60,831 nucleotides of DNA from Bacteroidota bacterium (GTDB lineage Bacteria > Bacteroidota > Bacteroidia > Bacteroidales > UBA12481): positions 1 through 60,831 of the forward strand of contig JAYEFL010000334.1 in assembly GCA_034658635.1 (NCBI GenBank), in the 5' to 3' direction. The position numbers were made by a program, and so were the translations under genes. The notes below the pieces were generated by a model. It did no database searches, was not told the DNA's origin, and saw only the letters and a list, made by a program, of their open reading frames with translations. Position 1 is the stretch's first letter; every line of letters starts with the position of its first letter. Shown here in pieces: positions 1-60,831 of this stretch.

Positions 1-381
<381 letters not shown>

Positions 382-464
382 TACACAGTAAGAATTTTAT
401 AAACTTATAGGTTTTTTTTCCGATATGTCAATCTTATTGGTGCCCTTTATTGGGCCATGATCTT

Positions 465-575
<111 letters not shown>

Positions 576-581
576 TTTTAT

Positions 582-612
582 AAGCCCTGATTCATTTGAG
601 TCAGGGCTTTTT
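582..612 (+). terminator. Rho-independent terminator of the rRNA operon
   Basis: AAGCCCTGATTCA-TT-TGAGTCAGGGCTT hairpin followed by a T run directly after 5S. Confidence 0.85.
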
Positions 613-613
613 G

Positions 614-621
614 TATATTTG
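614..621 (+). promoter_or_regulatory. Bacteroidota primary-sigma -7 box (TAnnTTTG)
   Basis: TATATTTG 10 nt before ATG 632. The same motif occurs at 9865, 32830, 35957, 37320, 41410, 44100, 49879, 50178, 53686 (+) and before nadC and the M16 peptidase (-). Confidence 0.75.
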
Positions 622-631
622 CCTCTGGCTA

Positions 632-2509
632 ATGAAAATATTTCCTAAATTATATTTTATTCTCTTTATACTGACTTTCAGCCTTATGGCTGCCGGACAA
701 ACTGAACTCAATCAGCCGGTAAGAACTAGTTATGACTTACTGAATAGAGAAACGGATACTCTCACAATTGATACCCTAACCGCAGGTTCACAGATATATC
801 ATCCACTATATAAATCATTCCCTTCATGGCACGAATTAGGTAATCTTGGGTTTCCTGCTTTGGCAACTAAATGGAGTGGAATCAGTAAACTGAATGAGCC
901 TTTTTATCTTCAAACTCTGAGCCAATATGCTAATCCGAAAAATGAACTGATTCAATATCAGTCAAAATCGCCCTACTCCCTTCTGAATTACACGTCAGGA
1001 GGAACACAAGACATTAACGGGCAATTCATTCGTGCTGTTTTTTCTCGCCCGGTTGTTCCAGGTATCAGGTTTACTGCATTACTTGATTTTGTAAACTCCC
1101 CGGGGCACTACAAAGGGCAAAATGCTAATCAATCATCATTCTCAGTTAATCTGGATGTTCAAAAAGAAAGGTACTTTCTTAAAGTGGGAGTAGAGACCTT
1201 AAAATTCAATCTTGGCGAAAATGGTGGCATTCTAAATCCGTCTGGTCTTGCTGATGCTTATGCCAAAACAGATGTGCAGGTATCTCTTAATAACGCGGCT
1301 TCAAGCACCTCATGGACCATTATTCAAGGCAGGCAGGAGTATGATATATTTGCATCTCCTGTGCAGGATTCCACTGATAGCGTGTCCTATATTAATCCCT
1401 ATATTATTAAGGCTAAGCCAAAGCTGTTTCATCATTTTAATTATCAGTTATCTAAAAGACTATATAAAGATGCTCAGAGTTCAGCCAACACTTTTTATAC
1501 TGACTATCTGCTTAATGATAATCAGGCCCAGGATTCACTTGGCTTTAATAGCTTTAATAACCGCTTAGGTATCTTACATTCAGGTTTGTACGGTGATTCT
1601 GCTCAGTGGATGGCCCAGGCAGGCGTATTCCATGTTCTGTCACTTTGGTATGCCAATGAATTGTCTGGTAACTTTCAGCAATTCGGAATTTTTGGAAATG
1701 GTCAGATAGAAAATGAAATATGGAGAGCTTCTCTAAATGCTAAATTGCAGCTATTAGGATATGGAGTTGGGAGTTATGAATTAGATTTCACTGTAAACAG
1801 AAAAGAGCCATCGGAAGCCTGGGATCTGAGTTTTGGCGTATCTTCAAAAATGGAACAACCATCTATGTTCTTTCAGATCTTTTCAGGAAATCATGATAGA
1901 TGGTTAAAAAAGATGAGGAATCAGCAGGAGCAGAGTGTACAATTCAATGTTAAGCAAAACATATGGAATTTGTCAGCAGGAGGAGGTGTGAACCTGATTA
2001 GCTCCTGGGTCTATTTTGATTTGCTTGCCAAGCCACAACAAGCAGAATCCTCAACGATTCTGGGCTCTGCATTTCTAGAGAAGTTCTTCCAGGCAGGTCC
2101 TTTCAGATCAAAAAACATGATTCTGGTTCAATACACTCCTGCCAAAGAAATTCCATTGCCTCTTGTAGTGGCATCCACCTCAACATATATGCATCATGAT
2201 CTTTTGTTTCCTAAAACCAATGGTAAGCTTGAGATTGAATACGGACTGGATCTCAGATATTGCACTTCATACCAAGGGTATGCATACAGGCCTTCAACCG
2301 GAGCCTTTCATTTGCAGGATCAGCAAAAAATGGGAAACTACCCATATTTGGATATCTTCCTGATATTGCGTGTAAAAAGAACCAGGGTATTCGTGAAGTG
2401 GGAACATGTAAATGCTGGCTTTACAGGAGATAATTTCTTTCCTGTTTTAAATTATCCGCTTAAGGAAAGGTTTTTAAAGTATGGAGTATACTGGCATTTC
2501 TATGATTGA
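632..2509 (+). CDS. Putative outer-membrane porin (Porin_10-like)
   Basis: Signal peptide, NLGxP and ENGGI motifs, C-terminal GNYPYLDIF...YGVYWHFYD. Start moved from 596 (inside the terminator) to in-frame ATG 632. Confidence 0.75.
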   Translation: MKIFPKLYFILFILTFSLMAAGQTELNQPVRTSYDLLNRETDTLTIDTLTAGSQIYHPLYKSFPSWHELGNLGFPALATKWSGISKLNEPFYLQTLSQYANPKNELIQYQSKSPYSLLNYTSGGTQDINGQFIRAVFSRPVVPGIRFTALLDFVNSPGHYKGQNANQSSFSVNLDVQKERYFLKVGVETLKFNLGENGGILNPSGLADAYAKTDVQVSLNNAASSTSWTIIQGRQEYDIFASPVQDSTDSVSYINPYIIKAKPKLFHHFNYQLSKRLYKDAQSSANTFYTDYLLNDNQAQDSLGFNSFNNRLGILHSGLYGDSAQWMAQAGVFHVLSLWYANELSGNFQQFGIFGNGQIENEIWRASLNAKLQLLGYGVGSYELDFTVNRKEPSEAWDLSFGVSSKMEQPSMFFQIFSGNHDRWLKKMRNQQEQSVQFNVKQNIWNLSAGGGVNLISSWVYFDLLAKPQQAESSTILGSAFLEKFFQAGPFRSKNMILVQYTPAKEIPLPLVVASTSTYMHHDLLFPKTNGKLEIEYGLDLRYCTSYQGYAYRPSTGAFHLQDQQKMGNYPYLDIFLILRVKRTRVFVKWEHVNAGFTGDNFFPVLNYPLKERFLKYGVYWHFYD

Positions 2510-3134
2510 TTTTTGTCCGGATAAAATCAGGGAAAAGCTAATTTTGGGCTTGCCCGGAGTTTCAGGCCAGCAAAAAATGGCTCCTTCTGTTCGTTTTTCG
2601 GGAGATCATCTGCCGGATCCGGAATTATCGCGTCAGAGTAGTGTTCTTATTCTTCTATTTCCTCAGAATGGAAGTTGGGGAACTGTACTTATTGAAAGAA
2701 CCTTGTTCGGACCGCATGCCGGACAAATATGTTTCCCGGGAGGAAAGCAGGATCATGATGATCAATCTGAATTATTAACTGCACTTAGGGAAGCAAATGA
2801 AGAAGTTGGCGTCAAACAGGATTCAATTAAGATTCTTGGGCAATTGTCTAAGCTTTTCGTGCCAAATAGCAATTTTTGGATCAGTCCGTTCATAGCCTGG
2901 GTAGATTTTGTGCCTGATTGGCAGCCTAATCCCTCTGAAGTGAAATCAATAATAACTGTAACCTTGCCTGATTTATTTGATGATTTAAATAAGAAGCGAA
3001 AAACTCTATCCAGAAACGGAGTGCATATTAATGCTCCGTACTATGATATTCATGGACACATGGTTTGGGGTGCAACGGCAATGATTATAAGTGAATTTGA
3101 AACTCTATTGAAGCGAAATACTCCTATTTCCTGA
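2502..3134 (+). CDS. NUDIX hydrolase, CoA pyrophosphatase (NudL-like)
   Basis: HAGQICFPGGK...ALREANEEVG Nudix box, NPSEV, VWGATA. Likely start ATG 2502 overlapping the porin end. Confidence 0.88.
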   Translation: MIDFCPDKIREKLILGLPGVSGQQKMAPSVRFSGDHLPDPELSRQSSVLILLFPQNGSWGTVLIERTLFGPHAGQICFPGGKQDHDDQSELLTALREANEEVGVKQDSIKILGQLSKLFVPNSNFWISPFIAWVDFVPDWQPNPSEVKSIITVTLPDLFDDLNKKRKTLSRNGVHINAPYYDIHGHMVWGATAMIISEFETLLKRNTPIS

Positions 3135-4509
3135 ATTCCCGAATAAATTCCTCAACCTCTGGCACTCCTCCCTGGTATACAAGATATCCATTGTATGGTT
3201 CGCGGCTTGTTATTTCATCATTTATCGGTGTAAGCATGATCTCCTTAACCTTATCCAAATCATCAGACTGGCCAAGAGCCCAACCAAGTTTAATAAATGC
3301 TGCTTCAGGAAGCATGTTTTCTAATGGAATAACTCCTTTAGCCATTAGTTCTCTTCCAGTTTCATAAACGAACATATGAACATAACCCCATATGGTTTGC
3401 AATGTCATGTATATCGCCACCCCTTTCTCTTTTGCTCGTTCAATGGCTGGATATAATTCTTTATTTACATGTCCTAGTCCTGTGCCAACAATGATTATCC
3501 CTTTGTATCCCAGGTCAACAAGAGAATCAATCGTATCCCGATGCATATGTGGGTAGAAGTAAATCATTGTCACACGATCTTCAAAAAAAGGATATATTTC
3601 TACATTTCTGTCTTTTCGACGGTGATTAAATTCTTTTTTCAGGGCTTTAACTTCTCCAACCTTTACTGTTGCAATGGGGATATCACCAATTGTTCTGAAA
3701 GTAGATCTGTATGAGGAATGCATTTTTCTAACCCTGGTTCCACGGTGCAGGAAAGCGTAATCATCAGAGGTTGGACCAAACATACAAACCATTACTTCAG
3801 CTATCTGCCCATGACCAGCTGCATAACAGGCGTGCATAAGGTTAAGAGCTGCATCAGAAGAGGGTCGGTCAGATGATCGTTGAGAGCCTACCAGAACAAT
3901 TGGTACGGGCGAGTTCTGAACCATAAATGACAGAGCATTGGCTGTGTGATGAAGGGTATCGGTTCCATGTCCTATGACAATTCCATCTACACCATTTTCA
4001 ATTTCCTTCCCTATGGCAATGGCTAAGGCTTTATATTGCTCCGGACCCATATTTTCAGAGAAAACAGCAAATACTTTTTCAGTGTTCAGATTGCAGATGT
4101 CTGCCAGCTCGGGTACTGCGCCATAAAGTTCTCCAGGAGAAAAGGCCGGGATAACAGCCCCTGTTCTATAATCGAGGCGACTGGCAATTGTTCCTCCTGT
4201 TCCAATAAGCTTAATTCTTGGCAGATTTTCTGTATAAGGGAATTCCTTTTCCGGAATTTTGTAATTGGCTTTGAAATAATCAATTTCCTTAATGGAAATA
4301 ATTGTGCTGACAGATATTCCTATATTATATCCGGTTTCTATTTTGATCACAATGTGAATCTCATCATCGTTTTCTGCTCTTGGAAGAACTGTTCCTTTGA
4401 ATTTTCCACGGCTGGTATCAAATTCCGCTAAGCCCCATACTCTGACATTGAACTTTTTCAGCATTTTCAGAGCTACTCCTCTATATCCTTGAAAAATATC
4501 TTCACTCAT
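3124..4509 (-). CDS. gatD: Glu-tRNA(Gln) amidotransferase subunit D (archaeal-type)
   Basis: GatD-specific N-terminal domain (GTVLPRAENDDEIHIVIKIETGYNIGI) plus type I asparaginase fold with TGGTIASRLDYRTGAV, HGTDT, GSQRSSDRPSSD, RKMHSS, GTGLGH. Confidence 0.95.
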   Translation of the reverse strand: MSEDIFQGYRGVALKMLKKFNVRVWGLAEFDTSRGKFKGTVLPRAENDDEIHIVIKIETGYNIGISVSTIISIKEIDYFKANYKIPEKEFPYTENLPRIKLIGTGGTIASRLDYRTGAVIPAFSPGELYGAVPELADICNLNTEKVFAVFSENMGPEQYKALAIAIGKEIENGVDGIVIGHGTDTLHHTANALSFMVQNSPVPIVLVGSQRSSDRPSSDAALNLMHACYAAGHGQIAEVMVCMFGPTSDDYAFLHRGTRVRKMHSSYRSTFRTIGDIPIATVKVGEVKALKKEFNHRRKDRNVEIYPFFEDRVTMIYFYPHMHRDTIDSLVDLGYKGIIIVGTGLGHVNKELYPAIERAKEKGVAIYMTLQTIWGYVHMFVYETGRELMAKGVIPLENMLPEAAFIKLGWALGQSDDLDKVKEIMLTPINDEITSREPYNGYLVYQGGVPEVEEFIREFRK

Positions 4510-6488
4510 TGTTTCTCAATTTTCTGTTGAACCAACTGACTTAATCCTGCCAGAGAAATATTTCCAAGAGCCTGATTTCTGATTTGTCCCATCAGCCAAT
4601 CCCGGGTTGCATTATCATCACCTGATTTTCGTATTTCTTTGAATTTTTCTAATAAAAACTCTACGGGAGCTAACAGTGTTTCCTGCTTCCTTTTCCTGAA
4701 TTTCAAACTAGTTAGAACCGAGGCCATATCCATGTTTGGATATTCCATTATAATGGGCAACATAGCTTTGGCTATCATTACGTCCATCTTTTGCTGAGTA
4801 ATAAATGAGAATAACTCGTATAATTGTTCATATGAGAAGTCACTATGAGGAAACCTCTGGCCTTCCTGATATTTCATGAAATGAGCCATGAAGATTCCCA
4901 GCCATTTTGGTGTGATATTAAAATCATTGTGTATGCGCTCTATTAATTGAACCAGGTTCTTTTTTAGAAGATAATGAAAAGTATCTGGTGGAATATCCCA
5001 GTTTTTCATCTGTTCATAACGTACGTGAATGTCAACCGGCATATTCTGACAGAGTTCTTCAATATAGTCTTCATTCAATGGGATAGGAGCTGAGTCAGTA
5101 TCCGGATACATCCTGTCAGCTCCTGGTAACACTCTTTCAAAAATTGTTGTTCCATCAGGTAAGCCTTTTCGGGTTTCACCAGGAACTCCTTCCAAAGCCA
5201 TAATGCATCTTTCTTCAATCGTAAGGAGAGCAGTTGGTATATCTGATTTTGGCCCCCAGAAAATTATTTGGGCATCTTTATCCTTAGCTGATAGTAATTC
5301 ACCTATCTCTTTGAAATTGATTCCTGTTTCCTCTATGTTGAAGGCCTCTGAACTGGTCATGTTTGGCTTTTCAATACATGCGATCACCTTAAGTCTGTCG
5401 CTGATCTCATTTGCAAAGCACTGTCCGGGCTGAGTGAAGTGAGAAAGAATTCCTGCAAATCCAGGAAGATTGACTGCATATATTTTTTCTCTGTCCTTTT
5501 TGGCCTGAACAATTGGGGGGTATTTACTCCCAAGTCTTTCAAAAGATAAAGGTACAGACTGGATGTTCCAATTATCGGGCAAGCAATTTCGCTTAATAAG
5601 TTTACCCCTGATAGCCAGCAGAGCAAACTGCCTGAAAGATTCATTGTGACTGAGAAGAGGAATCCACTTATTGTGGGCTACCCCCTTGATCTCAACTCTT
5701 GTTCCCCCGCTGCAACTCACGTTCACATCTTCTCGTCCACTTCCAATACCGGTTCTGACTTTCCCCGTGCTCCGGTTAAGGAACCGAATGTGTTCAGCTG
5801 CTTCTCTGAGTTCAAGAGGCGTCTCCATGTCTGGGTAGGTAACAGTCTCAATAAGAGGCATTCCCAGGCGGTCAGTTTTGTATATTCGGGTATGTCCAAT
5901 GTCAGAAATCTCACGGCAGGAATCCTCTTCCAGGCTTAATTGAATCAATCTGACTTTTTTATTTGATAGTTGAATTTCACCTTCAACTCCGATAATTGCT
6001 GTTCTCTGGAAACCGGTTGGTATGCTTCCATCCAAATATTGTTTCCTGGTAATATGAACTTCTCCAACAAGGTTCAGGTTGGATAAATGTGAAATCTGAA
6101 TTGCATAATCCAGAGCTTCACTGTTAATTATGAAGGGTGGGGTATCATCAATATCATAGGTACAGGCTGTTTGATTATTTAGTCTGTAAATGATTTCCTT
6201 TTTTGTACGGAACTCCATCAAAGCTGTACCATCGTATTCACCCATCTCTGAGAGAGTGGGACGCATATGCCGGATGATTTCTCCATCGAAATCTTCATTG
6301 TTATGATATATGCCGGCAGGGCAGTGGCAGAATAGTTTCTGCTCGGTTTTGAGTTGCTGATGAACTTCTAATCCGGATTTAAAACCTATTCTTTTCCAGT
6401 CTTTTAAGCTGGCTTTTTTAAAAGGAACGAAGCCTATGGCTTTACGGGTCCTTTCGTAATTATCTTTAGGATCTGGTGTTTTTTTCAT
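4506..6488 (-). CDS. gatE: Glu-tRNA(Gln) amidotransferase subunit E (archaeal-type)
   Basis: GLEVHQQL..KLFCxCP, RPTLSEMGEYD, DGS..GFQRT, LEEDS, DRLGMPLIE, RSTGKV..GIG..REDVNVS, RVEIKGV, a long central insert, and GVPGETR..LPDGTT..RVLPGADRMYPDTD. 660 aa, too long for GatB. ATGA overlap with gatD. Confidence 0.95.
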   Translation of the reverse strand: MKKTPDPKDNYERTRKAIGFVPFKKASLKDWKRIGFKSGLEVHQQLKTEQKLFCHCPAGIYHNNEDFDGEIIRHMRPTLSEMGEYDGTALMEFRTKKEIIYRLNNQTACTYDIDDTPPFIINSEALDYAIQISHLSNLNLVGEVHITRKQYLDGSIPTGFQRTAIIGVEGEIQLSNKKVRLIQLSLEEDSCREISDIGHTRIYKTDRLGMPLIETVTYPDMETPLELREAAEHIRFLNRSTGKVRTGIGSGREDVNVSCSGGTRVEIKGVAHNKWIPLLSHNESFRQFALLAIRGKLIKRNCLPDNWNIQSVPLSFERLGSKYPPIVQAKKDREKIYAVNLPGFAGILSHFTQPGQCFANEISDRLKVIACIEKPNMTSSEAFNIEETGINFKEIGELLSAKDKDAQIIFWGPKSDIPTALLTIEERCIMALEGVPGETRKGLPDGTTIFERVLPGADRMYPDTDSAPIPLNEDYIEELCQNMPVDIHVRYEQMKNWDIPPDTFHYLLKKNLVQLIERIHNDFNITPKWLGIFMAHFMKYQEGQRFPHSDFSYEQLYELFSFITQQKMDVMIAKAMLPIIMEYPNMDMASVLTSLKFRKRKQETLLAPVEFLLEKFKEIRKSGDDNATRDWLMGQIRNQALGNISLAGLSQLVQQKIEKQ

Positions 6489-6515
6489 GATGATGAGCGA
6501 AAAACGAGTCCGAAT

Positions 6516-7760
6516 TTAATCAAATTTTATTGTTTTTGCCGGACTGATTTTTGAGATAATTCCTGATGGGATTACCAGCATTACTAGCGTAATCAGTAGT
6601 GCTCCAAAATTTAGAAGAAGGATATGAATGGGATTCAGGTTGATAGGTACAGTGTCAACAAAATAGGATGCAGGATCAAGAGGAATTATTTTGAACCAAT
6701 CCTGGATAAGACAAATAGAAATGCCAAGCAGATTTCCGAGGAAAAGTCCAATGCTGATGATATATGCAGCCTGTATCAGGAATACTTTTTGCAGACTTCT
6801 GGTGCTGGCCCCTAGCGCTTTCAGGATGCCAATCATACTTGTGCGGTTAATAATAAGGATTAGTAAACCTGATACCATATTGAATCCGGATACCAAAATC
6901 ATAAGTGCCAGAATAACCCAAACGTTTGTATCGGTTAATTTCAGGAAATCAAAAAAACCGGCAGATATTTCCCTGACCGTCTGCACATCCAATCCATCTC
7001 CACCTTCAGCCAATTTGTTTACCGTTATCTCAGAGAGCTTTTCGGCAGTTGTTTCCAGATACTTATCATCAGAAAGAATAAGTTCATAACCTGTTATTTG
7101 CTTATCGTTCCAGCCACTAACTTTCTGGATGTGTCTAATGTCACAAAATACAATCAAGCGATCGAATTCTTCTAGTCCTGTACTATAAATTGCGCCAACC
7201 ACAAATGGACGGGCAGCCCGGGTCTCCGGGATAAAATAGGTTCGCATCCGGTCGCCAATTTTTAGCTTTAACAGAGAGGCAAGAGATTCAGATATGATAA
7301 CTTCATCAGAGATTGTAGAATCATTGAAGGGTTTTATTTCACCTGAAATCAGGAATCTGGATAGGAAATTGTAGTTGTATGAATCGTCAATTCCCTTAAG
7401 TACAATGCCTTGCAGCTCAGGTTTTGCGTTGATAATAGCTGCCTTTGTAGCAAACCTTTGGACATGGATAATTTCAGGGATTTCAGCGAATTGCTTTTCG
7501 AGATTATCGTCTGCATTGATTGGGGCTGTTTCAAAGGAAGTATTATTATCGAGGTTAACAACCTGAATGTGAGAACTAAAACCCACAAGTTTGGCAGTAA
7601 TTTCCTTCTTAAACCCAGTCAGAATTGCCACAGATAGTATCATTACTGTGAGACCCAAAGCAATTGCAATGATTGCAGTGCCCACCAATGGTTTGGTTTT
7701 ATTATTTTTGTTGGGCTTACTGGAAATTATTCTCTTAGCTATAAATAATTCGAAATTCAA
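6516..7760 (-). CDS. ABC transporter permease, LolC/E (FtsX/MacB) family
   Basis: MNFELFIAKR start, TM1 plus periplasmic domain, IGILKALGA motif, LDPASYFVDTVP, ISPAKTIKFD end. Confidence 0.9.
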   Translation of the reverse strand: MNFELFIAKRIISSKPNKNNKTKPLVGTAIIAIALGLTVMILSVAILTGFKKEITAKLVGFSSHIQVVNLDNNTSFETAPINADDNLEKQFAEIPEIIHVQRFATKAAIINAKPELQGIVLKGIDDSYNYNFLSRFLISGEIKPFNDSTISDEVIISESLASLLKLKIGDRMRTYFIPETRAARPFVVGAIYSTGLEEFDRLIVFCDIRHIQKVSGWNDKQITGYELILSDDKYLETTAEKLSEITVNKLAEGGDGLDVQTVREISAGFFDFLKLTDTNVWVILALMILVSGFNMVSGLLILIINRTSMIGILKALGASTRSLQKVFLIQAAYIISIGLFLGNLLGISICLIQDWFKIIPLDPASYFVDTVPINLNPIHILLLNFGALLITLVMLVIPSGIISKISPAKTIKFD

Positions 7761-7774
7761 ATACTCATATTTAG

Positions 7775-8980
7775 ATGTTGAACAAATGTACTAAACTAAG
7801 CGGGCTTTTTTTTGTGATTATGAGTTTGTCTGCCCATCTTTTTGCTCAGAATCCAGGTGTCATTCTTAAAAAACAACAAGTTATTTGTGGTGCTGACAGA
7901 ACGGATTCTTATTTACCGACACTCGCAGGCAAGCGGGTTGGACTTATCGGAAATAAGAGTTCTCAGGTTGGGCCGGTACACTTGCTGGATACTTTGTTGA
8001 GAAGTGGAATAGAGGTAGTCTCAGTTTTTTGTCCGGAACATGGTTTCCGTGGCGAGGGAGAGGCTGGGGAGAAGATAGATAATTACAATGATCCGCTTAC
8101 CGGGATCCCTGTAAAATCATTATATGGTTCTAATAAAAAGCCTGAAGCAGAGGATTTGAAGGGAATTGACATTCTTGTTTTTGACATTCAGGATGTTGGT
8201 GCAAGGTTTTACACTTATATCTCGACATTACATTACGCGATGGAGGCTGCTGCTGAAAATGGCATCCCGCTTATGATCTTTGATCGTCCAAACCCTAATG
8301 GTTTTTATGTTGATGGTCCGCTAAGACAGCCAGGGTTTGAATCATTTGTGGGCATGCACCCCGTTCCTGTAGTTCATGGCATGACGATTGGTGAGTATGG
8401 CGAAATGATCAATGGCGAGAAATGGTTGGCCAAGGGTATTCTTTGTGATCTGGAGGTTATTTCCTGTGATAATTATGATCACTCGACGGAATATCTCCTT
8501 CCTGTCAGACCATCACCTAATCTTCCTAACCAAATTTCCGTGTATTTGTATCCATCCCTATGCTTGTTTGAGGGAACAATTGTAAGTATTGGCAGGGGAA
8601 CCATATTTCCTTTTCAGGTCTACGGTCATCCTGAATATCATGGATCTTTCTGTTTTTCACCTGAACCAATCCCTGGAGCAAGCATGAATCCAAAATGGAA
8701 AAATACTTTATGTCAAGGAGTGGATTTGCGCGAAACAGGTCAATCATTGATCTTCAGTAATCCTGTATTACAGATTGAATGGCTAATAGATATTTATAAG
8801 GATTTAGATAAACCAGATAATTTTTTCACTTCATATTTTGATACTCTTGCTGGCTCTTCATCGTTAAGGGAAATGATAATCGAAGGTCAGACCGCTGAAG
8901 AAATTCGGCAGAGCTGGTCATCTGAGCTTTCTGAGTTTAGGAAAATACGACAGAAGTACTTGCTATATGCTGAGAATTAG
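7775..8980 (+). CDS. DUF1343 family exo-beta-N-acetylmuramidase (NamZ-like)
   Basis: PEHGFRG, SLYG, FDIQDVGARFYTY, DRPNP, HGMTIGE, PSPNLP, GRGT motifs. True start may be ATG 7820. Confidence 0.88.
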   Translation: MLNKCTKLSGLFFVIMSLSAHLFAQNPGVILKKQQVICGADRTDSYLPTLAGKRVGLIGNKSSQVGPVHLLDTLLRSGIEVVSVFCPEHGFRGEGEAGEKIDNYNDPLTGIPVKSLYGSNKKPEAEDLKGIDILVFDIQDVGARFYTYISTLHYAMEAAAENGIPLMIFDRPNPNGFYVDGPLRQPGFESFVGMHPVPVVHGMTIGEYGEMINGEKWLAKGILCDLEVISCDNYDHSTEYLLPVRPSPNLPNQISVYLYPSLCLFEGTIVSIGRGTIFPFQVYGHPEYHGSFCFSPEPIPGASMNPKWKNTLCQGVDLRETGQSLIFSNPVLQIEWLIDIYKDLDKPDNFFTSYFDTLAGSSSLREMIIEGQTAEEIRQSWSSELSEFRKIRQKYLLYAEN

Positions 8981-9845
8981 ATTGATTTTGTGTGGGATAT
9001 TGTTTGTGAGTAGTGTTCAGTCGCAAACCTCAAATCTTAGATTATTTAACTACTTCGAATTATTTGGAGGGATAGGAACCAGTCATTATTTTGGAGATAT
9101 TGGAGGTGCCGGGACACGCTGGAACGGTTTTTTTGATAGAATTGATTCTTTCAGGGATTTTGATCCCCTTGAAACCCGGATATCAACTTCCTTTGGAGCA
9201 AGGTACATGCTGAACAGGAGCTTTGCTGTTTCAGGAAGGCTTTCTCCGATATGGCTGAGTGGCAACGATGCCGGGTCTTTCAATTCAGAGCGAGCTTATT
9301 ATTTCAATTCTTTTCTCACTGAATTGTCTGGCCAGGCTGAACTTTATTGGCTGAGTCGCTATACTGGTCTGAATCCTTATTTCTTTGCGGGATTTGGAGC
9401 AATAGCATGGTATTCTAAAGTTAAAAAAGCTGATTTCCAGAACTATGTGTCTACTGGAAATGTTTTCCTGGGCGGACTTGGATTCCGGTATTCAGCTAAT
9501 AAGGCCTGGACCCATTCATTTGAGTTAGGATATCGGTACAGTTTGACGGATTACATAGAAATGTATAAAGGCAGCAGCAGATGGAATGATAGTTATTATC
9601 TTCTTCAATATAATTTATCATATCACTTTACACGGGGAACAATTTATAACAGGAGAGGGCTCGTAAGGAAAAACTGGTGGGAGCAACGGAAGAAAGACGC
9701 ACTATCAGAAGGTGATCTCAATATTGAGATAAACCAGGCTATTGATCCGGCTGACGGAGAATTGTCTTCTCGTGAAAGGAGGCAGGTTGCCCGGTATCTA
9801 AAGAAAATATCTCGCAAAAGAAAAAGAGAAAGAAATCATTTGTGA
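8967..9845 (+). CDS. Outer-membrane beta-barrel protein (DUF6089/PorG-like), copy 1, with basic C-terminal tail
   Basis: Signal peptide, G.G.SHYFGDIGG, ELGYRYSLTDYIE, DSYY strand pattern. Confidence 0.65.
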   Translation: MLRIRLILCGILFVSSVQSQTSNLRLFNYFELFGGIGTSHYFGDIGGAGTRWNGFFDRIDSFRDFDPLETRISTSFGARYMLNRSFAVSGRLSPIWLSGNDAGSFNSERAYYFNSFLTELSGQAELYWLSRYTGLNPYFFAGFGAIAWYSKVKKADFQNYVSTGNVFLGGLGFRYSANKAWTHSFELGYRYSLTDYIEMYKGSSRWNDSYYLLQYNLSYHFTRGTIYNRRGLVRKNWWEQRKKDALSEGDLNIEINQAIDPADGELSSRERRQVARYLKKISRKRKRERNHL

Positions 9846-9900
9846 TTTTAATCGGTAATACTTTTATCTTTGTCCAACTTTTAACAAATATCCACAAGTA

Positions 9901-10605
9901 TTGGAATTTCGTAAGCTTATAGTCGCAATTAGTTTATTTTGTTTGCCGCTTTTGTTACAGGCACAGGTTAATGCAGCTTCATACTACCGTAGTATAGAGG
10001 TGTTTGGGGGAATGGGCACTACCCATTACTTTGGCGAGGTTGGAGGACCTGGTGATAGTTATTCAGGCTTTTTTGCTGCTCTGGATAATTTGGGTTTTGA
10101 CCCCATGCAATCTCGTTTGGGGTGGAGTTTTGGTTCCCGTTTTGAATTCCGCAAAGATATGGCTGTAACTGTCTCACTGAATCCATTATGGATTGGTGGC
10201 AGCGACAAAAACTCTGCACGTGAACAACGGGGTTATGCCTTTGATGCAATTGTGGTTGAGGGCAGCCTTAATTATGAGTACTATTTTGCCCGACGAACAA
10301 CCGGGCTGGCTCCTTACGGTGGTTTTGGCTTGGCTGCTTCTATTTATCGCTTTAAACCCAAGCAAGAGCAATGGTCAAGTTTGTACTATTCTCCGATAAT
10401 GATTTATACAATCGGAACCCGCTTACCCAGCCGTTCACGCATTACTCATGGGATTGAGCTGGGATTTCACTACATGTTTACAGATTTTATGGATGGATTG
10501 AATGGAAACATGAAAGTGGGAGACAGTTATTATTTTGTCAAGTATCTGATCAATTTTGAATTAGAGAAAACGTTTGTGTACGATCATAAAGGATTGATAC
10601 GATGA
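9901..10605 (+). CDS. Outer-membrane beta-barrel protein (DUF6089/PorG-like), copy 2
   Basis: Paralog of the previous gene (GTTHYFGEVGG, ELGFHYMFTDFMDG, DSYY); TTG start after TATCTTTG at 9865. Confidence 0.65.
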   Translation: MEFRKLIVAISLFCLPLLLQAQVNAASYYRSIEVFGGMGTTHYFGEVGGPGDSYSGFFAALDNLGFDPMQSRLGWSFGSRFEFRKDMAVTVSLNPLWIGGSDKNSAREQRGYAFDAIVVEGSLNYEYYFARRTTGLAPYGGFGLAASIYRFKPKQEQWSSLYYSPIMIYTIGTRLPSRSRITHGIELGFHYMFTDFMDGLNGNMKVGDSYYFVKYLINFELEKTFVYDHKGLIR

Positions 10606-10629
10606 TCAATCACTTGAAATCAATTCCCT

Positions 10630-11829
10630 TTAACTAACACGTCCCGGATATTCCAATAAAGCTGCTTCCAGACATTTGACTGCATTTTTCATGTCTTCAA
10701 GTTTGAGTACGTATGCAATCCTGACTTCGTTGTATCCTAGTCCACTGCTTGAATAAAACCCTTCAGCTGGTGCAACCATAACTGTTTGATTATCCAATTC
10801 AAAATCGGTTAGCACCCATTGAGCAAATTTGTCTGCGTTATCCACCGGGAGTTTAACAGTGGTATAAAATGCACCTTTTGGCATAGGGCAATACACACCA
10901 TCAATTTTATTCAGACTTTCTACCAGAAAATCTCTCCGTTCAATATACTCAGCATTTACCTCTTTGAAATAACTTGCAGGTGTGTCTAATGCTGCCTCAC
11001 CAACTATTTGCCCTAATCCAGGAGGGCTTAGTCTGGCCTGAGCAAATTTCATGGCAGTGTTTATGACTTCTTTATTGTGGGTTACAATTGCCCCGATACG
11101 AACTCCGCATGCGCTGAATCTTTTTGAAACAGAGTCAAACATAACAGTGTTCTGCTCAATTCCTTCGAGTTGTAAAACTGAATGGTGTTTTTCGCCATCA
11201 TAGCAAAATTCACGGTAAACTTCATCTGAAAATAAGAAGAGGTCATGCTTTTTAACTATATCGCGAAGGCTTTCCAATTCTTTAAGACTGTAGAGGTAGC
11301 CGGTAGGATTATTTGGATTGCATATGATAATGGCTTTTGTTTTGCTGGTGATTAGTTTTTCAAAATCTTTAATCGGAGGCAAAGCAAAACCATCCTCTAT
11401 TTTTGAGGTAACCGGTACAATAGTAATCCCTGCCGAAACAGCAAAGCCATTGTAGTTTGCATAGAAAGGTTCAGGTATTATCACCTCATCACCCTCGTTA
11501 AGGCATGTTTGTAAGGTAAACAGGATAGCCTCTGAACCTCCTGTAGTAACAATAATTTCTTCATGTGTAACCGGAATCCCGATATTGGTATATGAATCAG
11601 CTAATTTTCGTCTGTATGATTCATATCCAGCTGAATGTGAGTATTCAATAACCTTTTTATCCAGATTGCGAATTGCCTGTAAAGCAGTTTCAGGAGTGGC
11701 AATGTCAGGCTGCCCAATGTTCAGGTGGTAAACCTTGCGTCCTTTCTTTTTAGCCTCTTCTGCATAAGGAACCAGCTTTCTTATTGGCGATGCCGGCATC
11801 GCAATTCCACGTCCGGATATTTTTGGCAT
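10630..11829 (-). CDS. Class I/II PLP-dependent aminotransferase (aspartate aminotransferase-like)
   Basis: LNIGQPD, CNPNNPTG, DEVYREF, DSVSKRFSACGVRIG (PLP lysine). Confidence 0.92.
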   Translation of the reverse strand: MPKISGRGIAMPASPIRKLVPYAEEAKKKGRKVYHLNIGQPDIATPETALQAIRNLDKKVIEYSHSAGYESYRRKLADSYTNIGIPVTHEEIIVTTGGSEAILFTLQTCLNEGDEVIIPEPFYANYNGFAVSAGITIVPVTSKIEDGFALPPIKDFEKLITSKTKAIIICNPNNPTGYLYSLKELESLRDIVKKHDLFLFSDEVYREFCYDGEKHHSVLQLEGIEQNTVMFDSVSKRFSACGVRIGAIVTHNKEVINTAMKFAQARLSPPGLGQIVGEAALDTPASYFKEVNAEYIERRDFLVESLNKIDGVYCPMPKGAFYTTVKLPVDNADKFAQWVLTDFELDNQTVMVAPAEGFYSSSGLGYNEVRIAYVLKLEDMKNAVKCLEAALLEYPGRVS

Positions 11830-11844
11830 GATATTATGAGTTAA

Positions 11845-12438
11845 TTATTTCTTTTTCTTTTTCTTCTTGGCATCCTGCATCTTCTTTTCATACAGGGCCT
11901 TTTTAATGTTCTTTGTACTGTTAGGATCTCCTTCCTCCAACCTGTTCTCCATAGTTTTTTGACCACCTTCGTTTGATATTGAAGACTTTGTATTAACAGG
12001 GATTGCAGGGGCTTCCCCCCTCAGAACCTTATTTGAACCAGCTTTGGGTAAAACCTTACCTTTAATTGATAACCTTACTGGTGAATTTTTAGCGGATGAA
12101 AAAACCTGCACTGTTTTGTTGAACATGCCTGGCAGGTGTGTGTCGTACTTCACTGTAATGTAGCCCGATCTTCCTGGTTGAATAGGTTCTTTTGACCAGG
12201 ATGGAGCAGTGCAGTTACAGGATGATTTGACATTTGTGATAACCAATGACTTATTACTTGTATTTGTGAAGCTGAACTTATAAGTGCCTCCCGCTCCGTA
12301 TTCTAAAGTGCCATAATCATACATTTCCTGTGCAAACTGCATTTCATCTACATTCTTTTTCTTACCCTTGTTTTTCTGCGCAAAGCTTACTGAGCTTGCT
12401 ATCAAAAGGATCCCGAGGATGATGCTAATTCTTTTCAT
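11845..12438 (-). CDS. DUF1573 domain secreted protein
   Basis: Signal peptide; YDYGTL..F.FTNT..LVITNVKSSCNCT.P.WSKEPI.PG motif; poly-Lys tail. Confidence 0.8.
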   Translation of the reverse strand: MKRISIILGILLIASSVSFAQKNKGKKKNVDEMQFAQEMYDYGTLEYGAGGTYKFSFTNTSNKSLVITNVKSSCNCTAPSWSKEPIQPGRSGYITVKYDTHLPGMFNKTVQVFSSAKNSPVRLSIKGKVLPKAGSNKVLRGEAPAIPVNTKSSISNEGGQKTMENRLEEGDPNSTKNIKKALYEKKMQDAKKKKKKK

Positions 12439-12659
12439 ATTGATACTCGTTTATATTAGACTACAAAATTACATTTATCTTGTTAAAATCGGAAAATGAA
12501 ACCGATTTTTCCTTATTTGGTGCTAATTAATCTAAACGCTGCTCAGTGAACATTATTATACCAAATGGGGAAAGAAAATTTCTGCTTCATATGATAGGGA
12601 TATTTTATTACTTTTACCAACATTTCTCAGGCAATCAGATGCCATTTAAATTATTGTAA

Positions 12660-15296
12660 ATGAATAGATTGGAAGTTTCTGCAAAGTATGATCCGGCAAC
12701 AACGGAGGATAAATGGTATAGCTATTGGATGGAAAAGGGATTTTTTCACTCTCAACCGGATGAACGAGAGGCATTCACTATAGTGATTCCACCTCCAAAT
12801 GTTACTGGTGTTTTGCATATGGGGCACATGTTAAACAACACTATTCAGGATGTTTTGGTCAGAAGGGCACGGATGCAGGGGAAAAATGCATGTTGGCTGC
12901 CAGGAACCGATCATGCATCTATTGCTACCGAGGCTCGTGTTGTTGCAAAACTACAGAAAGCTGGCATTAAGAAATCTGATTTGAGCAGGAATGAGTTTTT
13001 GGAGCATGCATGGGAATGGAAAGAGGAGCATGGAGGGATCATTCTTGAGCAACTGAAAAAACTTGGAGCGTCTTGTGATTGGGATCGTACCAAGTTTACG
13101 ATGGATGATCAAATGTCTGAAAGTGTAATTAAGGTTTTTGTAGACCTTTATCGGAAAGGATATATATACAGAGGTGTGCGAATGGTGAATTGGGATCCCC
13201 AGGCCAGGACTGCGGTTTCTGACGAGGAAGTGAATCACAAAGAAGTTCAGTCAAAACTGTATTATGTCAGATACCTGATTGATGGTACCGAAGATGAATA
13301 CCTGACTATTGCAACTACTCGTCCGGAAACTATTTTGGGAGACACAGCAGTGTGTGTTAATCCTGATGATGAACGCTTTAAAAAACTGATTGGTAAAAAA
13401 GTTGTAGTTCCCATGGTTAACAGGGTTGTACCCATAATTCAGGATGATTATGTTGACATAGAATTCGGAACAGGAGCTTTGAAGATAACACCGGCTCATG
13501 ATATCAATGATTATGAGATTGGGCTGAAACATAAGCTTGAATCCATTGATATTTTTAACCCTGATGGTACAATAAGTGAGGCAGGAACTTTGTTTGTTGG
13601 TGAGGATCGATTCAAAGCTCGCAAGCTTGCTGTGCAGGAGCTGAAAAAGATGGACTGTCTGGTAAAAGTTGAGGATTATATCAATAAGCTTGGGTATTCA
13701 GAGAGAACAGATGCAGTAATAGAACCCAAGCTTTCTGTTCAGTGGTTCATGTCGATGAAAGAATTAGCCACACCTGCTCTGGATGCTGTGAATAGTGATG
13801 AGATTCAACTACACCCTCCAAAATTTAAAAATATTTACCGTCATTGGATGGAGAACGTCAGAGACTGGTGTATCTCTCGTCAGCTTTGGTGGGGGCAAAG
13901 AATTCCAGCATGGTATCTTCCAGGTGGTGAGTTTGTTATTGCAGAAGATGAACAGGAAGCCCTGATCCTGGCTAGAGAGAAATCTGGTAATCCTGACTTG
14001 AGCCTTAATGATCTGAAACAGGATGAAGATGTTCTGGATACATGGTTCTCTTCCTGGTTATGGCCGATTTCTGTTTTTGATGGTATTCGCAATCCGGATA
14101 ACGAAGATATCAAGTATTATTACCCAACTAATGATCTGGTTACTGCACCTGAAATTTTGTTTTTCTGGGTTGCCAGAATGATTATTGCCGGATATGAGTA
14201 TCTAGGGAAGAAACCTTTCAATAATGTTTACCTGACTGGAATTGTCAGAGATAGCCAAAGAAGAAAAATGTCTAAGTCTCTGGGCAATTCTCCAAGTCCT
14301 CTGGGTTTAATCGAGCAATATGGAGCTGATGGTGTGCGTGTGGGAATGTTGCTTTGTTCACCAGCTGGAAATGATTTGCTTTTTGAAGAGTCGCTGATTG
14401 AACAGGGAAGAAATTTTGGGAATAAGATTTGGAATGCCTTTCGTTTGCTTGCCGGATGGGAAGAGGATAAAGAAATAAAGCAGCCTGAAACTGCCAGACT
14501 TGCTGGTAAGTGGTTTGATACAAAATTGAAGCTGGCCATTAGTGACATAGACGACCAATATTCGAAATTTCGTCTTTCCAGTGCCCTAATGATCTGTTAC
14601 CGTTTGTTTTGGGATGATTTCTCTTCTTGGTATCTGGAAATGATTAAGCCGGATTATGGTGCCCCTATTGATTCTCAAACAAAACAGGAGGCTTTTGATT
14701 TTATGGAGAAGCTAATGCTTATTCTTCATCCATTTATGCCTTTTATTACAGAGGAATTGTGGCAAACGATAAAAGAACGAAAGGATGGGGAGTCAATTAT
14801 GATTGCCTCCTTGCCAGGTGCCACGAGTTTTGATGCAGACCTGCTGGATCGCTTTGACCGGGTAAAAGAACTAATCGTTTTTATTCGTTCTATAAGAGCT
14901 GAGAAAAGTATTCTTATGAGAAATCCCCTCAAATTGCAGGTTCGACCGGTAGAAGGGGAATATGCTGGAGAGTTTAACCCGGTAATTGCCAAGCTGGCTA
15001 ATCTTGATAGTATTGAGAATATCAATGATGCTCCTGAAAGATCAGTTAGTCAGGTTATTAAAGCTGTCGAGTTTTTTGTTTTACTCGAAGGAATGATTGA
15101 TCCGGCAGAGGAAAAAGCCAAAATCGAGAAGGAATTGAGTTATGTTAAAGGCTTTTTGTCAGGAGTTGAGAAGAAGCTGTCTAATGAGCGTTTTGTTAAA
15201 GGTGCACCAGCCCAGGTTGTTGAGAAAGAACAACAGAAGAAAGCAGATGCAGAAGCCAAGGTTAAGGCTTTGGAAGCTCAGTTGAAAGAGTTTTAA
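12660..15296 (+). CDS. valS: Valine--tRNA ligase
   Basis: [48 protein letters not shown]-terminal coiled coil. Confidence 0.98.
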
Positions 15297-15332
15297 GTAT
15301 AATATTGAGATAAGTATAATATTAAGAGATAA
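15294..15332 (+). repeat. Direct duplication starting at the valS stop codon
   Basis: TAAGTATAATATTGAGA then TAAGTATAATATTAAGAGA then TAA. Confidence 0.8.
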
Positions 15333-15337
15333 CTGAC

Positions 15338-16168
15338 ATGAGAAATTGTTTGATCTTTCTTGGGTTTATTATTAGTTTTTCGGCTTGTTCTCAGCAAAAG
15401 CAGGAAGTTAAGCTAATGAGTTTTAACATTCGGTATGCTAATCCTGCAGACAGTTTGAACTATTGGGAAAACCGAAAGGATCAGGTTATTGAATTGATCA
15501 GGAATAGAGATTGTGATTTTGTAGGAATACAGGAGGCTTTGCCTGTCCAGATTGGTTTTCTTGAGAGCAATCTTTCTGATTACGAATTTGTTTGGCGAAC
15601 CCGGGAGGCAGATCCCACCAAAGGAGAAGCCGTTCCGCTTCTTTACCTGCAAGAAAAATGGAAACTAATAAGCTCTGAAACCTTTTGGTTATCTGATACT
15701 CCTGAGGTGCCGGGGTCAAATACCTGGAAGGCTGCTTGTAATCGTGTAACAACATGGGGCCTGTTTGAGTCAGTTGAAACCGGTCAGCAACTTATAGTGT
15801 GCAATACTCACTTTGACCATATTTCACAAGAAGCCCGACTTAAAGGAGCTCAATTAATAAGAAGCCGTTTGGGTGAGAAAGCAGATCGCACTCCAATTGT
15901 TTTGCTAGGTGATTTGAATGGGAAGCCTGATAATCCTGCTGTGAAAGAATTGACCAGTATTTGGCAGGATCCCTATCCGGAGTTTTATCCGGATGACACC
16001 TTGAGCGGAACTTTTCATGCATTTAATGGAAGTCCTGAAGGCAAAAGGATTGATTATGTTTTAGTGCATGGAGCAAAAAAGATCAGTAGTATTCAAATAA
16101 TCAGAGATAACCAGCGGGGGTTTTATCCATCGGATCATTTTCCCGTTTTCGCAGAGGTCATTTTCTAA
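15338..16168 (+). CDS. Endonuclease/exonuclease/phosphatase family lipoprotein
   Basis: Lipobox-like FSAC, MSFNIRY, GIQE, NTHFDH, GDLN, RIDY, SDHFPV. Confidence 0.9.
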   Translation: MRNCLIFLGFIISFSACSQQKQEVKLMSFNIRYANPADSLNYWENRKDQVIELIRNRDCDFVGIQEALPVQIGFLESNLSDYEFVWRTREADPTKGEAVPLLYLQEKWKLISSETFWLSDTPEVPGSNTWKAACNRVTTWGLFESVETGQQLIVCNTHFDHISQEARLKGAQLIRSRLGEKADRTPIVLLGDLNGKPDNPAVKELTSIWQDPYPEFYPDDTLSGTFHAFNGSPEGKRIDYVLVHGAKKISSIQIIRDNQRGFYPSDHFPVFAEVIF

Positions 16169-16181
16169 AATCTATAGTTTT

Positions 16182-17681
16182 ATGAAGGAGGGTATTTACA
16201 GTGCTAATATTCTGGAGCAATATCTTAAGAAGCCAGCACATAGTTTTACACATATTGATATAATTCGCTTTATTGATGAGAATGGGATAGAAATGCTCAA
16301 TTTCAGATATGTTGCTGAAGATGGGAAGCTGAAGGTTCTTAACTTTGTTATTAATGGTCGTGCTCATCTTGAATCTGTACTGTCAACAGGAGAAAGAGTC
16401 GATGGATCCAGCCTTTTTTCTTATATCGGGGCAGCATCAAGTGATTTGTATGTGGTGCCAAGATATAAAACGGCTTTCGTGAATCCTTTTGCTCAGGTAC
16501 CTACCCTTGATATTCTATGTTCATTTTATGCCAGTGATGGAAAGCCCCTTCAGAGTGCTCCTGAATACATTCTTAGGAAAGCTCATGAAAGATTCAAGAG
16601 TGAAACGGGCTTTGTATTCAAGGCTATGGGTGAATTGGAATATTATGTTCAGGGAAAGAAAGAGGAGATGTATCCTACAGATGATCAGAAGGGCTATCAT
16701 TCAGCAGCACCATATTCTAATTACGAGAACCTGCGCTTGGAGGCGATGGATTTAATATCTGCTTGTGGTGGGAAAATTAAGTATGGACATTGTGAAGTTG
16801 GTAGCTTTGCTACTGATGCTGAAAGTTTTGAGCAGCACGAAGTTGAGTTCTTGCCAGTGGAAGTGGAAGATGCAGTTGATCAATTGATTGTGGCTAAATG
16901 GATTTTGCGACAGTTAGGGGATAAATATGGCGTAAATCTGAGTTTTGCACCTAAGATTACTGTTGGGAAGGCCGGTTCAGGATTGCATGTTCATATGATG
17001 CTGACAAAAGACGGCAGAAATGTGATGGTCGAAAATAATCAGCTTAGTGAATCCGCCCGTAAGGTAATTGCCGGTTTAATGGATTTGGCGGCTCCTTTAA
17101 CGGCTTTTGGCAATACTATCCCCACTTCTTACCTGCGTTTAGTACCTCACCAGGAAGCCCCTACAAATATTTGCTGGGGCGACAGGAACCGATCAGTTCT
17201 TGTTAGAGTTCCTCTTGGATGGCTGGATGCTCATAATATGATTGAAGACGCAAATCCTCAGGACTCCTTTGGGGACAAAGTATTTGACAGTAAGCAAACA
17301 ATTGAAATACGTTCTCCTGATGGTTCAGCCGATTTATATCATTTGTTTGCCGGACTGGTGATGGCAGCTCAACATGGTATAGAAATGCCAGATGCTTTGA
17401 AAAGAGCCAGCGAATTGTATGTGGATGTCAATATTTTCAATGAGGAGAATAGTGACAGGCTGGCCGAGCTGGCACATCTTCCTGATTGCTGTGAAGAATC
17501 AGGGCTGATATTACAGAAGTATCGGCATGTCTTTGAGAAGGATGGAGTCTTTCCATCCGGAACTATCGACAATTTTATCCGGGTTTTGTGCGAGTTTAAA
17601 GACAGAGGTCTTAGTGAAAGGATATATGGCAAGACTGAGGAGATCAGGAAGTTGGTTTACAAATACTTACATCATATGTAA
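16182..17681 (+). CDS. glnA: Glutamine synthetase family protein (type I-like)
   Basis: DGSS, GELEYY, HCEVG..QHEVEF, APKI..GKAGSGLHVH, RLVPHQEAP, WGDRNRS..RVP, IEIRSPD. Confidence 0.88.
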   Translation: MKEGIYSANILEQYLKKPAHSFTHIDIIRFIDENGIEMLNFRYVAEDGKLKVLNFVINGRAHLESVLSTGERVDGSSLFSYIGAASSDLYVVPRYKTAFVNPFAQVPTLDILCSFYASDGKPLQSAPEYILRKAHERFKSETGFVFKAMGELEYYVQGKKEEMYPTDDQKGYHSAAPYSNYENLRLEAMDLISACGGKIKYGHCEVGSFATDAESFEQHEVEFLPVEVEDAVDQLIVAKWILRQLGDKYGVNLSFAPKITVGKAGSGLHVHMMLTKDGRNVMVENNQLSESARKVIAGLMDLAAPLTAFGNTIPTSYLRLVPHQEAPTNICWGDRNRSVLVRVPLGWLDAHNMIEDANPQDSFGDKVFDSKQTIEIRSPDGSADLYHLFAGLVMAAQHGIEMPDALKRASELYVDVNIFNEENSDRLAELAHLPDCCEESGLILQKYRHVFEKDGVFPSGTIDNFIRVLCEFKDRGLSERIYGKTEEIRKLVYKYLHHM

Positions 17682-17684
17682 GGG

Positions 17685-18620
17685 TCAGATTTCCTCGGAT
17701 GGTTCATTCCTGTGAAGCTTGGCGTTTTTTATGCTTGCATTCAGTTCAAATCCGATTAATAATACAAATGAATTGTAATTGATCCAGATCATGAAAGCAA
17801 TCATGGTTCCGATTGAACCGTACAGTTTATTGTATTGTCCAAAGTTGTTGATCAGGGCCGATAATCCAAGAGAAGTTGCTACCATAATAATTGTAGCCAG
17901 TGTGGCTCCGGGAGAAATAAATCTGAATTTTCCTCTCCTGGCAGGAGCCAGATAATACAAAAAGGAAATCCCCAGGAAAAGAAATGATAAGATTATCAGC
18001 CACTTACCATTATTAAGCAGAGCCAGTAGGAATTTGTTTGTGAGAATATTTTTGGCTTCCAATAAATCAAGAAATGCTCCGCTAAATATGATAAGCGTAA
18101 GTGAAAAGGCCACAAGCATACAGAATATTAAAACCAGCAGGATAGCAACCAGTTGTTGGTTAATCCATTTACGGGTTTCTACATGATGATAACTGGCATT
18201 GAAGGCACGTATCAGGGCTGAAATACCGTTAGTGGCAAAAAGCAAAGCAGCCAGGAATCCAAATGATAATAAGTCGGTTCTTTTTGTTGTGATAATTTCT
18301 TCAAAAGTGTCTTTTATCGTGTGATAAACATTTATTGGAAGAATTTCCTGGAGGGTTGACATCATAACCTCCTGAAGGTTGTGAATTGGAAAATATGGAA
18401 TTAATGTAACCATAACCAGAAGTGCGGGAAAGAAGGCAAGGAAAAAATTATAGGCCACTGCTGATGCTCTGGTGGCTGTTCCTCCATTTTTCAGTCCGTT
18501 GATAAAAAAAGAAATTACCTCGGCAATTGGTATCCTGTCAAATCCAGGCAAACTGGCTCTTCTGACAAAAACAGCTAGCTTCCTGATAAATCTTGGAAAT
18601 AATCTTTTTTTTCTGGTCAT
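17685..18620 (-). CDS. YihY/virulence factor BrkB family membrane protein
   Basis: ASAVAYNFFLAFFP, YNKLYGSIG, LLIGFELNA; multiple TM helices. Confidence 0.9.
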   Translation of the reverse strand: MTRKKRLFPRFIRKLAVFVRRASLPGFDRIPIAEVISFFINGLKNGGTATRASAVAYNFFLAFFPALLVMVTLIPYFPIHNLQEVMMSTLQEILPINVYHTIKDTFEEIITTKRTDLLSFGFLAALLFATNGISALIRAFNASYHHVETRKWINQQLVAILLVLIFCMLVAFSLTLIIFSGAFLDLLEAKNILTNKFLLALLNNGKWLIILSFLFLGISFLYYLAPARRGKFRFISPGATLATIIMVATSLGLSALINNFGQYNKLYGSIGTMIAFMIWINYNSFVLLIGFELNASIKNAKLHRNEPSEEI

Positions 18621-18621
18621 T

Positions 18622-19467
18622 TTAAATTTTTGCTTTCAAACTAAGGTCAAGGCTGAAAATCTGATGGGTTAAAGCACCTACAGAAACATAGTCTACCCCT
18701 GCCAGTGCATAATCCCGTATGGTGTCGAGATTAATGCCCCCGGAAGATTCAGTTTGGAATTTACCGTCTATCATGGCAATAGCCACACGAGTTTCTTCAG
18801 GTGTGAAATTATCCAGCATAATCCGGTGCACTTCTCCAAGCTTCAGAACCTCCTTGAGCTCATTAAGATCACGAACCTCAATTTCGACTTTCAGATTCAT
18901 TGAGTTATCACGGAGGTAATTTCTCGTTTGAATTAACGCTTTCTCAATACCACCTGCGAAGTCGATGTGATTGTCTTTGAGCATAATCATATCATACAAG
19001 CCCATGCGGTGATTCTCCCCGCCACCTATCCGAACAGCTTCTTTCTCAAGTAGCCTCATATTAGGTGTAGTTTTCCGTGTATCAAGAACTTTTGTATTAG
19101 TACCTCTTAGTCTTTTAACATAACTGAGAGTCACGGTAGCAATGCCACTCATTCTCTGAACGATATTCAAAGCCAGACGTTCTGTCTGTAAAATTGATAA
19201 GCTGGGACCCCGCAAGTGCATAATTTCATTGCCTGGTGAAATCATATCACCATCTGCAAAATGAAAATCTGTTTGGAGTCTGCTGTCGAAAAGCTCGAAA
19301 AGCCTCTTAATCACCCGTAGACCAGCTACCATACCTGCCTGTTTTGCTATCAACACAGCTTTACCTGAAGCATCAGGAGAAATGACGGCCAGGGAAGAAT
19401 GATCGCCTTCGCCAATATCTTCATTTAAGGCATTTAAAAGAATTTCATCCAGATTAGTAGCAGTCAT
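18622..19467 (-). CDS. nadC: Quinolinate phosphoribosyltransferase
   Basis: ED...GD.S, ERLALN..QRMSGIAT, DTRKTTP, HRMGLYD..MLKDNH, MLDN, SGGI. Start moved to ATG 19467, after a TATTTTTG box. Confidence 0.96.
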   Translation of the reverse strand: MTATNLDEILLNALNEDIGEGDHSSLAVISPDASGKAVLIAKQAGMVAGLRVIKRLFELFDSRLQTDFHFADGDMISPGNEIMHLRGPSLSILQTERLALNIVQRMSGIATVTLSYVKRLRGTNTKVLDTRKTTPNMRLLEKEAVRIGGGENHRMGLYDMIMLKDNHIDFAGGIEKALIQTRNYLRDNSMNLKVEIEVRDLNELKEVLKLGEVHRIMLDNFTPEETRVAIAMIDGKFQTESSGGINLDTIRDYALAGVDYVSVGALTHQIFSLDLSLKAKI

Positions 19468-19564
19468 ATCGCAAAAATAGCTATGATAAGTCAATTTAGC
19501 TCACATTTTCTTACTTTTAGGTCAAACCCGGTCTGAAATTTGCCCGGGACTCAAAAACCTGAGA

Positions 19565-22500
19565 ATGTATAGCAATAATAAGCAAGATCTTCCTTCTTTT
19601 TGGCGAACAAGTCGTTTTTTTTGGCTAATCCTGGCTTTTGCTGCTTCGGCTCTGCTTTTCCAAAACATCCATAAGCGTACCATAAATGAGGTAATTGATC
19701 CACAGCGTATAGAGCGCTTGATCCAGGAGCGACTTATAGAAATGAATACTCAGATTCGTCAATTGAGCCAGAGTCTGAAGAATGAAAAAATTGCAGATTT
19801 TATTTCAGCATCTGATAATTCCTTTTTTGTATACGATAATGACTCGTTAATATTCTGGTCGGATAATTCAATTGCGCTTCCTGATAGTTGGGGTTCTCAG
19901 GATTTTCATAATGGTTTGCTCAAGTTTCCTAATCTTTCAGGATTATGCGTTATTAGTACCATCGATAGTCTGACTATTGCAGGTGTTATCCCTTTGCAAT
20001 ACAATTTTCCTATAGAGAATGATTTTTTGTCAAATAAATTCCTGATTGGTGGTATTCGTTCCTGCTATTATGTTGTTATTCCCGTTTCCAATGTTACTGA
20101 GATAATTATTCATGATCAGACTGACCTTCCCCTTTTTGGACTTTACAGGAGTAATTTTGATAATGATTTCAGCATTTTCTGGTTCCTGGCAATTGGCTTG
20201 TATGGAATAAGCTTGTTTTTTGTTCTGTGCTTTTTGCTTGATCTGCTTCGATTGGGATATAGTTTGTGGAATTCAAATTGGTGGTTGTTGATATTGGCGG
20301 TGGATCTGGGCTTGATCAGGTGGTTGCTTTCCAACTTCAAAGTACCTGATCTGTTTTACAGTTTATCATGGTTCCAGACCTTTGATATTCCGGTCAGGTT
20401 TTTTGAATCACAGGGAGATGCATTAATCAGTCTGGTGTTTATCCTGTTTTTATCCCTTGCGATCAACCGATGGCTTCGTATCTATCCTGAGAGAGTTGAT
20501 AAAAACACTGTTGTCGTTAATCCCAGATTAACAGATAGTTTCACATCGCTCGGCTGGTTGATTGTTGTTGTTGCATGGTTCTGGCTAAACAGATTCTGGA
20601 CTTTCTTGCTGCAGCAGCGTGAAGACGTGATTGAGATTCACAATGTACTGTCAATTACCTTTCACAGCTTCATGGATATAATATTAATGGCTATTGCTGC
20701 TGCCGCTTTTGTTCTGATCTTATATCGGATATCCCGACAAACAATCCATATGTATCCCCTCAGACGATTTATTCTTATTCCTGTGGTAACAGGAATTGTG
20801 GTTTTTGCGGTCACTCGAAATGCAGGTCTGGGCCCTGATCTTATTTCTGTGCTGGTTTTGATGTTATTGATCCTTACCTGTGGGATTTCTTTATATCGTA
20901 AAGAGGTTAGGTTGAGCCAGTTTGGGATGGTCTTTGTCCTAATTGTTTTTGCAATTTTTATGGTTTTGGTATTAAATCAAACTAATAAAGTTAAAGAAGA
21001 ATCAATCCAGATTGAATTGATTAATAATCTCTCAAATGAGCATGATCCGGTTGCTGAAAAACTTTTGCTCGGGATGGATGCAGGGATATGCTCTGATTCA
21101 ACACTAACTAGTATGATCCGGAATCCCAGAACTCCGGAAGAAGATGTTAGAACGTATCTTCTGAATAATCATTTTGAACAATATTGGGATCAGTATAAGA
21201 TAAGTGTTAATATTTGCGATTCGGTAAATATGTTGATTTTTTCCACTGAAAGAATTACGGTGGGATGTCTGGATCATTGGAACAGGATAAAAGATAGTGA
21301 TGGCGAGGTTTTAGGAGATTCGCACTTTTATTACATAAATAACTTTGACGGAATAGTCTGGTATCTGGGGATATTTCCAGTGTTCACGCCTGATAGCACT
21401 TATGCTTATCATCTGACTATATCAGCTGAATTGGAGTTAATGCCTGAGGGACTCGGATACCCGGATGTATTAATTGCTGGTGAGAATCGTAGAGACAGCC
21501 TTTGGGATGAGTATTCATTTGCGAAATATCAGGATTGCCATTTGATTAGCAGATCTGGTGATTATGCATATGCTTCAAGCTGTGTATCCTATCCATCCAG
21601 TGCAGATTCCATTGTTTCATTTGCTTATGGTAAATTTGATCATTGGATCAGTGAGTTGGATGAGCGAAGTAAAATCATTCTCAGTAAGCCAAAGACCTCT
21701 GGCTTAGAGCATCTGTTTTCCTTTTCATACTTGTTTGTTAGTTTCTATATCATATGGCTCATTTTATCTCTGGCTTTATTCTTACCACAAAAGATTAAAG
21801 CCGGTAGTTTGGATTTGAAATCCAGAATCCAGTTTTCCATGATTAGTATTCTGATTATTTCTTTTCTGCTTATTGGGGGAGGAATGAGCTATTTCATTAT
21901 CAATCAGTATGATCAGACTAATCGCAATACCATTTCGGAGAAAATCCAATCAGTTAATATTGAAATGAAGCATAAACTGGATTTTGAGGAAAAGTTGGCA
22001 GCTGATTGGACTGGTGGAGACTATCCAAACTTGCAATCACTGCTGGTTAAGTTTTCTTATGTTTTTAATACAGATATTAATATTTACAATCCTCAGGGTA
22101 GTTTACTAGCATCATCAAGACCAGAGGTTTTTCAGCGTAAGCTTACAGGCACTCATATGGATCCCCACGCCTTTTATACCCTGGCTACCCAGAAGCAAAT
22201 GGAGCTGGTTCATCGAGAAAATATTGGAGAGCTGGGATTCTGGTCAGCATATGTTCCTTTCTATAATTATGAAGGGAAGTTATTGGCCTATCTGAACCTT
22301 CCCTATTTCTCAAAGCAAAGTGAAATACGGAAAGAAGTGAGCACCTTTATGGTGGCTATGCTCAACGGGTATTTCCTCCTGATATTTCTAACCGTAGTTT
22401 TTGCAGTATTGTTGGGGAACCAATTAACCCGGCCATTGCGTTTACTTCAGGAGCGTTTTTCAGGGATGAAACTGGGTGGGCAAAATACCCAGATTGAATA

Positions 22501-23266
22501 TCATCGGAAGGATGAAATTGGAGGATTGGTTGCTGCATATAATCAGATGGTTCAGCAACTTGAAGTCAGCGCTGATATGTTAGCCCGGTCAGAGAGAGAG
22601 TCAGCATGGAGAGAAATGGCTAAGCAAATAGCTCATGAGATCAAGAACCCTCTGACTCCAATGAAGCTTAGTGTTCAGCACTTGAGGCGATCATGGGATG
22701 ATCGGGTGGATGATTGGGATACATATCTTGATAGGGTTACTAAAACATTGATAGAGCAAATTGATGCACTGAGCGTCATTGCCAATGAGTTTTCACAATT
22801 TGCCAAAATGCCCAAAGCAAAACGAGAAGAACTCGATTTTGTGACAAAAGTAGAAAATAGTATCGCCCTTTTTATGGAATCTGGCAGCTCGAATATTTTT
22901 CTGGAAGTTAAGGATGTAGGACCCCTTATTGTATTTTTGGATAGAGAGCAATTGCTCCAGGTATTTAATAATCTGATAAATAACGCTATTCAATCAGTCC
23001 CCCAAGGCAAGAGACCAGAGGTCAGAATTTGTATTTCCAGAATTGAAGCCAATGTATTATTGACAGTAAGTGACAATGGAACAGGAATACGAAAAGAGCT
23101 TCAGGGCAAACTATTCCAGCCCAGTTTTACGACAAAAACCAGTGGAATGGGACTAGGCCTGGCAATAACAAAAAATATTGTTGAGAATTCAGAAGGGAAA
23201 ATATGGTTTGAAACCGGATCTGGTGGAACTACTTTCTTTGTCGAGTTCCCCTTAGTTGAAAAATAA
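19565..23266 (+). CDS. Large multi-TM sensor histidine kinase (HAMP-HisKA-HATPase, NtrY-like core)
   Basis: DEIGGLV HAMP, WREMAKQIAHEIKNPLTP, NLINNA, DNGTGI, FTTK..GMGLGL. Confidence 0.92.
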   Translation: MYSNNKQDLPSFWRTSRFFWLILAFAASALLFQNIHKRTINEVIDPQRIERLIQERLIEMNTQIRQLSQSLKNEKIADFISASDNSFFVYDNDSLIFWSDNSIALPDSWGSQDFHNGLLKFPNLSGLCVISTIDSLTIAGVIPLQYNFPIENDFLSNKFLIGGIRSCYYVVIPVSNVTEIIIHDQTDLPLFGLYRSNFDNDFSIFWFLAIGLYGISLFFVLCFLLDLLRLGYSLWNSNWWLLILAVDLGLIRWLLSNFKVPDLFYSLSWFQTFDIPVRFFESQGDALISLVFILFLSLAINRWLRIYPERVDKNTVVVNPRLTDSFTSLGWLIVVVAWFWLNRFWTFLLQQREDVIEIHNVLSITFHSFMDIILMAIAAAAFVLILYRISRQTIHMYPLRRFILIPVVTGIVVFAVTRNAGLGPDLISVLVLMLLILTCGISLYRKEVRLSQFGMVFVLIVFAIFMVLVLNQTNKVKEESIQIELINNLSNEHDPVAEKLLLGMDAGICSDSTLTSMIRNPRTPEEDVRTYLLNNHFEQYWDQYKISVNICDSVNMLIFSTERITVGCLDHWNRIKDSDGEVLGDSHFYYINNFDGIVWYLGIFPVFTPDSTYAYHLTISAELELMPEGLGYPDVLIAGENRRDSLWDEYSFAKYQDCHLISRSGDYAYASSCVSYPSSADSIVSFAYGKFDHWISELDERSKIILSKPKTSGLEHLFSFSYLFVSFYIIWLILSLALFLPQKIKAGSLDLKSRIQFSMISILIISFLLIGGGMSYFIINQYDQTNRNTISEKIQSVNIEMKHKLDFEEKLAADWTGGDYPNLQSLLVKFSYVFNTDINIYNPQGSLLASSRPEVFQRKLTGTHMDPHAFYTLATQKQMELVHRENIGELGFWSAYVPFYNYEGKLLAYLNLPYFSKQSEIRKEVSTFMVAMLNGYFLLIFLTVVFAVLLGNQLTRPLRLLQERFSGMKLGGQNTQIEYHRKDEIGGLVAAYNQMVQQLEVSADMLARSERESAWREMAKQIAHEIKNPLTPMKLSVQHLRRSWDDRVDDWDTYLDRVTKTLIEQIDALSVIANEFSQFAKMPKAKREELDFVTKVENSIALFMESGSSNIFLEVKDVGPLIVFLDREQLLQVFNNLINNAIQSVPQGKRPEVRICISRIEANVLLTVSDNGTGIRKELQGKLFQPSFTTKTSGMGLGLAITKNIVENSEGKIWFETGSGGTTFFVEFPLVEK

Positions 23267-23765
23267 CCAGTGTAGAAGTATCTGTATTACTCTTGTTTAA
23301 TTCCCGATCAATCAAATAGTAAAAGTATTTGAACTCTTTAAAAGGCAATGGGTTGGCATCCGAATAGCGATATTCCATTTCAATACTGATTTCAGCTTTC
23401 AGCGTTTTATTCTGCCCGGCCGGGGTTAAATCCGGAATCCTGTAGTTTCTGGGGAATTCAACCTCAGTGACCTCAATTAGAGTATCGCCGATTTTCTCAT
23501 ATTCACGAATGAAAAGGTTGTAATAGTATTGGCTGTCACGATGAAAAGGACCGGTAGTATCATCATCATTTAAGCCAATATCTCCATTGCCATCAATAAC
23601 CTGGAATGTGAGTTTTACGTATTTAATGGGATTGTCTAGAATATCGCTTGAATCTTTCACGATAACACTAATGAAACTAAGGCTGGGTTCATCTGGAAAA
23701 ACCTCAATCCTTTGACAGTTGGTTGCCAATAGCAGAACGATTCCGAATAAAATGGACTTACTCAT
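23229..23765 (-). CDS. Hypothetical lipoprotein
   Basis: Signal peptide ending LATNC; DGNGDIG motif; co-oriented behind der. Confidence 0.7.
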   Translation of the reverse strand: MSKSILFGIVLLLATNCQRIEVFPDEPSLSFISVIVKDSSDILDNPIKYVKLTFQVIDGNGDIGLNDDDTTGPFHRDSQYYYNLFIREYEKIGDTLIEVTEVEFPRNYRIPDLTPAGQNKTLKAEISIEMEYRYSDANPLPFKEFKYFYYLIDRELNKSNTDTSTLVIFQLRGTRQRK

Positions 23766-23774
23766 ATTTGAAAT

Positions 23775-25079
23775 TTACTTTTTCCGGAAAAATAGTTGAA
23801 GAGGTACTCCTTTAAAATTAAAAGTTTCTCTCAGCTTATTCTCAAGGTATCTTTTGTAGGGATCTTTAATGTATTGAGGTCGATTGCAAAAGAATGCAAA
23901 TGCTGGAGTCGGGTTGGCCAGCTGAGTACCATATTTTATTTTAATCCATTTGCCTTTTAAGGATGGCGGTGGAAATTCTTCAATTGCTTCCTGAAGAAAA
24001 ATATTGAGTTTTGAGGTCGGTATCTTCTGTTTTCTATTATTGTAAACTTCTACTGCTGCTTCAAGAGCTTTGAAAATTCTTTGCTTGGAAATAGCACTTG
24101 TAAAAATAATTGGCACATCTGTAAAGGGAGCAATCCTGTTTTCAAGCTCTTTTTGGAAGGTCTTTACAGTATTTGTATCCTTGTCCACCAGATCCCATTT
24201 GTTAACCAAAATGACAATTCCTTTATGGTTTCTTTGAGCAACGCCAAAGATGCTGATATCCTGTGATTTGATGCCATCTTCTGCGTCGATCAGGAGGAGG
24301 CAGACATCCGAGTTCTCAATTGCTCTTACTGAGCGCATGACAGAGTAGAACTCTATATTTTCAGTAACTTTTGCCTTCTTCCTTAGTCCGGCTGTATCCA
24401 CAAGAAAAAAGTCGAGATCATATTTACTGTATCTGGTATTAATTGAATCACGAGTGGTTCCTGAAATGGGTGTTACAATATTTCGATCCTCACCCAGAAG
24501 AGCATTTATCAACGATGATTTTCCTACATTTGGGCGCCCAACAATTGCAAATTTCGGAATATCAGGTTCTTCTTCTTGTGGTTTGTCAACAAAAGAGGCA
24601 GTCAGGGTGTCTAGTAAATCACCTGTTCCACTTCCATTAATGGATGAAACCGGTTGAGGGTCACCTAAACCAAGGGAGTAAAATTCACTTACGTCATATA
24701 TGCGTTCAGAATTATCCACTTTATTGGCTACCACAGTAACAGGTTTCTTAGTTTTTCGCAGTATTTGAGCAACCGTGTCATCCAAATCAGTAATGCCAAG
24801 TTCAACATCAACGATGAAGAGGATTGCGTCGCATTCCTCTATGGCCAGTATAACCTGTTTCCTTATTTCCGCTTCAAAGACATCATCTGAATTTTGTATG
24901 AATCCACCTGTGTCAATGAGTGAGAACTCAATACCATTCCAAATGCACTTGCCGTAATGGCGATCTCGTGTTACGCCGCTTGACTCATGAACAATAGCTT
25001 TTCTCGATTGAGTAAGTCTGTTAAAAAGCGTTGATTTCCCAACATTCGGTCTTCCTACTATCGCAACTATATTTCCCAT
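23775..25079 (-). CDS. der: Ribosome biogenesis GTPase Der/EngA
   Basis: Two GRPNVGKS domains, GVTRD/GTTRD, DTGG/DTAG, NKVD/NKWD. Confidence 0.98.
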
Positions 25080-25109
25080 TGTCTGCCAATTTTCAAAAAA
25101 ATACTATCT

Positions 25110-26000
25110 CTACTGCTCGTATCCGAAGGATTTAAGCTTAAGGTCTTTGTTTCTCCAGTCTTTTGTTACAGTAACAAACATCTGAAGGTGAACCTGCTTG
25201 TCAAAAAAAGCTTCCAATTCCTTTCTTGCCTCAATTCCAACCTTTTTCAATGATGATCCTTTGTGCCCAATTATTATTCCTTTTTGGGAATCCCTTTCAA
25301 CATGAATTTTAACCATTATCCGGATAATCTTTTCCTCTTCTTTGAACTCCTCTACTTCTGGTTCTACTGAGTAGGGGATTTCTTTCCGGTAGTTTTCCAG
25401 AATTTTCCCACGGATAATTTCAGTGACAAAAAATCTTTCAGGTTTATCAGTTAAAGCGTTTTTATCAAAATAGGGTGGACTTTCCGGAATTAGATCCTTT
25501 ATTCTGTTTAGTAGATTTTCGAGGTTGAATTTGTGCAAAGCTGCTGTGGGGTAAATTTCTGCTTTTGGAAATCTTTCCTGCCAGCTTATCACTAATTGTT
25601 CAACTTCTGACTGATTAGAAAGGTCTATTTTGTTTATGATCAGTATAACCGGGGTGTTAGTGTTTCTGACTGAATTCAGAAAGTCCTCATTTTTGTCAGG
25701 ATCTTCCTTAACATCTGTCACATACAGAATTACGTCAGCATCAATCAAAGCTGAACGAGAGTATTTCAGCATGGATTCCTGAAGTTTGTAATTTGGCTTA
25801 ATAACGCCCGGTGTGTCGGAGTAAACAATCTGAAAATCTTCACCGTTTACAATTCCCAGAATTCGGTGTCGCGTAGTCTGAGATTTGGAAGTGATAATTG
25901 AAATTCTTTCTCCAACCAAGGCATTCATAATGGTTGATTTTCCCACGTTCGGGTTGCCAACAATATTTACAAATCCGGCTTTATGTTTTTGCTCGCTCAT
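25110..26000 (-). CDS. era: GTPase Era
   Basis: GNPNVGKST, QTTRH, DTPG, NKID, KH domain SQKGIIIG. Start at ATG 26000 (ATGA overlap with upstream gene). Confidence 0.97.
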   Translation of the reverse strand: MSEQKHKAGFVNIVGNPNVGKSTIMNALVGERISIITSKSQTTRHRILGIVNGEDFQIVYSDTPGVIKPNYKLQESMLKYSRSALIDADVILYVTDVKEDPDKNEDFLNSVRNTNTPVILIINKIDLSNQSEVEQLVISWQERFPKAEIYPTAALHKFNLENLLNRIKDLIPESPPYFDKNALTDKPERFFVTEIIRGKILENYRKEIPYSVEPEVEEFKEEEKIIRIMVKIHVERDSQKGIIIGHKGSSLKKVGIEARKELEAFFDKQVHLQMFVTVTKDWRNKDLKLKSFGYEQ

Positions 26001-26755
26001 TTTTTTCCTTTCATTTTCAACCAAGCCACCTCTTTTGGGGCTAATTTTCTATATCTGCCACGTGGCAGATTTTTTTTTGTGAGTCCTGCAAAAGAAACCC
26101 GGTCGAGTTTAACCACATCGTAGCCTAAATGTTCAAATGATCTTCTAATGATACGGGTTCTGCCCGAATGTATTTCAACTCCGAGCATGGTTTTGTCATG
26201 AGAGTCGATAAAGGATAGCTTGTCCATTTTAAAGCTCCCATCCTCCAACTCAATTCCCGTTCTCATTTGCTCGTATGAAGAATCTGAAAAAGCTTTATTG
26301 AGTTTGATCTCATAAATTTTAATCACACCATATTTCGGATGAGTAAGCCTGTCAGCAAGTTCACCGTCATTAGTCAAAATGAGTATGCCAGTTGTATTTC
26401 GATCAAGTCGTCCCACAGGATATACTCTTTGTCTGACAGCTGATCCCAACATATCTGTAACTGTTTTTCTGCCTTCCGGATCGTCGGTGGTGGTAATCAC
26501 ATCTTTTGGCTTATTTAATAGGTAATAAACTTTTTTTTCGCCTTCAATTAGCTTATTGTTAAGCTGTACTTTTGCATCAGGCTTAACTTTGGTGCCAAGA
26601 TCTGTGATTGTCCGGCCATTCACTTTTACTTTGCCAGCTTCAATTAGTTTATCAGCTTCTCTCCGGGAACAGGCACCTGTACTGGCAATATACTTATTTA
26701 GCCGTATTAAATCCTCTGTATCCCGGTAAGATTTTTCTCCACCTGATTTGATCAT
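25997..26755 (-). CDS. rRNA pseudouridine synthase, RsuA/RluB family
   Basis: S4 domain RLNKYIA..G.CSRREAD; VGRLDRNTTG catalytic motif. Confidence 0.93.
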   Translation of the reverse strand: MIKSGGEKSYRDTEDLIRLNKYIASTGACSRREADKLIEAGKVKVNGRTITDLGTKVKPDAKVQLNNKLIEGEKKVYYLLNKPKDVITTTDDPEGRKTVTDMLGSAVRQRVYPVGRLDRNTTGILILTNDGELADRLTHPKYGVIKIYEIKLNKAFSDSSYEQMRTGIELEDGSFKMDKLSFIDSHDKTMLGVEIHSGRTRIIRRSFEHLGYDVVKLDRVSFAGLTKKNLPRGRYRKLAPKEVAWLKMKGKK

Positions 26756-26867
26756 CTTGATTATTTTGAGTGCAAAGTTCTTAAAAAATTATCAAATTGA
26801 ACTGGAAATTGCATAAACGCAAAAAAAATAGCAATTTTTGTAGAATCAAATTATTAAGAACCTGCTT

Positions 26868-28265
26868 ATGAGTTTAATTAAATCAATTTCCGGAATTCGT
26901 GGAACCATAGGGGGAAGACCCGGTTTAGGTCTGACTCCGCCTGACCTGGTAGCCTTCTCATCAGCCTATGCTCAATGGCTGGCACACCAGGGAGAACCTC
27001 ACAAAGGGAATCGTTACCGGGTGGTGGTAGGCCGCGATGCCAGGATTTCTGGCCAAATGGTAGAATCTTTTGTGACACACACCCTTATTGCTATGGGTAT
27101 TGATATTATTGCCGCTGGTTTGGCAACAACTCCAACCGTTGAGATGGCTGTTATACAATCACAAGCCGACGGAGGTATCATTTTGACTGCCAGTCACAAT
27201 CCAAGGCAGTGGAATGCTCTGAAGCTGCTTAATCACAAGGGTGAGTTTTTGTCGGCTGACGATGGAGTAGCTTTATTGGAAATGGCAGTGCATGGTCAGT
27301 TTGAATACGCAGAGGTGGATGATATCGGAACAGTACATGAGGAGGATTTTCTTGGAGCACATATAAAAGCCGTTCTTCAATTGCCGCAAGTCAATCAACA
27401 GGCAATCCGGTCAAAAAAAATAAAAGTTGTGGTGGATGCGGTCAATTCAGTTGGTGGGTTTGCAATTCCAGAGATGCTGAAGGCTCTGGGAGTGAGTGAT
27501 GTTATTTGTCTGAATTGTAATCCTGACGGAAATTTTGCACACAATCCAGAGCCCTTGCCAGAGAATTTAGGCGAGATTTGTCAGGCCGTGCTTGAAAATA
27601 AGGCCGATTTAGGAATTGTTGTGGATCCGGATGTTGATCGACTGGCATTTGTCAATGAAGATGGAAGTTTTTTTGGTGAAGAATATACCCTGGTCGCTGT
27701 AAGTGATTACCTTCTAAGTATGCAGTCTGGAAATACTGTATCGAATTTGTCTTCTTCACGAGCATTGAGAGATGTCACTCTCAGGCATGGAGGAAGCTAC
27801 TCAGCAGCTGCTGTGGGTGAAGTAAATGTAGTTGCAATGATGAAAAAGACCAGTGCCGTCATCGGAGGAGAAGGTAATGGAGGAATAATATTTCCTGATT
27901 TACACTATGGCCGTGATGCTCTGGTTGGAGTTGCTCTTTTTCTGAGTCACCTGGTTGCCAGTGGGAAAAGTATGACAGAGCTTCGTCAAAGTTACCCGAA
28001 GTATTATATGTCGAAGAACAAAATTCAACTTTCATCAGATACCAATCCAGACCTGATTCTTAAAAAGATACAGGAGAAGTTTGCAGATGAACACCCAATA
28101 ACAATTGACGGAGTTAAAATTGATTTTGAAGAATCATGGGTTCATCTTAGAAAATCAAATACCGAACCTATAATTCGGATATATACTGAGGCACAAACTG
28201 AAAAAGATGCTGATCAACTGGCCAAACGCTTTCTGATTGAGATAAACAGTATGGGATTGGAATAA
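26868..28265 (+). CDS. glmM: Phosphoglucosamine mutase / phosphohexomutase
   Basis: TASHNP, DPDVDR, GEGNGG, RKSNTEP motifs. Confidence 0.88.
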   Translation: MSLIKSISGIRGTIGGRPGLGLTPPDLVAFSSAYAQWLAHQGEPHKGNRYRVVVGRDARISGQMVESFVTHTLIAMGIDIIAAGLATTPTVEMAVIQSQADGGIILTASHNPRQWNALKLLNHKGEFLSADDGVALLEMAVHGQFEYAEVDDIGTVHEEDFLGAHIKAVLQLPQVNQQAIRSKKIKVVVDAVNSVGGFAIPEMLKALGVSDVICLNCNPDGNFAHNPEPLPENLGEICQAVLENKADLGIVVDPDVDRLAFVNEDGSFFGEEYTLVAVSDYLLSMQSGNTVSNLSSSRALRDVTLRHGGSYSAAAVGEVNVVAMMKKTSAVIGGEGNGGIIFPDLHYGRDALVGVALFLSHLVASGKSMTELRQSYPKYYMSKNKIQLSSDTNPDLILKKIQEKFADEHPITIDGVKIDFEESWVHLRKSNTEPIIRIYTEAQTEKDADQLAKRFLIEINSMGLE

Positions 28266-28371
28266 ACACATAAGTCATGCAGCTTAGGTATCTGGTGTTA
28301 AACTTTGTTAATTATTGCTAATTTATCCTTCAATCTTTCGCCAGTTGAACGTCTTGTTTTAATTTTAGGGC

Positions 28372-29841
28372 ATGAAGAAGAGATATTATTATGGGGCTGC
28401 TATTCTGGTAATCATAGTAGCTATTATTATCTACAGTGCCTCTGGTGACGATTCTGCTGTAGAAGTATCAACGCTTGTTGAGCGTGGTGAATTTAATGTC
28501 GTTGTAAGCACAACAGGTGAGTTACAAGCCTTAAATTCTACAGACATTCGTGGACCAGAGAATTTGCGTGAAGTGCGGGTGCATAGTGTGAAGATTGTCG
28601 ATTTGATTCCAGAGGGCACAATTGTTAAGGCTGGTGAGTATGTTGCCACTCTTGACAGGTCTGAAGCAACTCAGCGCTTACAGAGCCAGGCTGATGAGCT
28701 TATTTCTGATGAGGCAGCTTACAATCAAACTCTCTTAGATACAACAATAACTTTGCTGGATATCAGAAACAAGATAAAGGATCTGGAGTATGGATTGGAA
28801 GAAAAGGAGATAGTTCTCAGTCAATCCCAATTTGAACCACCAGCTACCATAAGGCAGGCTGAAATGAATTTAGATAAGGCGAAAAGGGCTCTTGAGCAGT
28901 CTAAGATAAATTACATGTTGAAAGAGGAGCAAACAAAATCTCAGGTGCGCAGAGCTAAAGGCCGTCTGGATGAGGAGTATCGAGAAAGAGAAAAACTATT
29001 GAAAGCTCTGGAAGGATTTGAAATCTATGCCCCTCAGTCTGGTATGGTCATTTATAAAAAGGAATGGGGTGGGGCTAAAAGAAAAGTTGGTTCATCAATC
29101 AACGCCTGGGATCCGGTTGTGGCAACCTTGCCTGATTTGACAACCATGATATCAAAAACTTATGTCAATGAGATTGATATTAGCAAGCTTGCTGCAGGCC
29201 AGACCGTATTAGTTGGAGTTGATGCATTTCCTGATCGTGAATACACTGGAGTTGTGATTGAAGTTGCCAATGTGGGTGAGCAATTATCCACATCAGATGC
29301 TAAGGTGTTTGAGGTGATTGTTCAGTTGAATGAAACAGATTCTATCCTCAGACCTTCAATGACCACCGTTAACGAAGTATTGACAGGAACTTATAAAGAT
29401 GTGATCTTTATCCCACTTGAATCAGTACATAGTACAGATAGTATGTCTTATGTGATAAAGGCAAAAAATAAAATACGACAGATTGTTGATCTTGGAAAGG
29501 CTAATGAGAACTACATTATAGTTTCTGAAGGTCTTGAGGCAGGGGAGGAAGTATTATTGACTATCCCGCTGGGGAGTGAAGACTGGGAATACAGCGGTTG
29601 GGATATTTTTGAAAAGGTTAAGCTTCGCAGGATAGAGGAGGAAAAAAGGAAAAAGGAGGAAGCTGCCCAGCGCAGAGAACAAATGGAAAAAGAAATGAAG
29701 CAGCGTGAAGATATGAAGAAGTTTAACATGGATAATTTGCCAGCAGATCAACGTAAACGTGTTCAGCAAATGATGAAAAGTGGTGGACAGAGATCATCCG
29801 GGAGTGGCGCGCGATCTATTCAGATGAGAAATCAACGTTAA
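28372..29841 (+). CDS. Efflux periplasmic adaptor (MacA/HlyD-like)
   Basis: N-terminal TM, lipoyl half-motifs (EGTIVKAG..VATLD; IYAPQSG), coiled coil, VNEIDI, LRPSMT; charged C-terminal extension. Confidence 0.88.
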   Translation: MKKRYYYGAAILVIIVAIIIYSASGDDSAVEVSTLVERGEFNVVVSTTGELQALNSTDIRGPENLREVRVHSVKIVDLIPEGTIVKAGEYVATLDRSEATQRLQSQADELISDEAAYNQTLLDTTITLLDIRNKIKDLEYGLEEKEIVLSQSQFEPPATIRQAEMNLDKAKRALEQSKINYMLKEEQTKSQVRRAKGRLDEEYREREKLLKALEGFEIYAPQSGMVIYKKEWGGAKRKVGSSINAWDPVVATLPDLTTMISKTYVNEIDISKLAAGQTVLVGVDAFPDREYTGVVIEVANVGEQLSTSDAKVFEVIVQLNETDSILRPSMTTVNEVLTGTYKDVIFIPLESVHSTDSMSYVIKAKNKIRQIVDLGKANENYIIVSEGLEAGEEVLLTIPLGSEDWEYSGWDIFEKVKLRRIEEEKRKKEEAAQRREQMEKEMKQREDMKKFNMDNLPADQRKRVQQMMKSGGQRSSGSGARSIQMRNQR

Positions 29842-29853
29842 GCTGTTTATCTC

Positions 29854-31245
29854 ATGTTTAGAAGATATTTACATGATATTGTTATCGCTCTGGAAGCGAT
29901 CCTGGCGAATAAACTGAAATCAATTCTGACCGCACTGGGTATTATTTTTGGTGTGGCAGCAGTAATCACAATGTTGGCTATTGGTGCTGGTGCTCAGCAG
30001 GAAATTCTTGACCAGATCAAAATGGTAGGTGTAAATAATATTATTATTGAACCTATTGTAGATCAGTCAGCCTCCGGAGGTGGTGAAGAGGAGGATGGAG
30101 AAAAGGAAACGAAGAAATTCTCTAATGGTCTGAATTTACTGGATGTGAAAGCCATTGCAGAATTGTTGCCTACAATCCAGCAGGTAAGCTCAGAGATTAA
30201 ACTGAATACTTTTGTTCAGCATAATCAGGTGAGAAGACCTACTGTCTTATTGGGGGTTGATCCTTCCTATTTTAAGCTGTTTAATCTTAATTTGAAGAGA
30301 GGGAATCCTTTTTCAAATCATCATGAAGAGTATGGGCAGGCAGTTTGTCTGATTGGTTCAAATGTAGCTTCAGTGATGTTCCCTGCTGAAGATGCGATTG
30401 GGAAGTTTCTAAAAGTCGGACATGCATGGTTGCGTGTAATTGGAATTCTTGAGAAGAGAGATGTAATGGTTTCTTCTTCTTCTGCCGGTTTGGGTATCAG
30501 CAATACCAACGATCAGGTATTTATTCCCTCAAAAACCATGCTGGTACGATACATGAACCGGGCAATAGTCAACACCAAACTTCCGCAATCTGCTGGTTTG
30601 CAGATCTTTGGGGGAGGTCGGCGTGGAATGGGTATGATAATTGCCCAATCAATGATGAGTGGAGGCGATGAAGGAACAGCAACAGTGCAAAACTATAATC
30701 AGTTGGATAAGATTATTGTACAGGTAGAAGAGACAGAACAGCTTGAGCCTACTACTGATATTTTGTCACGGATGCTATTGAGACGACACAATGGTGTAGC
30801 AGATTTTAAAATAACTGTTCCAGAATTACTTTTAAAGCAGCAGCAACGCACTAAAGATATTTTTAATATCGTTTTAGGTGCGATAGCAAGTATTTCATTG
30901 ATTGTTGGCGGTATTGGTATCATGAATATTATGCTGGCTTCTGTCATGGAGAGAATAAGGGAAATTGGAACCCGTCAGGCCATAGGAGCCTCAAGAAAAG
31001 ATATTGTTATACAGTTTTTGGCTGAATCAACGCTTATCAGTATTGTTGGCGGATTAGTAGGAGTAATTCTGGGGATCGTTTTATCCAGGCTTATAACTCA
31101 CTTCGCTGAGATCTTAACAATTGTTAGTCCTTTTTCTGTGCTGGTAGCATTTGGTGTTTCTGCTGCTGTTGGGATTATTTTCGGGTATTTGCCAGCCAAG
31201 AGGGCATCAGAACAAGATCCTGTTGAATCTCTTAGGGCAAATTAG
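29854..31245 (+). CDS. MacB-like ABC permease (no fused NBD)
   Basis: LTALGIIFGVAAV, VGGIGIMNIMLASVMERIREIG, PAKRAS.QDPVESLR. Confidence 0.92.
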   Translation: MFRRYLHDIVIALEAILANKLKSILTALGIIFGVAAVITMLAIGAGAQQEILDQIKMVGVNNIIIEPIVDQSASGGGEEEDGEKETKKFSNGLNLLDVKAIAELLPTIQQVSSEIKLNTFVQHNQVRRPTVLLGVDPSYFKLFNLNLKRGNPFSNHHEEYGQAVCLIGSNVASVMFPAEDAIGKFLKVGHAWLRVIGILEKRDVMVSSSSAGLGISNTNDQVFIPSKTMLVRYMNRAIVNTKLPQSAGLQIFGGGRRGMGMIIAQSMMSGGDEGTATVQNYNQLDKIIVQVEETEQLEPTTDILSRMLLRRHNGVADFKITVPELLLKQQQRTKDIFNIVLGAIASISLIVGGIGIMNIMLASVMERIREIGTRQAIGASRKDIVIQFLAESTLISIVGGLVGVILGIVLSRLITHFAEILTIVSPFSVLVAFGVSAAVGIIFGYLPAKRASEQDPVESLRAN

Positions 31246-31268
31246 TAAATTGCGTTAAAAATTACCTT

Positions 31269-32759
31269 ATGAAAAGTATTTATGCTGTATTGATTTCCTT
31301 ATCATGCCTTCTTTCTCTTCAGAACTATAGCCAGGCCCAGGAAATTAAAACGCTGGTTCTTGAAGAAGTTATAGCTATTGCTCAGAATAACTCTGTAGAA
31401 GCTCTCCTTGCCAGACATCGGTTTAATAATTCTTATTGGTCGTTTAGAAGTTATAAAGCCAGTTACCTGCCTTCGGTTTCAATGAATGCAGATCTGGTAG
31501 ATTTCAACAGATCCATCGTAAAGAATAATGTTCTTGTTGATGGGGAATGGGTTGAACAATATGCTCCCACTAATCGTCTGAATTCTTCTGTCAGCATGCA
31601 ATTGATGCAGAATGTACCCATAACAGGAGGAAGGATTTTTGTGAACTCTGAACTGGGGCGTCTGGATTTATTGAATGATGATCCTGCTACAATGATGTCA
31701 ACACCTATCAGTGTGGGATTCAGGCAGCCTCTGTTTTCTTATAATGAGTTCAAATGGGAAAGAAAAATTGAACCGATGAAGTACGAGGAGGCAAAGAAGC
31801 AATTTCTGACTTCTATGGAGGATGTTAATCTTAAGTCTTGCAGATTATTTTTTGATATGGCTCTGGCTCAGATGAACGTGCGTACCAGTACACTGAATGT
31901 TGCAAATAATGATACCCTTTATCATATCGCCCAGGGGCGATTTGAATTAGGGATGATTGATCAGGGAGATCTGATGCAGATGGAGCTTAATTTCTTGAAT
32001 TCTACTGATAAGCTGACAAAAAGCCAATTGGATCTTGAGGTTAAGAGAGCCCGACTTCGTATTTTCCTTGGTTATACTGATAATATAGATTTTGAGTTGA
32101 TAACATCTAAGGATGTGCCCGGGTTTGGTGTGGACGTTGAAAGGGCCATGAATTATGCCAGGGATAATAATCCTCAGATGCTTTCGATGGAGAGACAATT
32201 GCTTGAAGCCGATCAGAGCCTGGCCCAGGCAAAGGCCAATGCACGGTTTAATGCAGATCTGGTCGCTAGTTACGGATTGACTCAACGAGCATCTGATTTT
32301 GCAGGTGTTTATAAAAACCCACAAGAATCACAGCGGGTTTCAGTTGGGATTTCTGTACCTATTCTTGACTGGGGTATGCGTAAAGGTATGGTCAAAATGG
32401 CTGAATCAAGCCGGGATGTTGCAGAACTGTCTGTTCAGCAGCAAAAAATAGATTTTGATCAGAGTATCTATCTGGATGTAATGCAGTTCAATATGCAATC
32501 CGACCAACTTGCTCTGGCTGCCAAAAAAGATACTATTTCTCAAACCAGATATGAAATAACAAAGCAGAAATTCCTGATTGGAAAAGTAGATGTATTGAAA
32601 TTAAATGATGCGCTGAACTCAAAGGATGCTGCGATCATTAACTATATGCAAGCATTGAGAACCTACTGGGAATATTACTATAATGTGAGGAAAACTACCC
32701 TCTTTGATTTTGAGAGAAATCAAGCTCTTGAACAAGATTATGATGATTTGCTAAAATAG
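31269..32759 (+). CDS. TolC family outer-membrane channel
   Basis: Signal peptide, two OEP repeats (RFELG, KFLIG), third gene of the efflux operon. Confidence 0.88.
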   Translation: MKSIYAVLISLSCLLSLQNYSQAQEIKTLVLEEVIAIAQNNSVEALLARHRFNNSYWSFRSYKASYLPSVSMNADLVDFNRSIVKNNVLVDGEWVEQYAPTNRLNSSVSMQLMQNVPITGGRIFVNSELGRLDLLNDDPATMMSTPISVGFRQPLFSYNEFKWERKIEPMKYEEAKKQFLTSMEDVNLKSCRLFFDMALAQMNVRTSTLNVANNDTLYHIAQGRFELGMIDQGDLMQMELNFLNSTDKLTKSQLDLEVKRARLRIFLGYTDNIDFELITSKDVPGFGVDVERAMNYARDNNPQMLSMERQLLEADQSLAQAKANARFNADLVASYGLTQRASDFAGVYKNPQESQRVSVGISVPILDWGMRKGMVKMAESSRDVAELSVQQQKIDFDQSIYLDVMQFNMQSDQLALAAKKDTISQTRYEITKQKFLIGKVDVLKLNDALNSKDAAIINYMQALRTYWEYYYNVRKTTLFDFERNQALEQDYDDLLK

Positions 32760-32786
32760 GTGTCCCCACCTGTTCCATTTCCCTGA

Positions 32787-32816
32787 CCCGGCATAATATA
32801 TATGCCGGGGTTTTTT
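32787..32816 (+). terminator. Rho-independent terminator
   Basis: CCCGGCATA-ATATA-TATGCCGGG followed by GTTTTTT. Confidence 0.85.
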
Positions 32817-32886
32817 CAAAAAAAATAGATATATTTGCGCCTCCAAAAGCAAAGTGATATTAATATTAAAAAAAACCTCATAACAA

Positions 32887-35800
32887 ATGCAAAATAAAGG
32901 AGCGATCAAGGTATTTGCGATTGCCTTGGCATTGGTCTCGATCTATCAGTTGTCTTTCACCTGGAAGACTAACCAGATCAATAAAGCAGCCCAGGAATAT
33001 GCCCAGGGAGATGAAGCCCGCTTGACATTTTACAGAGACTCACTGTCTGGTGAGCCTGTTTATAATTTCTTTGGCTTGAAAAAGTACACTTTTCGTGAGT
33101 GTCAGGAAAGAGAGTTTAACCTGGGTCTTGACCTGAAAGGTGGGATGAACGTCACTCTGGAAGTATCCGTTGTTGACCTCATTAATTCATTGTCAAATTT
33201 TTCAACTGATACCACTTTTACCAGTGCTCTTGCATTGGCAAAAAAATTGCAGAGGGATAGTCAGGATGACTTTGTGACCCTTTTTGGTCAGGCATTCGAA
33301 ACAGTTGATCCAAATGGTAATTTGTCAGCTATCTTCAATACCATAGAGCTTCGCGATCGTATTAAGTATAATTCAACAAACGCTGAGGTATTGGATGTGA
33401 TTCGTGAAGAAACTAATGTGGCCATTGATAACTCAGTTTTAATTCTGAGAAACAGGATTGACCAATTTGGTGTTGCTCAACCTAATTTTCAGGAATTGGG
33501 CACTAAAGGCCGGGTGTTAATTGAATTGCCTGGGATTAAAGACCAAAAACGGGTTCGCAAACTTCTTCAGGGGGCAGCCAAGCTTGAAATCTGGGAGACT
33601 TATGAGAACTCTGAATTGTGGGAATTCTTCCTTGATGCTAATGAGAAAATTAAAGAATTAAATGAACTCGAAGCAGGAGTGACCGAAACCACTGACGAAG
33701 TTATAAGTGAAGTGGAAGAAGTGACGGCTGAGGCTGATACTACAAAGAGCCTGATTGATCAGCTGGAAAGTGATACTACTGCTTTAGATGAGCAGAGTTC
33801 ACTGGAGGAATTCACAAAAGATTATCCCTTGTTTGCTGTACTGAAACCTGCTTCCACAGGTGATCAGTTATATACTGGTCCTACCGTAGGATTTGCACAT
33901 TTCCGCGACACAGCCAAGGTAAACCGATATATGAGCATCCCACAGGTTAAAGCTGTTTTTCCAACCAATGTTCGTTTCTACTGGACAGCAGATCCTTTAG
34001 CTCAAAATAAGGAGACATATGAATTAGTTGCCATAAAAGTAACCAACCGTGAAGGGAAGCCTGCACTTGATGGGTCTGCCATCAGCAGAGCCAACGATGG
34101 ATTTGATGCTATGTCAAAGCCTGAAGTTTCACTTACTATGGATGCTGAGGGAGCTAGGGTATGGCAGCGACTAACAAAAGAAAATATAGGACGACACATT
34201 GCTATTGTTCTTGATAACTATGTTAGGTCTAAGCCCGTTGTTAATTCAGAAATCTCGGGAGGACGTACGTCAATTTCTGGTGGTGGAATGACCATCAATG
34301 ATGCGCAAGACCTTGCGAATGTTCTGAAATCAGGAAAGATGGATGCCCCAGCTATTATTATTCAGGAAGAAGTTGTGGGTCCTTCATTGGGACGAGAAGC
34401 CATACAGTCGGGCTTGTTTTCATTCATTATTGCATTCCTTCTTGTTCTTTTATATATGATATTCTACTATAACCGGGCTGGTTTTGTTGCCAACCTGGCA
34501 CTGGTGGTAAACGTATTCTTTATCATGGGGGTTCTTGCATCCCTGGGAGCTGTATTGACTTTACCTGGTATTGCAGGTATAGTGCTGACAATTGGAATGT
34601 CAGTTGATGCTAACGTGCTTATTTTTGAAAGAATCAGAGAAGAATTACTGTCTGGTAAAACTATTAAGATTGCTATCAAGGATGGTTACAAGAATGCTTA
34701 TTCAGCTATTATTGATGCCAACGTAACTACTTTGTTGACCGGAGTTATCCTGATCGTTGTAGGTACTGGTCCTATCCGTGGATTTGCTACTACTTTGGTA
34801 ATTGGTATCTTCACATCGCTGTTCTCAGCTATTTTCATTACTCGTTTGATTTTTGAAGGCTGGCTAAGTAAGGATAGAATTATTTCCTTCTCCACCAAAT
34901 TGACTGAAGGTGCATTTAAGAACCTTAATGTCAGATTTCTGGATAAAAGAAAATTATTCTATTATTTTTCAACTGTATTAATTCTGATTTCAGTTGTTTC
35001 ACTGTCTACCCGGAAATTAAACCTGGGAGTTGACTTCTCCGGTGGTCGTACTTATGTTGTACGTTTTGAAAACCCGGTGAGTACTGAAGATATTACAATT
35101 GCTTTGTCCACTCCTTTTGGATCTGAACCTCAGGTGAAAACATATGGTGGCGAGGAGCAAGTGAAAATTACTACTAAATACCTTATTGATAGTGATGATC
35201 CTAATGCAGATGAAATAGTTGAAACTGCTTTGTATGATGGATTGAAAACTTTTCTGCCAGCTGATGTAGATATGGATGAATTCCTGTATGAGGATACATA
35301 CATTCAAAACTCACACCTGGTTGGTCCTACTATTGCTGATGACATTATTAAGGCAGCGATTATCTCGATAATCCTGGCCTTGTTTGGAATCTTCTTATAT
35401 ATTCTGCTACGTTTCCGCACATGGCAGTTTGGTTTGGGTGCTGTAGCGGCTTTGTTCCACGATGTGATTATTGTTCTGGGTGTATTCTCGCTTTTCTATA
35501 GCATAATGCCATTCTCTCTGGAGATTGACCAGGCATTTATTGCTGCAATCCTTACGGTGGTTGGTTACTCTATTAACGATACCGTGGTAGTGTTTGACCG
35601 TGTTCGTGAATATGTTGGATTATATCGCAAACGTGAACGTAAACTGATTATTGATCAGGCATTGAACTCAACGCTCTCACGTACCTTCAGTACATCATTG
35701 AGTACATTTGTGGTGCTGCTGGCCATCTTTATCTTTGGTGGTGTTGGTATTCGTGGATTTATTTTTGCTATGATGATTGGAGTTATTGTAGGTACCTACT

Positions 35801-35904
35801 CTTCTCTCTTCATTGCTTCGCCGATAGTTTATGATCTGGTTAAGAAAGAAGGCCCTTCCTCAAAAGACAAGCCAGCTATCAAAGGAAAGAATAAAAAGAA
35901 GTAG
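32887..35904 (+). CDS. secDF: Protein translocase subunit SecDF
   Basis: LGLDLKGG, RNRIDQFGV, VDANVLIFERIREE, LGVDFSGG, GYSINDTVVVFDRVRE. Confidence 0.98.
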   Translation: MQNKGAIKVFAIALALVSIYQLSFTWKTNQINKAAQEYAQGDEARLTFYRDSLSGEPVYNFFGLKKYTFRECQEREFNLGLDLKGGMNVTLEVSVVDLINSLSNFSTDTTFTSALALAKKLQRDSQDDFVTLFGQAFETVDPNGNLSAIFNTIELRDRIKYNSTNAEVLDVIREETNVAIDNSVLILRNRIDQFGVAQPNFQELGTKGRVLIELPGIKDQKRVRKLLQGAAKLEIWETYENSELWEFFLDANEKIKELNELEAGVTETTDEVISEVEEVTAEADTTKSLIDQLESDTTALDEQSSLEEFTKDYPLFAVLKPASTGDQLYTGPTVGFAHFRDTAKVNRYMSIPQVKAVFPTNVRFYWTADPLAQNKETYELVAIKVTNREGKPALDGSAISRANDGFDAMSKPEVSLTMDAEGARVWQRLTKENIGRHIAIVLDNYVRSKPVVNSEISGGRTSISGGGMTINDAQDLANVLKSGKMDAPAIIIQEEVVGPSLGREAIQSGLFSFIIAFLLVLLYMIFYYNRAGFVANLALVVNVFFIMGVLASLGAVLTLPGIAGIVLTIGMSVDANVLIFERIREELLSGKTIKIAIKDGYKNAYSAIIDANVTTLLTGVILIVVGTGPIRGFATTLVIGIFTSLFSAIFITRLIFEGWLSKDRIISFSTKLTEGAFKNLNVRFLDKRKLFYYFSTVLILISVVSLSTRKLNLGVDFSGGRTYVVRFENPVSTEDITIALSTPFGSEPQVKTYGGEEQVKITTKYLIDSDDPNADEIVETALYDGLKTFLPADVDMDEFLYEDTYIQNSHLVGPTIADDIIKAAIISIILALFGIFLYILLRFRTWQFGLGAVAALFHDVIIVLGVFSLFYSIMPFSLEIDQAFIAAILTVVGYSINDTVVVFDRVREYVGLYRKRERKLIIDQALNSTLSRTFSTSLSTFVVLLAIFIFGGVGIRGFIFAMMIGVIVGTYSSLFIASPIVYDLVKKEGPSSKDKPAIKGKNKKK

Positions 35905-35925
35905 ATTTCTAAAATACTTGATTTG

Positions 35926-35954
35926 AAACCCCGGATGAATAATCCGGGGTTTTC
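35926..35954 (+). terminator. Rho-independent terminator
   Basis: AAACCCCGGAT-GAATA-ATCCGGGGTTT then T-rich tail. Confidence 0.85.
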
Positions 35955-35983
35955 TTTATCTTTGCAGTCTAAATTTCCTGAAA

Positions 35984-36301
35984 ATGCCCGGCTATATTGG
36001 TTTTATTGGTGGTTCCGAAATTGTCATAGTTTTCTTTGTGGTACTTCTTTTATTTGGTGCTGATAAAATTCCTGAGATTGCTCGTGGCTTGGGTAAAGGC
36101 ATGCGTGAATTCCGAAAAGTTACAGGGGAAATTAAGCGTGAATTTGATTCTAATACCTCAGATTTTAAATCAGATATTGACGATTTAAAGAAAGATATGG
36201 ATCAAACCAAGGATGATCTGACTGGTGGCATGAGAAGCTATATTGAGGACTCTGGAATTGCTGATGATATCGATGAGATCAAAGAGGATCTGAAAGGATA
36301 A
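35984..36301 (+). CDS. tatA: Twin-arginine translocase TatA/TatB subunit
   Basis: EI.....VLLLFGADKIPEIARGLGKGMREFRK. Confidence 0.88.
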   Translation: MPGYIGFIGGSEIVIVFFVVLLLFGADKIPEIARGLGKGMREFRKVTGEIKREFDSNTSDFKSDIDDLKKDMDQTKDDLTGGMRSYIEDSGIADDIDEIKEDLKG

Positions 36302-36312
36302 TTCTCCAGGTA

Positions 36313-37254
36313 ATGGACTACCTTATTTTACTTGCTGGCTTTGTTACATTGTTGGTTAGTGGTGACTTTCTCGTTCGTGGAGGAGTCTCACTGGCTCGAC
36401 ACTTTAGAATTTCCACTCTTGTTGTAGGACTAACAGTTGTGTCTCTTGGGACATCGGCCCCGGAGTTGATGGTAAGCCTGAAAGCTGCTTTAATTGGCCA
36501 GGCAGACTTTGCCACGGGAACCGTTATTGGATCCAATATCTCGAATATTGCATTGGTACTTGGATTAACTGCGATTATTTTACCCTTAAGAGTTAACCGT
36601 CGTTCCACTGTAATTGATTGGCCAATAATGTTTGGTGCTATTATTTTGTTCTTCCTTTTTATCTCAGACAGGGTTCTGGGGTTTTTTGAAGGATTAATGT
36701 TTGTTCTTCTTTTAGTTGCATTCATTTTCTTTTCTATTTACCAATCCCGGAAATCACTGTCTAAGGATCAAAAAGAAATTCCACCACCGGTATACTCTCT
36801 CTGGCTTTCATTTTTGATCATTCTGATCGCAATTATCGGTCTGCGCCTTGGTGCCGATTGGCTGGTGAAAGGTGCTTCAGGGATCGCCAGAAGTTTTGGT
36901 ATCAGTGATTATCTGATATCAGTTTCAATTATTGCATTTGGTACCAGTGTGCCTGAATTGGCCACTTCACTTATTGCTGCGGTAAAAAGGGAGACAGATA
37001 TTTCTATTGGTAATATTATAGGATCTAATCTTTTCAATATTCTGGGAATCCTGGGGATAACAGCTTTATTTAAGCCTATACCAGTTAATGAGCAAATTCT
37101 TAGTTTTGATATTTTTTGGCTTGCTGCTCTTTGTGTGGTTCTGTTATTAATGATGCTCCCTCTGAAATCAGGCCGGATCAGTCGCTGGAATGGTGCAGTT
37201 CTGGTATTATCCTACCTCGTTTATCTTATGGTGATTTTCTCAGGAAAGCTTTAA
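36313..37254 (+). CDS. Calcium/sodium antiporter (YrbG family)
   Basis: Two alpha repeats GTSAPE...GSNISN and GTSVPE...GSNLFN. Confidence 0.93.
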   Translation: MDYLILLAGFVTLLVSGDFLVRGGVSLARHFRISTLVVGLTVVSLGTSAPELMVSLKAALIGQADFATGTVIGSNISNIALVLGLTAIILPLRVNRRSTVIDWPIMFGAIILFFLFISDRVLGFFEGLMFVLLLVAFIFFSIYQSRKSLSKDQKEIPPPVYSLWLSFLIILIAIIGLRLGADWLVKGASGIARSFGISDYLISVSIIAFGTSVPELATSLIAAVKRETDISIGNIIGSNLFNILGILGITALFKPIPVNEQILSFDIFWLAALCVVLLLMMLPLKSGRISRWNGAVLVLSYLVYLMVIFSGKL

Positions 37255-37336
37255 CCATTTTTAACAAGTTTTTAATTAAAACACTGGTCTTTATAACATT
37301 CCAAATTACCCAAATTAGATATCTTTGCGCTCAATT

Positions 37337-39802
37337 ATGCAGAGAATCAAATCAATACTTATACTACTAGCCTGTTTCATGGTTGTTCCCTCTTTTGGGA
37401 CTAATAAAGCTAAAAAGCAACTGCAGGCTATTCGCATCGACTCCGATATTAAAATCGATGGTGCGCTTAATGAATTAATGTGGAAGAATGCCCCGGTTGC
37501 TGCTGACTTCAGAACTTATTCTCCTACTATGGGAGATCCTGCATCCCAGCCTACAGAAGTCAGGGTGATATATGATGATCGTGCAGTATATATATCAGCT
37601 ATCTGCTACGATGTCTCTCCCGATAGTATCATGAGAGAGTTCACTAAAAGAGACAATGTTTACATGGGGAATACCGCCAGCTTTAAAATCACTTTGAATC
37701 CTTATAACGATGGACAGAATATATTTCAGTTTGAAGTAACTGCTGCGAATGTGCAGGCCGACAGCAAAAAAACTGTTAGTGGTGGACGTCAGGATATGCG
37801 TATGCGCTATGGTGATTTCAGTTGGAATGCAGTTTGGGAAAGTGCAGTGCAAATTACTGATGAGGGTTGGATTGTTGAAATTGCCATTCCGTATGCAGCT
37901 ATACGATTTCCAAAAGATGAAGTGCAAACATGGGGTATCAACTTCTGGAGAACTATACGTCGAACCAGAGAAACATCATCATGGAATCCGGTCGACCGAA
38001 ACTTTGCTGAAGAAGATCAGGATGGTGAGTTAACAGGGATTTCATCAATAAATGCTCCCTTGCGTCTTGAATTGTACCCATTTGCAGCTGGTTATTATCA
38101 GAGATCTCCAGAAGGAAACGGATTTAGCTATGCTGCAGGCATGGATCTTAAGTATGGTCTTAATGAGGCTTTTACACTTGACATGACATTAATTCCTGAT
38201 TTTGGTCAAAGAAAATCTGATGATATTGTTCTTAACCTGACCCCTTATGAGGTTAAATATCGTGAAAACAGGCAATTCTTTACTGAAGGGCTTGAGCTCT
38301 TTGATAAATCAGGTTTGTTTTATTCACGGAGAATTGGAAAACGCCCGGATGGATTCTGGGATGTCTATGGTCTTCTTGATGATTCTGTTGAGTCTTTCGA
38401 TAATCCTACAGAAGCCAAATTGATAAATGCCACTAAAGTCTCAGGCAGAAATTCAAATAATCTCGGTATTGGATTTTTTAATGCAATGACAGCTGATACA
38501 TATGCACGTTATAAGAATCCTGAAATGGAGGAGGAAAAGTTTCTTACAGAACCATTTACGAATTATAATATGCTGGTTGTTGACCAGATAATCGGACGCA
38601 ATTCCTTCGTTAACCTTGCCAACACAAACGTATATACTCCTTCAACAGCAAAAACTGCAAATGTTTCAGGTGTGTCATTTAAGATAGCCGATAAGGATAA
38701 TATGTATGGTGTAAACGGGAATATGGCATATAGTGCTGTTCTTGATTCTATTGGTCAAACTCCTGTAACAGGCTATAATGTAAAACTGGGTGGAGGTAAA
38801 TATGGAGGAAAAGTTACTGCTACTTACGACATTTCTATGATCAGTGACGAATACAACCCTAATCATATGGGCTATTTGCGTCAAAACAATTCCATTAATC
38901 ATGATCTGGCTTTCTCTTATCGAATGCTGGAACCCTTTTCAGTTTTCAATACGATGACCCATTCTGTAATGCTTGGATATGATCAGCTTTTTGCTCCGCG
39001 TGAGTATTCCAGGTTTGGTGGAATGGTTTACTCAAGTGCAACTTTTAAGAATTACTGGAACATCAGACTCACCCTAAGGGGGGATCCTTTTGGAATGCAG
39101 GATTGGTACGAACCCAGAGTTGATGGCTGGTTTTATGACCGTCCGGCATTTTACGAGATAGATGTCAGTGGATCAACTGATTATAGAAAGCAACTGGCCA
39201 TACATTTTGGATTTGAGTATAGTGAAAACCTGGTTGGAGAGAATGCCTGGGAAATAAGTGCTATGCCACGTATCAGGATTAATGACAAGCTATCGATTAA
39301 TCCACGTTTCAAATACGAACAGGCAAAGAATCAGATTGGATATGCAGGATATTTGAGTGATGATAGCATAGCCTTTGGAAAGCGTGCTGTTGACAGGATT
39401 ACCAGTCAGGTGGCAGCATCTTACGTGTTTAGCAATAAGTCTGCTTTGAGCCTTTCAATGCGTCATTATTGGTCGACAGTGGATTATAGCCAGTACTTCC
39501 TTTTACAAAGAGATGGTGGGTTAAATGAATATCCTGATTATCCATACAATGAAGATTTGAACTTCAATATTCTTACTGTAGATCTTGAATACAGCTGGAA
39601 CCTGGCTCCTGGTAGTTTTTTGACAGTGGTGTGGAAGAACAATATTTACACCAGCGATGAGGTTGATGATGATCTATTCTTAAATTATTGGGATAATTTC
39701 AATGCAACATTCAGTTCTCCTCAAACTAATTCTTTTTCTGTAAAGCTTACTTATTATCTGGATTATCAAACAGTTATCCGTCCCAGGCTACCATTCCCAT
39801 AG
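37337..39802 (+). CDS. CBM9-like plus DUF5916 outer-membrane protein
   Basis: IDG.LNE..W, WIVEIAIPY..IRF, WGINF.R, PDFGQ..D, ENRQFF.EG, FYSRRIG. Start at ATG 37337. Confidence 0.8.
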   Translation: MQRIKSILILLACFMVVPSFGTNKAKKQLQAIRIDSDIKIDGALNELMWKNAPVAADFRTYSPTMGDPASQPTEVRVIYDDRAVYISAICYDVSPDSIMREFTKRDNVYMGNTASFKITLNPYNDGQNIFQFEVTAANVQADSKKTVSGGRQDMRMRYGDFSWNAVWESAVQITDEGWIVEIAIPYAAIRFPKDEVQTWGINFWRTIRRTRETSSWNPVDRNFAEEDQDGELTGISSINAPLRLELYPFAAGYYQRSPEGNGFSYAAGMDLKYGLNEAFTLDMTLIPDFGQRKSDDIVLNLTPYEVKYRENRQFFTEGLELFDKSGLFYSRRIGKRPDGFWDVYGLLDDSVESFDNPTEAKLINATKVSGRNSNNLGIGFFNAMTADTYARYKNPEMEEEKFLTEPFTNYNMLVVDQIIGRNSFVNLANTNVYTPSTAKTANVSGVSFKIADKDNMYGVNGNMAYSAVLDSIGQTPVTGYNVKLGGGKYGGKVTATYDISMISDEYNPNHMGYLRQNNSINHDLAFSYRMLEPFSVFNTMTHSVMLGYDQLFAPREYSRFGGMVYSSATFKNYWNIRLTLRGDPFGMQDWYEPRVDGWFYDRPAFYEIDVSGSTDYRKQLAIHFGFEYSENLVGENAWEISAMPRIRINDKLSINPRFKYEQAKNQIGYAGYLSDDSIAFGKRAVDRITSQVAASYVFSNKSALSLSMRHYWSTVDYSQYFLLQRDGGLNEYPDYPYNEDLNFNILTVDLEYSWNLAPGSFLTVVWKNNIYTSDEVDDDLFLNYWDNFNATFSSPQTNSFSVKLTYYLDYQTVIRPRLPFP

Positions 39803-39854
39803 CTTTTTGGAACGCTTACTGAAAAGCACTAATTTCAGCCAATAATACATAATA

Positions 39855-40505
39855 ATGATTAAGGCTGAAGGTATCACAAAATCATTTGGCACTCTGGAGG
39901 TGCTTAAAGGGATTGATTTTCACGCAGATAATGGTGAGATTGTGTCAATTGTTGGTCCTAGTGGGGCTGGAAAGACAACTCTTTTGCAAATTCTTGGAAC
40001 ACTGAGCCGACCCGATTCAGGCAGTGTACTGATAAATAATCAGGAAACAAATCAGTTGGATGATACCAGTTTGGCTGCCTTCAGAAATCAATCTATTGGT
40101 TTTATTTTTCAGTTTCATCATCTGCTTCCTGAGTTTACTGCTCTTGAGAATGTTTGTATTCCTGCATTTATTGCCAGGGTTGGAAAAAAAGAGGCAGTAA
40201 ATAGGGCTTCTGAACTGCTTGATTACCTTAAATTGGCAGAACGCCTTAATCATAAACCTTCCGAATTATCTGGAGGAGAAAAGCAAAGGGTAGCTGTGGC
40301 CAGAGCTTTGATGAATAATCCTGATGTGATAATGGCCGATGAGCCATCTGGAAATTTAGATTCTGAACATCAGCAGGAGTTGCACGAATTATTTCTGACT
40401 CTGCGAAAAGAAATGGGTCAAACATTTATTATTGTGACACATGATTCGGGCCTTGCGGAAATGTGCGATAGGGTGGTTCGAATGAAAGATGGTCGGATTA
40501 TATGA
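39855..40505 (+). CDS. ABC transporter ATPase, LolD-like
   Basis: [54 protein letters not shown]. Confidence 0.92.
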
Positions 40506-41269
40506 TGACAGATTTACAATTGAAGGAATATCTTGATGCAAGGTTTGAGTTGTATCATACCCCTTCATTTATTGAATCCGATCCTCTGCAAATTCCACAT
40601 CGGTTTTCACGTAAGGAAGACATTGAAATTGCAGGATTTCTGACATCGACTCTTGCCTGGGGACGAAGAAAATCGATTATTAATAGCGCTGCTCGACTAA
40701 TGAAACTGCTGGATGATAGTCCGGCTGATTTTATAATGAATTCTTCTCAATCTGAGTGGACACGTTTCAAGGGTTTTGTTCACAGAACTTTTCAGCCCAC
40801 AGATTTAAATTATTTTCTCGATGCTTTGCGCAGAGTATATCTGACAGAGGGAGGGCTCGAAAAGGTATTCATGGATGGATTTGAACAAAATGAGATATTT
40901 GGGGCTATTGTGAATTTTAGAAAAGTATTTTTGCAATGGCAGCCGGAAAGGAGGACTCTTAAGCATGTTTCTGACCCTGAGAAAGGATCAGCCTCCAAAA
41001 GACTCAATCTATTTATCATGTGGATGTGCAGACAGGATAATCTTAATATACATTTTGGCCTGTGGAAAAAAATCCCATCGTCGAAACTATTAATTCCCCT
41101 TGATGTACATGTTGGCAGAGTTGCCAGAGATCTTGGCTTGATGGAAAGAAGGATGAATGATTGGAGGGCTGCCATAGAGCTCACAAATGTTTTAAGGACA
41201 TTTGATCCGGATGATCCTGTAAAATATGATTTCAGTTTGTTTGGTATTGGGATGTATGAGAATGACTAA
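40502..41269 (+). CDS. TIGR02757/DUF2400 family protein
   Basis: [48 protein letters not shown]. Confidence 0.88.
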
Positions 41270-41441
41270 TTATGTATAGAAATCAACAGTTTCATGGCTG
41301 GCGCCGGGGCGCGATCACCGATAGGTATTCCCTTAAAAAATATGCTGGCGGTTTGTCATACCTGGCAGGATTGTCATCCTCATCCGATTTATACCGACTT
41401 GATAATGCATACCTTTGCAAGCCTGAATGATTTAGTAACTT

Positions 41442-42614
41442 ATGTCTTGTCTCTTTGATTTTAAATATATCTCGATAAAAGCTTCTGTTGCAGGTGGGTT
41501 TTTTCAGGAATGGCGAGAAATTGCCATAGAAGCCACACGCTTTGTTGAGAAGAGCCGGTATTCGAATCAGACTTTGCAATTAATATGGTTTTTTAAACCC
41601 CCAAAAGATGAGAGTTGGCACAATCTCCAACAGTCAATAGGGGAATTGGAGGAGATGAAGCAGATTAAGTCAATAACTCAAACTTTCATTTCTCAACCAC
41701 CAATTGGAGATAGCCAGGTAGAATTGATCATAAGGTATATAAATGAGCAGACAGATCAGCTGGGTGTTCAATTTAAAGAAGTTAAGGGAAGCCAATATAC
41801 TTGCGTTGTTTCAGGTGAAAACTGCTGGGTTGTAATGGGAGGATTGGGGTGTTCAGAGGGGAGTCTTGAGGTTTCAGGGCAGGCTAAATGTGTCTTTTCT
41901 GAATTGCAGATAGTACTTGCCAAAGAAAACCTTGGTTTCAAACACCTCGTGCGACAATGGAATTATATAGAAAACATTGTAGGTTTCTCTCATCAGAGTG
42001 ATCGTGAGTATCAGCATTATCAAGAGTTTAATGAGATCCGGGCAGAATGGTATTCTGAAAACGGACTAGTACATGATTTTCCGGCTGCAACTGGTATCGG
42101 TACCCACGGAGGAGGAGTGATTATTGAAGGAATTGCTGCCAGACTGGATGCATCGTACAAATTACTGCCTATTGGGAACCCAAATCAAGAGAATGCTCAT
42201 TCTTATTCAAGAGCCAAGCTAATCGGAACTCAAGCCAGTTCGGCACCTCTGTTTGAGCGGGGTAAAATGATCTTTGGAAACAATGAGGGATATATATGGG
42301 TATCCGGTACTGCTGCTATCAGGGGAGAAGACTCTGTGTCAGGAAGTATCTCTGATCAAACCCGTGTAATCTGCGAAAATATTGATGAACTCATTTCTCA
42401 ATCTAATTTGAAGAAAGCAGGGCTTATAATGAATGATTTTGTCATTAAGCCAGTTTATTTAAGAGCTTATGTAAAGCCTGGTCAGGATGGATTATTGGTT
42501 GAAGAATTTATCCTAAAACGATATCCTGATGCACTGGTTCATGTTCTTTATGCAGATATTTGCCGGGAGGAGTTGTTAGTGGAAGTTGAGGGGGAGTTTA
42601 GAGTTGCACATTAG
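41442..42614 (+). CDS. Rid-fold protein, chorismatase FkbO/Hyg5-like
   Basis: RQWNYI, YQEFN..R, PAATGIG, NPNQ..A..Y, PLFER, SGTAAI.GE, ADICR.ELLVEVEG. Confidence 0.75.
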   Translation: MSCLFDFKYISIKASVAGGFFQEWREIAIEATRFVEKSRYSNQTLQLIWFFKPPKDESWHNLQQSIGELEEMKQIKSITQTFISQPPIGDSQVELIIRYINEQTDQLGVQFKEVKGSQYTCVVSGENCWVVMGGLGCSEGSLEVSGQAKCVFSELQIVLAKENLGFKHLVRQWNYIENIVGFSHQSDREYQHYQEFNEIRAEWYSENGLVHDFPAATGIGTHGGGVIIEGIAARLDASYKLLPIGNPNQENAHSYSRAKLIGTQASSAPLFERGKMIFGNNEGYIWVSGTAAIRGEDSVSGSISDQTRVICENIDELISQSNLKKAGLIMNDFVIKPVYLRAYVKPGQDGLLVEEFILKRYPDALVHVLYADICREELLVEVEGEFRVAH

Positions 42615-42634
42615 AGACACACGGCCGTGTGTCT
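42615..42634. repeat. Perfect 20-bp palindrome between convergent genes (REP-like)
   Basis: AGACACACGGCCGTGTGTCT equals its own reverse complement; flanked by TTAG and GTAC. Confidence 0.85.
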
Positions 42635-42651
42635 GTACAAGGTACCTTCAA

Positions 42652-43986
42652 TCAAACCTCTCTTGTTTCTTCAACAAACCTTATTCCCAGTTCTTCCAGT
42701 TCTTCCAGGATCGGTAGATACATGTCAGCTTTTACCGGAACCTGCACACCTGTTCGTCTTATTGTTCCATTGAGGATTAGTTTTGTTGCAATTGCAACAG
42801 GTGTTCCTACTGTTATGGCCATGGCGGTTTCTACCTGATTGATACCTTTTACTACCAGGCTGGATCTGGTTTCGAACTTTTTACCTTCTAATTCCCATTC
42901 CAGTACATGCTCCATTACTATCATGTCTTTGTCATCTGGATCCAATCCCCATTTTTCTTCAAGTTTCTTTTGCAGGATCTGAGCAGGAGTAGCCTCTTTT
43001 AATCCTATAAGTTCATCTTCAAATAATCCCAGCCATTCAATTTTTTTCATGATCTCGCCTTTGGGATCAATTCCGAAATAAGCGGGCAGCTTCTTCTCGA
43101 TTACTGTTCCTGGATCATACTTGAGAAAGGAATTCACAAATTGCCGGTAAGTCATGTTTTCTGAATTCTCAATTGTAAAGCTGTCGTCAGTTAATCCGAG
43201 CTGAACAAAAACATCCCAAGCCTCACAAAAGCCCGGTCTTCTCATGGTTCCACGAATTATTGTTGGTATATCATTCAAATCGTAAGTGGGGCGATATTTC
43301 AAAGAATCACGGTTTGGGTAAATTTCGAAACCTCCAACATCCTGAATGCTCGTATACTCAAGCCTGCTGAAAAGCTTATTGTAAGGGATGTATTTATACC
43401 TGCCGTTCCGGATAAACATGGATGTACCCTGTCCGGCCAACACCACATTTCTTGGATTCCAGGTAAATTTATAATTCCAGGGATTGTTATCGTATTCCGG
43501 GGCTACCAATCCTCCTGTCCGGGATTTAAAGGCTAATAATTTTCCTCCCTTATTTTTTATATCATCGATTATTTTCATAGCCGACATATGATCTATGCCG
43601 GGATCTACTCCAAGTTCGTTCATAAACAGGAGATTTTTTTCTTTCAATTGAGCATCCAGCTCCCTTATTTCGTTAGAAACGTAGGAGGCTGTTACCATAT
43701 TTTTATTGTTTTCCATGCATGCCTGAGCCACCAGTGGGTGGAAGCTGGCCGGGAGCATAGAGATAATAAGATCTGCCCCGAGAATTAAATCCAGGTAATC
43801 AGGTAAATTGCAAATGTCAAATACAACTGCTTCTGCTCGTGGGTGTTCCCTTATCTTTTTTTTAATCGTTTTGAGGTTAATGTCACCAATGCGAACGAAC
43901 CAGTTTTCAGATTCTGCATGGTTTAAAAGGTAATTAATCAGACTTGTGGTTGATAGTCCTGCTCCTAATAATAGTATTTGCTTCAT
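42652..43986 (-). CDS. Saccharopine dehydrogenase family protein
   Basis: GAG Rossmann start, TASY, ELGVDPGIDH, YKFTWNPR, YPNRDS, RGTMR, TAMAITVG.P. Confidence 0.92.
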   Translation of the reverse strand: MKQILLLGAGLSTTSLINYLLNHAESENWFVRIGDINLKTIKKKIREHPRAEAVVFDICNLPDYLDLILGADLIISMLPASFHPLVAQACMENNKNMVTASYVSNEIRELDAQLKEKNLLFMNELGVDPGIDHMSAMKIIDDIKNKGGKLLAFKSRTGGLVAPEYDNNPWNYKFTWNPRNVVLAGQGTSMFIRNGRYKYIPYNKLFSRLEYTSIQDVGGFEIYPNRDSLKYRPTYDLNDIPTIIRGTMRRPGFCEAWDVFVQLGLTDDSFTIENSENMTYRQFVNSFLKYDPGTVIEKKLPAYFGIDPKGEIMKKIEWLGLFEDELIGLKEATPAQILQKKLEEKWGLDPDDKDMIVMEHVLEWELEGKKFETRSSLVVKGINQVETAMAITVGTPVAIATKLILNGTIRRTGVQVPVKADMYLPILEELEELGIRFVEETREV

Positions 43987-44130
43987 GATCAGCTTTGGTT
44001 TTGCTGCTAATGTAGAATTTTCAACCTTTCAAAAAAATTAAATTTGACAGCTGTTGAGAAGTATTTACAATACGGTTTTAGCTCGGGCTTGATAAATTTT
44101 ATCTTTGTTTTCCACGATCATTATGGGGAT

Positions 44131-46749
44131 ATGGCAAAGCAGAAAAGTGTGGTTGAAACTCCGTTGATGAAACAGTATTTTGCAATCAAGGATAAACATC
44201 CTGATGCGATCTTACTTTTCAGGGTAGGGGATTTTTATGAAACTTTTTCCGAGGATGCGATTAAGGCAGCCCGGATATTGGGAATAACTTTGACTCGAAG
44301 GGCCAATGGTGCAGCTTCTTATGTTGAGTTGGCAGGCTTTCCATATCACGCTCTTGATACCTATCTTCCAAAATTGGTCAGGGCTGGTCAGCGGGTTGCC
44401 ATTTGTGAGCAACTTGAAGATCCTAAAATGACAAAGAAGATTGTCAAACGTGGTGTAACCGAATTAGTTACGCCCGGGGTGTCATTAAATGACAATGTTC
44501 TGGAGCATCGTGAGAATAATTATTTGGCTGCAGTGCATCTTGATCGTAAAATGGTTGGTGTAGCTTTTCTGGATATTTCAACCGGGGAGTTTTTAACAGC
44601 TGAAGGCAGTGCTGATTATGTTGACAAATTGCTCAACAGTCTTTCTCCAAAGGAGGTTTTGTTTCAGAAAGGGAAGGAATCTCCATTTCAGGAACAATTC
44701 GGGAGTAAGTTTTATACCTATACGCTTGATGACTGGGTATTTACCAATGATTCGGCTCAGGATCGACTCCTGCAGCAGTTTGAAACCAGTTCTTTGAAGG
44801 GCTTTGGGATTGAGAAGCTCGAGTACGGAATCGTTGCGGCTGGTGCTATACTTCAGTACCTTGATCTTACTCAGCACAATAAAACCAAGCATATATCCAG
44901 AATCTCGAGAATTGAAGAGGATAAATATGTTTGGCTCGATAAATTTACGATCCGAAATCTTGAATTATTCCATTCTTTGAATGAAGGGGCAAGTACCCTG
45001 GTGGATGTGATTGACAAAACAATATCCCCGATGGGGGCGCGGATGCTAAAGCGATGGGTGGCTCTGCCCTTGAAAGAAGTTCAGCCTTTAAACGAGCGCC
45101 TGAATGTGGTTGAATATTTTATGAAGCATCCTGATTTCCGCGATCATATTGAAGAGAATATTCGTGAAGTAGGAGACCTTGAAAGGATTATCTCCAAAGT
45201 GGCTGTGGCACGTATCAGTCCGAGAGAGGTAGTTCAACTGAAACATGCTTTATTTGCAATTGAGCCCATCAAGCGTGCTTGTTTGGCGGCTGATGATCTG
45301 ACTCTGAACAGGTTCGGAGAGCAGCTGAATCCTTGCGAGGTGATACGGAACAGAATACAAGCTGAAATAATGCCCGATCCTCCGCATCAGATCCATAAAG
45401 GTCAGGTTATTGAAAAAGGGGTTAACGCAGAGCTGGATGAGTTAAGGGAAATTGCGTATTCAGGTAAAGATTATCTGGCCAGATTGCAGGAGAATGAGAG
45501 CAATCGAACCGGAATAACTTCCCTGAAAGTGGGCTTTAATAATGTCTTTGGGTATTACTTCGAGGTGAAAAACACTCATAAAGACAAAGTGCCGGAGGAA
45601 TGGGTCAGGAAGCAAACACTGGTGAATGGCGAGAGATATATCAATGAGGAACTCAAAGAATATGAATCGAAAATTCTTGGTGCCGAAGAACGAATTCTGG
45701 CCTTGGAAACCAGACTATTTAATGAGCTGGTTTCTTCACTGATAGAATATATTCAGCCTGTACAACTAAACGCCCACATCTTGGGTCAGCTTGATTTGCT
45801 GAGATCATTTTGCCAGGTTGCCCGTGAAAACAGGTATATGCGTCCGGTTTTATCCGAGGAAGATACAATCGATATTCATAACGGCCGCCATCCGGTAATC
45901 GAGAAGCAATTGCCCCTGGGTGAGGAATATATAGCCAATGATGTTAAGCTCGACCAAAATGATCAACAGATTATTATCATTACTGGTCCGAATATGTCTG
46001 GTAAATCGGCTTTACTCCGACAAACTGCCCTGATTGTGCTTTTAGCCCAGATGGGTTCATTTGTTCCGGCTGATTCGGCACATATCGGGCTGGTGGATAA
46101 AATCTTTACCCGTGTGGGTGCGAGTGATAATATTTCCCTTGGTGAGTCAACCTTTATGGTAGAGATGAACGAAGCAGCATCGATTCTGAATAATCTTTCT
46201 GATCGCAGTCTTATCCTGTTTGATGAGCTAGGTCGTGGAACCAGTACTTATGATGGAATCTCTATTGCCTGGTCGATTGTTGAGCATATTCATGAACATT
46301 CAAAGGCCCGTGCAAAGACTTTGTTTGCAACCCATTACCATGAGTTGAATGAAATGGCAAAATCATTCAAGAGGGTCAAAAACTATAATGTCTCGGTACG
46401 TGAAGTTGATAACAAGGTGATCTTTCTGAGAAAGCTTGTAAAGGGAGGCTCTGAGCATAGTTTCGGTATTCATGTAGCCCGTATGGCTGGCATGCCTAAG
46501 TCTATAGTGAACCGAGCCAATGAAATACTCAAGGAGTTAGAATCCTCGCATCGCCGTGAGCTGTCAAGCGAACCCGTAAAAGATCTGGCTCAAAATCGCG
46601 AAGGCTTTCAAATGTCCTTTTTTCAGCTTGATGATCCTGTTCTGAAGCAAATCAGAGATGAGATTGTAAATCTGGATGTTGATAATCTGACTCCTCTTGA
46701 GGCGCTGAATAAGTTGGAGGAGATTAAGAGGATTTCGGGGATATTGTGA
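44131..46749 (+). CDS. mutS: DNA mismatch repair protein MutS
   Basis: [45 protein letters not shown]. Start moved to ATG 44131 after TATCTTTG. Confidence 0.98.
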
Positions 46750-46796
46750 CTCGGGACTTGGGATTCGGGACTCGGGACTCGGGACTTGGGACTCGA
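46748..46796 (+). repeat. Heptamer tandem repeat, 7 x GACTCGG-like
   Basis: GACTCGG GACTTGG GATTCGG GACTCGG GACTCGG GACTTGG GACTCGA, beginning inside the mutS TGA. Confidence 0.95.
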
Positions 46797-46800
46797 AGTT

Positions 46801-46825
46801 CCGGTCGCTGAGCGGAGTCGAAGCG
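46801..46825. repeat. REP-like GC-rich element
   Basis: CCGGTCGCTGAGCGGAGTCGAAGCG resembles an intergenic repeat (CTTCGACTCCGCTCAG on the other strand) I recall from Bacteroidota genomes; single copy in this window. Confidence 0.55.
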
Positions 46826-46854
46826 TGTTTTGAAAGACTGTTGCTCTGATTGAT

Positions 46855-47802
46855 TCAGGGATTAAGGGTGAATATTGTAACTTCTGGGGGGCAGTTGAAT
46901 CTTACTGGCATTCCGCTTACTCCTACTCCTCTTGATGTGTAGCCTTTCATTTGGTCTATTTCCCACAATCCGTTATTGTATTCTTTTCCTTCAAATTGGT
47001 GGCTTATTATTGGGACTCCTTTCTTTATGCAGATTTGTCCTCCGTGGGTGTGGCCGCATAGATACAAGTCATATTTGTTTGCTGCCGCGGTTTTGGCTAG
47101 TTCTGATGTATGAACGAGGGCTATTTTAAAATCATATCCTTTTGTTTCCAGGCTCAATAATGCTTGTTCAGTATAAAAGTTGAAAGGGTCATCGGTGCCG
47201 GTAATCAGGATCTTTTGACCATCCTTTTCAATTTCAACTGATTCATTGATAAGTAATTCTATTCCTGATTGATCTTCATATCTGGCCATCAGAAAAGTGT
47301 CGTGATTTCCGAGTACAGCAAATGTTCCCAAGGGGGCCTCGATGTATTTTGAAAGTATCATAAAGGGTTTGAGGATATGGCTGAAACTCCCTGAACTGTC
47401 ACGTCGGTAATCTCCTGTAAGCACACAAAGGTCAAAATCCAGATCTTTTATTTTATTGGTGATCAATGCTGCAAATCCTGGAATTGAATCCAGGTGTAGA
47501 TCAGACAGGTGAAGGATTCGTAATCCCTTGAATGTATCCGGGAGCTTTGGGAAATGCAGTTGAACATCGCTGACTGTGATTGTTTTAGCGTTTCCATAGC
47601 CTTTCTTGTAGTTCCCTGATAATTTGAGAAAAAGTGCAAAAATCTTCATAAGGCGCAGGAATAAATTCCATCTGCTTTTACTCTTTTTTCCACTTTTCTT
47701 TCTTGCAACTCCAGCATTCTCCAGCACCGACCGGGTTGCAGCCCATATCAATCGCTTTTCTTTTCTGGTTTCAGGAGGATCAAGGAAACGGTACATAGCC
47801 AT
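46855..47802 (-). CDS. Metallophosphoesterase (YkuE-like)
   Basis: SDLH, TGD, GNHD, GHTHGGQ, SRGVG..R.NCPPE. Confidence 0.92.
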   Translation of the reverse strand: MAMYRFLDPPETRKEKRLIWAATRSVLENAGVARKKSGKKSKSRWNLFLRLMKIFALFLKLSGNYKKGYGNAKTITVSDVQLHFPKLPDTFKGLRILHLSDLHLDSIPGFAALITNKIKDLDFDLCVLTGDYRRDSSGSFSHILKPFMILSKYIEAPLGTFAVLGNHDTFLMARYEDQSGIELLINESVEIEKDGQKILITGTDDPFNFYTEQALLSLETKGYDFKIALVHTSELAKTAAANKYDLYLCGHTHGGQICIKKGVPIISHQFEGKEYNNGLWEIDQMKGYTSRGVGVSGMPVRFNCPPEVTIFTLNP

Positions 47803-48013
47803 TTTTACTTTTGGATTAAGTTACGAAATTGGGTTGAGAGTTTATTGCTTATTCTTGCTCACTTTGTTCGCTGGTTAATTCAGGTTAATTCAAGGGGACT
47901 CAGGGATTTGTTGCTAATCACACGCTAAGGCTTCCTAATCCTATTTTTAGCCTTAATTACTAATTTCTATTTCCTATCTTTACATGCCCCCACCACCTAA
48001 TACTACTATTGTT

Positions 48014-49201
48014 ATGAATTTTCGATTAGTTGCAGTTAGCTTTTTTGTTTTACTGCTTGTGGCTATGCCTGGGAGAGGTGTGGCTCAAGAGCTTGATGTT
48101 GTTGATATCGGAGCTGTTTTTAATGAGACGATTCCTTTGAACCTGAGTGAGATTGCTTCAGGGATTGAGTACATTCCTTTGGAAACTAGTGAAACTTGTA
48201 TACTTGGGAGTGTTTACAATCTGAGGATCCATGGAGACAATATTGTCTTAATCTCAAACCGCAAGGTGTATCTTTTCAATACGAATGGGAAATTCATAAG
48301 AAAATTAGGTGATCAGGGAAAAGGGCCTGGAGAATACGTGTGGGCTCGTGATATCCAAATTCATCCCAATGGGGAATCCGTATTTATTTTAGACATTACC
48401 GGGGTTAAGATTATTGAAATTGCACTTGATGGAAGGCATTTGAGATCGATTAAGCTGCCTAAATTACAAATGCCTGAAGATTTTCTTTTCTCTAATGATC
48501 ATTTTTATGTGTTATGCGGCAGGGGAGGGTCATCAGAGAATTTCGTATATGAAATGGATGATCAGGGAGTTCTCGTAAGAAGTTTAAATATCACCTGTGA
48601 AGCATTTGGTACAGCTTTACATGGTTTCTTTCAAGAGACAGGAGGATTCTTGCTTCACGATAACTATTTTGATCTGGCCACCGTATGGAATGATACCATC
48701 TTTAGAATTCATTCTTCAGGCAGAAAAGAAGCTTTGTATTTAGTGGATTATGGAAAATTCAAATATCCACTGGATGGGGCAAAAGGATCGCTGGTTAATC
48801 AAGCAATGAAAAAAGGCTATGCCTTTCAGCACTGGCGTGCTATTTCAGAAAATTATCTATTTATCCACTCTCAGGATGGACGGGATTTGAAACTGGTGGT
48901 TTATGACAGGAACAAGAAGAAAATTATCCATAGCTCAAATATCAGAGATGAGAAAAATGGTGGTATTCAAAACAATTTTGATGGAGGACCGGGAGTTAAT
49001 ATGATTCCTGCATTTCAAAAGAACAATGGAAAAGATTTGGTACAAGCTCACCAAGCGATTCACTTTATTGAAACATCCAATGAAAATCTAAGTGAGGGTA
49101 AGCCAATAGAGAATAAGAAGGCTCAGGAGAACTTGAAGCAATTAGTTAGTCAGTTATCCGAAGACGATAATCCGGTTGTTCAGATTATTCATCTTAAATA
49201 A
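48014..49201 (+). CDS. Secreted 6-bladed beta-propeller protein
   Basis: LS.IAS.IEYIPLET, GKFIRK.G..GKGPGEY, NNFDGGP, C-terminal EDDNPV...LK. Start at ATG 48014. Confidence 0.8.
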   Translation: MNFRLVAVSFFVLLLVAMPGRGVAQELDVVDIGAVFNETIPLNLSEIASGIEYIPLETSETCILGSVYNLRIHGDNIVLISNRKVYLFNTNGKFIRKLGDQGKGPGEYVWARDIQIHPNGESVFILDITGVKIIEIALDGRHLRSIKLPKLQMPEDFLFSNDHFYVLCGRGGSSENFVYEMDDQGVLVRSLNITCEAFGTALHGFFQETGGFLLHDNYFDLATVWNDTIFRIHSSGRKEALYLVDYGKFKYPLDGAKGSLVNQAMKKGYAFQHWRAISENYLFIHSQDGRDLKLVVYDRNKKKIIHSSNIRDEKNGGIQNNFDGGPGVNMIPAFQKNNGKDLVQAHQAIHFIETSNENLSEGKPIENKKAQENLKQLVSQLSEDDNPVVQIIHLK

Positions 49202-49250
49202 TCTAGATGATAATCCCGTTCCTATCCTTAATGACTATTTCCTAAGTCCT

Positions 49251-49829
49251 ATGTCCTATACTCCCCGCTGCACCTGGCCCGCAACCGACCCCCTCATGAT
49301 CGAATATCACGATCAGGAATGGGGCGTTCCTCTTCATGATGATCAAAAATGGTTTGAGTTTATTGTTCTGGATGCTTTCCAGGCGGGATTGAGCTGGAAG
49401 ACCATTTTGCATAAAAGGGGAAATTTCCGAAAAGCTCTGGATGGTTTTGATCCGGTGCTTATCTCAAAATATCAAGAAGACAAAGTTCAGGAGCTGATGC
49501 AGGATGCCGGGATTATTAGAAATCAACTGAAGATCAGGTCAACGATTACTAATGCTCTATCATTTCTGGAGATTCAGAAGGAATATGGGAGTTTTGATAG
49601 ATATATCTGGGGTTTTACAGATAGAAAAGTGATTCAGAATTCATGGAAATCTATGCAGGAAGTCCCGGCTAAAACTCCTTTGTCAGATGAGATTAGTAAG
49701 AGCCTGAAAAAACGTGGATTTAAGTTTGTGGGGTCAACCATCGTCTATGCCTTTCTCCAGTCTGCAGGAGTGGTGAATGATCATGTTTGTGAGTGCTTTC
49801 GGCATAGTGAACTGGGGAGCAAAAGGTAA
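49251..49829 (+). CDS. tag: DNA-3-methyladenine glycosylase I
   Basis: RCTW, YHDQEWG, FQAGLSW..IL.KR, IIRNQLKI, GFKFVG, NDH...C. Start at ATG 49251. Confidence 0.95.
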   Translation: MSYTPRCTWPATDPLMIEYHDQEWGVPLHDDQKWFEFIVLDAFQAGLSWKTILHKRGNFRKALDGFDPVLISKYQEDKVQELMQDAGIIRNQLKIRSTITNALSFLEIQKEYGSFDRYIWGFTDRKVIQNSWKSMQEVPAKTPLSDEISKSLKKRGFKFVGSTIVYAFLQSAGVVNDHVCECFRHSELGSKR

Positions 49830-49897
49830 TTCAAGGCAAAAAAGTTAGGATTTCTTTTTAGAGATGGCAAAAATGAACTATATTTGCAGTCCGAAAA

Positions 49898-49970
<73 letters not shown>

Positions 49971-49978
49971 CAAAAGAA

Positions 49979-50012
49979 AAAAGCCTGGATGAACTACCAC
50001 ATTCAGGCTTTT
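49979..50012 (+). terminator. Terminator-like hairpin between the two tRNAs
   Basis: AAAAGCCTGGATG-8 nt loop-CATTCAGGCTTTT. Confidence 0.6.
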
Positions 50013-50021
50013 AGTTAATAT

Positions 50022-50106
50022 GCCCAGATGGCGGAATTGGTAGACGCGCTGGACTTAAAATCCAGTGGCCATTATGGCCGTGCCGGTTCGACCCCGGCTC
50101 CGGGTA
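50022..50106 (+). tRNA. tRNA-Leu(TAA)
   Basis: Long variable arm GGCCA-TTA-TGGCC, anticodon arm CTGGA-CTTAAAA-TCCAG, A73; A5.C68 mismatch. Confidence 0.97.
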
Positions 50107-50113
50107 CGAAGAA

Positions 50114-50148
50114 AAGGCATAAGGCATAAGGCATAAGGCATAAGACTT
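50114..50148 (+). repeat. Heptamer tandem repeat (AAGGCAT)4 plus a degenerate unit
   Basis: Directly visible 7 nt after the tRNA-Leu 3' end. Confidence 0.95.
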
Positions 50149-50201
50149 GAAAGCTGATGGTCGAATGTCTTTTTTTTTATCTTTGATTCTGCCTAATAAA
50201 A

Positions 50202-50786
50202 ATGAATATGAAAGTTTACAAGCTTACAATTTTAGTTCTTTTATTGCTTCTGGGATGTGTTGCATGTCAGAAAAAAAATCCGGTTGTTGAGTTTCAGACT
50301 CCGAAAGGAAAAATCCTGGTGGAACTGGATATTGAAAATGCTCCAATAACAGCAAGTCATTTTCTTAAGCTGGTAAAGGAAGGATATTACGACGGAGCTT
50401 CTTTTTATCGTTCTGTCAGAGGGGCTACAAAGGATAATCCGGTTCATATAACTGTGGTTCAGGGTGGTGTTTCGGGTATGGGAAACAAACGTCGGGTTGA
50501 GAGCATTAGTCATGAGAGTACTGATATTACCGGACTAACACATTCTAATGGTGTTATCTCAATGGCGCGTAACAAGCCCGGATCTGCTTCAACGGAATTC
50601 TTTTTTTGTATGGGAGAGAATCAGGAACTGGATTTTGGTGGAAAGAGAAATCCTGACGGCCAGGGATTTGCAGCTTTTGGGAAAGCGATTGAGGGATTCA
50701 AAACTCTGCATGACTTATGGGGAGCTTCGGCAATGGGCGAGCAAATCGATCCCAAAATTATTATTTACAAAATTAAAGTTCAATAA
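50202..50786 (+). CDS. Cyclophilin-type peptidyl-prolyl isomerase, probable lipoprotein
   Basis: APIT..F, YYDG..FYR, VQGG, H..G.ISMAR..P.SA.TEFF, FAAFG. Confidence 0.9.
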   Translation: MNMKVYKLTILVLLLLLGCVACQKKNPVVEFQTPKGKILVELDIENAPITASHFLKLVKEGYYDGASFYRSVRGATKDNPVHITVVQGGVSGMGNKRRVESISHESTDITGLTHSNGVISMARNKPGSASTEFFFCMGENQELDFGGKRNPDGQGFAAFGKAIEGFKTLHDLWGASAMGEQIDPKIIIYKIKVQ

Positions 50787-51676
50787 TGGCTTTGCACAAT
50801 CATTCCGTTAAAGTGAGTGAGAAGGGAATGAAAGTTCTTCGTTTTCCGCTTACCAGGCTCGTTATTGCCGCAAGTATTCTTTTTGTTGGCAGCGCATTGG
50901 CGGCATTAATTGTTGAGGGGTTTCTTATGTCTTTCGGCAAAGAAGGTTATGATCAGATTAAACCAATTTTGACACCATTGTTTCAGATTGGATTTGCCCT
51001 TTTGGGTTATTGGATTTTTGTAAGCCTTTTTGATGGGCGATCCACAACGGAGTTGTCCACAGGGTTTTTTAAGCAATCGGGATTGGGAATTCTTCTTGGA
51101 TTTGGATTCATTAGTCTGGTCATGGGAATACTTGCCCTTTTGGGATATTACAGAATAGATGGACAAAATCCGGATTCTGCTATATTACAGATCTTTCTTA
51201 TGTCTCTGATGGCTGGGATCGTGGAAGAGATCTTCATGAGGGGCTATTTTTTCAGGATTGTTGAAGAAGGTTTGGGTACATGGTGGTCGGTGATTTTTTC
51301 AGCACTCCTGTTTGGTTTCCTTCATGCCTGGAATCCAAATGCATCCTTTATTAGTTCTATTTCCATTGCGCTGACGGCAGGTGTAGTGCTGGCCTTGCTG
51401 TATGCTATTACCAGAAACTTGTGGATAGTTATAGGAATGCACTTTGCCTGGAATTTTACTTTAGGCGGGATATATGGAGCACCAGTATCAGGATCGGACG
51501 CTAAGGGGTTTTTCAATGGAATTTTGGAAGGACCAGAATGGTTAACCGGTGGAGATTTTGGTCCGGAAGCTTCGCTTATTACCATGGTGGTGTTTTCCTT
51601 ATTTGGGATATACCTGATTTTTAAAACCATCCAGGTAAAACAGGTTAAATTACCTATGTGGAGGAAAAGCAAATGA
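50786..51676 (+). CDS. CPBP (Abi/CAAX) intramembrane metalloprotease
   Basis: EEIFMRG, FGFLH, HFAWN, GGDFGPE. Confidence 0.92.
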   Translation: MALHNHSVKVSEKGMKVLRFPLTRLVIAASILFVGSALAALIVEGFLMSFGKEGYDQIKPILTPLFQIGFALLGYWIFVSLFDGRSTTELSTGFFKQSGLGILLGFGFISLVMGILALLGYYRIDGQNPDSAILQIFLMSLMAGIVEEIFMRGYFFRIVEEGLGTWWSVIFSALLFGFLHAWNPNASFISSISIALTAGVVLALLYAITRNLWIVIGMHFAWNFTLGGIYGAPVSGSDAKGFFNGILEGPEWLTGGDFGPEASLITMVVFSLFGIYLIFKTIQVKQVKLPMWRKSK

Positions 51677-51689
51677 TTTCGCTTTCTTT

Positions 51690-52352
51690 TTATAACTTCC
51701 TTATTATCATGATGCCATCATAAACCGGAAGAAGCAGATTCTCAACTCGCAAGTCGTCCTGAATTTTTCGGTTGAACTCCAGAATCCCTCGTGTGAAGTG
51801 ATCATTATCCGGAAGATAAGCTTCTACAACTTTCCCGCTCCATAAAACGTTATCTGCCAGGATAAATCCCCCTGGTCGTACTTTGTCAATGACCAGATCA
51901 AAATATTTAGCATATTGATCTTTTTCAGCATCAATGAAAACCAGATCAAAAGTTTCATTTAATTCCGGTAGGATTTTCAATGCATCACCGATATGCAGAA
52001 CTACTCTGTCTGTGATATCCGCTTTTTCAAAATTGGTCAGGATAAAATCCTCCAATTCATCGTTAATTTCAATGCTTTGAATTGTTCCACCTTCATTAAG
52101 CCCTTTGGCAAGACAAATTGTTCCGTATCCTGAGAAAGTGCCAATCTCCAGAATGCTGGCTGGTCTGATCATTTTACTGATCATCTCAAGGAAAAGGCCA
52201 TTCAGATGTTCTGTTGATCTTCTTGGGTGATAGAGCTTCAGGTGTGTTTGCCGGTGAAGGTTATATAATATTTGATCCTCAGGTTTCGAATGATCAAATA
52301 TGTATTTCTGGATTTCTGAGTTCTCCAGTCCTATGTTTTTCTTATAACTCAC
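51690..52352 (-). CDS. SAM-dependent O-methyltransferase (Methyltransf_3)
   Basis: LEIGTFSGY, FIDAEK, ADNVLWSG. Confidence 0.9.
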   Translation of the reverse strand: MSYKKNIGLENSEIQKYIFDHSKPEDQILYNLHRQTHLKLYHPRRSTEHLNGLFLEMISKMIRPASILEIGTFSGYGTICLAKGLNEGGTIQSIEINDELEDFILTNFEKADITDRVVLHIGDALKILPELNETFDLVFIDAEKDQYAKYFDLVIDKVRPGGFILADNVLWSGKVVEAYLPDNDHFTRGILEFNRKIQDDLRVENLLLPVYDGIMIIRKL

Positions 52353-53569
52353 TGGAAGATTAATTGAGAAAGCTGGTCTTTCGCCAGAACCTCATTGGCT
52401 ACTTCCCAAAGTCGTTCGGCTGTAATATTCTGGATTTTTTTATTAACGATCTCAAGACTTTCAAAGCGATCGAAGAGCAGGAAAGATTTCCCGATGGTAA
52501 AAAGCAGATTCTCCTTGTTGTCAGCAGATATTGCTATTTGTCCGATAATCTGATTTTTAGCTCTGTGCAACTGCATGCTTCCAAGCTTTTTAGTTCGTAG
52601 AGTTTCCAGTTCTTTGTGAACCAATTTGATGCTTTTGTCCAGTTTGTCCTTGTCGGTGCCAAAATAAATGGTCAGCACTCCGGTATCAATATAAGGTGTA
52701 AATGTAGACTCCACCGAATAAGCGTAACCATGTTTTTCACGAAGCGACATGTTCAATCGTGAGTTGAGTCCTTGTCCACCTAATAAATTGTTCAAGAGAA
52801 TCAGGTCCATACGTCTTTTGTCCATAGCATTATATGCCGTATTGCCAATGATGCAATGTGACTGAAATGTATTCATCTCATTAATTACTCTCACTGGTTT
52901 GTAATCATCAAAACTTTTTCTGATTGTTTTGCTATGATTAGCGGGTACGTCACCCAGGTATTTCTCTGCTAATCTCACTACTCTGGAAAAAGATTCTGCT
53001 CCCACAGAACAGAATATCATTTGGTCTGTATGATAGTTCCGGTTCATGAATCCTTCGATTCCTTTTTTGTCAAATGATCGTAAGGTTTCAGGTGTACCAA
53101 GGATATTCCTGCCAATGGGATGGTTTGCAAAGATTACTTCTTCAAAGTCATCAAAGATCAACTCGGAAGGATTGTCTTTAAATGAATTGATCTCATCCAT
53201 TACTACATCCTTCTCTTTATTAAGCTCTGCTATTGGGAATGTTGAATGGAATACAATGTCAGACAATAATTCAAGAGCTCTGTCGAAATGTGGTTTTAAG
53301 AAAGCAGCGTAAAAAGCAGTTTCCTCTTTGGTAGTATAGGCATTTATTTCTCCCCCAACATCATCCAGGCGACTGAGGATATGATATGCTTTCCGTTTAG
53401 TAGTTCCCTTAAATATTACGTGTTCAATGAAATGGGCCAATCCGTGTTCATCCTCTGTTTCGTCTCTTGATCCGGCATTAACCAGAATGCCGCAATGAGA
53501 AACCGGTGAGTTGACCGGGATGTGAACCACACGGATGCCATTTTTTAGAGTATGAATTTCGTATTCCAT
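52349..53569 (-). CDS. M16 (pitrilysin) family zinc peptidase
   Basis: GLAHFIEH (HxxEH), NAYT.KE, SRL...LREK.GYAY. Start moved to ATG 53569. Confidence 0.93.
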   Translation of the reverse strand: MEYEIHTLKNGIRVVHIPVNSPVSHCGILVNAGSRDETEDEHGLAHFIEHVIFKGTTKRKAYHILSRLDDVGGEINAYTTKEETAFYAAFLKPHFDRALELLSDIVFHSTFPIAELNKEKDVVMDEINSFKDNPSELIFDDFEEVIFANHPIGRNILGTPETLRSFDKKGIEGFMNRNYHTDQMIFCSVGAESFSRVVRLAEKYLGDVPANHSKTIRKSFDDYKPVRVINEMNTFQSHCIIGNTAYNAMDKRRMDLILLNNLLGGQGLNSRLNMSLREKHGYAYSVESTFTPYIDTGVLTIYFGTDKDKLDKSIKLVHKELETLRTKKLGSMQLHRAKNQIIGQIAISADNKENLLFTIGKSFLLFDRFESLEIVNKKIQNITAERLWEVANEVLAKDQLSQLIFQ

Positions 53570-53708
53570 TAAGATGTTGCAAATCAGTCCGCAAAGGTAG
53601 TAAAACAATATACAGATTAGCTATTTGAAATGGATTTAAATAAGAGATTTTGCGTAGTATGCTTTGCCCATTTAATTATTTGCTTTACATTTGTCCACTC
53701 GAAAAAAA

Positions 53709-53781
<73 letters not shown>

Positions 53782-53783
53782 CC

Positions 53784-53813
53784 CTAAAAAGCCGGCAAAT
53801 GCCGGCTTTTTAG
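53784..53813 (+). terminator. Rho-independent terminator after tRNA-Phe
   Basis: CTAAAAAGCCGGCA-AA-TGCCGGCTTTTTAG. Confidence 0.88.
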
Positions 53814-53906
53814 CTTCCATTAATTTGTAAAATAGTTGTTATAAATGATTTCCGCGGAGTCTCTATTGGTAGAAAATGACTAATTTTTGCAAAAAATTGC
53901 TAGTAA

Positions 53907-56378
53907 ATGAGACGATGGATACTTGGTATAGCATTTATGTTAGTTGGATGGTTGACATCTATGCAAGCCCAGCAAGGTGCAGAAGGACCGGATTTTCCTC
54001 CTTATCCGGATGAGCGGATTGCTGTCTCAAATCGCTTAAAAGTTCTTCCCTTAAAGGTAGATAATAGTCAGTTTGAATACTTTCCACCAATAATCAGTCA
54101 GTTAGGCTGGAGTTGTAATCAGGCCAGTTCGATAGGCTATTTGCTGACATATGAATTGAACCGAAAGCGTGAGTTGGATGGAGAATTGCCTGAAAATCAG
54201 TACTCCCCGTCTTATCCTTGGAATTTTCTAAGTGCGGAATCTAAGACTACAGGCGTTAGTTATTTTGATACCTGGGAGATAATTAAAGCCAATGGCTGTC
54301 CGAATATTATTGATTTTCCTTATACCGGTGTAAATAGTGTTTGGATGAATGGCTTTGATAAGTACCTCAGAGCCATGAAAAATAAGGTGGTGAATAATTA
54401 TTCTATTTCAGTAAGTGATGCTGCAGGACTGCGAGTGCTTAAAACATATTTATTTAATCACAACGACTCATTCAGATTTGGTGGGCTTGCTAATGTGCAG
54501 ATAGCCTCCAGTGGATGGGCGATCCGGCTTTTGCCATCTGATTCATACGATTCTGGCACTGCAGTGATTACCTCTTTTGGAAGAAATGTTGGCCATGCAC
54601 TCACTATCGTAGGATTTAATGATCAGGTGCAGTATGATTTTAATGGAGACGGATTATACACTAATGATCTTGATCTTAATGATGACGGAGAGGTGACCAT
54701 GGCAGATTGGGAAAAGGGTGCCTTGTTGGCAGTCAATACATATGGAAAAGACTGGGGAAGCAGGGGGAAAGCCTATATTCCTTATCGCTTGCTAACACGA
54801 TATGGTTACGAGGGAGGTATTTGGAATCGCTCTGTTCATGTGGTTGATGTGCTTCATAATTATGAACCCGCTCTGGTATTAAAACTGGAGATTGCACATT
54901 CAAACAGAGGCATGTTGCGTGTTACCCTTGGATGCTCAAATGATCCCGAAGCTGAATATCCAGAGTATATACATGCTTTCCCAATGTTGAATTACCATGG
55001 AGGGTTAAGCAGTTTAGGTGCCCAAGGCGATGATAGTCATATGCATTTAGGACTTGACATTACTCCGGTTCTGGCTCATCTTGAGTCTGGAAAACCAGTC
55101 AAATTCTTTTTGATGATTGATGAACGTGACCCACTTGATCTTGCAAATGGTTCGGTTTACAGTTATAGTATTATTAACTATTTGGAAAATGATACTTTAG
55201 TTGCTGAAAAATCGGGCGTGTTCCCAATCAAAGCTAATCAAACAACAATTCTGGAAATAGGTCATGAATTGAATTTTGATCCTGTTCAGGTAGCAGATTA
55301 TCAGATTCAATATACAAGTGAGAATCAATGGCTGAGTGTGCCTCTTTACGCTAGTGGTATTTCAGGAAGTGCTAACTGGGAGATTTATCCTGACTACCGG
55401 GAGGATACTACTGGCCGTGAATTTCCTGAATTATCAGGTGATTATTTGCCCTTCTATACATCATCTGATGGGTTCCTTACTATTGATCTTCCCTTTGATT
55501 TTCCTTTTTACGGAGAGATGTTTGATAAACTTTATGCTGATGAATCCGGATATCTGTACCTGCAAACTCAGTATCAGGATTATCCATACTCCATAGATAA
55601 AGAGCTGGTATTTAGACAGCGGAAAAGTATTGTTCCTTTTGGTCAGGATCTGATGTTTTACCAAGAAGGTAACGGCATATATTACGAATCAACAGATTCT
55701 GTGGCAAAGATTTTTTGGGATTGTTCTGCACAGATTGGGTCAAGCCAGGGGCCTTTTCGTTTCGCCTGCTATTTGTATCCTGATGGTCTGATTGAGTTTC
55801 ATTATGGAGGAGATCTTAATGGATCCGAACGCTCAGATTATCGCAGTGGCCTCTCACGGGGTAATGGTAAACAGGTTTTTGTCACTACTTCGTCGAATCT
55901 TGGAAAAGTACACTCTGATAAGCTGGTCAGGCTTATTCCTTACCAGATTCCACCAAAAACAAAGATCGAATCAAACCGCTATCTACTTACGCGGCCTGAA
56001 GAAAAAAATCAGTTTTATGAGATTAAGGTTAAGGTTACTGATATAAATTTCCAGGAATCCTTCGGGCTTATCCCAATATCTACACTTGATTTTTCCTCAC
56101 CTGATATGCTTGCCACTGCTTTTCCTAACCCATTTACAGAGTCTACAAGCCTGAGTTTTGTAGTGAAAGAAAAATCACTGGTCAGGATTCAGATTTTTGA
56201 TTTATTTGGCCGGCATTTGAGGGATTTGCTTGTTGAGGAATTCGAGAAAGGGATTCATCAGATTGATTGGGACGGACGCTCAGATCATGGTTCAGAATGT
56301 CTTCCGGGAGTCTATTTGGTTCGTATTTTTATTGGTGAAGAAAAACAAAGTGTAAAGATTCTTAAAAACGCTTGCTAA
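53907..56378 (+). CDS. Secreted papain-like (C1A) cysteine protease with T9SS/FlgD-type C-terminal domain
   Basis: Signal peptide; SQLGWSCNQ (Gln/Cys), GHALTIVGF (His), NTYG..WG..G.AYI.Y (Asn); C-terminal FPNPF...IFDL.GR...WDGR...PGVYLVR...K. Confidence 0.78.
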   Translation: MRRWILGIAFMLVGWLTSMQAQQGAEGPDFPPYPDERIAVSNRLKVLPLKVDNSQFEYFPPIISQLGWSCNQASSIGYLLTYELNRKRELDGELPENQYSPSYPWNFLSAESKTTGVSYFDTWEIIKANGCPNIIDFPYTGVNSVWMNGFDKYLRAMKNKVVNNYSISVSDAAGLRVLKTYLFNHNDSFRFGGLANVQIASSGWAIRLLPSDSYDSGTAVITSFGRNVGHALTIVGFNDQVQYDFNGDGLYTNDLDLNDDGEVTMADWEKGALLAVNTYGKDWGSRGKAYIPYRLLTRYGYEGGIWNRSVHVVDVLHNYEPALVLKLEIAHSNRGMLRVTLGCSNDPEAEYPEYIHAFPMLNYHGGLSSLGAQGDDSHMHLGLDITPVLAHLESGKPVKFFLMIDERDPLDLANGSVYSYSIINYLENDTLVAEKSGVFPIKANQTTILEIGHELNFDPVQVADYQIQYTSENQWLSVPLYASGISGSANWEIYPDYREDTTGREFPELSGDYLPFYTSSDGFLTIDLPFDFPFYGEMFDKLYADESGYLYLQTQYQDYPYSIDKELVFRQRKSIVPFGQDLMFYQEGNGIYYESTDSVAKIFWDCSAQIGSSQGPFRFACYLYPDGLIEFHYGGDLNGSERSDYRSGLSRGNGKQVFVTTSSNLGKVHSDKLVRLIPYQIPPKTKIESNRYLLTRPEEKNQFYEIKVKVTDINFQESFGLIPISTLDFSSPDMLATAFPNPFTESTSLSFVVKEKSLVRIQIFDLFGRHLRDLLVEEFEKGIHQIDWDGRSDHGSECLPGVYLVRIFIGEEKQSVKILKNAC

Positions 56379-56425
56379 AACATATGAATATATGTAAATT
56401 GGTAGTAGTGTAACTCATTACTATC

Positions 56426-57196
56426 ATGGACTATCAAATTCTTAAGCCTGAGCGCTTCGGAGCGGTTGAGGTATTAACCATTTCCCGTCCCAAGGCTTTA
56501 AATGCGCTGAATTCGGCCTTTTTTGAAGAGCTGAACACTTTCCTTGACGATATTGTTGCCAACGATCCAATCCGGGTTTTAGTTATCACCGGTGAGGGTA
56601 AAGCTTTTGTGGCTGGAGCAGATATCTCTGAGATGGTTGACCTGAGCCCCTCTGTGGCTAAGGGTTTTTCTGAAAAGGGTCAACAAACTTTTCTCAGAAT
56701 TGAACGGCTTCCAATTCCGGTGATTGCTGCAGTTAATGGATATGCTCTTGGGGGCGGATGTGAACTGGCAATGGCTTGTGACATAAGAATTGCCTCAAAA
56801 AAAGCCCTTTTTGGTTTGCCGGAAGTAGGCTTGGGCCTGATCCCGGGGTATGCTGGTACTCAGCGTCTGCCACGACTTGTTGGTCTTGGAAATGCCCTTA
56901 TGTGTATGATGACCGGAGATGCTGTCAGCGCTGAAGAAGCCTTCCGCATGGGCTTGGTTCAACAATTAGCTGAGCCGGAAGAATTGGCTGCTGTGGCTCT
57001 CAAACTGGCCGAAAAAATAGCCTCCCGCGGACCCAAAGCTGTAAGAAATGTGAAGGAAGTTACACGTGGTGGTCTGCACCTTACTACAGAAAAAGCCCTG
57101 GATCTTGAAAAATCCAGATTTTCCGAGCTGTTTATAGACGAAGGGAAAGTTGGCATGAAGGCATTTCTCAATAAAGAGAAGCCGAAGTGGGATTAA
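56426..57196 (+). CDS. Enoyl-CoA hydratase (crotonase)
   Basis: RPKALNALN, AFVAGADI, ALGGGCELA.ACD, FGLPEV.LGLIPG.AGTQRL. Confidence 0.93.
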   Translation: MDYQILKPERFGAVEVLTISRPKALNALNSAFFEELNTFLDDIVANDPIRVLVITGEGKAFVAGADISEMVDLSPSVAKGFSEKGQQTFLRIERLPIPVIAAVNGYALGGGCELAMACDIRIASKKALFGLPEVGLGLIPGYAGTQRLPRLVGLGNALMCMMTGDAVSAEEAFRMGLVQQLAEPEELAAVALKLAEKIASRGPKAVRNVKEVTRGGLHLTTEKALDLEKSRFSELFIDEGKVGMKAFLNKEKPKWD

Positions 57197-57206
57197 AATA
57201 ATTATC

Positions 57207-58535
57207 ATGGAGTATATAGAAAAATTTAGAAAAGTGGCAGTTCTTGGAGCTGCCGGAAAGATGGGCAGCGGAATTCTGCTTCTCACAGCTATGGAAATGG
57301 CTGAATTGAAACTTCAGAACAAGAATCTGAAGGCAGTTCTTTATGCTATTGATGTATCAGCTGATGGTTTGGCCGGACTTCTTGAATATATTGAATCCCA
57401 GGTGATAAGGGCGGCTGAGAAAAAAACAGTCGTGCTGAGGAAACTATATGCAGATCGGGAGGATTTGATTGAAAATGGTGATGTGATCAGCCAGTATGCC
57501 AAGGATGTGTTAGCGATGGTCAGAACCTCTTCACATTTGTCAGATGCCTATGGTTCAAGTCTGGTTTTTGAGGCTATTAAAGAGGATCCAAAGTTGAAAG
57601 TGACAATCCTTAAAGAAATTGATCTGAACAGCGAAGAAAAACCCTGGTACTTTACTAATACATCCTCGATACCAATCGGAGAATTGAATCAGGATGCTGA
57701 ATTAGATGGCAGAGTTATCGGGTTTCATTTTTATAATCCACCTGCTGTTCAAAGGCTGGTAGAACTGATTCCTTCTGATCAAACACTGCCTGAGCTAACA
57801 GAGTTTGCCAAAAATTACGCAAAGAAGCTCAGGAAAGTTCTGATTCCTTCCAATGATTTTGCCGGGTTTATTGGCAATGGCCATTTCATGCGGGATGCAC
57901 TCTATGGAATTCAGGAAGTTGAGAAGCTTAGTGATGAAATGGGATTTCCCACAGCTATATGGGTAATTAACAAGCTTAGTCAGGAATTCCTGATAAGACC
58001 AATGGGGATCTTTCAACTCGTAGATTATGTGGGGATTGATGTTGTGTCTTATATCATGGGAGTAATGAATCCTTACCTTGAAAATGAGAACCTGTATAGC
58101 CAACTGCTGGAAGATTTACTCGCTAAGGGTGTCAGGGGTGGCCAATTCTCCAATGGATCTCAGAAGGATGGCTTTTTCAAGTATGAACGAGGAAGACCTT
58201 CAGCAATATTCGATATCAATACAGGAGAATATGCTCCCTTGGATGAAGCAAATAAGGCAGCTGGAAAATTTCTGGGTTCTCTGCCAGAAGCCTTTAACTG
58301 GAAGCAGGTTAATTTTTCACCCAAAAAGAATGAGCTTCTTGAGAATTTCTTTAAGGCCCTGGGTGCCATGAATACCACAGGAGCCAGAATGGCAAAAGCC
58401 TACGGTCTTAACTCAAAGGCAATAGGAGAATTGCTGCTTAATTCAAACGTGGCTGCCACGGAGAAGGATGTTAACAAGGTTCTGGAAACCGGATTTTTTC
58501 ATGCTTATGGTCCGATTAATAACTACTTTAATTAG
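57207..58535 (+). CDS. 3-hydroxyacyl-CoA dehydrogenase family protein (atypical, 442 aa)
   Basis: GAAGKMG, FEAIKE, NTSSI, HFYNPP...LVE, GFIGN, PMG.F.L.D..G.D. Confidence 0.85.
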   Translation: MEYIEKFRKVAVLGAAGKMGSGILLLTAMEMAELKLQNKNLKAVLYAIDVSADGLAGLLEYIESQVIRAAEKKTVVLRKLYADREDLIENGDVISQYAKDVLAMVRTSSHLSDAYGSSLVFEAIKEDPKLKVTILKEIDLNSEEKPWYFTNTSSIPIGELNQDAELDGRVIGFHFYNPPAVQRLVELIPSDQTLPELTEFAKNYAKKLRKVLIPSNDFAGFIGNGHFMRDALYGIQEVEKLSDEMGFPTAIWVINKLSQEFLIRPMGIFQLVDYVGIDVVSYIMGVMNPYLENENLYSQLLEDLLAKGVRGGQFSNGSQKDGFFKYERGRPSAIFDINTGEYAPLDEANKAAGKFLGSLPEAFNWKQVNFSPKKNELLENFFKALGAMNTTGARMAKAYGLNSKAIGELLLNSNVAATEKDVNKVLETGFFHAYGPINNYFN

Positions 58536-58541
58536 GTTGAA

Positions 58542-59786
58542 ATGAAGAACTTACGAAAGAAAGTATATATGGTAGCAGGGTATAATACTATTTCCCTGGG
58601 TACCGGTAGAAAAGAGTTTAATCCAAAGAAACCTCGTCCGGGTCTGGAACATTATATTACTGAGGCAGGTCAGAATACTCTCAAGCAAATTGGTGGAGGA
58701 AAGAATGTTGACGAATGTGTGATTGGGAATTTTATGTCCGCCCGTTTTAACAAACAGGCGAATTTACCAGGGTTTTTCCCCATGATAGATTCAGACCTGC
58801 GTTTTAAGTCTGCTACCTGTGTTGAAGGAGCCTGTGGTTCAGGTGGGTTAGCCCTCACCTCTGGTATCCGTGCTGTTTTAGCAGAAACTGCCGATGTGGT
58901 TCTTAGCATTGGGGTGGAAGTTCAAAATACTATGAAGGCCATTTATGGTGCTGATGTTCTGGCTGGAGCCGGATGGTTTCAGGATCGAAAAAAAGGACAC
59001 GCATATTTTTTCCCGGGACAATTCAGTAATCGGGCTGGAGCCTACTTTGAGAAGTATGGCCGCGAGAAAGCCCGTCAGTCATTTGCCAGATGGTACGCGA
59101 TTATGGTTGAGAACGCCCGTTTATGTTCTACTGCCCAGGAGCACCACAACGCTACTGAAAATCTGGAAGAAATGGCCATGATGGAGCCAAATCCCAAATC
59201 TTTTGTTGATCACCTGAATGTATTTGATTGCTCCAAAGTTTCTGATGGAGCTTCTGCGATAGCTATAGCATCAGAAGAAGGTTTGGCAAAGATGGGGATT
59301 GATGCTTCAGACGCTATCGAAGTGATTGGCTGGGCACAGGTGGTAGAGGATCTCACCAAACCTCCTGAAGATGCTACCGTTTTAACTACAATAAAAAAAG
59401 CCGTCAGTCTGGCTCTCGAACGAGCAGGAATTACAATTGATAAGATCGGTACTATTGAAACGCACGACTGTTTTACTGTTGCTGCTGTTCTTGGAATTGA
59501 GGCAATGGGATTAGCAGAACCCGGAAAAGGACCGGAGTTTATTCTTGACGGACATACAGCAAGAGATGGAAAGGTTCCGATGAATACTACAGGAGGACTA
59601 ATAGGATGGGGACACCCAACCGGCGCAACCGGAGTTCATCAGGCAGTAACAATTTGGGAACAATTGACCGGAAAAGCCGGAGATAACCAAATCAGGATTA
59701 ACCCAGATCGGCCGTATGGAATGACAGTAAACATGGGAGGTGATGATAAGACTGTGGTTGCAATTATTTATAAGAAGGGTGACTGA
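58542..59786 (+). CDS. Thiolase, SCP2-like subfamily
   Basis: EGACGSG (nucleophile Cys), SDGA, ETHDCF, GHPTGATG, NMGG in place of CxG. Confidence 0.85.
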   Translation: MKNLRKKVYMVAGYNTISLGTGRKEFNPKKPRPGLEHYITEAGQNTLKQIGGGKNVDECVIGNFMSARFNKQANLPGFFPMIDSDLRFKSATCVEGACGSGGLALTSGIRAVLAETADVVLSIGVEVQNTMKAIYGADVLAGAGWFQDRKKGHAYFFPGQFSNRAGAYFEKYGREKARQSFARWYAIMVENARLCSTAQEHHNATENLEEMAMMEPNPKSFVDHLNVFDCSKVSDGASAIAIASEEGLAKMGIDASDAIEVIGWAQVVEDLTKPPEDATVLTTIKKAVSLALERAGITIDKIGTIETHDCFTVAAVLGIEAMGLAEPGKGPEFILDGHTARDGKVPMNTTGGLIGWGHPTGATGVHQAVTIWEQLTGKAGDNQIRINPDRPYGMTVNMGGDDKTVVAIIYKKGD

Positions 59787-59824
59787 GTGATCAAGTGATC
59801 AAGTGATCAAGTGAACAAGTGAAC
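59786..59824 (+). repeat. Octamer tandem repeat AGTGA(T/A)CA, about 5 copies
   Basis: AGTGATCA x3, AGTGAACA, AGTGAAC, beginning at the last base of the thiolase TGA. Confidence 0.95.
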
Positions 59825-59868
59825 GGGATACCTTGTTTTTTTCTGACAACTGAAAACTATTTTATATT

Positions 59869-60831
59869 ATGGATTTTAACCTAACTGAAGAACAAATTAT
59901 GATCAGGGATGCAGCACGCGATTATGCTCAGCGCGAGCTCATTCAGGATGTCATTGAGCGTGACCGGGAAGCCCGGTTTCCTGAGAAACATGTAAAAGCC
60001 CTGGCTGAACTGGGTTTTATGGGTATGATGGTCGACCCTAAATACGATGGGGGAGGAATGGATACGGTATCATATGTACTTGCAATGGAGGAAATTAGCA
60101 AGATTGATTCCGCTGTTGGAGTGATTATGTCTGTTAATAATTCACTGGTTTGTTGGGGGTTAGAGACTTATGGTACAGAGGCACAAAAAGAAAAATATCT
60201 AAAACCGCTGGCTAGGGGAGAAATACTGGGAGCTTTTCTGCTTTCAGAACCTGAAGCCGGATCAGATGCTACTTCTCAAAGAACAACTGCTGAAGACAAA
60301 GGAGATCATTATTTAGTGAATGGAACAAAAAACTGGATTACCAACGGTAACAGTGCTTCGGTGTATCTGGTTACAACTCAGACCCATAAGGAGCTAGGAC
60401 ATCGAGGTATCAATGCCCTCATTATAGAAAAAGATTCTCCTGGCGTGAGTATTGGTCCACATGAAGAAAAAATGGGAATGAGGAGCTCTGATACGCATTC
60501 GGTTATGTTTACCGATGTGAAAGTGCCAAAAGAGAATCGGATTGGTGATGATGGTTTTGGATTTAAATTTGCCATGAAGACTCTGGATGGAGGAAGAATA
60601 GGTATAGCTTCCCAAGCCCTCGGTATTGCTGCTGGTGCATTTGAAAGATCTGTGAAGTATGCCCAGGAAAGAAAAGCTTTTGGTAAGCCGATCGCTTTTC
60701 ACCAGGCCATTGGTTTTAAGTTGTCTGATATGGCTGTGAAGGTTGAAGCTGCCAGGTTCTTTTGCCTGAAAGCTGCATGGCTGAAAGATCAGGGGAAGCC
60801 ATATAGTGTAGCAAGCGCTATGGCTAAGCAA
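59869..60831 (+). CDS. Acyl-CoA dehydrogenase (short-chain/butyryl-CoA type), truncated by window end; absent from the supplied ORF track
   Basis: Manual translation MDFNLTEEQIMIRDAARDYAQ..., with LSEPEAGSDA, NGTKNWITNG, KMGMRSSDT, LDGGRIGIASQALG, RKAFGKPI. Confidence 0.93.
   Translation, partial: MDFNLTEEQIMIRDAARDYAQRELIQDVIERDREARFPEKHVKALAELGFMGMMVDPKYDGGGMDTVSYVLAMEEISKIDSAVGVIMSVNNSLVCWGLETYGTEAQKEKYLKPLARGEILGAFLLSEPEAGSDATSQRTTAEDKGDHYLVNGTKNWITNGNSASVYLVTTQTHKELGHRGINALIIEKDSPGVSIGPHEEKMGMRSSDTHSVMFTDVKVPKENRIGDDGFGFKFAMKTLDGGRIGIASQALGIAAGAFERSVKYAQERKAFGKPIAFHQAIGFKLSDMAVKVEAARFFCLKAAWLKDQGKPYSVASAMAKQ

Follow-up and report, generated by a model that had tools for sequence, protein, structure and literature searches.

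A GatDE-type amidotransferase in a Bacteroidota chromosome, possibly a spare tRNA-dependent enzyme beside GlnRS

Background

Archaeal GatDE is a Glu-tRNA(Gln) amidotransferase, with structures available from M. thermautotrophicus (PDB 2D6F) and P. abyssi (PDB 1ZQ1). In the portions of the literature consulted, reviews up to 2022 treat GatDE as archaea-only and as an archaeal signature protein (PMC2330236, PMC8762117, PMC9499178, PMC8007984), and its presence in LUCA has been proposed in part of one of them (PMC9499178). The closest bacterial comparison is GatCAB. According to the sections available of PMC4206432, Bdellovibrio, Legionella and Deinococcus-Thermus retain GatCAB for making Asn on tRNA although they also have GlnRS and AsnRS, and organisms with this combination and no Asn synthetase, Bacteroidetes included, make Asn on tRNA.

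The locus described here lies in a 422-contig, 96%-complete draft genome of a Bacteroidota bacterium, within a window of 60,831 nucleotides (the whole stretch of DNA that was analysed).

The gatE-gatD locus

The gene gatE (4506..6488, minus strand, 660 aa) encodes the predicted kinase/transamidase subunit of a tRNA-dependent amidotransferase, which is laid out as a cradle domain, a 140-residue insertion (approximately residues 296-435), a helical domain and a YqeY-like tail. The gene gatD (3124..4509, minus strand, 461 aa) encodes the predicted type I asparaginase-like glutaminase subunit with a GatD N-terminal domain. In the open reading frames, the stop codon of gatE and the start codon of gatD share an ATGA overlap (4506..4509, minus strand), suggesting that translation of the two genes is coupled.

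Upstream and co-directional, 27 nt before gatE, is a LolC/E-like ABC permease gene (6516..7760, minus strand), while a convergent Nudix (CoA pyrophosphatase-like) gene downstream (2481..3134, plus strand) overlaps the 3' end of gatD by 11 nt. Both neighbours are syntenic with gatDE in close kin only and are not part of the GatDE system; across 80 loci, no conserved partner gene other than gatD was found near gatE. Flanking genes in the window include two PorG-like genes and one DUF1573 gene, and the closest named relatives are from Bacteroidales/Bacteroidota.

Family assignment and active-site residues

Both subunits pass pairs of curated models. GatE exceeds the cut-offs of NCBIfam PRK04028 (461.6, cut-off 456) and TIGR00134 (408, cut-off 319.55), has a Pfam GatB_N match, and stays below the cut-off of each of the six GatB models listed. 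The scores of GatD are sufficient for PRK04183 (499.7, cut-off 310) and TIGR02153 (498, cut-off 324) as well as for the asparaginase model TIGR00519 asnASE_I (374.7 vs 260.5). The initial annotation had named ordinary GatB and asparaginase as best matches that would speak against its assignment; the top solved-structure matches by sequence are instead the archaeal GatDE chains 2d6f/1zq1 for both subunits (GatE: E 6e-86, against 9e-20 for the best GatB structure; GatD: E 5e-116, against 7e-39 for the best asparaginase structure).

The two domains that had been read from the letters alone were also recovered. The GatD N-domain matches PF18195 (GatD_N) at 43.5 bits (cut-off 25.7), and the GatE insertion, whose GatB counterpart has 29 residues, matches a profile built from the insertions of 83 GatE sequences that do not belong to the bacterial clade (E 9e-22), with Pfam GAD sub-threshold on it (17.8 bits, cut-off 23.4). 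The tail aligns to the end of 1zq1 and matches PF02637 (YqeY-like) at E 2e-5 and 24.8 bits, just below the cut-off of 27. Judged by its sequence, this is an intact, true GatDE pair in a Bacteroidota chromosome, and the reading frames, curated cut-offs and all named motifs agree with the two full-length, overlapping genes first proposed.

The expected motifs are found in GatD at positions 104 (TGGT), 181 (HGTDT) and 262 (KMH), and in GatE at positions 39 (GLEVHQQ), 186 (LEED), 206 (DRLG) and 211 (PLIE). In the alignment to 2d6f, GatE H43, E187 and E214 correspond to M. thermautotrophicus H15, E157 and E184, the Mg ligands of archaeal GatE according to the part of PMC2330236 available. The metal and kinase residues, including E187 and E214, are invariant among 86 bacterial GatE rows, the three GatD motifs are at least 95% conserved among 69 bacterial GatD rows, and bacterial rows conserve the motif W.MG...A.GN in the tail, which an excerpt of PMC2811023 describes as the D-loop-binding part. 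The helical region 501-600 is poorly conserved, with 4/100 columns at 95%.

Superimposed on this conserved core are clade-wide changes in GatE (M75, T88, T110, Y111, D115, Y151, I156, C191, T205 and D463, with Gln240 lost). Position 151 is Tyr in the clade, as in GatB, and Val in 82% of archaeal sequences, while Gln240 is present in 79/83 rows outside the clade and 0/58 inside. The bacterial GatE clade has predicted active-site residues of its own, which is new here.

Distribution and origin

GatE of this clade occurs in 133/301 sampled genomes of the order (168/301 are without gatE), and in other phyla too. At E<=1e-50, at least 8000 database proteins match, in a count taken without restriction to bacteria, and many are already named GatE. 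Consequently, the pair is not the peculiarity of one lineage that the initial annotation took it for, although its guess that automated annotations exist was right: bacterial GatDE is already auto-annotated in databases, and this locus is an ordinary member of its clade. Literature searches found no description of the bacterial clade, nor the characterising publication that, according to the initial annotation, would take away its novelty.

In the trees, all these bacterial GatE sequences form one monophyletic clade; the sequence from this genome shares 27-37% identity with rows outside it. GatB is found in only 8/133 carriers and is absent from 12 Aminicenantes-type carriers that have GatE. 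A phylum-wide sample, in which the order was thinly represented, was used for class relatives only; among 150 of its 265 matches listed, all 33 non-Bacteroidales class relatives have GatB only. An origin from Heimdallarchaeota, with support of 0.94 and 99 in two analyses, was not upheld as a direction, because a tree in which all outside rows stayed grouped was favoured by 42.8 log-likelihood units (p-AU 0.927). Exact look-ups gave an organism name for 4/20 rows of the tree. The tree is compatible alike with transfer from archaea and with retention since LUCA, and cannot tell between them.

Proposed function

Since this genome also has the ordinary Gln and Asn tRNA-loading enzymes, GatDE would be a spare route, one that belongs to a large and ancient bacterial group. 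The preferred reading, held tentatively at a probability of roughly 40%, is an active, tRNA-dependent GatDE that would stand in GatCAB's place, beside GlnRS, and act on Glu-tRNA(Gln). GatD would free ammonia from Gln or Asn, the GatE tail and cradle would bind the misacylated tRNA, and GatE would phosphorylate the side-chain carboxyl with ATP and then amidate it. The likeliest substrate in this genome would be the ancestral Glu-tRNA(Gln), arising from mischarging of tRNA(Gln) by GluRS, and the enzyme would repair this product or back up GlnRS. The tRNA(Gln)UUG of this genome and every tRNA(Gln) recovered from relatives have U1-A72 and not the archaeal-type A1-U72 (the draft yielded no CUG isoacceptor). 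First-base-pair recognition would have shifted from the archaeal A1-U72 to acceptance of the bacterial U1-A72. The genes, the catalytic residues, the insertion, the tail, the co-occurrence with GlnRS and AsnRS and the lack of any gatA or gatB match are observed; activity, tRNA dependence, substrate and this altered recognition are predictions.

Several observations favour a Glu-tRNA(Gln) amidotransferase. The catalytic residues and tail motif are conserved as described above, and the insertion, which in archaea fits GluRS and excludes ND-AspRS (part of PMC2943598), is kept at full length. GatB is rare among carriers and the sole form in the class relatives listed. The Aminicenantes-type carriers without GatB have two GluRS genes, and 5/12 of them have Gly at the Arg358-like column of one (second) GluRS; this column was mapped via E. 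coli and T. maritima alignments, and its numbering is taken to be that of T. thermophilus. In one genome (G116), glnS lies directly upstream of gatE-gatD. Finally, an AsnB is present in this genome (921 bits, contig C340) and in its three sampled family members, and all three tRNA(Asn) recovered from this group begin with G1 (that of this genome has G1-C72, not U1-A72). This family should thus have no need of an Asp-tRNA route, yet its gatDE is intact.

Other observations weigh against this reading. GlnRS passes TIGR00440 in 77/80 gatE carriers, leaving the need for GatDE unexplained, and Arg occupies the Arg358-like column in 12/12 Bacteroidales-type carriers examined, a discriminating signature in the account given in part of PMC2978374. 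The gltX of this genome was not found in its assembly, the glnS adjacency is seen once, and the pattern of asparagine synthetase genes described next is left unexplained.

A second reading, with the odds against it, is that the clade broadened its specificity to include Asp-tRNA(Asn), or exchanged its substrate for it, with a single relaxed AspRS supplying this tRNA, such that Asn is made on tRNA. In the genome studied here, where AsnB was gained or retained, this function would be redundant, or one of two alongside amidation of Glu-tRNA(Gln). In favour of this reading, asnA or asnB is found in 29/133 carriers vs 114/159 genomes without GatE and GatB, and, with one genome per family, in 12/57 carriers vs 50/71 non-carriers. 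Neither gene is found in 104/133 carriers, and asnA, E. coli-type asnB and gatB are all absent in 97/133. That asnA/asnB are mostly absent from gatE carriers is new here, but the contrast is confounded by kinship and may reflect few events or a peptide-feeding lifestyle; 45/159 non-carriers also lack both genes. The GatCAB precedent, the GatB-like Tyr151 and loss of Gln240 among the clade-wide changes, and a full-length asnA directly after gatD in three carriers (L056, L083 and G114) are further points in favour. Conversely, the insertion that excludes ND-AspRS in archaea and the AsnB of this genome count against it. In each of five carriers tested whose genomes are closed or nearly so, there are other AsnB-like paralogues and no second AspRS, and the AspRS has Leu where that of P. 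aeruginosa has His31. His31/Gly83, presumably a discrimination signature of AspRS, is uninformative in this phylum: GatB-bearing Bacteroidota (4/5 read out) lack these marks just as carriers do, so the signature excludes nothing here. A literature search for this signature gave no relevant hit. The first base of tRNA(Asn) likewise fails as a marker, as U1 does not track gatE (20/22 carriers without asnA/B and 19/19 non-carriers with asnA/B have it), and the recovered tRNA(Asn) of two carriers without asnA/B (G165 and G189) begins with G.

An extension of this idea is rather unlikely: a deep bacterial GatDE, possibly retained from LUCA, with a retuned active site and tRNA recognition, would amidate Asp-tRNA(Asn), with or without Glu-tRNA(Gln) as a second substrate, and would be the main Asn source in many environmental Bacteroidales and Aminicenantes. 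If true, it would be a third bacterial Asn route, and GatDE would be neither an archaeal signature nor a Gln-only enzyme.

It is improbable that GatE works independently of tRNA, amidating free Asp in the manner of AsnB, or else some other carboxylate that is small or part of the cell envelope, with ammonia from GatD. This would account for the asnA/asnB pattern while requiring neither a relaxed AspRS nor a tRNA identity element, and suits the clade-specific pocket changes and the poorly conserved helical region. Against it, the helical domain and the YqeY-like tail keep their full length, with a conserved motif, and no neighbour conserved across the 80 loci hints at another pathway. To our knowledge, no GatB/GatE protein works without tRNA.

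More doubtful still is a relic in which the pair is kept mainly as a regulated asparaginase/glutaminase (GatD) with transamidation disused. The GlnRS, AsnRS, AsnB and two glutamine synthetases of this genome would meet all canonical needs, and more than half of the sampled order does without gatE; against this stand the invariant GatE metal/kinase residues, the 134 GatE-type matches listed, none of which is interrupted by an internal stop, and a separate asparaginase-like gene on contig C189. A need for glutamine was rejected as an explanation, as 5/5 carriers tested have two glutamine synthetases.

The initial annotation had suggested that GatDE is the Gln-tRNA(Gln) route of this lineage in place of glnS and gatCAB, which is refuted for this genome unless its GlnRS is inactive. 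The gatCAB half of the suggestion held as far as GatA and GatB are concerned: no amidase match was found in this 96%-complete genome, and its sole GatB_N match is gatE itself. One 96%-complete draft (G108) moreover has gatE and no gatB or glnS match. The glnS half failed, as this genome has a full-length, 567-aa GlnRS (contig C87) and an AsnRS, 77/80 carriers pass the GlnRS model as noted above, and a GlnRS-sized gene is present in 49/50 other carriers. The second option of the initial annotation, a backup or repurposed GatDE, stands as a hypothesis.

That the locus is chimeric through misassembly, or was imported from archaea very recently, is refuted. Although the draft is fragmented and a possible source run (X1) covers the region not in a single contig but in two pieces that overlap at 6509-6538, a run from another study (X2) contains all 5401 bases inside one 12,481-base contig (245 differences, no gap), the lolC-gatE-gatD-nudix order recurs in 17/80 loci, locus GC (0.39-0.41) is like the rest of the DNA, gatDE codon usage falls at the 36th and 65th percentiles of the genome's own genes, and identity to outside rows is low. 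No RNA run was seen among the listed holders of the sequence.

The presence of this clade in about four in ten sampled Bacteroidales genomes contradicts the archaea-only view of GatDE, and reopens the questions of whether LUCA already had GatDE and some bacteria retained it, and why an amidotransferase is maintained beside GlnRS and AsnRS. Since Ancylomarina salipaludis (L018) is a cultured carrier, substrate and role are directly testable.

Comparison with known systems

Like archaeal GatDE, the bacterial enzyme has two subunits, the GatD N-domain and Thr/Lys/Asp motifs, and the GatE metal ligands, insertion domain, helical domain and tail, and passes both pairs of curated models. In contrast to the archaeal enzyme, it is found in a bacterial host with GlnRS and AsnRS, the host tRNA(Gln) has U1-A72 rather than A1-U72, relatives have a GluRS with the discriminating-type Arg, and GatE carries clade-wide residue changes with Gln240 lost and only distant identity outside the clade.

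The resemblance to the GatCAB kept for tRNA-dependent Asn synthesis lies in the genomic setting, as most carriers combine GlnRS, AsnRS and an amidotransferase, often without an Asn synthetase, and in GatE being a GatB paralogue that shares Tyr151. It differs in that GatD has a predicted asparaginase fold rather than that of an amidase, the pair includes no GatC, GatE has the insertion, and the GatB models are failed. Furthermore, this genome has AsnB, and Asp-tRNA activity of GatDE is hypothetical. Compared with type I L-asparaginase (AnsA), GatD passes the same TIGR00519 model, but scores far higher on the GatD models and has an extra N-domain; compared with ordinary GatB, GatE shares the GatB_N domain, but scores far higher on the GatE models and contains the 140-residue insertion.

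Identity and Origin of the gatE-gatD Pair

The gatE (positions 4506-6488, 660 aa) and gatD (positions 3124-4509, 461 aa) open reading frames lie on the minus strand and share an ATGA overlap. In profile searches, the 660-aa product scores above both curated GatE models and below all six GatB models listed, while the 461-aa product scores above both curated GatD models and contains the GatD N-domain in a domain search. By sequence, the top solved-structure matches for both proteins are the archaeal GatDE chains 2d6f and 1zq1; GatB and asparaginases, considered earlier as possible best matches, rank far behind. The three Mg ligands of the M. thermautotrophicus enzyme, as named in PMC2330236, align with H43, E187, and E214 of the window GatE. 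The GatE insertion spans 140 aa (29 in GatB) and matches the profile of insertions from outside the bacterial GatE clade (E 9e-22), with the Pfam matches for GAD (insertion) and GatB_Yqey (tail) falling just below their cut-offs. The reading frames, GatE and GatD models, N-domain, insertion, and Mg ligands bear out the full-length, intact pair described in the initial annotation: the window gatDE is real and intact, and belongs to the GatDE protein family.

The locus is native DNA of its host. GC content is flat along the window, and the codon usage of the two genes falls at the 36th and 65th percentile among similar-sized own genes. A chimeric join with archaeal DNA, posed as a possible refutation, was not found: the whole 5401-base stretch lies in a single contig of an independent run from another study (245 differences, no gap); in the possible source run it is present in two overlapping pieces. 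GTDB genomes gave 284 candidates encoding a relative; the best 80 loci all bear bacterial or metagenome-assembly titles, with gatD inside the fetched flank in 68 and directly after gatE in 66. The order lolC-gatE-gatD-nudix is repeated in 17 of these 80 loci, among which no conserved neighbour other than gatD was found beyond close kin.

Other genes of the window include two tandem PorG-like (DUF6089) outer-membrane genes (8967-10605), which score below the T9SS PorG cut-off, sit between namZ and an aminotransferase gene, and are shared with just a few close relatives. The gene at 41442-42614 encodes a 390-aa product combining FkbO/Hyg5-like chorismatase and RidA-like domains. An 823-aa ORF (53907-56378), for which Pfam gave no match at E 1e-5, directly follows tRNA-Phe, ahead of an enoyl-CoA hydratase, 3-hydroxyacyl-CoA dehydrogenase, and thiolase cluster.

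Distribution and Phylogeny

A sample of 301 genomes from the order, stratified by family and >=90% complete, gave GatB_N matches in 142, and the matches were sorted by score and frame length. A GatE-type gene is present in 133 of these (the carriers) and GatB in 16, including 8 with both; genome G338 was unclassified. Each of 33 matching class relatives from outside Bacteroidales (second sample) has one GatB-type match. All 12 Aminicenantes-type carriers (seven so titled and five titled 'uncultured Eubacteriales', grouped by neighbours and GluRS) have GatE without GatB. A protein search returned at least 8000 matches at E<=1e-50, with the GatE of Ancylomarina named among the 120 matches listed. 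The window locus is ordinary within a widespread bacterial GatDE clade. Elsewhere, a GatB-type match lies inside a 1115-aa open frame (L127, G212:C224), perhaps a fusion of gat subunits, and two gatE copies in each of two genomes (L069 and L078 in one; G323) may reflect contamination or duplication.

In GatE trees of 150 rows and a 59-row subset, rooted on the long GatB branch and with 'bacterial' or 'archaeal' inferred for most other rows, the window GatE groups within a single clade (support 1.0 and 100, respectively) that includes proteins named from CSSED10-310 bacterium and a deltaproteobacterium. The nearest outside row is a member of a Heimdallarchaeota cluster (support 0.94 and 99). 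A tree uniting all 35 outside rows as one clade scores 42.8 log-likelihood units above the quick free tree (p-AU 0.927); therefore, the root on the long GatB branch is not fixed, and the bacterial GatE could stem either from an old transfer from archaea or from retention from LUCA. Near the active site, clade members share Tyr151 with GatB, where 82% of outside rows have Val, and also carry Ile156, Thr110-Tyr111, Asp115, and Cys191 as residues of their own. Gln occupies the Gln240 position in 0 of 58 inside rows and 79 of 83 outside rows.

Glutamine and Asparagine Routes in the Host

The host draft genome, 4.51 Mb in 422 contigs and 96% complete, encodes GlnRS (567 aa), AsnRS, E. coli-type AsnB, and two glutamine synthetases, one type I-like (16182-17681, 10 kb from gatE) and one type III-sized (contig C43). 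The same 96% complete draft yielded no amidase, GatB, asnA, or GluRS match; the closed family relative G303 encodes both GluRS and GlnRS. The sole tRNA(Gln) found is U1-A72. The tRNA(Asn) of the host (contig C288, 1710-1784) is G1-C72, as in its family (L217, L219), which has asnB, while most of the order has U1-A72.

Since GlnRS and a U1-A72 tRNA(Gln) are present, the host has the enzyme but not the archaeal pathway in its entirety. GlnRS in the same genome rules out the archaeal sole-route pathway, and the window gatDE is outside it. The proposal that GatDE stands in place of glnS fails here and in 77 of 80 carriers drawn from the 133, which also have GlnRS; of the absences that would have supported it, only those of gatA and gatB were observed. 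GlnRS was not found in three tested carriers, G108 and two same-genus genomes also with GatB. AsnRS occurs in 76 of 80 carriers (65 of the 133 and 15 others).

Proposed Function

We favor, at a probability of about 40%, a role in Glu-tRNA(Gln) repair or backup, in which the ancestral substrate would be acted on beside GlnRS. The archaeal GatE insertion fits GluRS and excludes ND-AspRS, according to PMC2943598, and this insertion is intact in the window GatE. Moreover, the host family keeps gatDE despite AsnB and a G1 tRNA(Asn). The glnS gene directly precedes gatE in G116, where glnS, gatE, and gatD are consecutive on one strand (L350:2189-7387). The 12 Aminicenantes-type genomes (L159/L160, L161/L162, L163/L164, L332-L349) encode GlnRS, GatDE, and two divergent GluRS; in the second GluRS, the Arg358-like column holds Gly in 5 of 12, Lys in 1, and Arg in 6, making the Gly-bearing paralogue a candidate tRNA(Gln)-charging enzyme. 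Against this role, GlnRS is nearly always present, every tRNA(Gln) recovered is U1-A72, and Arg occupies the Arg358-like column of GluRS from 12 of 12 Bacteroidales-type carriers, a discriminating mark according to PMC2978374. The GluRS of the window's close relatives (L146-L150) carry lineage-specific low-complexity insertions of up to ~45 aa in the anticodon-binding region.

Somewhat less probable is that GatDE instead supplies asparagine via Asp-tRNA(Asn), or serves both substrates. Of the 133 carriers, 29 yielded asnA or asnB (in one, the asnA is a broken remnant), versus 114 of the 159 genomes that lack both GatE and GatB; these counts are not independent, because carriers are kin, and asnB scoring covered at most four candidates per genome. 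With one genome per family, the figures are 12 of 57 carriers and 50 of 71 non-carriers; 97 of 133 carriers lack asnA, asnB, and gatB alike, but both asnA and asnB are missing in 45 of the 159 non-carriers too. A second group, of 47 carriers, includes 13 with asnA and 11 that pass the asnB cut-off. asnA directly follows gatD at three loci. Against this role, other AsnB-like genes occur in five closed or near-closed carriers, none of which has a second AspRS. Their AspRS lack the His31/Gly83 marks of a non-discriminating enzyme, although those of GatB-bearing Bacteroidota lack them too. U1 in tRNA(Asn) is equally frequent among non-carriers, and two of the carriers lacking asnA/B start this tRNA with G1. 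L212:7017-8147, L056, and L083 have a divergent 376-aa AsnA variant immediately behind gatD in convergent orientation; the same low-scoring variant also occurs in G245 and G343, which have no gatE match though family members have gatE.

Catalytic residues are invariant across 86 GatE rows and conserved over 69 GatD rows, and the motif of the tail, which is the D-loop reader according to PMC2811023, is conserved in the 86-row GatE alignment. These sequence features argue for an active enzyme still binding tRNA; a tRNA-free reaction is improbable, and a relic locus very improbable.

Comparison with Known Systems

PMC2330236, PMC8762117, PMC9499178, PMC8007984, PMC2943598, and PMC2811023 describe GatDE as exclusive to archaea. 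A full-text literature search, mainly of sources other than subscription journals, found no paper on bacterial GatDE, although an earlier mention is possible. The widespread bacterial clade is labelled in databases and undiscussed in the literature searched. Interest rests on the clade, the asparagine link, and the tree root rather than on the window locus itself. The asparagine pattern parallels GatCAB retained for Asn synthesis alongside GlnRS and AsnRS, as reported in PMC4206432. Two small genomes of one genus, G125 and G244 (L117, L116, L215), have GatB, GatE, and AsnRS with no GlnRS match and no asnA/asnB. These are the only carriers seen in which the indirect Gln route must be used and, like many archaea, they have two amidotransferases per genome.
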